A DNA stretch of 63,989 nt, filler included, from Collodictyon triciliatum (lineage: Eukaryota), in assembly GCA_043381765.1 (NCBI GenBank). It is 27 parts of 27 records of this genome, joined end to end, with 100 filler letters (N's around TTAATTAATTAA, not from the genome) between each part and the next. Parts side by side here need not be neighbours in the genome. Positions count along the whole stretch, not along the records: positions 9,602 to 11,898 come from JBHJMP010009132.1; 26 more parts are not named here. One strand, 5' to 3'. The position numbers and the translations under genes are program-made. The notes beneath the pieces were generated by a model. It was not told the origin of the DNA, did no database searches, and saw nothing but the letters and a program-made list of their open reading frames with translations. Position 1 is the first letter of the stretch, and every line of letters begins with the position of its first letter. Below are positions 1-63,989 of this stretch, one piece after another.

Positions 1-273
1 TATGAATATTGATGTCCATCTGAATTATTATCATTTTTGTGACTGGTTTTCATGAAGTTGTTTTGATGATATATGCAGATAAATGAATAGTTTAATAATT
101 AAAAATCAAAAGAGTCGAAGAGTAAAATCATATGAGAAAAGGAATGAGTGATAGTGATGGGATTATAATAATAAAATTTTCTTTAAATAGTGCAAGTTTT
201 CTCATGTAATCATATGTAAAAATATTTTATTTTAACGTTGTTATGGTATGGATAAATTATATTCATGCACAAG

Positions 274-2304
274 GAATAATTGTGTTCTCTGCCGGAATGA
301 ACGTTGATATTCGAAAGAATACTATCAGTGTTGATGAGGTAAGCACTCATTTGATTAAATATTTTGACAATATTCTATAATCATTATGTTACAAACGATG
401 GACGAATTGACACGCTATTGCTCAGGTCTCTCCAAGCTGGACCTCCCATCAACCGGACCACCCCACAGCTGGAAAAAATGACGCCACGAATGGATCTATT
501 GATACATCTGATTTCCTCAGGCTTGTTAAGCATCTCTTTGATGTCTGTTCTGGTGCTTACAAACCACCTAGGTTTTCATTACCTCTTAAATAATTGATAG
601 AATTTTTTTATTTAATATTAGTATTTAATTTTTTTTAATAAAATGTGTGAGAGGAATTATTTAAAATCTCACATAACAAACAGCCCTTATCTTGACGAAG
701 AAAAATGTGATGGAGTACATCAAGTGGATTCGAGAATTCGATGTGAGTCTTTATTTATGTCACTTGTTGATACATATTGATGTAATGTTCGTAAAACTGT
801 GTCTATCCCAATTAAAAAAAACTGTTTTGATGATAGACGTTCGTGAATGGAGCCGTCAAACTGCGATTGGGTCAACGCCACTGGATAACCTTGGGAGTGC
901 GATGCGCTCCGAACTCGTTGTTCCTCCAAACATCGACCCAAATATTCTGGATGACGAAATGTGCTTCAGTGAATCTATCAGTCACGCATTTCGCAGTGAT
1001 GGGGTTTATGAGTTGGGTCCCAATATCAGAGGAGGAGGAAATGGATTGTCACGAATGGCCCGCACCAATATTACTGATTCAGCCCGCAGGCCTAGCACTC
1101 CTGTTGACCCAACGGTTGATGTTGTCGAAACCCTGTCGAAGTTATATGAAGTTTTTCAGTCAACTTCAGGAAACTCTAATCTAGGTCAAAACCTTTCAAA
1201 TATTTCCCTGCAATTGACTCAGGTGCTCGCGTCTCAGTTATTGATGAGCCCTACCAAGGAAGAGGATATCAAACTCGTTGAACGCCTTGTTGCGCTTCAT
1301 ATTTCTTGGGTTGAGAAGCAAGCAGCCGTTCAGACTCAGAGCCAACGAGAACAAGCTGACATTGCTGAGAAGCAAGCAGCCATGCAGACACAGATCCAAC
1401 GAGAACAAGCTGACATTGCTGAGAAGCAAGCAGCCATCCAGACTCAGAGCCAACGAGAACAAGCAGCTATCCAGACTCAGAGCCAACGAGAACAAAACGA
1501 ATCTAAGCAAAGGTTAATTCAGAACCTTATCGATCAGGTCACACGACTGCCAGCATCTGAGCAAACATCGCAAGTGATTGATTCATTGGTGCGCGCTATT
1601 TCGCCACAAGGAGCATATTCGAGCTCTAGTCAAGCAAATGCAGTCGTATTCTCACCTACGCTGCAATCTTATGATAACGTTGCTGTCAATACAAGCCAAC
1701 AATCCAGCGATAATATTACTCCCACTACTCCATCGATTCCAACAAATCCTGTTGCAGTTCAACCAAAACCTCATAATATTTCGCAAATCCCACCTCAGCA
1801 AGGAGCAACACCGACAACACCGGCATCAAATCAGTCCGGAGCAAACCAACCGACAGGACACCCTGCTGGCAGTGCGACAGAGACTCCACAAAGTGATGGC
1901 AACACAAATCCGCAGGCAAATGCAGGACGGAGTAATTCAACAAATTCTACACAAAGTGCTGGTAATACAAATCCGCAGGCAAATGCAGGACCGAGTAATA
2001 CAACAAATTCTACACAAAGTGCTGGTAATACAAATGCGCAAGCAAATGCAGGAACGAGTAACTCAACAAATTCTACACAAAGTGCTGGTAACACAAATCC
2101 GCAGGCAAATGCAGGACGGAGTAATTCAACAAATTCTACACAAAGTGCTGGTAATACAAATCCGCAGGCAAATGCAGGAACAAGTAGTCCAACAAATGTT
2201 TCAGGAGAAACTCATGCGAATGCCTCCGAGCTTGCAAAAGCCATATCTGAGCAACGAGACCAACAATCTGGAAATAATGCCGATAAAAAAAGAGCTCTTC
2301 GAAT
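274..2304 (+). CDS. Partial multi-exon gene for an unknown Q/S/T/N-rich repeat protein
   Basis: GT-AG exons near 274-338, 426-571 and 684-742 splice in frame into a long exon from ~837 that stays open to the contig end. Internal repeats are in frame. Confidence 0.6.
1311..1497 (+). repeat. Coding 54-bp tandem repeat (EKQAAxQTQSQREQADIA)
   Basis: gagaagcaagcagcc recurs at 54-nt spacing, followed by truncated copies. Confidence 0.85.
1885..2195 (+). repeat. Coding 63-bp tandem repeat (NPQANAGxSNSTNSTQSAGNT), ~4.5 copies
   Basis: aatccgcaggcaaatgcagga recurs every 63 nt. Confidence 0.9.
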
Positions 2305-2404
2305 NNNNNNNNNNNNNNNNNNNNNNNNNNNNNNNNNNNNNNNNNNNNTTAATTAATTAANNNNNNNNNNNNNNNNNNNNNNNNNNNNNNNNNNNNNNNN
2401 NNNN
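2305..2404. other. Artificial contig linker (N44-TTAATTAATTAA-N44); first of 26, recurring about every 2.39 kb up to 61998-62097
   Basis: An identical 100-nt spacer with stop codons in all six frames recurs at regular intervals. Flanking contigs are about 2.28-2.30 kb and most end in simple repeats. Confidence 0.98.
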
Positions 2405-3476
2405 CATACTTTTTTCCATTCTGTACACCATAATAACCACCATTGCCATCGGCATTGATAGTTATCTGCGAAATACCATTTGTAAATGCAATTACTTTAC
2501 CGATTGGACTACCGTCTTTTGCCACACCTGTAACTCTTTCTGACGCAAACGTGGATATTGGAGTATGTCCAGATGGTACTTTTTGTTCACCCTTCATATA
2601 TTCAGCCATAGCCCTGTTTTGCACTTGCAATTTTTTTATAATATCTAGTCGTTTTATTAACTCCTGTTCGTCTTCATCTGCATATTGAATGTACTGTGCC
2701 CCGATTTTATCAAATTCTTTGATTAATTCCGGCTTTTTCATCGTCGCATATTCTTGACCATAATAATATTCTAATCCCTCTCGAGTAGATACCTCAGGTA
2801 TATAAAATTCTTCTTCTTGTGTAATAGGATTAATTGTCAACGGATTGATATTAATTCCATATTTCATATCAACATCTTCATTATCATCATATTGTTGTTG
2901 CATATCATTTACTTCATCTTCAGTCAATCTTGAAAATCGTGGGTCTCTTTGCGGTCCTAGCGCATTTGCAATTTGAATATCTCCAGCTCTGATTTCTGCT
3001 CGACCAGCTACACCCGGTTGTCTTTGCAGTCCTTGCAATTCACCTTGTACAGCTGCTAGTCTTTGGTTTGTTGTTTCCAATGCACCAGTCATCGCAGTTT
3101 GAATTTGCGCAGCTGATGGCCCACGTGCAGCTGCAGCTGCAGGTGCAGGCGCTGGCTGTTGAATATTTGATATTGCACCAGATACCGCATCTAGTTTTCT
3201 ATTAGTACCTACTAATGCATCTGTAAATGCTCTTTTCATTGCCTCCGTAAATTGTTGAAGTCCCATTTGTACACCCACAGGTGGGTCAGCCTGACCTGCT
3301 GGTGCTTGCGCTGCTTGCTGTCTTGGAGGTCCACTAGACGATGAAGCAAGTTGTGATGAACTACCTGCGCCTCCAGGTGAACTAGAAGCGGATAATGTAC
3401 CAGCTCCTGGTCTTGGTGCTAAAGATGATGGTGGTGCGCCTTGAATTTGTGGTTGCTTTCCTGGTGGTTGACTCAT
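2405..3476 (-). CDS. Intronless hypothetical protein (P/A/Q-rich N-terminus, coiled coil, acidic region), 3'-partial, possibly viral
   Basis: ORF of more than 350 codons. The ATG is preceded by the AT-only spacer ttttttatttaataatat, 19 nt after the upstream stop codon. Confidence 0.75.
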
Positions 3477-3495
3477 ATATTATTAAATAAAAAAA

Positions 3496-4704
3496 TTATT
3501 TATCAAGTCGAATATCTAAATAAAATTTACCTTCTACAACCCAAATTCGTAGTGTATTAGGTGGGACTCTATTGCTGTACTTTTTTTTTACTTGCCACTG
3601 AAAGCTTTCCTCCTCTGTAATCGTTGGACCCCTACGCTGTCCTCCTTGCGTTTCATCTACATATTCATATTGAAATGCCGGTTGATCTAAATCTTGTGGG
3701 TCTGCACGTATTATTTGCAAACCTTGAATATAAGGGTCATCTTCATCTTCTTTTTCATATTCCATTGCTATCAAAGCTCGTTCATATTCATTTTCAATCA
3801 TCGGTTCATATTCTAATAATAATAGTGGTGGTTCAGGTTGTACTGTGGCCTGGGAGCTACTTGAGGAACCTGGTGGAAGTCGTAATTCTAATGGAACCAT
3901 TGCATTGTAATACTCAGGACCTTTAATAGATAGTCCTTTTTTTTGATATATTTCTATAATTTTTTGTGTTGGTCCATTTGAAACATCATATGAGTATTTA
4001 TATTTAGTCATTTGCCCTTTTGCATTTTCTCTTTCGTCTTCAATAATTTCAATAAAGCGGTTTCGAATCGGCGCAGGTAATTGTTTTTCTATTATATATT
4101 CAAATCTAAAATTTAAATCATATTCATCTACTTCTAATTTCAATTCTGGAACACCATCTTTATAATTATATGGATTCATATAATATTCAGTTGTTGGTAA
4201 TTTTGATACATCTTCATCTAATAAATATATTCTAGGGTTAGATAATTTGTCATAAACAGCACTACTACTCGCGCAAATTTTATAAAAATCAACAGGCATA
4301 CCTTTTTTTGCAATATGTAGTTCTTTTAAAAATTCAAGGCGTCGTTCATTTTCTGGTTTTCTGAGGACTCTATCCATTGATGTCATAAATTGGGGTAATG
4401 TTGAAAAAGTTACAGAATGTAAACTGCCAGGACCAAGTTTAAAATCGCTTATTGCTCTTTGGTCTTTTTCTGAAGGTGTATTCCATACAATCTGAAGATA
4501 TTTATCCCAAAGTTGATCCACACCATTGGCTATCATTCCACGTGGATAATTTCCTGATTTAATATTTGCCTTTTGAATTCTTTCTAGAAATGTAGCAAAA
4601 TCATCATTAAATATAGGTCTCAAATATTTATTATAAAACTGTTCCATAGTTAAATTTTCAGTGGGAAACAAATTTCGAGCTAGACTTGTTTGCGGTGAGG
4701 GTCC
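3496..4704 (-). CDS. Intronless hypothetical protein, 5'-partial, possibly viral
   Basis: About 400-codon ORF open from the contig edge, with strongly A/T-ending codons and no introns. Confidence 0.75.
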   Translation of the reverse strand, partial: GPSPQTSLARNLFPTENLTMEQFYNKYLRPIFNDDFATFLERIQKANIKSGNYPRGMIANGVDQLWDKYLQIVWNTPSEKDQRAISDFKLGPGSLHSVTFSTLPQFMTSMDRVLRKPENERRLEFLKELHIAKKGMPVDFYKICASSSAVYDKLSNPRIYLLDEDVSKLPTTEYYMNPYNYKDGVPELKLEVDEYDLNFRFEYIIEKQLPAPIRNRFIEIIEDERENAKGQMTKYKYSYDVSNGPTQKIIEIYQKKGLSIKGPEYYNAMVPLELRLPPGSSSSSQATVQPEPPLLLLEYEPMIENEYERALIAMEYEKEDEDDPYIQGLQIIRADPQDLDQPAFQYEYVDETQGGQRRGPTITEEESFQWQVKKKYSNRVPPNTLRIWVVEGKFYLDIRLDK

Positions 4705-4804
4705 NNNNNNNNNNNNNNNNNNNNNNNNNNNNNNNNNNNNNNNNNNNNTTAATTAATTAANNNNNNNNNNNNNNNNNNNNNNNNNNNNNNNNNNNNNNNN
4801 NNNN

Positions 4805-4898
<94 letters not shown>

Positions 4899-4905
4899 AT
4901 TCTAG

Positions 4906-6110
4906 CCCAAATCCCTACTACTAGGCATTCTCTAAGAAGCACGAAAATATATGTTCTTCAGCGCTTTTTCGACCTGGGAGGAATGATGAAATCATATCTG
5001 GTGGAATGGATTATCGTGTAAGCTGGAAGAAAACAAACGTCTTATTTGATACTAATTTCATACACAATTTAATTAAAAGTGTGTTGCTGAGAATAATTGG
5101 CTTTAGGGTAAAATATTTATTAGGATTCCTAGTCAAATGTTATCTTGCTTCTATGATTATCTCACATGCGTTCTATAGGTTTTGTGCTTTAACGCGTCTC
5201 GCGGGAAGAATTCAGTCGATCTACATCTGCGTAAGAGAGGATTCAAAAACGATTCCATAATTCGAACAAATAACTAACGCGCACGACTAATCAACTAAAA
5301 AAATTTAAAAAATATGAAACGACATGAACATTTCTATCGCAGTTAAGTCCAAAGATGACAGCAGTTTGGATGATATCGGAGGTGCAAATGCCTGTTTCAA
5401 TCCACCCCTGATTCATGACATTTCGGCATCCCCGGATTCTTCTCTCATATGCGCAGGTCGCCAGGACGGTGTGGCGTCGCTGATTCATATTGAAAGAGGA
5501 AAGTTTGTGGGACACCTAGCCTCTGGCCATCGAAATGCGATATCCAGCACGTATGTGCTTAATGGCCTTAAATCTTGAAAGAAAGGAAAAAGAAAGCAAA
5601 GCAGATGGTTTTGTCAAACGTCAGACTATATCTAAACTGTGATTATGACTCTTCATCAGCGTGTTCGACCCCGTCTGTCAAACAGGTTGGAAGCTTATTA
5701 CTGCTGGAATTGATGGAAATATATGCTCCTGGAAATTGAAATTAAAAACAATGCCATCATCGGCAGGGCGAAAGGGCCATTCCCAACAAAGGGTAGGTCT
5801 TAGTGATTCTTGTCTCTTGGTTCTTTCTTTCTTTTTTTTCTTTGCATAATTTGTTATATTAATTCAATTTAGATTTCGCAACAAACGAACGAATTGATTT
5901 TCAGAAAACATCCCACAACAATTTAACCCGATACTCTGCATGCAGGGCGGCGCAGGGCTGTTTGTCGAAAGCCAGCTGCTACAGACGGTAGTCCATGGAG
6001 ACAAGATTGGTGTGAGCATACTGGCCCAAACATCCTCATCAAGTCACTATGTTGTTGGTGATTTGTCATCCGACATCACGATGTATCGCTACACACAACC
6101 CCCGCAGTAA
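4906..6110 (+). CDS. WDR53: WD40 protein, WDR53-like, 5'-partial, multi-exon
   Basis: Spliced translation HENICSSALFRP..IISGGMD, FNPPLIHDISAS..GRQDG and HGDKI..VGDLSSDITMY matches recalled WDR53 motifs (HSNICSSVAFRP, NPALAHSI, HGEKV). Confidence 0.75.
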
Positions 6111-6395
6111 AGCAGTTGCGCATCCTCCCAGATTGTCATTAAACCTCGCTCGTTCTGTTGCTTGGATATGGCCTTGATATCCATTTCCGCGTCGTCTTCA
6201 TAATTGCAATCCCAGCCATAGTCGGGTCTTCTTTTTTCTGTGGGTGTCATTAGGAATGAGACAGATGCATGCGGGAGCCACTTCAAGCATCAGCGACAGA
6301 AGGGCGGCTCTCTTTTATTTATATAAATAAAGGAGAAATCATCGTCAAATCCTGAATCTGTCGTCTGGGATGCGTGTCTTTGGTGTCTGCCAGGT

Positions 6396-6722
6396 TTAGC
6401 GTTTGAAGAGGTTCCTTGTGGTTTCCAAGAAGCGATTGGCGAGATTGTATTTGCGTTCCGGAGGTGGATTAGGGTTGGCGCGCTTCACATTGTCCAGGAA
6501 GTCAGACCTGTGTTGTTTATTGTGGGAAGAAAAGAAGAAACAGATGTCGTCAGGAGTATAAAAAAATAATATGCAGAACACCTCGAATGCCTGTGGAGAT
6601 GGGTACGCAGTGAGATTGTATGGGTTTGAAAATAGCGAAGTTATTGGAAGGGAAATAAAGATATTGTTCGTCCTCTACCTTGCGCGACTTTGCATATTTG
6701 AGCCACAGCCAAGCGTGGCCAT
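6396..6722 (-). CDS. Small 54-aa hypothetical protein; exons 6722-6679, 6590-6582, 6507-6396
   Basis: ATG in a ccATGG context and phase-2 GT-AG introns give MATLGCGSNMQSRARHSRSDFLDNVKRANPNPPPERKYNLANRFLETTRNLFKR*. Confidence 0.5.
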
Positions 6723-7782
6723 GGAGGTCAGCTGCTTGTGAGTGTAATACTAAAAGAATTGGTGAATGATGACTGTTTGGGAATGTGTTAATACATATGA
6801 AAAACTATTAATTTCTTTGTGTCAATTTTGTATCTGACGAGTAGTAAATTAGTGTCTGTATTTGCTTACGGGATGACTTCGAGCCCATTCGATAAAGTCT
6901 TTCTCGTTATGAAAGAAGGATGCCACGTAATCTGCGATGAATTTAATCCGTGCGATTTTTCTGATATACGTTTTTTTGTTTTGATTTTAATTACTTTATT
7001 TCATGTTATGTTATGTTATGTTATGTTATGTTATGTTATGTTATGTTATGTTATGTTATGTTATGTTATGTTATGTTATGTTATGTTATGTTATGTTATG
7101 TTATNNNNNNNNNNNNNNNNNNNNNNNNNNNNNNNNNNNNNNNNNNNNTTAATTAATTAANNNNNNNNNNNNNNNNNNNNNNNNNNNNNNNNNNNNNNNN
7201 NNNNTGTTTTTTGTGTTTTTTGTGTTTTTTGTGTTTTTTGTGTTTTTTGTGTTTTTTGTGTTTTTTGTGTTTTTTGTGTTTGATCTCCTGCATTTCACAA
7301 GTCCCGCTTTTCAGGGAAATTGGGTTTTTGGCCTTTCACTGAAAATTCTCAACTCCAATTTTAGGTTAGTATGAGTGCACTACAATGACCCAAACTGGGA
7401 TACTCGGACAGTGATAGGCGGGGTTAAAGGATTTATTTAAAATGCTATCATTTATATATATTTATAATAATTATTATCATTTCAGTCCGCCATATTTGCA
7501 ATATTATATTGTAAAAGGGTAGATATATATTATTTCCAGATTGTAACATACGGTACATTCATTTCTGAACTTGCATTAATCCGAAGCGATCTGTGTTTAT
7601 CCGCCAAAGTCTTATTTTCGCTCGCAATAGTAGAGCAGAGGAGCAAAAGCGTGATTGATTCATGACTCAAGGTCTTTTACCTCATAAACGTATACTCATC
7701 TCTTCAGCTTTCATTCTTGCGGATAAAAAAAAAAAAAAACCACAAAGAGGATCATAGAAGGTTTGCTTCTGAATTCCGGGCT

Positions 7783-9464
7783 ATGTTGGGTTACCGCCGC
7801 CGAGAAACTACCCCTCGTGACATACTTACGGTACTCTACAACACTGGAGACGCTGAGACGACAAAACGTATGCCTTTAGATAACTTTACTGACCAATCGT
7901 TCCTAATATAATATTTTTTTAATTTTCTTTGTTATTGATGACCCCTTTTTTTTTCATAAATGGCAGATTCTTTATATTACTTTTTCTTTTTCACGTATAA
8001 CGATCACAAACTATAATTATCTCACGACTGTTGCAAAAGTTATGCCAACAGCCTTTAAAATTCTTCGTAATTCATACGGATATGCATTTTTCCTCAATTT
8101 TTTATGATATGATATTGTTTGGTGATATGTTTAGTGCTCCTGGTTGAGTTGTTGGAAAGCCCGATAGCCAGAGAAGAAGATTTATGGGATTTTCTGAAAT
8201 ATGGAGTTTCGATATTCGTAAACCCTTGCTACGTTTATTTGACTGATATTTTTCTTGAGGGATGTCTCCCGGCTTTAAAAAAATGTTTTCGCGAGGAAGA
8301 GATTCTGTCAAATCTGCTATCATCAGTACACCAGGTGATTAAAAGTACAAATAATCCCTCAAAACACGGAGATAAAATGAATAAGAAAACACTAAAGCAG
8401 GATTCTTTTTTTTTTTACATGGAACGACCTTTTTAAAGAGCCTACCCAGCTAATATACACTAATTTCATGTTTGATAAAAAAAAATTACAGGGATATCGA
8501 TTTCGATTCATACTTTACTTGATATCCAGTAAGTGACTGCATGCATTTTTATTTATATCGAAACAAACTTGAATTAAATTCATATCATTTACCCAATCAA
8601 ATTCCATCCAAAAACCAAGACCATCAAAAATTTGGCGTGAAAGACATCCCTTTCCTGCTTGGTTGTGTTGGGAATAGTACTAGTTCATTCCAAGAGCTAT
8701 CAGTAAATGAGAAGGTTTTGATTCCTCGCTATTTGGATTCATGGTATGCATATAATTTTCAACTTTCTAGCGAGTTGATTTTCTAGATCAATTTTTTTTC
8801 ATGTAAAATGATAATAGTTAGCCTTCTGTTCGATTTATCCCTACTATGCGATCGATCGAAATTTCGACCAGCATATGCCTCTAACGGAATCAATTGTAAG
8901 GAATGACAAAATATTCAACTCCGAACCGAGAGTCTAGCAATTAAGAAGTCCTCTAAGTCTAATTTTGCATCGATTTTAGAACACTGCCGTGGCTCTTATA
9001 ATGGAACATGACTGCAGAGTCTTTGATACGGAGATAGTCAAAATATTCTTCTCTAGGATATCAAAAATCACAAAGTATTCATAATTAGCCTTTGCATAAA
9101 TTATGTAAATTCATAGTTATTTTAAGTATTTTCTTACCAAATTTTCGCAGGAAATCAATTGCATCGGTAATTGAGAAAGCTTTCACGAATTATAAAGCAA
9201 ACGAATCTTTACAAAATGCAGAGTCATTATGCTTGATTTTGAATTGCCTACCAGAGGATACACTATCAGTAAGTCTTGGAATAATAATTCAAGTTTATTT
9301 TTATTTGAAATTTGATTGTAAACTTGCTTATCATTAATAATTACTAATTTTTTTTAAAAAGGACCTTCCTTTGATTTTCAATCATGCATTCAGCCAAATA
9401 CCCGATGAGATGTTGGTAATTCCCTTTCAAATCATCTTAGATGCCCCTTTGACCAATACTGCAG
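7783..9464 (+). CDS. Multi-exon Leu-rich helical (HEAT/ARM-like) protein, 3'-partial, family unassigned
   Basis: Phase-compatible GT-AG exons (e.g. 8134-8333, 8491-8528, 8979-9074, 9151-9292). Confidence 0.5.
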
Positions 9465-9778
9465 GTTATTCAAATTAAAATTCATATGCTGACACAATTA
9501 TNNNNNNNNNNNNNNNNNNNNNNNNNNNNNNNNNNNNNNNNNNNNTTAATTAATTAANNNNNNNNNNNNNNNNNNNNNNNNNNNNNNNNNNNNNNNNNNN
9601 NTATTATTGTTATTATTGTTATTATTGTTATTATTGTTATTATTGTTATTATTGTTATTATTGTTATTATTGTTATTATTGTTATTATTGTTATTATTAT
9701 TGTTATATAACATGTCGCGAGCCATTAGCCAACCTTTCCTCGAATCAAACCTTTCTGCTAACTTTATTCTTGTGGTAG

Positions 9779-10625
9779 GGCTGGGAAAACCTGCGCAATA
9801 TGGACATATCCAACAGTCGTGCTGACAAGAATGATTTTCTTATACAAGCGCCATTTATAATCCTTTTTTTTTGTTCCAATTTTATTTTATGACTTTGGCC
9901 ATGAACTCTGTATGTAAAAAAGAAAGAATAAACAACCCGTGTGACTCTCCACACCTTATTCATTTTAACCGGCCTTCCTCCTGTTCGACAACCTATTCTG
10001 CCTATACGAAACGAAACTTTTTGAACAGGCTCTTTGACTCATAACACATTCTACAATCCGGCCAAATACACCACCGCATACAACCCGACCAACGGGGTCG
10101 GGCAGCAACTTATCCAAACCACTTGCGATGGGCTGAAGATGTCTCTCCAGGTATCCATATATCCACGAACCCACAAGTTCATGTTATCATTTTAGTACCA
10201 TCCTTCCTCTTCCTTGTCTTCACTCAACCATGGGAAATCATCTTCAGTTTTGGGATGCAAGCGGAAATCGTAGCCTAGTCGACGCAATCCGGTCTTACTA
10301 TAGCGACTGTGAGATGTGCATCTTCACCTTTGATGCTACAAACTTGGCGACTTTGGATAACCTGGACTTTTGGTATCAGAGTTTCATGGATTACCTCAAA
10401 ACCACAAGAAAAACAAACTTTCCATTCGCTCTTATCGCAACAAAGATTGAGAGCACTCCTGCTGGAAGCACCTACAAGGAGGCTGGTCTTGCCTGGGCGA
10501 AGGCACGCGGAAATATGCCTTTCTATGAAGTGTCTGCGCGTGACAATCTCAACATGCAGCCCACGCTCCAGGCTATCTCGAAGCAGCTCTTGACTCGATA
10601 CTATTACCCTACAAATCCCCAATAA
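9779..10625 (+). CDS. Divergent Rab7/Rab9-like small GTPase, 5'-partial; exons 9779-9805, 10048-10150, 10248-10625
   Basis: G1 AGKT, effector YNPTNG, G3 LQFWDASG, FPFALIATK and GNMPFYEVSAR resemble Rab7 motifs (FPFVVLGNK, NIPYFETSAK). Confidence 0.85.
9806..10047 (+). other. AT-AC (U12-type, minor spliceosome) intron
   Basis: 5' ATATCC, branch-like TCTTTGAC at 10031-10038 and 3' CAC. Removing it restores GKTCAIWT|FYNPAKYTTAYNPTNG, collinear with Rab7. Confidence 0.8.
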
Positions 10626-11294
10626 AAGGATAATACACGTTTATAAACTCCAGATAATATGATGGGTATTTAAGGAGCTTGTGGGCAAGGGAAAAAAAGA
10701 GAAACTGTAATTGGCACGCCAAGAATGATATATTTCTTGTAAGCAGGTAGAAATAGGCCTCAATCACATAATTTTTGTTCTTTTTTAAAATTATTTTATT
10801 TTTGGCTTGGTCTTGGTCTTGGTTATCTATTAGCTTCAGGATTTGGTTATTGATATTAATTGTTATAGCGCAACACCAAACAATCCTTAAATCAAAAATC
10901 TACCAAATAGCCTCAAACTTAATACTTGTTTGAATCTTATCCACCTAATTCGATATTTATATACGGGGTAGTAAGTGGAAACAGGAAAAGAAATAAATGT
11001 TCCTGAGACTGTGCGCTACTTTTGCTATTGAAGAGGTATATACTATAGCTGCAATGTGTCCAAATGAAGGAGAAAAAAAAAGGCATGCGGTGTAGCAAAC
11101 GGTACTATATATTCCTGGTCAACAAATATATTGATTTTTTTTTGGAGGAGAAAAAAGATAAACAGAGCACAAAAACATTATGTCGCATGATTTTATTCAC
11201 CTTTATTTTTAACCCACCTACAAGAAGAAATAATATATTGACAGACAGTGATTCAAGCAATATCCATCGGTGTAATCATATAAGATTTTGTGAT

Positions 11295-11759
11295 TGAAAT
11301 TTAAGTAGGCACGAAATCTCATCTGCTTTCTTGCGCTTCACTATGGTTTATATATATTGAACTTAACATATATGTGTCAAAAGGAAAATATAAATCATAT
11401 CTAATTCGATTTTTTTTTTGTAGGTATATCATAAAAAAATTCTGAGAAGAGAAAAGAGATTACGAATTTGCAATAAATTCGCACCAAAGTGTTCAATTTC
11501 AATCGTTGGGCAAGTCGACCACCTCAACGGTAGTTCAAATGATTCAGCCATACGAACTTCATGGTATTTCTTCTGTAGATTATTCTCAATTTTTCGAAGA
11601 TTGTGAGGATTGAAATGTTCTGTGGATGGTTTGACGATTCAATAGATGTGAAATTTAATGCCAAATAAGTTCTGGTTTAAAAACAATGGTATATGTATAA
11701 ATGATGTACCATTTGACATGCCATCATCATCCAAATTCAGGCTCAGGTCCAAATCAACT
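11295..11759 (-). CDS. 3' exons of an unknown gene
   Basis: GT-AG bounded open segments (DLDLSLNLDDDG; EHFNPHNLRKIENNLQKKY...). Confidence 0.4.
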
Positions 11760-12045
11760 ATTTTGTTGTTGTTGTTGTTGTTGTTTTGTTATTGTTTTGT
11801 TGTTGTTTTGTTGTTGTTTTGTTGTTGTTTTGTTGTTGTTTTGTTGTTGTTTTGTTGTTGTTTTGTTGTTGTTTTGTTGTTGTTTTGTTGTTGTTTTGNN
11901 NNNNNNNNNNNNNNNNNNNNNNNNNNNNNNNNNNNNNNNNNNTTAATTAATTAANNNNNNNNNNNNNNNNNNNNNNNNNNNNNNNNNNNNNNNNNNNNAA
12001 CAAAAACAAAAAACAAAACAAAAACAAAAAACAAAAACAAAAAAA

Positions 12046-12124
<79 letters not shown>

Positions 12125-12244
12125 AAAAAAAAAACAAAAAAAAACAAAAAAACAAAAAAAACAGAAACAGAAACAGAAACAAGCATGGGGTTAAGCATAG
12201 ATATAAACATAGGCAGACTATAAAACCACGCCCCAGAAACTTAC

Positions 12245-13285
12245 GGTTGACGACTTTGCCAGCTTGGCCTTTTTTGTCCTTCTTTTTCGAACTGCGGGGT
12301 TTGGGCTTCTTGTCTTTCTTTGCAAGCTGCTTACGCAGGCGATACCCCCTCCAAAGAGCTTGAATCTTTTGTTATATTGATTAAAATTGGTTGAGGAAGA
12401 GTTATTCCCACCCAAAATGAGAGCATTTTTAGGGCGCCTATCCAAGAGCAACATATTGAGTAGAAGTTTTGTGTGTGTGCTTACTTTTGTTGCAGCCTGA
12501 TGCATTCTTTCGTACAGCTCAATGGCCTCCATACGGTCAAGTGCGGTTTGTCTTTCTCCTGCAAGTTTGGTGCTGATATCTTCGTACCTTCGGATTTGCA
12601 AAGAATTATTATTTATTATTTTTCTTAAAAAAATTGGACAGAAAATAGGGGAAAATAATGAAGATAAGAAAAAAGAGATTGAATGGTGATTTAAAATGAA
12701 TTATTGGAGTGAATTCATCACAGATAGGAAATGATTTGCATACTTTCTGGAGACGTCCTTGAGTTTGGAACTGTCTGTTGTGTGCAGGCCACGCAGATTC
12801 TCGAGATTCCCTTCCTTCTCCGAAGTATCTTTTTCATACTGACGAAATTGAAACCCAAGTTTTCAAACCATCAGCAGAAGAGACAGTTATTTAAATTCAG
12901 TCACGAGATATTTTCTCTCTTTTTTCATAACACAGAAAATTAACATTCCAAATCACAAACCTTCTCAGCCCATGAAGAAATCTTTGTGTTCATCTTTTCC
13001 TGTTTCTTTCTTAGAAAATCTTCTATTTGGTTATTGACTCGCGTTTCAAGTTCAACCTATGCAAAAAAAAATTGCTGTGTCTCAGTAATAGTTTTATAAA
13101 AAGTAACATATTGTCATTGAATAAAGGAAAAAATAAGTAGTAAGTGATCATGTTGGTAAGAAATGAAACTTCATTTTTATTTTCTTAAAACCTTCTTCTT
13201 CAGTTTCTCAAGCTCCTCCTCAAGATGGTCCTCTATCTGTCTGTGGCTCCTTTGTGCTGCACGGGCTTTGATGCAGTGTCATGTC

Positions 13286-13344
<59 letters not shown>

Positions 13345-14086
13345 TTGTTGTTGTTGTTGTTTTTTCTTGGTAAACGAGGATTAAAAAAATGTCAATCTAG
13401 CGTGCAAATAAAGCAAACACTGAGCCTGTGCCTCTTCCTTCATATATTTGGCATCACTTGCTGTCTTTCTCCTGAGCTATAAGTATCGGATGAATCCAAC
13501 AGGTACTATCCCCTCTGCGATTAAATACAAAGAGAAAACACAGACAGACTTCACATCAATAGAACAGCTGTCACCTCATGAAGTTCTTCCTTTAACTTTG
13601 CGATTTCCTCGTTTCTCTTGGTGACGTCTGATTCACGTCCTTTTTTCTACATAGTTTTTGACTAGATTAATGCTCGACATGGCATATACCTCATATGTAA
13701 TAATAATTTCAATGCCTGTCTGGTAGCACGATACCTCTTCTTGCAGTTCCTTTTGCAACTGTTTCACTGACGCACTGGCTTCTTTCTCTCTGTCCAGTTA
13801 CGATAAATACATAAGTAGTGCTCAAAATTTTAAGTATATTCGCCCTATCGCATCAAAAGGATCAATATTGTAACCCCTTACTTGTTGATTGTTTCCATTA
13901 GGTTTCTTTGGTCTTCCTTCTCCTCGTCCACATGATTCGCAAGTGCTGCATAGTGCATATCCTTCAATTCACGCAAAGTTTTGGAAAATAAGTTTTGCAA
14001 GCTAGATCTGCAGGTAAGAAGAAGGGATGGCCGAGTTAGTTAAGGAAAATCAGAAAAGCTCAAGCAGTTTTGAGAAGCGGACAGTA

Positions 14087-14185
<99 letters not shown>

Positions 14186-14240
14186 CAACTGAGTACCGTT
14201 CTGTCTGTATTTTCATCAAATTCTCTGCAATATTAGGATT
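12245..14240 (-). CDS. IQCG: Dynein regulatory complex subunit DRC9 / IQCG-like, partial, multi-exon
   Basis: Spliced EEELEKLKKKVELETRVNNQIEDFLRKKQEKMNTKISSWAEKYEKDT resembles IQCG EEIEKLRMK..EIEMFLRKEQQKL..WMEKYDKDT. It has a C-terminal IQ motif AATKIQALWRGYRLRK and a Lys-rich tail. Confidence 0.8.
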
Positions 14241-14551
14241 TTCCTTCAAGTTGCGACAAAGCACTTTTGTAGACTAAGTGATACCAAAATTAANNNNNNN
14301 NNNNNNNNNNNNNNNNNNNNNNNNNNNNNNNNNNNNNTTAATTAATTAANNNNNNNNNNNNNNNNNNNNNNNNNNNNNNNNNNNNNNNNNNNNCTAATAA
14401 TAATACTAATAATAATACTAATAATAATACTAATAATAATACTAATAATAATACTAATAATAATACTAATAATAATACTAATAATAATACTACTACTACT
14501 AATAATAATAATAATCTAAATTGCCTGTGTTGACTATTTAAATGTCTGTAC

Positions 14552-14633
14552 CAGTAAGTTGTCGGACGACCTCAGCTTCTACAAAGGACTCGGTCGGATC
14601 GGCCAGCCACAAACGCGTTCCTTCCAGGGCCAT
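14552..14633 (-). CDS. First coding exon of a probable myosin heavy chain (N-terminal SH3-like domain)
   Basis: MALEGTRLWLADPTESFVEAEVVRQ followed by a GT donor; resembles the myosin V/XI motif G.RVW..DP.E.W..AEV. Confidence 0.55.
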
Positions 14634-14948
14634 CCTTGAATATTAACCGCTCAAATTAAATGAATAAATACATAATAATAATTTAATTAAGGATATACTT
14701 AAAGAGGATGCCAGTGAAGTACTGCTATTTATTCGAAAATAGCCAAAAGAATAGAAGAAAAATGAAGCGAGAGAAAAAAGAAAGACATCAAATAAAGAAT
14801 AATAGAAAAAGAAACAACAAAGCAAAACAAATAAAGTGGAACGGAATGAAATCAAAATTGGGACATAAAGCTTTTTTCTGGCCGCTTATCCATACGCCTC
14901 CCACTGCGAGTGAGGTTACTTAACCTCGTGACATACTTTGTCAGGTTC

Positions 14949-15023
<75 letters not shown>

Positions 15024-15528
15024 ACTTGGCGCTTCGGGCTTGTGTACAACACAACAACACACCCACGAAAAGACTTGATCCACATCATCTGCAAACGCGA
15101 GCAGAGCGATTGCCGCATGTGGAATGCTAATGTGGAGAATATAAACAGGCAATTATTTGGGCCCTTAAAACTATAAATTTACAAATCTAATGAAGAATAC
15201 ATATGAGGATTAGTGCCTTGATATATACATATATGTGTCTGTGGATGCCAATAAAGAAAAGGCTTGTGCGGTCTGTTACCTTGCGCTTTGGTGCTAACTC
15301 TGCGACTTTAGATAAATCAATAATCAAAAGAAAACACATCCAGAAGATATTCCAAAAACAAGGATTTATTAAAAATATCAAAACAATAACAGTAACAATA
15401 ACAGTAACAATAACAGTAACAAAAATAACAATAATAACAATAATAACAATAATAACAATAATAACAATAATAACAATAATAACAATAATAACAATAACAA
15501 TAATAATAATAACAATAATAATAATAAC

Positions 15529-15595
<67 letters not shown>

Positions 15596-15766
15596 TAGAG
15601 CGTTTAGTGGTGGTGTTTTTGTATATATTAGTTTTTCCATGATACAATTGCTGGAACGCTATTTCCTTCTCAAAAAAACAAAAACAAAACAAGAATCTAA
15701 CTTGGCAATGTATCATAAATAGGCTCCAGCTTATCTAGCTTCCATTTAATCCTTAGGGGAAACTAA

Positions 15767-16497
15767 TCACTCATCAGATTCATCACAGGAACTGTCATGG
15801 TAAATCTGGACAAAGGAGGACAGCCATTCAAGCCCTTCCAAAAGTCCAGTTCCGGCTGTGCCACACGAAGCCATAACTCGGCGATTTTTTTGAAGAACAT
15901 CTTCTAGATTCAAAGCCGTGGCCACTTCTTCGGGTGTCATCGCATTCGAAATATCCTTACAATATATAATTGAACCATCTTGAGAATTAATTAATACCAA
16001 AATTGACGCACACTTCATAGAGCAAGAGAACAAATAAGAAACAAAATTTTAATTACTTGCTTGTTGGCTAAAACTAGAACCGCAGCATCCTGAAGGCATG
16101 GTTCTCGGAGGATTTTATGGAATTCTTCCTTCGCTTCAGGGAGGCGGGGTTGATTGGCAGCATCAAGAACGAAGACAACTGCTTTCGTGACTGAAATATA
16201 CCTATTCCAAAGCGGGCGAAGCTAATGCATGTCTCTTTTTTTTAAAAACGTCCGATATGTTTAAGAGATAAACTTATGTACACAATGGAATATAGAAGTG
16301 CTTTTCCGATTAAAATACGGGGTCATGTTGAGGAATCATATTGAGGGGTCATACGATACAAGTAGTAAAAGCAGTCTTTTAATTGAATAAGAGAAGAAGA
16401 AAGAAAAAGTCATATCAGTACATACATTTTTCGAGCCTCCAATGTCCCATATCGTGAATTCAACGCCCTTATGACTGATGGTTTCAACATTAAATCC
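15767..16497 (-). CDS. Arf/Arl-family GTPase, 5'-partial, 3 exons
   Basis: GFNVETI, FTIWDIGG, LRPLW..Y, VFVLDA, LVLANKQD and GTGLLEGLEWL motifs. Confidence 0.9.
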
Positions 16498-16623
16498 TGC
16501 CAGAGTTAAAAAGTACCGAGTTTATGTCATAAAAAACCTATTAGCAGGAAAAGGGGAAAAAGGAGAAGAAAGAAAAGGAAAAGAAAGGAAAAGGAGACTA
16601 TTCAGAGAAAACAAAGAGGATAA

Positions 16624-16678
<55 letters not shown>

Positions 16679-16787
16679 AAAAAAAAANNNNNNNNNNNNN
16701 NNNNNNNNNNNNNNNNNNNNNNNNNNNNNNNTTAATTAATTAANNNNNNNNNNNNNNNNNNNNNNNNNNNNNNNNNNNNNNNNNNNN

Positions 16788-17478
16788 CCTTCCAAATCAC
16801 CGCTCTCTAATGCTTAGCATCACCAATAGGGAGCTATGAATGGGCACACGCGCGGCAAAAGCTGGCAAAGTCTCCCAACAATGCACGCTTTGAAGCAACG
16901 GTGATGAGTCCATTGAGCACCCATTTTTTACAATGTCCCTTCGCTCAAAACCTGCGCGAAACAGCTGGTGAGATTCTTCGGCCGACACTCAAGACGGCTG
17001 CGGCTGTTTGTCCAATCCAGGCGATGTTTGGGCCTCTGCAACTGCTGCGTCCAGAGGCAAAAACATTCTGGGCAGCGACGTGAGGCCATTTGCTATGGAC
17101 TGTGTGGATAGCGCGCATATACTCACGCAAAGCAAGACTCAACAACCAACCACCCATTCCTGATAACAGGCTGTATGATATCATTCAAATCTATTTTCTC
17201 ACCAGCTTTCTTCGCCACCTGCACGTTCTCTATTACTCAGACCCCGTGAGAAGAGACATGTGGAAAGAGGCTGAGAAAGATGTTAAACCTCGCCTTGTAT
17301 CTCTCATGCAAGCACAAGACCCAGGCTACAGGCCAAACCGCAGGATGCAATTCCTGATTACCGACTACTTCTCTGCCAACCAGCCAACAAGTAGCGTCCA
17401 TGCAAACGATGGCTATCGAACCAAAGCCAAAATCTTCACCATCCTGCACAAAATTGAAATTAAGAAGAAAAAAAAAAA
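16788..17478 (+). mobile_element. Decayed L1/Tx1-like LINE, 3' end (zf-RVT/CCHC domain, C-terminal extension, A-rich tail)
   Basis: CTL*SNGDESIEHPFLQCP zinc knuckle, LLWTVWIAR, in-frame TGA stops and an A-tail at 17462-17478. Homologous to the element at 60812-61997. Confidence 0.85.
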
Positions 17479-17814
17479 TGAACCCCGAATAAGTCATACG
17501 CCACATCGCGCATATTACAAAGTCTCACCTCCAAAAAGGAGAAGCAAGATACCCATCCACACAGAACGTTGAGCAGCGAGTACCCGGACAATGAGGGCGA
17601 CGATCAGCAAGCGAACAAAGACACAGAGCACTGCGACACAGAATGGGGCCTGGGTAGGAGACTCGGGTCGAGCTGAAGTAACCGCTCCATCTCGAAATCC
17701 CCACAGTATTAACAAATCTGCTGCTGTTCCTACTGCATACTACGGACCAGATGATGGTGGGCACCAAACAAGAATGAACTGGCAGCAGCAGCGCTGGGCA
17801 ACACACGGTTCAAA

Positions 17815-18640
17815 CTGTCGTGGTTCTTTTGCGTCGGTGTGAGCACCTATCTCGACACCCTGGGGACATGATGCAGGCATTGCGCGGCTGACGGGCGACT
17901 ACTTCCTCTGGCTGATTCCCGGGGTGTCGTGTCTCGTTGTGACCACGGTCCTGCAGGAGCACCAGCAGGTGCAAGGCTGTATGGCTCCCTGTCTGGCCCT
18001 GGGCCTTGCTGCCAACCTCCTCAACATCCTAGCAAACTATGCGCTCATCTGCACTGCGGAACTCGGGCTCACAGGCACAGCCATGGCGACGTCTCTGATG
18101 CGCACGATGCTCAGAGCGGGCTTTGCCTGGTGCGTGTGACAGACGGATGTATGTGGCAAGGCAGCAGCCGGAGCCATGGCTGTGCTGAAGGTGTCAAGCT
18201 TCCAAGGAGCCGCGATTCTGGCCGAGGCAGCGGGTGACATTGTTGCGCTGGATGCAAGTCATCCTCCTGACCGTCTACATCCTGCTCTACGTGGCGCTGG
18301 CCATCTGCGTGGCTGTCCTTGTTGGGCTTGTGCTGCTGTCCTTCGTTGCGACCTCAATCCATCTCGCACGTGCCTATGTGCATGCGGCCTTCACCAGCGA
18401 CAAACGGCCGCCATCATCCCAGTCGGCGCCCTCTTCCACATTGCTGATGAGCTGCAGGGCATCGCGGCCTGGGCCGTCACTGTCTGGTTGCTGTCTGGTA
18501 TCTTCTCGGCTACTCGCTCGTCACCATGTCTCTGGCGGAACTCCTGGCCTTACTCCTCCCTTTCCTGCCCGACCTTTGCATCGGCCTCGTCGGTATCTGG
18601 TGGGCACTCTTTGCCATCGCATTAGCCCCCACGGACAGGC
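17815..18640 (+). pseudogene. Frameshifted, internally deleted, intronless MATE (SLC47-like) transporter fragment
   Basis: GHDAGIARLTGDYFLWLIPG, ANLLNILANYALI..LGLTGTAMATS, LFHIADELQG and IGLVGIWW lie in different frames. Confidence 0.75.
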
Positions 18641-18997
18641 ACGCTTGCGCCCACGACGCCCCTACTTATCTCCTTCAGGACATCTGCAACAGTGCGCAGC
18701 TATCCGTCCCAATCAATGATTCTTTGGTAGGCGTAAAGTCGCAAAAATGGTGGGGTCTTCTATTCTCTTCTTCCTCCTCCTGCTCTGTTATTGATACCAA
18801 TACAAATATATGTTCCGGTCTGTGCTCTCTGGGGTCGATTATGGCTGAAAGGAGACAAAGTGCTCTATGGGTACAGGATTAAGTGGATGAGATGGTTTCT
18901 TAATAAATTAAGGTCTGGTATTCGCCCTCAGCTCTGTATGGCTCGGGTAGTGAAGGAAATAAATATAAATATAAAAATGATACATATATATACTTAA

Positions 18998-19081
18998 CTA
19001 GCTGTGGTACCCGTGCTCCGCACCGGGGAAAGAAAAAAATGAAAAAAATGAAAAAAATGAAAAAAATGAAAAAAATGAAAA
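18998..19081 (-). mobile_element. Helitron-like 3' terminus
   Basis: The minus strand reads CCCGGTGC-GGA-GCACGGG-TACCACAG-CTAG|T: a GC hairpin 8 nt before CTAG followed by T. Confidence 0.7.
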
Positions 19082-19181
19082 NNNNNNNNNNNNNNNNNNN
19101 NNNNNNNNNNNNNNNNNNNNNNNNNTTAATTAATTAANNNNNNNNNNNNNNNNNNNNNNNNNNNNNNNNNNNNNNNNNNNN

Positions 19182-19279
<98 letters not shown>

Positions 19280-19360
19280 AAATGTAAATAATCGTTTAAT
19301 TAAATAGTTCAGCCGTGCATAAATTTCATACAATGACTCTGAATAAAATAAGAGTAATCA

Positions 19361-20919
19361 CATCGGCAATTCCTGATTTCAAAGCCTCTGGTGATGCGAA
19401 CCAGACTGTCGCACCGATGAATATAGTAGAATAAAGAGACATAATCTGCTCGGCGATATGACTAAAATATATCATGAAAAAATAAGTATTTACAGATTTA
19501 ACTTCGAATTGAATAGAGGAAAAAGCATTTACAGTTTAAATTGTCATAAAATTTTAAATTATGGTTGCACTGTTTGATCAAATGAACAATCTAATCACAA
19601 ATATTTTTTTTAATGACGCTGGGAAGATATATTTCGTCAATATGCTGGGCACTGCTCAATACCTTAAAGGCAAGTAACTAACGACATTTTCATTCTCTCC
19701 GTGTCTATAAAGGGATATCATAGCCTTCACAGTCCATGTTATGTTTTTATGAGAAATCATGACACCTTTTGGATTTCCAGTGGTTCCTGATGTATAAATG
19801 AGAGAGCAAACATCATCCACCTCAAGTGTTCGAATTCTTTTTTGGAGCTCTTCATCAGAAACCTTGTTTAAAATTCAGTAAAGATTTGTTGGAGTGAAGT
19901 TACGCTTCTCAGAGAAAGTCCAAAGTTTGACTTTGATTCAAAACTCACCTTTTCTCCTTCTTTTATAAAATTGCTCCAGGTAATAGCCCAGTTTTCAGGG
20001 TCTGGGGTGTCGTTCATAACTATAATCCTTGTGATACTTTGGATTTTATGACGCCGAAGTCTAAACTTTGCCAGCTGTTTTAAATCTTCCACAAATACAA
20101 GCTGCAGAATAATAATATAGGATAATAAATATACTTAAAAAAAACACATTTTTTTGTAAAAAAATATTGCCTGAGAGTCAGAATGCGTCGTGATGTATTC
20201 GCATTGGTCAGGACTACTTGTTGTATATATACCGGACACTACTCCACCCACGTGGATTGCACCGAGGGCCGATAAAAACCACTCCGGTGAATTGAAACTG
20301 ATTATGGATATTCCCTTTCCTATCTCTAAACCACACGCAATCATCGCCTAGACAAGGCACATTTGCACATTGGTGAAAAAATAACTCGGCACAATTTTTT
20401 AATCAATGGTTCCAAATAACCTTCACATGCATGTACTACTTTATTTGATTGAAAATATTGATTTCATGTTTATTCATTCAAACTTTGATTTTTGGTTATA
20501 TAAAAAAGAGAATAACCTTTGCAGCTAGCATCACATCTTCGTAATAATTTGTGTAAGTCCATTTTTTCCATTCCCCTTCAACTTTTACACACAAAGCATA
20601 GACGGACGGATATCTAAGTAACCAAATATGTAATTGTGAAGATTTATTATAGTAATAGGCTCCTGTGATTCAGTAATTCTTATCATTATCACTTTTTTTT
20701 CCTTTATTCGATTCAAAGTCTTATCATTATCACTTAAATGCATACATATTTTAAAAATAGAGCGCAAATAATTACTTCTCTACTGTTTGGCGAAAAAACT
20801 GAGGTACAGTTAAACAGTCAGACTCAGAATATTGTGGACGCTGCGGTCTTGGAGGCATGCTATTGGCTGCTTCTGGTGTATTAAGCTTCTTTGGCCTTAC
20901 TTCCTTTTCTTCTTGTATC
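19361..20919 (-). CDS. Long-chain acyl-CoA synthetase (ACSBG/bubblegum-like), partial, multi-exon
   Basis: AMP-binding IYTSGTTGNPKGVMISHKN, SYLPLSHIAEQ, FNSPEWF and GIYTTSSP motifs. Confidence 0.92.
20678..20735 (-). mobile_element. Ultra-short retroposon insertion in an intron with a 17-bp TSD
   Basis: tcttatcattatcactt (20678-20694 and 20719-20735) flanks ttttttcctttattcgattcaaag. Confidence 0.85.
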
Positions 20920-21857
20920 TGTTGTATGAATAAAGACAGTCATTATTATTCAAACTTCAATTTTCGACCTTAGTCTATATAAAGAGTCAGTTTTTTCGAA
21001 AAAAAAATTGATAGGTTTAACGTCATTTTAATTATATCGCAATAGTATGTGAATTTCTTTGCATCATGAATACGAGAGGCCATCTCAATCAATTCTTGTG
21101 ATTGAGAAGACTTTGAGAATGTGACTTGATGTATTTATTATTTACAGCTGTTATACTCGATTGACTTTGCTATCATGTATTGCTTCGATAAACTTTGTGT
21201 ATTTTTTTTTAGGAAAAAATTTGTTTTTTTAATAGCACTAGCGAGGCTACTTACCATTCGCAACATAAATAGTTTGGTGCAAGAAAAATAAATGTAAAAA
21301 AAGCTTTATTTTAGTATATATAAATCGGAATTCTACATCACAGTCACCTAGAACAATCGACAGAGTAACTAATAGTTTTTTTTCTTTTTTTTCTTTTTTC
21401 TTTTTTCTTTTTTCTTTTTTCTTTTTTCTTTTTTCTTTTTTCTTTTTTCTTTTTTCTTTTTTCTTTTTTCTTTTNNNNNNNNNNNNNNNNNNNNNNNNNN
21501 NNNNNNNNNNNNNNNNNNTTAATTAATTAANNNNNNNNNNNNNNNNNNNNNNNNNNNNNNNNNNNNNNNNNNNNCTTCTTTTTCTTCTTTTTCTTCTTTT
21601 TCTTCTTTTTCTTCTTTTTCTTCTTTTTCTTCTTTTTCTTCTTTTTCTTCTTTTTCTTCTTTTTCTTCTTTTTCTTATGGAACCACATGCCACGTTGTTC
21701 ATGCTCGTGGGTAAACCCATAAAATATACAGGCCAAGGAAATAGAACATGATGGTTCCTCTCATTCCTCTGATTATATTTTTTTTTTTTTTGGTTTTTAT
21801 ATTTTCAACATCCAAAGAAAATTAAAAGATTTCTTTATCAACAGTCCTCTCTCATAA

Positions 21858-23496
<1,639 letters not shown>

Positions 23497-23962
23497 AAGA
23501 AAAAAATGAAATAAGATTAAAAGATCTCGGTAAGCCTTCAACCGCTCTAAGCTTGGGTGAGAAACCCTCAAACCACCAAATGAAGTTAAAGTGCAATGCA
23601 TTCTTAAGTGGGAGGCGCGTTTTATCCAAACCACTTGCAGGATGGACGAAGGAAATGAAGCCAAGATTATTTATTCTGGTTGGAGTTGTATGAAAAAAGC
23701 TCTCATGTGGTCATCCATGCTGTTCTCTTGCCCAAGCCGCCCAAGGTCTGTCAGGATGACACCTGTCAGTGCCGCTGACCCTCTCGAAAGCCATCTGACC
23801 CATGTGCAATGCACTATATTATTTTCTTTTTTTTTTCTTTTTTTTTTCTTTTTTTTTTCTTTNNNNNNNNNNNNNNNNNNNNNNNNNNNNNNNNNNNNNN
23901 NNNNNNTTAATTAATTAANNNNNNNNNNNNNNNNNNNNNNNNNNNNNNNNNNNNNNNNNNNN

Positions 23963-24260
23963 CTGGAGGAGGCGGCCGTCCAAGTGGAAGGAGCCTCCTG
24001 CGGCAAAGCGCTCGGCCGTCTCCCTGCGGGGGTACGCAAGGCCCAGGCCGCTCGACAGGTCGGATGCCAGCAGCACAACGCCCTCCGTGGCGCACTCGCG
24101 GATGCGGTGGACTTCGCACAGCTGCTCCAACAGACGCAGGCGTGTGGCATGCGTCAGTGTCTCAGTGTACTCGCCCACAAGGCGCACCACGCAGCCGGTT
24201 GGGTAGAGTCCCTTCTCCTGCAGCCCGCTGCTCGCTCCACCAGTCGCGTCCGGTAATGCT
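23963..24260 (-). mobile_element. GC-rich fragment of a probable LINE ORF1, second family
   Basis: CVVRLVG..L.HATR..Q..RECATEGVVLL..GLGLAYPRRETAERFAAGGSF aligns with the adjacent ORF at 24988-25404. Confidence 0.6.
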
Positions 24261-24299
24261 CGTAGACCACACTCTCGTCGTCAAGTTGAGGCTTGGTTG

Positions 24300-25430
24300 C
24301 CATTCGTGTGGTTTTTGTGCAAAACCAAAGGGCTTGGAGGCTAGCGATGTTTCCTCCACTTCGTTGAAGCCATTCCACGATTGATACTGCTTCCTCTGTG
24401 TTCATTGGCGAACTTGATGAAGCACTTTCGGCGAATCGACTGATGATTCGTCCACATTTTCGATACCCATTTCTCTGATTTTGGGGCCATTCATAAACCT
24501 TTTATTGATTGAGACTTCGAGCACTTCACCCGCGGGTTTCTTGTCACTATTTTCCCTCTGACGTTAGAAGACGACGCGTGTTGCCTTTGGCCTTGTTGAT
24601 GTGCTCTGGACTTGTTTTGCACAGACGATTCCTGCACATTTGGCCAGTCTTTAGCGCTAAAGCCGGCTGCTTTTGTGTTGGAGCCCAAGGTGTGTGGTGC
24701 CGTTTTGTTTCTTGGTGGTCGCTTTGTTTGGTAGTGACAGACTTGACAGTAGTTGTTTTTTTTGGCTGGCTTGACCTTTTGTGTCATTCCCTTCTTTGTT
24801 GGGGAGAGTTGATGGGATTTCAGACTCTTTGAGGGCGCGTATCTCCACGCGACAGCGTCTGCCATGAATGACGACAAAGGTAGGTATTTTCCCCATTTTT
24901 TCCTGTTCTTCGTCGAATGTAACGAGTGCATCATTCATGCATATTCCTCCAGGCTTTGTCCAGTTGACTTTGATTGGGGTGAAGTATTCACTGCAGCTTT
25001 GAAAATGTCGTTCTAGTGGACTCCAGCGGTATGTTAGACAGGTGCACAACCTTGGTGACAGTTTTTGCTGGCGTGTGGATGTATTGGTCATTAAGAAGCT
25101 GGAAAGACCCCTCTTTAATGAAGGCAGCTGCGTTTTCTTTTCTTGGGAAAGTGGTTCTGAGTCCGAGGGCAGGGTGGTCAACCATAAGAGTCACGTCCTT
25201 CTCGTAGCAATATCGGGCTTCCATTACAGCACGCATTTGCTTGCACATATTACTACGGTTTGCAAAAGAGAGAACAGGCCATTGCTTGCCTCGAAGGCGG
25301 ACAAAGCAGTGTTCGTCTTTAAAGAGTTCGTTCTCAATCGCACTTTTTAATCGCGGAACGTCAGCCACAAAAGATCGACCGAGAGGTTCTGTTTCCCGAT
25401 GCAAGCTGGACCGCGCAGGAGGCTGACTGG
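24300..25430 (-). mobile_element. Decayed probable L1/Tx1-like ORF1 (RRM-like domain plus basic tail), frameshifted
   Basis: KVVHLSNIPLE..., then in another frame KIPTFVVIHGRRCRV and CQVC. Intronless, with stops and frameshifts. Confidence 0.6.
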
Positions 25431-25801
25431 CGCTGTCGAAATCATGGTCTCGTATTTATTTTGCACTTTTTGACGGAACCATATGACTTTTTTTTTGCTG
25501 TCAATACATTCAGTCATTCAAAAATGAAAATATTAATAATATAATCTATACTTTACAGGATAGATTAATTAGCGCAATTTCTTAAAATGATGAAATATAT
25601 GTCTAACTATCACTTCGACGTTTTCATGGTTATTGTTAAATAATTCAATTGTATTTGCATAGACTTTACATATTCTTTCAAAAGTGGCCATCAAAGAGCC
25701 TTAATGACATTTTATTTCAGGAGTAAATGAATATTAAAAAAAAAATGGTTGAAAATGAGAGAACCGGCGAGCAAATGAGATTGCATGAAAAGAAAAAATA
25801 A

Positions 25802-40824: not shown

Positions 40825-42732
40825 ATGGGGTTAAAAGAATTCCGTGTGCACAAGCTCCTCGGAAAAGGTGGCTATGGGTCGGTATACCAGGCTACAAGGC
40901 TATCTGACGGACTCGAGTTAGTTTTTCTTCACATACTTGACCTCAACGTTTCTTCTCTCTTAAAATAAGAAAGAATGAAAAAAGAAAAAGAAAAAGAAAA
41001 CCCTCGTGACGTTCTACTTTGGAATGAGGCTTTTCTCAAAAAAAAAGTTACATTCACTAGGTATGCCCTTAAGGTTATCAATATGTCCAAGATGACATTT
41101 CAGGAGAGGTGCGAGATATTTTCTCTTCTCATCCAACTTTGCCTCCTTTTTTCTTTTATATTATGTATTATCTCCCTTATAGCACGATTGACTTATGTTG
41201 TTATTACCATTTTGAAACAAATCTATGAATTTTTTTAGGCAAAAAGCCTTGAATGAAATTCGATTTCTGGCGTCAGTCAAGCATCCATGTGTGATATCAT
41301 ATTATGAAGCATTTATTGAAGGAGGGAGATTATTTATCGTGGGTTTATAAACTGTTCGATATTGAGCGCTTAAATATTAGACCTTTCACTATATTTTAGT
41401 CAGCCTCATCGAATATGCAACATTTCATGAAACGGATGTTTTTTAACGTGCATAGCCAAGCACCATTTCTTTTTATCACAACTGATTATCCTTTCTATTC
41501 ACTCAATCAATTTAGGTTATGGAGTTTGCCGCTTGCGGTGATTTACATGGGAGGATTAAGGTTAGGGTTAACAAGAATAATCGTGACTAAATCTTATGTT
41601 TGGCTTTAAAGTATTGGCAAGTGTTATTTTTTCTAATTGTTGTGGAGTTTCTATCCTTAAAAATTTATTAACATGAAAGTGACTAAAGATCGTTGGATAC
41701 ATTTTTTTTGTAATAATAGCTACTAACCCCCTTATGCAGAAGAGGAAAAGTGCACGTCCGATGAAGCGGTATACTGAAGATTTGATTTGGTCTGCACTAA
41801 TTCAAGTATCTCTTGGAGTTCATGCGTTACATAGCTTAAACATAGTCCATCGGGACATAAAGAGCTCCAATATTTTTATCACGAAGGATAATGACCTAAA
41901 AATCGGTGACTTGGTATGTCTGACAATTTAATTGTATGACGTAAAATATCTTAATAGAACAAATCGTATTGAAACTCAGAAAAATAAATATGTATATATA
42001 AGGGCGTATCCAAATTAATGGAGACAGACCTTACACAGACGATGATTGGAACACCATATTACCAAAGTCCTGAAAGTAAGGATTATATTCATTTCCTTCA
42101 CACGACTAATTTCACGAATGACTGCATCATTATAACAAACCGTGCTTTTTCTTATATACGCTTACCAATTTAATTATTGTCGTAGTTTGGGTTCAGACAC
42201 CATACAGTAAAAAGATTGATATTTGGTCGCTTGGTTTGTTTTGATCTGAATCATAATTTTTTAGAAGAAGAAATTTGGCAACCTAGTAATTTATGGGTAT
42301 ATTTACTACCAAAAAAAAAAAGACTCAATTGCCATCCTTTGCACATTAAAACTTGGGTTTATAGGTTGTGTTATTTATGAGATGGCGAGTTATCAATATC
42401 CATTTAATGCTCAAGACTATAAATCACTTGGTCGTAAAGTGCTGCATGGAACTTTCAACCCAATACCATCTTGCTACAGCAAAGATTTGTCTGATTTGAT
42501 CGACTCTCTGTTAAGTAAGTCTTGTTATATTTATATTCAATTTTAGGTCCAGATGCTTATGTGTTCTTCATTATTTCCAAGAGATTTATATGGACATTCT
42601 AATTGATATGTGAATGATATTTGTTTGCTGATGCATTCAGTTGCGGTTCCATCGAAGAGGCCTAGCATCGATGATATCCTCAACATGCCCAGCGTACTTC
42701 GCCGCATGCATTTAATTCCATCATACAAACGG
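40825..42732 (+). CDS. NIMA-related (NEK) kinase domain, 9 exons, 3'-partial
   Basis: LGKGGYGSV, ALNEIRFLASVKHP, HRDIKSSNIF, KIGDLGVSK, IGTPYYQSPE and DIWSLGC motifs. Confidence 0.93.
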
Positions 42733-43217
42733 GTGGGTTGTTTTTTGTATTTTTTTGTATTTTTTGAATTTTTTTGTATTTTTTTGTATTTTTTTGTATT
42801 TTTTTGTATTTTTTTGTATTTTTTTGTATTTTTTTGTATTTTTTGTATTTTTTTGTATTTTTTTGTATTTTTTTGTATTTTTTTGTTCTGTATTTGTTTT
42901 TTGTGTTTTGTGTTTTGTATTTGTTTTTTTTTTGTATTTGTTTTTTGTGTTTNNNNNNNNNNNNNNNNNNNNNNNNNNNNNNNNNNNNNNNNNNNNTTAA
43001 TTAATTAANNNNNNNNNNNNNNNNNNNNNNNNNNNNNNNNNNNNNNNNNNNNTAAACAAAAAAACAAACAAACAAACAAACAAACAAACAAACAAACAAA
43101 CAAACAAACAAACAAACAAACAAACAAACAAACAAACAAACAAACAAACAAACAAACAAACAAAACCAACCTACAATCGAAAGTTGCATCTACCATCGAT
43201 ATTGGTTCTACTTTTAG

Positions 43218-45297
43218 GGTATTGAACCCTCCCGACCACTACAGCAAATATGCGACGGATGGGCCGAGTGGCTCAAGCATTAAAGTTAACGAAGAGGTTT
43301 GTGCATTATACCTATAAAATTTTGAATATTACAGTGAACCATAGCTTATGTAAGAATTTATTCATTCAGTTTGAATTATAACCCTTCTTCATTCGATGCT
43401 ACACAAATAGGTATTAGAAGAGGAGCGGCGTAGCCTCGAGTCTCAGCTGTTGGCTGCAAAGAAACTCATCCTTGTACTTGATCTGGACGAGACTTTGTTA
43501 CACTCTCATCACCCGTCAGCTTACGCAATATCCGAAGATTGGGTTGGGCACTGTGGCTTGAGTTCTTTTCGGCTCCCCAACGAGCGATTTCTGAGATACA
43601 CGAAACTAAGGTGCCTTTTTTATTTTTCTATTTTTCATAATTCTTTAATCTTATTTATTATGAATCATAAACCGATATAAGTGCATCAAATCTAGTGTGA
43701 AATGATGTGCACTACTTCTCCTTTAATTTTGAGTATGAACTGCATATGAGATAAATTATTGCATTGAGTTGCATGGTCAAATATCATGATTCATGCCAGA
43801 GCCCTGACATCAATTTGATTTTAATTTATTAGTCCAGTATACTGATTTATTATCATCCACATCAATATCATATCCTTGATGTTCTATTTCACACAAAAAA
43901 AACAGACCAGGGGCAACAGAATTCATCAAAAGAATGTCGAACTACTTCAAGATATACATTTTCACGCTAGGAACGAGGCAGTACGCATCCAAAATGGCTG
44001 AATTGTTAGACCCTGATTTCAAGTATTTTGACCACGACCTCATCTTTACTATCGATGAGGCATCAAGTACGAGCGAATATTCTCATGTTTTCTTCCGGGA
44101 TTTATTTTCCATTGCTCCACCATCTTCTTCCCTTGTTTCGATTTAATTGCTAACGAGCGATTAATTTGGCTTAGTGAAGAGTTCCTCCAATATTCAAAAG
44201 AAGCTCGATCATTTTGTGTCTTTTCATGAAAATTTGACGGTGATTATGGATGACAGAATTGACGTCTGGTCAGCTCACGAGGAAAATGTTCTCCAAATCA
44301 AAAAATGTAAACTACAATCTATCAACTTTGCTTCGTTTAAAAATTTATCTATTTCTTCCTTTTTTCTTCTTCCTTTTTATTTTTAATATTCAAAGGAAGA
44401 GCAATTAGATGATTTTGATGCGTTCTTGTGTGCGAAATACCAGATTCCGAGTCGAATACATCCTGCAAATAGGAATACTACCATATCACTATTGAATGCG
44501 ATAAAAATCGCGATAATAATCCCATCTTCTGCCGCATCTACTAACTGCATGTAGCACAGTTCTATTCTTTCCAGATGCAAGGTTTGTGCACGAGCAGATG
44601 AGTAAGGCGCATAAGAGAAACGCCAACGGAGAAGTGGTGGAGTCTGCAACAAAGTGCCCCATCCCACCAACAATGGACAATTACCTGGCAACGCACGGAG
44701 ATATTCTTGTGAAGATACATGCATCATTCTACGGAATCGGCGGAGAAGCTCCAACCAACGACGTGTTTGTATGTTTCACCACTAATAATACTTTTTTTTT
44801 TTAAAAAAAAAAAGAAGTAAAAAGCAGAACAGTAAATGAGCCTCGCAAATGAACTACCAATTTTTCTCACATTTGAGAATATTCGCATCCTTTATCTCCT
44901 TTTTTTTTCCTCCCTTCATTTCACAAAGTGTATCAACATACTTAAAATCAGGACTCAATCAGTGAAGTTTTGGATATTGTTCTTGGCGGGACATGTTTGC
45001 TTTTCAGTGGAGTATTTGAAATCGGAAAAGACCCGTCCAGGTTTGTGCAATCAGGGTTCTGATCAAGAATTGATTTTTTCCATAAATATTTGTTGATGAG
45101 GCTATTTTCATTTTTTTTTTTTATTGCCTTGATAAAATCCATACACCCACTAAATTGATTGTAAAAACAAATAAATACATCGCATCCTTCGCACATGCAA
45201 TCCACAAAGTCATTTTCTATGGAAAAGAGCAGAAAAATATGGGGCTTCTTGTGAAACAGGATGGACACCAGAAGTCACCCATTTAGTTGCCTTCAGG
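43218..45297 (+). CDS. FCP1: RNA Pol II CTD phosphatase FCP1/CTDP1-like (FCPH plus BRCT), partial
   Basis: LILVLDLDETLLHS, KLRPG..F, FTLGTRQYA..LLDP, IMDDRIDVW, and BRCT LLFSGVF..LW..AEKYGA..VTHLVA. Confidence 0.9.
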
Positions 45298-45436
45298 GTT
45301 CGTCTCTTTGTTTTTCTATCTATCTTTCTTTTTAATNNNNNNNNNNNNNNNNNNNNNNNNNNNNNNNNNNNNNNNNNNNNTTAATTAATTAANNNNNNNN
45401 NNNNNNNNNNNNNNNNNNNNNNNNNNNNNNNNNNNN

Positions 45437-47717
45437 ACTCCGCTGCTCGATAAACAGGGAGTTGGGCTTCGAATGTTCCCATAGCCGGACACAATTTGCA
45501 CTATTTTCACAAGAGAAATTCAATTATTCTCCTTTGTGCATGTATAAAATTCTTCCGTATGAATTATAACAAAAACGTGGACTAAATGTATGAAGTACAA
45601 AACATAGTGCTCGAAGCGAGAGATGAATGAATATCTGGTTGCACAAGACTTACAGTTTTCGTATTCCGGCATAGTGCAGAGCCTTTGCGGATTGTGTGAA
45701 GCAGTCTCCATTGCTCAATAATCAGCGAATTGGGCTTCGAATGTTCACATAGCCGGACACAATTTGCACTATTTTGACAAGAGAAATTCTATTATTTCCT
45801 TTATGGTAAAAATTCTTCCGGATGAATTATAACAAAAACATCGACTAAGTGTATGAAGTACAAAACATAGTGCTCGAAGTGAGAGATGAATAGAATATCT
45901 GGTTGCACAAGACTTACGGTTTTCGTATTCCGGCACAGTGCAGAGCCTTTGCAGGTCTTGTGTGAAGCAGACTTTGTCGCAGTCAGGCGTAGTGCAGAGC
46001 CTTTGCAGTCTTCGTGTGTGGAGCAGACTCAGTTGCTCGATAAACAGGGAATTGGGCTTCGAATGTTCACATAACCGCACACATATCGCACTATTTTTCA
46101 TAGGAGAAATTCAATTTTTCTCCGCTATGCATGCATAAAATTCTTCTGTATGAATTATAACAAAAACATCGGCTAAGTGTGTGCAAGTACAAAACAAAGT
46201 GCTGGAAACGAAGGGAAAAATAAAATGTCTGGTTGCAGAAGACTTACGGTTTTCGGATTCCGGCACAGTGCAGAGCCTTTGCGGATTGTGTGCGAAGCAG
46301 ACTTCGTCGCATTCTAGCATAGTGCAGAGCCTTTGTGGATTGTGTGTGGAGCAGACTCCATCGTTTGATAAACAGAGAATTGGGCTTCGAATGTTCCACA
46401 TAGCTGGACACAGACTGTCCTATTTTTGGCAGGAGAAATTCTATTATTCTCCTTTGTGCATGTTAAATTCTTCCGTATGAATTATGACAAAAACATCGGC
46501 TAGGTGTGCGCTTCGTCAAAACAAAATGCTCGATGCGAAGAGAATAATAGTATTTCTGGACGCACGAGACTTACGGTTTTCGTATTCCGGCACATTGCAG
46601 AGCCTTTGCGGATTGTGTGTGAAGCAGACTTTGTCGCAGTCAGGCGTAGTGCAGAGCCTTTGCAGTCTTCGTGTGTGGAGCAGACTCCGTCGTTTGATAA
46701 ACAGGGAATTGGGCTTCGAATGTTCCACATAACCGCACACATATCGCACTATTTTTCATAGGAGAAATTCAATTTTTTTCCGCTATGCATGCATAAAATT
46801 CTTCCGTATGAATTATAAAAAAAACGTGGACTAAGTGCATGAAGTACAAAACATAGTGCTCGAAGTGAGAGATGAATAGAATATCTGGTTGCACAAGACT
46901 TACGGTTTTCGTATTCCGGCACATTGCAGAGCCTTTGCGGATTGTGTGTGAAGCAGACTTCGTCGCATTCTAGCATAGTGGAGATCCTTTGCAATCTTTG
47001 CGTGTGTGGGCAGACTTCGTCGACGTTCGATAATCAGGGAATTGGGCTTCGAATGTTCACATAGCCGGACACAATTTGCACTATTTTCACAAGAGAAATT
47101 CAATTTTTCTCCTTTGTGCATGTATAAAATTCTTCCGTATGAATTATAACAAAAACGTGGACTAAGTGCATGAAGTACAAAACATAGTGCTCGAAGTGAG
47201 AGATGAATAGAATATCTGGTTGCACGAGACTTACGGTTTTCGTATTCCGGCACATTGCAGAGCCTTTGCTCGTCTTCGTGTGTATGATGCAGACATCGTC
47301 GTTCGATAATCAGGGTATTGGTATTGGGCTTCGAATGTTCCACATAGCCGGACACAATTTGCACTATTTTCACAAGAGAAATTCAATTATTCTCCTTTAT
47401 CCATGAATAGACTACTTCCATACGAATTATAACAAAAACATCGACTAAGTGTATGCAAGTACAAAACAAAGTGCTCGAAACGAAGGGAAAAATAAAATGT
47501 CTGGCTGCACGAGACTTACAGTTTTCGTATTCCGGCATAGTGCAGAGCCTTTGCGGTCTTGTGTGAAGCAGACTTCGTCACATTCCCGCATAGTGGAGAG
47601 CCTTTGCTCGTCTTCGTGTGTGAAGCAGACTTCGTCGTATTCGGGGATAACGCAGAGTCTTCGCGGATTGTGTGTGAAGCAGACTCCGTCGTTTGATAAA
47701 CAGGGAATTGGGCTTCG
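45437..47717. repeat. Complex tandem satellite of about 270-385-bp units containing variable numbers of ~54-bp subunits
   Basis: The anchor ttgggcttcg occurs at 45462, 45730, 46052, 46380, 46709, 47042, 47324 and 47708. Confidence 0.92.
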
Positions 47718-48048
47718 NNNNNNNNNNNNNNNNNNNNNNNNNNNNNNNNNNNNNNNNNNNNTTAATTAATTAANNNNNNNNNNNNNNNNNNNNNNNNNNN
47801 NNNNNNNNNNNNNNNNNAATAACAAGAATAACAAGAATAACAAGAATAACAAGAATAACAAGAATAACAAGAATAACAAGAATAACAAGAATAACAAGAA
47901 TAACAAGAATAACAAAAGAAAAAAGAAAAAAGAAAAAGATTTATTTTATTTTTTCCTTTGTCCGATTCTAGGGAAGGAATGATTTTTTTATATGTTTTTT
48001 ACAGCCTGACGTAACTGTTTGCGCCAAAAAAGTTTTCTTTTATAGTTT

Positions 48049-49787
48049 TTGTCGGGATGGACCAAAATACTGAACAACTACGGCGTCTACAGACCGTATG
48101 CGAGAAGTTGTCGCGCGAATTGCAGGTATACCACATATATATCCATTTACTTTTTTTTCTTTCTTTCATCGGAATACTAATAAAAGGAAACATAGACAAC
48201 AAAAGAAAGTCATGAGGGTCATATTCAGCGATTGACAGAGAACTACGAAGCTGCCCTTGAAGATATGCAGAGGTCGATAAATATGCACGTAGAGACCATT
48301 CAAAAGGTATAAAATAATACCATACACTAAAAAAAACACACAAATGCTACAAAAGATAGATAATGATGTATCTTGCCAAAAGCAGTTGTATATTGTGAAT
48401 TCTTGCTATTCATTTGATAATTATTTTTTTTTAAGAGAATGGCAAGAAATCTGAACAGTATATTGTCTTTAAGTAGCATACAATATAATTCCATTTGTAA
48501 GCCAACAGCTCCACCATCCTGCACAAAATTGAAAGGAAGAGTAAAAAAAAAATAATCCATTTGTATGTTGATTGAGAGTTCTTTTCTTTGGCAGATGTCA
48601 TCTACAGTACAAGAAAAAGATGACTACGCCCTTTCCTTAGAAAGTGATTGGGAGATGTACAAGAATGAAAAAGACAATCATGTATGCATACAATAAAATA
48701 CCACCTTTTCATGATTTTGGATGTGATGATATGTAATTATAGTCTGGCGGTTTGAATTGATACTTTACTCACAAGAATATTCAGATAGCCCATATTTTAG
48801 AGGAAAAAAATATTCTGCGATCAAAATTGCAACTTAGTGAAGAGGAAGTACAAATTCTAAAAAAAGAAGTGGACTCATTACAATCGAAAAGGACTGATGC
48901 ATTTCTCGAAAAACCCACTGAAAAAATCGAAATAATACAATCATTACTGGAAGAATCGCGGGTATATCGTATCTCCATGTATAAAGTTGCATGTTCAACG
49001 AAGGATCAACCCGAAGAAGCTTTTTATGCCATTTTTTTTTAAAGATATATCTTTTATATTTTAATGAATACCTTGCAATCACCCAGAAAGATAACGAAAG
49101 GCTTCAAGTACAACTCCGCCAAGTACGAGAGACTTTGTCTTTCGAGCAAGAACGTAACCGGAAACTTGAAGAACAGTATCAAATATTGGAAGAATCTCGC
49201 AGCCAAATGGCTGGTGATATACTTCTTTTAAGAAGCCAAAATGAAGGATACCTCTCAGCTTTGCATGAAATGGAGGCAAAACTAAACGTATAAATGACCT
49301 ATATTTTTACAAATATCCAAAATCAGAAAGTTAATTGAAATAAAAGTAATATCCTAACAAACTCATTTAATGAAAAAGTGCGAATAATAATAATAAAAAA
49401 AAAAAGAAAGCAAGAAAAAATCATATCAAATAATGGAGAGTCAAAATACACAGAGTTTGTTTAAACCCAAGATTTCAATAGAGAGCTGTGGCTCCAGAGG
49501 AATTTCAGAGACTTACAAGAGAAATCCAACATCTTAAGTGAGTTCCATCATGTAATCGATGCATATTTTTAAAGCTTCTCATTCGACGATCCACAACAAG
49601 AGGGGTACTAACATTATTTTATATAAAAACATAAGGATTATTTTCTTAATTTAATTCGAAATTTTTTTATAGATCGAGCCTTCATCTTCATGTTGTGGAG
49701 AAGGAGATCCTTGAAGAAGAGCTCAGCCAATCAAAGAAGACTCAGCAAACGTATCGGCAATATAACCAGACTCGGGATGACAACAGA
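48049..49787 (+). CDS. Coiled-coil protein, multi-exon, partial
   Basis: Six phase-compatible GT-AG exons rich in E/K/L/Q. Confidence 0.7.
48485..48565 (+). mobile_element. About 50-nt 5'-truncated LINE 3' end with an A-tail and a ~14-bp TSD, in an intron
   Basis: caccatcctgcacaaaattgaaa is shared with 17437-17459 and is flanked by ataat(t)ccatttgta. Confidence 0.8.
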
Positions 49788-50201
49788 GTATGCATTATTT
49801 TCTATTTATTTTGGTGTTAATTTTATAACCGAAGTTTCATTCGATGTTGAATTGCTATTTGAAAAGATTAAAAAAAATTTTTTTTTTTTTACTTCTATTG
49901 CAATTGTATTTCTTCTGTATGAAAACTCTTCGATGTATAGAATTTATGCAACCAAGGGAATGTTTTTTTTTAAATATAATTAAAGTAAAATGGTCGTGTT
50001 ATCCTCTTCTCTCTCTCTCTCTCCTCCTCCTCCTCCTCCTCCTCCTCTATTCTTTGCATTCTCATAGCCACCCCATGTTTCACCAACAAAGCCGTGGACT
50101 TNNNNNNNNNNNNNNNNNNNNNNNNNNNNNNNNNNNNNNNNNNNNTTAATTAATTAANNNNNNNNNNNNNNNNNNNNNNNNNNNNNNNNNNNNNNNNNNN
50201 N

Positions 50202-50299
<98 letters not shown>

Positions 50300-51335
50300 C
50301 ACGATTGACTCACAGGACGATATCCTCCGGGCGCTGATAACTATTCAAAACTCGGTGCACAGCGCAGCCGAAACTGCAAAGGCACAGCAAACGGCACAAA
50401 ACGATTCGATTCTTTTGCTGCAGGCCAAAATCGAGGAAGCTGAAAAAACTCTACAGACGCACGCGGCGAGGCTTTCGTCATTCCATGCCAGTTCAGAATC
50501 TCATCTCCATCTCGATTGATTCTCATTTAAAGAGAATATTTTCAATCATTCAGTACGGGCGAATGCACATCAGCAAACAGACAAAAAAAAAATCAATAAA
50601 TTATTGTAGGATGCTTTGATAGTTATCTCTATTTCCGACTCATATCAATACCACATTCAAGCCCACCAAAATCACATATTAAAAAGAGCGTACTGCTTTC
50701 TAATTATCTTAAAAAATATATATAAAAATAAAAAGAAGGAATTACATATTGTGGCCTTCAATGGAATGTTTGACATATATTGGTTATTTGTTAATCCAAA
50801 ATATAAATGCAAGCGAAACTTTTGCAACTGGAGTTTGATTCGTTACCAGTGTCTTCCCATGCATGAAATTATGAAAAAAGTGAGAATTTAAATGAAGCCA
50901 AGATGGTTACAAAAAGTATCCAATTTTTTATAGTTCTAATCTCCATAGCTAAGCAAAGTGAGAGAGCAAGAAGAAAAGAAAATAGCAATAAGCAGTGAGG
51001 GCTAAGGATGGATGGATTTGGTTTGGAACAAAAAAAAAAGTTGCGTGGATATTACAGGCTTTGTGTGAGTTTGCTGATGGTGGTTACGTATTGCGGTTGT
51101 TGGTCTTTCCATGCCTTTATGGCAGATAGTATCTGGATATGAAATCATGTGAGTATATAACAAATCAGATATCGCTGTATATAAAGTATTCTCGGTATAT
51201 TTCGGTGGTGGCATTGGAAAGTTCATACATAACTGGAGAAGAGATAGTTGACATATTTGCAACGGCTCAAACTAGGGTAAATGGAGTATATATATTTCAT
51301 TTGTGCATCAAAAACATCGAAAAGAAGCTACGTAC

Positions 51336-52207
51336 ATGAAGCAAATCATTATTTCTGCTCGTAATGATACCAAGTAATTGAGAGACCTTCTCTTTCCGCT
51401 TGGAGAGAATTTCTTTCAATCTTTTAGTTTTTTCTTTTTCCTGCGTTAAGTTTTTTTTTTTGGGTGTTACACCAAAGGGTCGGTTGACATATAACACGGT
51501 ACTCATTCATGAGGAGAAAGTCAAGCTGTCATAGTTCCATTACTTGGTCGAGCTTTTCCAAGAGCTGTCTCTTATACACAGAGTGAGCCTGTTCATATGA
51601 CTTCCGAGCCATTTTGGTGCATCGTGCGTTGAGTGATAAGCTTGAGTAAAAAAGAAAGAAGACCATGAGCCATCAGTGATTGACTGATAAAATGTATATA
51701 TTGAATACATATAGGGTGTTCCGTCAAATTTACGTGGTGCTTTTGTCGCGGATGTATATGTCCAAGTCCAACAGCCTGTTTGATAAATTGTAAGCATCGG
51801 AATTACATATCTCCCAGAACCCTGTCTGTATAAACATAAAGGCGTCTTAGTTGAATGAAAACAAAGTGACCGAAGAAAAAGTCATTGATGACAACATAAT
51901 TCGGGCTGAACGAGTCATACTTGAACACTGATGGTTGCACCTTTATTGAACGATATAAATGCCTCTTGCAGTATTGCACTATGCTTATCGCTGTTGAAGG
52001 ACAATATTTGTTGAGAAATTACGAAAATACTTGTTGAAACGATTAAAAGAAAAGGCAGTAGTCGAAAACGAGGATGTAAAGACCATACCGAAACTGTGCT
52101 GGGAACAAGTCAAGAAAAGCATTCTCTGAAACACGTCCGAGTGTCTTTTCCACCGCTTTCATTAGGACAAGCTCCAGCTTTCTGAGTCGTGGGCTCTCCT
52201 CCACCAT
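51336..52207 (-). CDS. Possible kinetochore Nnf1/PMF1-like protein, multi-exon
   Basis: RLRKLELVLMKAVEKTLGRVSENAFLDLFP..LSNRLLDLD plus a C-terminal coiled coil resemble Nnf1; the gene structure is clearer than the family call. Confidence 0.45.
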
Positions 52208-52447
52208 CAGCAATACGAGGTTTTCTGTTGTGCGCTGTAGACAAGGGGAAGGGTTAAAAATATCCGCCCATAGGCATATCACACAGCCCAAGAAAAACGA
52301 AAAAATGGAAAAAATGGAAAAAATGGAAAAAATGGAAAAAATGGAAAAAATGGAAAAAATGGAAAAAATGGAAAAAATGAAAAAAAATGAAAAAAATGAA
52401 AAAAAATGGAAAAATGAAAAAAATGAATAAAGATAAAAGATAAAAGA

Positions 52448-52482
<35 letters not shown>

Positions 52483-52784
52483 NNNNNNNNNNNNNNNNNN
52501 NNNNNNNNNNNNNNNNNNNNNNNNNNTTAATTAATTAANNNNNNNNNNNNNNNNNNNNNNNNNNNNNNNNNNNNNNNNNNNNAAAAAAAAGAAAAAACAA
52601 AAATAAAAGAAAAGAGATAAAAGGAAAAAACCAAAAAACCAAAAAAGAAAAAGAAAAGAGATAAAAGGAAAAATAAACACAATCAAATATTTATGTCTTT
52701 AAAAAATTTAATAGAAAAGGCAGCAAATAGTCTTTTTTAGATCACATACAGAAGATTATTGGGAATTGGAAGTAGAAAATTACA

Positions 52785-54833
52785 GGTGTTGAACAGTTCG
52801 GATGTTTCCAACTCCCAGGGACTCCTTTGTCTTATCATTTTTCCGGTTGACTATGCTTTGGGTGGGTTTGCAAACACGGGAAAAATCTCGGTCTATGCTG
52901 GGCGATGGAATCTACTCAACAATAGGAAATCAAAATCAAAATCAAAATCAAAATCAAAATCAAAATCAAAATCAAAAACAAAAACAAAAACAAAAACAAA
53001 AACAAGATAAAAGATTGAACACAACCAAAGAATATCACTCCGAAAGATTTAGAAAATACCCGCCCGCGTAAGTCTTTGAGCCTTTCCTCTCGTTCCTGTC
53101 TCGAAGCAATTTTGCTCGCACTCTTTGACCTTCTTTCTAATGCTATTTGTATATCCTACATATTGAACACATTTTCAATGCAATCATGTCTGCGTAATGA
53201 AAAGCAGTTTAAAGAAAGATGAAAAAAAATCAGAAATCAAACTATACTACGAAAAATAAAACCATACCCTTTGTTGCCTTCGTTGGATTTCCTCTGGGTC
53301 TACATACGCCCTATCTTTCAGTTTTTCAGCCGCTTTAAGAATCTCATCAATCTCGGAGGTTTTTTTCCTCTCATCCTTGTATTCCTCAAGCAAACGTTTG
53401 GTAAGATTCTAAATACAATATGGAATGCAGCAGATGAGAAATGGGAGTATTGTTTGAAGATTTTTTCCGTTGAAGAATGTCCGCAGTCTATTTTTTTTGA
53501 AGGATATGAAACGACATTCTGACCCTTTTTTGTTCTTCTTTCAATCTTTGCGCCTCTTTTGATGCCTTTTCCTTCTCAGCCTGCCGCATTCTTTCTTCAT
53601 CCACTTGCGATTGTTTCTCTCGCTATAGACAAAGCACCCATTAATTAAATCGTTCCAATAAAAAAAAATTATGATGAATCAAAAGCTAAAACCTAAACTA
53701 AAAAAATAAGGGACGAATTTTTTTCATAGTTTCCTTCGACAGAACCCTGTGTATAGAAAACAGTATTTAAGTAGAAAGGAAAACCTTCCAGACTTCGAGT
53801 TTTAGCTTTTGTTCCGCTCGAAATATCTCTGTCGTATGGTCATTTGTTTGCACATGTTTTACATCAATCTCCTGGGCCACTGCCCGAACGGTTCTACTCT
53901 TTGTGTCCTAAAATGATTATTAAAATAATAGAGAAAATTGATTCCAGGAATTTCAGTGGTATATAAAAGCTGGAAGCCAGTAGAAAAAAAAAACTAGACT
54001 AGACCCATCATTACAACATAAAAAAAAAAAGGATATAAACGAGGTGCTAATTCAAATAAACGTGTGGATTCTTATCCATGCCTCCTTAAACTTCTTCCAT
54101 TCTTGGAGAGTGTCTTTCTTTTCTTGAAGTAACTCCTGCAATCTCAGGTAGTTATTATAATGCTCCTCCCAATCTTTTTGGGTTTTTCCAGGTATTGCAG
54201 TCTCAGCTCTGAGGAAAAGTGTCCCTGGTTCCTTTTGGGAGTCAAAAATGAAATATTGACCATATTTTCGAGATAACAACGCATTGAAATCACACACACA
54301 AGGATTGTTATACTACATACTGGAAATATTCTCAAGAATCGCATGAATGTATGATGGTCTCTGCTATCCCACCCACAGTCGTTTCCACCTATTTGAGCTA
54401 TTCGTTTCTGCAAGAAATATTCATTTTTTAAATGATTTTGGTCAACCGGACGAAAAAAATCTCGTAAGATATGCACAATAACGTTATCCGGTGCTTCAAA
54501 GTTACATATGCGGTTGTCTTATATTGTTTGAAAAACTAAACATTCACCTCAATCGATCGTATCAGCTTGTGAATATCAGCATTTTCAATGTCTGTGATGA
54601 CTTTTCGTGATGGAGTGGCAGATTTCTTCGAAGCATCAGCTTTCTTGGAAATATTGCTTCGAGAATAAAAAGCAAATAAATAGGCAATCCAACTGAAATA
54701 CAAATAAAATTTTACTTATTTTAAACTTACCTTGGGATAGCTGTATCTTCAGCTCCCCATCTGTCCATTCTTTGCTGAAATACTTGCAGTTCCTTTTCAA
54801 TCGTCTTTTCTTCTTCAATAAGACGGTCATACC
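52785..54833 (-). CDS. CCDC112: CCDC112-like centriolar-satellite coiled-coil protein, partial
   Basis: YDRLIEEEKT, GG..CGWDSRDHHTFMR, IPGKTQ..EEH..Y and DRDFSRVCKPT correspond to recalled CCDC112 motifs. Confidence 0.82.

Positions 54834-63989: not shown

Follow-up and report, generated by a model that had tools for sequence, protein, structure and literature searches.

A U12-type AT-AC intron with off-consensus signals in a Rab7-like gene, and the minor spliceosome of its host genome

Organization of the locus

The window, that is, the whole stretch of 63,989 nucleotides analysed here, consists of 27 short contigs with N linkers between them. The host contig occupies positions 9602-11898, and its locus is the single match in the whole genome. 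It carries a divergent Rab7-like gene with the following features:

9755..9778, plus strand: 3' end of the upstream intron, phase 2, with a U2-like branch GCTAAC (9757-9762) and the acceptor AG (9777-9778)
9779..9805, plus strand: 27-nt exon with the end of the P-loop (AGKT); the length is that of Rab7 exon 2 and the sequence matches the Diphylleia rotans protein P0124
9806..10047, plus strand: predicted U12-type AT-AC intron, 242 nt, phase 2, at Rab7 codon 27
9806..9813, plus strand: 5' splice site ATATCCAA, consensus from +1 to +6, with AA replacing TT at +7/+8
10031..10042, plus strand: branch TCTTTGAC (10031-10038) followed by TCAT; the putative branch A is 10037
10045..10047, plus strand: 3' splice site CAC, with C at -1
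10048..10150, plus strand: 103-nt exon with switch I; the Rab7 counterpart has 100 nt
10151..10247, plus strand: 97-nt GT-AG intron, phase 0, at the site of Rab7 intron 3; the exon ends in CAG and the donor is GTATCCAT
10248..10625, plus strand: last exon of the divergent Rab7-like GTPase, with the stop at 10625

The upstream intron has the position and phase of intron 1 of the Rab7 gene found in the same genome; no plausible donor for it was found 5' on the contig, and this donor and exon 1 lie off the contig. An ATG at 9713 was rejected as the start, since its frame stops past the junction. The extra codon of the 103-nt exon is common to the window gene and P0124 and adds one residue ahead of switch I. 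The donor of the intron at 10151-10247 resembles that of U12 introns. A second intron of the minor type was nevertheless rejected here, as this intron has AG at -2/-1 and no YTTRAC branch near its end; its Rab7 counterpart moreover starts with GTACGG, and the intron is read as one of the major type.

The last exon belongs to Pfam Ras (E 6e-12), its best PDB matches are Rab7, and among the 30 in-genome matches compared the window gene is second-best to Rab7, after Rab7 itself. In a full HMMER search P0124, a protein of the D. rotans transcriptome, was found to be 66% identical to the window gene product (E 4e-50) and was the only match above 50% identity among the best 150 of 1108 matches; a word-indexed search for homologs of the last exon gave no match among its 3 candidates. 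Both proteins lack the C-terminal prenylation cysteine, and in both the switch-II Gln is changed to Asn and NKxD to TKIx (N to T). Canonical Rab7 is distinguished by the C-terminal Cys and intact DxxGQ and NKxD motifs, which the window gene does not have. Judged by its sequence, the gene is classed as a Rab7-like paralog and not as canonical Rab7, and its product may be a non-lipidated, slow-hydrolysing protein.

Two side observations concern other sequences. At 2406-4704, on the minus strand of the window, there are tandem long intron-less ORFs of 358 and 402 aa, unlike the intron-rich host genes, which possibly come from a virus-like or mobile element. The database protein P0002 joins a Rab1-type N-terminal part to a Rab7-type rest and is probably an assembly chimera.

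Splice signals and position of the junction

The consensus of canonical U12-type AT-AC introns is RTATCCTT at the 5' splice site and TTCCTTRAC at the branch (10.1101/2020.10.12.336362, PMC2846911). The donor at 9806 agrees with the core RTATCC (+1 to +6) and departs from the full RTATCCTT through the AA at +7/+8, breaking the donor rule applied in PMC2846911. The branch TCTTTGAC agrees with TCCTTRAC at 7 of 8 positions and is close to the 3' end, 10 nt remaining between the predicted branch A10037 and the end of the intron. There is no pyrimidine tract adjoining the acceptor and no G at +5. Given the base composition of the window, ATATCC, TCYTTRAC (within 4 offsets) and YAC would all be present by chance, at a junction which homology fixes, with a probability of about 2e-8. 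The donor/branch/acceptor motif scan of the window gave three candidates, the two others being without a convincing reading frame. An AT-rich segment at 7411-7526 on the minus strand, which starts with ATATCTAC and has TCCTTTAAC near its CAC end, also has no convincing reading frame; it is a possible second AT-AC intron of the window.

For the host gene, 2958 in-frame, stop-free donor/acceptor pairs were enumerated. Eight of them have GT-AG or GC-AG ends, four of each kind. Switch I is deleted by all four GT-AG pairs, in agreement with the original prediction that no GT-AG solution keeps both the frame and the effector loop, and by two of the four GC-AG pairs; the other two GC-AG pairs keep switch I, but their donors are non-consensus and residues are added. 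With a generic Rab7 profile the products were not well separated: the AT-AC product scored 82.5 bits, the best GC-AG product 80.7 and the best GT-AG product 72.0. The alignment of P0124 with the AT-AC product is gapless across the junction, which fixes the removal at 242 nt, and its score is 634, compared with 624 for the best GC-AG and 509 for the best GT-AG product. Three placements with non-canonical ends outscore AT-AC by 1-2 points, via a single residue. Because ACAT is common to both intron ends, five placements (9804-9808) yield an identical mRNA, and 9806/10047 is the only one of the five with ATATCC...YAC.

GC-AG splicing at 9793/10028 keeps the frame and comes close on the generic profile, but its donor GCGCAA is non-consensus and the gapless match to P0124 is broken. 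The other alternative, a pseudogene in which the decaying intron stays unspliced, is opposed by the intact coding exons and by their 66% identity to an ortholog that is expressed. Taken together, these two explanations are highly improbable. On strong but indirect support, the predicted 242-nt AT-AC intron at 9806-10047 is regarded as real, and its ends, branch motif and CAC acceptor, as originally proposed, are borne out by sequence and homology. In two of six runs, which are possibly RNA and may instead be DNA or derive from other strains, the fractions of transcript words found were 0.48 and 0.44, the expected values being 0.43-0.51 if the intron is spliced and 0.79 if it is retained; these fractions are given no weight in the argument.

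Origin of the intron

A search of the genome for Ras-family members yielded 165 matches; 30 were retrieved for comparison, and one of these is the canonical Rab7 of this genome. The first intron of this gene is of the GT-AG type, in phase 2, and is followed by a 27-nt exon and then by an AT-AC intron; a 100-nt exon separates the latter from a further GT-AG intron, in phase 0. The AT-AC intron follows the second base of codon 27 and has the textbook signals ATATCCTTTT and TCCTTAAC. All three introns of the window gene have the same sites and phases as those of Rab7, and the window intron thus shares its position with a clear U12-type intron of an in-genome homolog. From these shared positions we infer that the window intron is most probably a copy inherited from Rab7, in which both signals have decayed.

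In plant Rab7 genes, too, the second exon may be 27 nt long and precede an AT-AC intron; a literature search gave no confirmation of this, and no relevant report of a U12 intron in Rab7 was found in the literature. The Rab7 sequence was uninformative for the lineage. No AT-AC intron was found at the Rab7 site in 80 metagenome Rab loci, a sample skewed to intron-poor genes and transcripts and lacking the P-loop region in 14 of the loci. A GT-AG intron was found exactly at the site in two of the 80, which are Rab7-like (L199, L200), and 4 nt downstream of it in at least three loci checked (L155, L174, L186), which are fungal-looking; the label fungal for metagenome Rab7 loci is our own reading. 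The placement 4 nt downstream apparently also holds for the GT-AG intron of loci L163 and L180-L182. A GT-AG intron at or near the site is a possible outcome of minor-to-major conversion or of a slide.

That conversion or replacement may occur elsewhere bears on a further explanation, according to which the window intron is a former U12 intron now partly or wholly spliced by the major spliceosome, i.e. an AT-AC minor-like intermediate. Its donor and branch are both off-consensus, and in human minor-like introns the loss of the branch CC pair cuts minor-type branch use (PMC11347168). However, the intron has C at -1 and an intact ATATCC, it lacks the G at +5 and the pyrimidine tract next to the acceptor, and recognition of AT-AC introns by the major spliceosome is described as poor (PMC7367187). 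We consider the minor-like explanation unlikely, and an inherited intron of the U12 type is preferred.

Two further observations concern other Ras-family genes. Phase-0 AT-AC introns lie in two divergent Rab1-like paralogs (L070:1501-1741, plus strand; L094:231-467, counted on the minus strand), between I and WDTAG, with the donor ATATCCTTTC and the branch TCTTTAAC. In addition, the Ras-family search of the genome gave dozens of long open frames of 500-1500 aa that have no introns and include a Ras/Roc-like domain, which suggests a large Roco family.

Components of the minor spliceosome

A single match in the genome was obtained for each of the four minor snRNAs: U6atac (75.7 bits), U12 (72.1 bits) and U11 (55.3 bits) above the Rfam cut-offs, and U4atac (47.4 bits, E 2e-6) under its cut-off of 53. 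U4atac and U6atac pair at -32.4 kcal/mol though both deviate from the Rfam consensus. The 5' end of U11 is unchanged and starts with AAAAAGGG. The branch-binding region of U12 reads canonical GUAAGGAA, so that the compensatory change sought there by the original prediction is not present. Of the two minor-specific protein families searched, CENATAC was found (E 7e-20), and its only match at E <= 1e-10 (36 candidates) is that of D. rotans, 58% identical, which places the host organism near Diphylleia (CRuMs). The other, zf-U11-48K (PF05253), gave no match among 8 candidates, which is not evidence of absence given the short model (25 residues) and the fragmented assembly (14,576 contigs). The finding of U11, U12, U4atac, U6atac and CENATAC supports the view that this lineage keeps U11/U12, and by homology the minor snRNA set is complete and mostly canonical.

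No report of the minor snRNA set of CRuMs was found in the literature; supplementary species tables may hold one. In the main texts of PMC10639083, PMC11347168, PMC11039992 and 10.1101/2021.09.28.462139, as far as these were accessible, CRuMs are unmentioned.

The single U6atac match has GCCGA in place of the consensus AAGGA. This altered box was rejected as a new feature, since it is the published CC variant, [GU]CCGA, of Acanthamoeba, Physarum, oomycetes, cnidarians, Trichoplax and Physcomitrella (PMC2396436). In 2008 the variant was described as hard to explain, because it is unable to pair with the conserved donor; Acanthamoeba and Phytophthora have it, yet their donors could pair with AAGGA (PMC2396436).

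Branch types across the genome

A scan for the full donor, followed by TCYTTRAC and then YAC, gave 63 matches; the reversed control gave 19, and our own estimate of chance is about 20. The 57 distinct perfect-donor/branch pairs, which contain chance matches biased to T-rich branch forms, are divided into TCCTTRAC (34/57), TCTTTAAC (13/57) and TCTTTGAC (10/57). By these counts, the TTTGA branch is a tolerated minority form, without a compensating change of U12.

These results bear on the likeness to Physarum suggested originally, that is, on a transformed system with a TTTGA consensus, a changed U12 and newly gained minor introns. TTTGA with A at -11 fits the Physarum motif and the range of distances in which its A lies, TCTTTRAC accounts for 23 of the 57 pairs, and in the relaxed scan described below it is in excess (83 matches versus about 43 expected). 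On the other hand, the sole U12 match has an unchanged branch-binding region and does not read GCAAAGAA as in Physarum (10.1101/2020.10.12.336362). TCCTTRAC, and not TTTGA, is the usual branch, with 34 pairs versus 10 for TCTTTGAC; CCTTRAC was reported in 20 of 3,648 perfect-donor introns of Physarum (10.1101/2020.10.12.336362). Instead of a massive recent gain there are about 80 AT-AC matches above chance, compared with 1,830 AT-AC introns in Physarum (10.1101/2020.10.12.336362), and the window intron was probably inherited from Rab7 and not gained. A Physarum-like system is therefore not supported and is very improbable for this genome. The roughly 80 tight-pattern matches above chance also agree with the earlier statement that no expansion is evident, and suggest low hundreds of AT-AC introns in all, GT-AG minor introns being uncounted in this inference.

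Relaxation of donor positions +7 and +8

In a relaxed scan ATATCC alone was required at the donor, and the counts were taken from the match listings. With TCCTTRAC there were 65 matches, 24 with TT, 10 with T plus another base and 31 with a non-T base at +7; the non-TT matches are 41 of the 65, with about 25 expected by chance. With TCTTTRAC there were 83 matches, 14 TT and 69 non-TT (about 39 non-TT expected by chance). The reversed-pattern controls gave 21 (TCCTTRAC) and 33 (TCTTTRAC) matches and undercount chance, ATATCC being three times as common as CCTATA. Our own chance estimates, from 416 kb of masked genome sequence, are about 28 and 43, respectively, with a wide error as they rest on 17 and 26 background counts; TT stands at +7/+8 in 31 of 314 background donors. 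After correction about 21 TT and 12-16 non-TT matches are left in the TCCTTRAC class, and about 10 TT and 30 non-TT (with a wide error) in the TCTTTRAC class.

A coding filter was passed by 18/25 TT and 18/43 non-TT candidates of the TCCTTRAC class, by 9/15 TT and 10/23 non-TT candidates of the TCTTTRAC class (loci of 30 of the 83 matches) and by 231/774 null pairs, implying that about one third of the non-TT matches are real. The filter is a rough one: the true Rab7 intron did not pass it, and for the window intron it picked a wrong frame. A predicted non-TT intron in a katanin gene, with the donor ATATCCAC, falls exactly between residues 197 and 199 of 5zqm_A and is confirmed by contiguous homology. 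The Pfam scan of 40 flanking exons gave a match for 13; FH2, isochorismatase, LUC7 and hydrolase matches end or begin, on one side, at a non-TT candidate junction. The LUC7 candidate donor, ATATCCAA, is identical to that of the window, and a PDB check of the LUC7 junction found nothing. Two paralog pairs were noted with the same AT-AC site and different bases at +7/+8 (L140/L234, AC versus GT; L103/L229, TT versus TG), which hints at a drift of these positions.

Genome-wide, then, the relaxed +7/+8 positions of the original prediction are supported by the excess of non-TT matches and by the katanin intron, and about one third to one half of the AT-AC donors may be without TT. Going by the published consensus, this share would be above that of animals and plants. 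It is possible, though we doubt it, that the window intron is an individual drifted U12 case and that the lineage-wide relaxation is mostly chance and no greater than in other eukaryotes. The undercounting by the reversed-pattern control, the passing of the coding filter by 18/43 non-TT candidates versus 231/774 null pairs, and the restriction of the +7/+8 counts to this genome speak for such a case. However, the excess survives the correction, with 12-16 non-TT beside about 21 TT in the TCCTTRAC class, one non-TT intron is confirmed, and exons of LUC7, FH2, isochorismatase and P-type ATPase adjoin non-TT candidates. An individual case would be compatible with the core account of the window intron and denies the lineage-wide part alone.

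Pairing with the snRNAs and proposed recognition

The duplex of the window donor with U11 is weak, -2.3 versus -6.2 kcal/mol for the Rab7 donor. The computed duplex of the window branch with U12 has 11 bp, including a G.U wobble and four pairs from TCAT, and -10.3 versus -7.3 kcal/mol for the Rab7 branch. G10036 is bulged in the computed duplex, and the register with A10037 bulged is our own reading. A stronger U12 duplex (-13.1) lies about 85-100 nt from the 3' end of the intron, and energy alone therefore fails to single out the branch site. A stretch at 9940-9965 is complementary to the branch-binding loop of U12, more strongly than the proposed branch, but it leaves no A bulged and is distant from the 3' end of the intron. 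Any 3' extension of the branch pairing was found in 14/43 non-TT versus 6/25 TT candidates, i.e. there is no general link with weak donors. By inspection, the CC-variant U6atac complements the donor at +4/+5 only. In a preprint on the structure of the U11 snRNP, U12-branch pairing is described as driving recognition, and donor conservation beyond U11 as possibly reflecting U6atac (10.1101/2023.12.22.573053).

The account which we hold, with good confidence as a whole, is that of an inherited U12 AT-AC intron with drifted signals which is removed by an ordinary minor spliceosome. An old U12-type intron of Rab7 would have been copied into the divergent paralog at duplication and would then have drifted to the donor ATATCCAA and the branch TCTTTGAC. 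Its removal would be due to U11/U12 and U4atac/U6atac, with U12-branch pairing as the main driver of recognition; the change of C to T in the branch would become a G.U wobble, and the following TCAT would add four pairs. The donor would need little past +1 to +6, i.e. three U11 pairs and protein contacts. The CC-variant U6atac would have no complement for +6 to +8, leaving weak selection on +7/+8, and these positions may have loosened because this pairing was lost. As CC-variant species exist with AAGGA-complementary donors, the variant is at most permissive and does not force relaxation. The window intron would thus act as an ordinary minor intron, filed as a variant since it failed the strict donor rule.

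It is tempting to speculate, as no more than a tentative extension, that diphylleids (CRuMs) have a minor spliceosome rich in introns, and that in about half of the AT-AC introns only a six-base core of the donor is left. The reason would be that +6 to +8 are no longer read by the CC-variant U6atac; recognition would have shifted to the branch site and to proteins, and the U11-48K zinc finger may have been lost or have diverged strongly. If this is true, the Rab7 pair, in which a textbook intron and a doubly degenerate one occupy one site within a single cell, is a ready test of why the CC variant works. Taken alone, the window intron belongs to a known class and is an off-consensus member of it. 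The part worth pursuing is the lineage-wide donor relaxation beside the CC-variant U6atac: the coincidence of the variant with many non-TT donors makes the puzzle of 2008 (PMC2396436) testable. A complete minor snRNA set is also documented in a CRuMs protist, and classifiers whose training relied on human motifs would count too few minor introns in this genome.

Comparison with known systems

The divergent paralog beside canonical Rab7 resembles the lineage-specific Rab7L paralogs described in Blastocystis (PMC5608401) and Monocercomonoides (PMC6759080). It retains three intron positions in common with the in-genome Rab7. A difference is that its only close relative among the best 150 of 1108 matches is the D. 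rotans protein.

With canonical U12 AT-AC introns the window intron shares the AT-AC ends, ATATCC at +1 to +6, a branch A 11 nt from the end, phase 2, a conserved position and the lack of a pyrimidine tract, and the genome shares with canonical U12 systems the U11 5' end and the U12 branch-binding region. It differs from them in the AA at +7/+8, in the T replacing the second C of the branch and in a U6atac without AAGGA. The GCCGA of this U6atac places the genome with the CC-variant species; unlike Acanthamoeba and Phytophthora, for which AAGGA-complementary donors are reported (PMC2396436), it combines the variant with frequent non-TT donors.

The transformed introns of Physarum polycephalum (Larue, Elias, Roy) are similar in the TTTGA motif, whose A lies 9-12 nt before the intron end, the Physarum case also includes a small GTPase gene (10.1101/2020.10.12.336362), and the CC-variant U6atac is common to Physarum (PMC2396436) and this genome. 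In contrast to Physarum, U12 here is without the compensatory change, most branches are canonical, the intron is probably inherited, and there is no evidence for thousands of minor introns.

Follow-up and report, generated by a model that had tools for sequence, protein, structure and literature searches.

Ultra-short copies of an APE-type LINE in Collodictyon triciliatum stop preferentially 18 to 19 bases from its 3' end

The genome of Collodictyon triciliatum (GCA_043381765.1, a 75-Mb assembly of 14,576 contigs) holds thousands of very short tailed inserts, which are 5'-truncated copies of an APE-type LINE that lack the usual smooth spread of 5' ends. In the window (the whole stretch of DNA analyzed, 63,989 nt) two of these stubs carry the same 18-mer, which an earlier note had interpreted either as a defined ultra-short non-autonomous element or as a stereotyped abort point of reverse transcription. 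This interpretation is partly supported, in that the abort point fits and the defined element does not: the 18-mer is identical to the 3' terminus of a resident LINE with APE endonuclease, reverse transcriptase (RT) and zf-RVT domains and appears to be no separate element, the lengths of the inserts form a continuum, and the G-run variants of the stubs are common to longer copies.

Copy 1 lies on the minus strand and by sequence reading consists of an upstream target site duplication (TSD) of 17 bp preceded by TT (20719..20735), an insert that in a comparison of LINE 3' ends equals the last 18 nt of the 3' UTR of this LINE, family 1 (20701..20718), an A-tail of 6 nt plus the first two A of the TSD (20695..20700), and a downstream TSD of 17 bp (20678..20694). 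The two TSD copies are identical and the target context is TT|AAGT, as the earlier note described. The second copy reported there, on another contig and with a different TSD, was confirmed as well (28045..28105, minus strand): identical 16-bp repeats (28090-28105 and 28045-28060) enclose the 18-mer (28072-28089) and an 11-nt A-tail in the target context TT|AGAA. Because both TSDs end in A beside the 18-mer and the LINE too has A at base 19, the 5' boundary of the two copies is 18 or 19. The close variant of the 18-mer at 60815-60834 indeed terminates a LINE, namely a diverged family-1 fragment (60812..61997, minus strand) that contains the RT end, the zinc-finger region and the 3' UTR, breaks off at 61997, where the contig ends, and is 86% to 91% identical to 29 other matches examined as loci. 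Since the window is a chain of approximately 2.3-kb contigs with runs of N between them, copy 1, copy 2 and the LINE variant are on different contigs. Matches to the 18-mer with up to 3 mismatches numbered 4, against 0.12 expected by chance. Compared with C401 and C1468, to which its matches are split, the window LINE seems to be several hundred bases shorter around query position 460. At 60494-60516 (minus strand), in a short inverted repeat 300 bases past the LINE end, an 11-nt sequence with no tail matches the beginning of the 18-mer, probably by chance.

Copy 1 sits in sense orientation within a GT..AG intron of 162 nt (20614..20775, minus strand) of an AMP-binding (acyl-CoA ligase-like) gene, 2 exons of which match PF00501. 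Contigs of run X1, which we guess to be RNA, join 20618 to 20772 and skip the neighbouring CT..AC introns as well. No joint across copy 1 alone, as from an empty-site allele, was present in the contigs of 4 runs, and among the runs on record none matched half of the stretch and no RNA run matched it; these results speak neither for nor against such an allele. The spliced gene with its small introns covers 19362-20900 (minus strand), and run X1 contains both identical pieces and a diverged relative.

Long family-1 copies, found via the window LINE fragment, end in the 18-mer followed by a short A-run, and positions 18 to 1 are conserved at 92% to 100% in 62 longer copies. This identifies the partner LINE with an identical 3' end that the earlier note had asked for. 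An N-terminal APE endonuclease domain (PF03372, Exo_endo_phos, E 2.9e-12) was detected upstream of the RT start in locus L344, the RT domain (PF00078, RVT_1, E 1.1e-32) in locus L112, and a C-terminal zinc finger (PF13966, zf-RVT, E 2.7e-07) in locus L100; family 1 is L1-like in build because of this order of domains. The nearest proteins in a homolog search were unnamed and 26% to 37% identical, which does not place the clade, and among the copies recovered there was no full-length one and no ORF1.

The insertion hallmarks confirm that these inserts arose by L1-type target-primed reverse transcription. Of the 100 copies in a census (the first 100 matches of the last 11 nt, all of them read), 54 gave a TSD call, compared with 17 of 300 control A-runs. 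Applying stricter rules to all 329 copies that were read, we called a TSD in 165, of which 151 were of 15 to 19 bp with a mode of 17 bp, and 145 had T or C before the TSD; the first nick on the top strand follows WY|AW. Family-1 copies thus show the A-tail and the 7- to 20-bp TSD at a T|A nick by which an APE-type LINE is recognized, and the inserts, which vary continuously in length, match the 3'-terminal sequence of the LINE exactly, as in 5'-truncated LINE copies. The tail averages 8.3 to 8.8 nt (approximately 8.6 nt) in every length class and does not vary with insert length (rho -0.02); a fixed total cDNA length was rejected, since tail and stub length do not trade off. Perfect TSDs were equally common in short (33/46), modal (45/65) and longer (40/54) copies, indicating that the length classes are of similar age. 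L174 and L158 consist of pure poly(A), or of one G and poly(A), between perfect 17-bp TSDs.

Of the 45 TSD-called junctions of the census, 17 were blunt, another 14 had extra bases and the remaining 14 showed microhomology. In a test on 31 census junctions its frequency was 45%, where 40% would be expected, which is no excess, and microhomology was discarded as the cause of the peak described below. We also examined a set of 89 copies that start at base 18 with a non-A base before it, 62 of them with a TSD. In the blunt junctions of this set the TSD met the insert at T|purine (T 25/30, p 0.0001; purine 27/30, p 0.0003; counted by hand and then tested). The signal was unclear in junctions with extra bases (T 18/44, purine 24/44) and in blunt junctions of at least 21 nt (T 12/25, purine 14/25), and the data therefore fall short of establishing a sequence-specific second nick. 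The T|purine preference at base 18 may reflect a second nick made by the endonuclease or pairing of T with an untemplated A. As a sole rule, starting at C was rejected (C23 0/90, C25 1/88; blunt starts of at least 21 nt C 11/25 versus 17/40 in the template).

Exact counts in the genome gave 3,153 matches to the last 11 nt plus a purine (control 19), 1,830 to the last 18 nt (reversed control 0), 653 of which have a non-A base just before, and 582 to the last 22 nt, so the high genomic abundance suggested by 2 copies in the window is real. Positions 28 to 3, with variants allowed, were found 463 times; hence 68% of the copies that reach base 18 fail to reach base 22 exactly and few are lost from 22 to 28. 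In the census, 35 copies start at 11-17, 23 at 18, 15 at 19, 4 at 20, 3 at 22, 12 at 26-36, and 8 are longer (n = 100). The 5' starts at bases 18 and 19 (38/100) are followed by a cliff after 20. In all, 329 of the 3,153 copies were read. In a second set, the first 100 matches of the 22-mer, 99 of which were recovered, 5 of 90 copies stop at 23-26, 45 of 85 at 27-38 and 6 of 40 at 39-44 (trough 23-26 versus hump 27-38, p 0.0004). Lengths run continuously from 6 nt, as in L090, up to long copies, and stubs of up to 8 nt gave 19 strict matches versus 6 in the control. The distribution has its mode at 18-19 and a broad shoulder of shorter copies; it does not consist of a single fixed length.

To compare this profile with that of a LINE copy stopping at random, we simulated a constant hazard at 7 rates (300 runs of 100 copies), allowing for actual target ends, added bases and mutation. 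At all 7 rates the chi-square was at least 111 over 7 bins, and the best model placed a mean of 9.4 and a maximum of 19 copies at 18-19. The smooth distribution of 5' ends that the earlier note expected of ordinary truncated LINE copies was therefore not observed, and its sharp boundary peak is real, although confined to 38 of 100 copies within a continuum of lengths.

A sister LINE served as a control. An open scan for tailed inserts flanked by TSDs over 872 kb returned 127 matches (shuffled control 0), 112 of family 1; the other 15 include a second family, 2 pure or near-pure A inserts, 3 further family-1 variants and one opposite-strand reading. The 3' end of a family-2 LINE lies in the window (17084..17477, plus strand), is 36% identical in amino acids to the C-terminus of the family-1 ORF2 (E 2e-16), and matches the family-2 stubs. 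Family 2 has 1,068 genome copies of its last 13 nt plus a tail, of which 716 reach 22 nt, that is 67% versus 18% of family 1 counted from 11 nt. Its profile is based on the first 30 matches, 11 incidental copies and 2 genome counts. The first 30 matches are all of approximately 110 nt or shorter, with stops mostly at 21-24 and beyond and no sharp spike; among copies that reach base 18, 1 of 27 stops at 18-19, the corresponding figure for family 1 being 38 of 65 (p 4e-7). Extreme shortness is therefore common to both families, and the spike is specific to family 1, because family 2 is ultra-short yet has no cliff. The last 30 nt of the 2 families (CTRCAC..TTGAA) align better than shuffles (p 0.005) and nt 57-30 do not (p 0.96), in a segment picked after the motif had been seen, and in both families the earliest stop cluster lies within or next to this motif, at a different base (18-19 and 21-24). 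Family 2 (L357-L386) has two 3' subtypes, and its stops are spread over 14-60 nt. A periodicity of one helical turn, suggested by stops at 18-19 and 28 in family 1 and at 21-24, 32-36 and 42-47 in family 2, found no support (p 0.12-0.16 for a period of 11 nt and 0.5-0.6 when all periods are considered) in 33 family-2 lengths read by hand, from which one 60-nt copy and those lacking a TSD call were excluded.

It is quite improbable that the profile reflects ordinary smooth truncation altered by three factors, namely selection acting against long inserts, collapse of long copies during assembly, and junction bases that match by chance. The genome is intron-rich with small introns, and a contig end or N cuts 14 of 94 copies of at least 28 nt, so long copies are undercounted; both points favor it. 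However, the undercount cannot bear on 19 versus 22 nt, 2 lengths that neither selection nor assembly should separate, the simulation failed, and family 2 passes base 22 far more often than family 1 in the same genome. Smooth truncation is refuted for the spike, and some of the overall shortness may still be due to it. Even harder to accept is an independent micro-SINE, in which some 18-nt stubs would be transcribed from source loci and recopied by the LINE machinery, amplifying one length. It would account for a fixed modal 5' base in more than 1,000 copies, and stubs could be passively transcribed within introns, as is likely for copy 1. SINEs with a partner-LINE tail are non-coding elements that share an identical 3' end with the LINE whose proteins move them. 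The stubs, unlike these, are wholly LINE suffix, with no SINE head carrying a Pol III promoter, no body, no sequence of their own and no evidence of stub copying, and 18 nt is too short for a promoter with an A box and a B box. Against a micro-SINE also stand the length continuum and the endings in GG, GGG and GGGG, which occur at 86:24:15 in stubs and 82:14:12 in copies of at least 28 nt (p 0.40). Among the 62 TSD-called copies of the 89 starting at base 18, the only 5' or 3' flanks seen in common belonged to one local tandem duplication. A B-box-like reading of the 18-mer was dropped, as the GTTC core of that motif is absent and ARAGORN returned one unrelated tRNA in the window.

We lean towards an early stall of target-primed reverse transcription, followed by joining to the already cut second strand, as the origin of the stubs. 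ORF2p would hold a 3'-terminal RNA element, made of a weak CUUUG/UAAAG stem and the adjacent CTRCAC motif common to the sister family, and would prime at a fixed distance into the tail, and the endonuclease would cut the second strand early, approximately 16 to 17 nt away. After approximately 27 bases of cDNA the RT would pause on meeting the protein-held part of its own template, and a premature switch to the cut strand would fix the stub with a blunt junction or 1 to 3 untemplated bases. The resulting stubs are probably inert and likely give rise to no further copies. The accessible part of PMC10830416 describes binding of ORF2p to a template stem-loop that may set the start of copying. Counting against this reading, the predicted folding energy of the stem is just -0.3 kcal/mol, some long copies (L095, L099 and L111) break it with no compensation, family 2 has the motif but stops elsewhere than at the homologous base, and no more than 54 of the 100 census copies have a called TSD. 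More tentatively, the stall might represent a checkpoint of abortive initiation, at which ORF2p fails in most attempts to release its grip on the 3' RNA after 18 to 19 templated bases and the cut second strand captures the stub; if so, the genome would contain thousands of single-base snapshots of an intermediate of target-primed reverse transcription, including the preference of the second nick. The main rival, which predicts the same junctions as an RT stall and which we regard as rather unlikely, is that templates are cut beforehand: host nucleases would trim the LINE RNA from the 5' side to the ORF2p footprint, and the tailed fragment of 18 to 19 nt would be copied to its end and joined by a template jump. 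Run-off at a template end is expected, from R2-type RTs, to leave blunt or extra-base junctions, and these outnumber microhomology (17 + 14 versus 14); the T at the TSD end (25/30) could pair with an untemplated A, and the ultra-short copies of both families point to a host factor. On the other side, the shoulder at 11-17 and the hump at 27-38 require several footprints, and no excess of a cap-type G was seen (G in 4 of 24 single extra bases), which also eliminated a cap-derived G as such. The early stall remains the reading to which we lean.

Human LINE-1, as described in the accessible parts of PMC7617806 and bioRxiv 10.1101/2024.08.27.596794, resembles family 1 in its ORF2 with APE, RT and C-terminal zinc finger, its A-tail, its T|A nick, a TSD in the range of 7 to 20 nt, and copies that are mostly 5'-truncated. 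Human somatic truncation breakpoints have their median at 5.52 kb of the element in that part of the preprint (bioRxiv 10.1101/2024.08.27.596794). Family 1, in contrast, has its mode at 18-19 nt and drops sharply after 20; its tails are of approximately 8 nt, its TSD is narrowly of 15 to 19 bp, and its target is WY|AW and not TT|AAAA. Human LINE-1 is 6 kb long, so that approximately 0.5 kb is inserted at the median breakpoint. The accessible text of the preprint (bioRxiv 10.1101/2024.08.27.596794) also reports solitary poly(A) tracts left by L1 events with severe 5' truncation; as here, extreme early termination is fixed with a TSD, and L174 and L158 are comparable, but as far as that text goes those inserts have no element sequence and no defined stop, unlike the family-1 stubs. 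In zebrafish ZfL2-2 (L2 clade), the available part of PMC2666801 gives approximately 50% microhomology and 40% extra bases at truncated 5' junctions and proposes that host end-joining curtails reverse transcription. Extra nucleotides at such junctions are thus found in ZfL2-2 and family 1 alike, whereas 17 of 45 family-1 junctions are blunt with microhomology at chance, and that part of PMC2666801 reports no fixed stop. Host end-joining factors of the kind that shorten ZfL2-2 inserts may explain the shortness common to families 1 and 2. A literature search of partial coverage turned up no paper describing a LINE whose truncation point is fixed and ultra-short. The cause of 5' truncation in LINE copies and the agent and timing of second-strand cutting are long-standing questions, and with approximately 4 in 10 copies of at least 11 nt stopping within 2 bases and a sister family as control, they become testable at single-base resolution. 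Standard repeat annotation likely overlooks inserts of approximately 26 bp, and LINE activity may therefore be underestimated in other genomes as well.

Several minor observations were made on the stubs and around them. Stub and TSD are tandemly repeated in L046 (C960) and L302 (C585), and matches are clustered on C1624 and C2236; stub inserts can thus seed short tandem repeats. Beside copy 2, at 27940-27965 (minus strand), lies a short hairpin with a sequence like a tRNA T-arm, which we take to be B-box-like, and ARAGORN placed no tRNA there. Broken frames at 24491-25455 (minus strand) may by eye represent a gene like a retrotransposon ORF1, and two of them gave no Pfam match. In L020, L016 (C48), L202, L209 and L232 a stub or longer copy is followed not by an A-tail but by A and a T-run, which may represent a tail that is inverted or has itself received an insertion.
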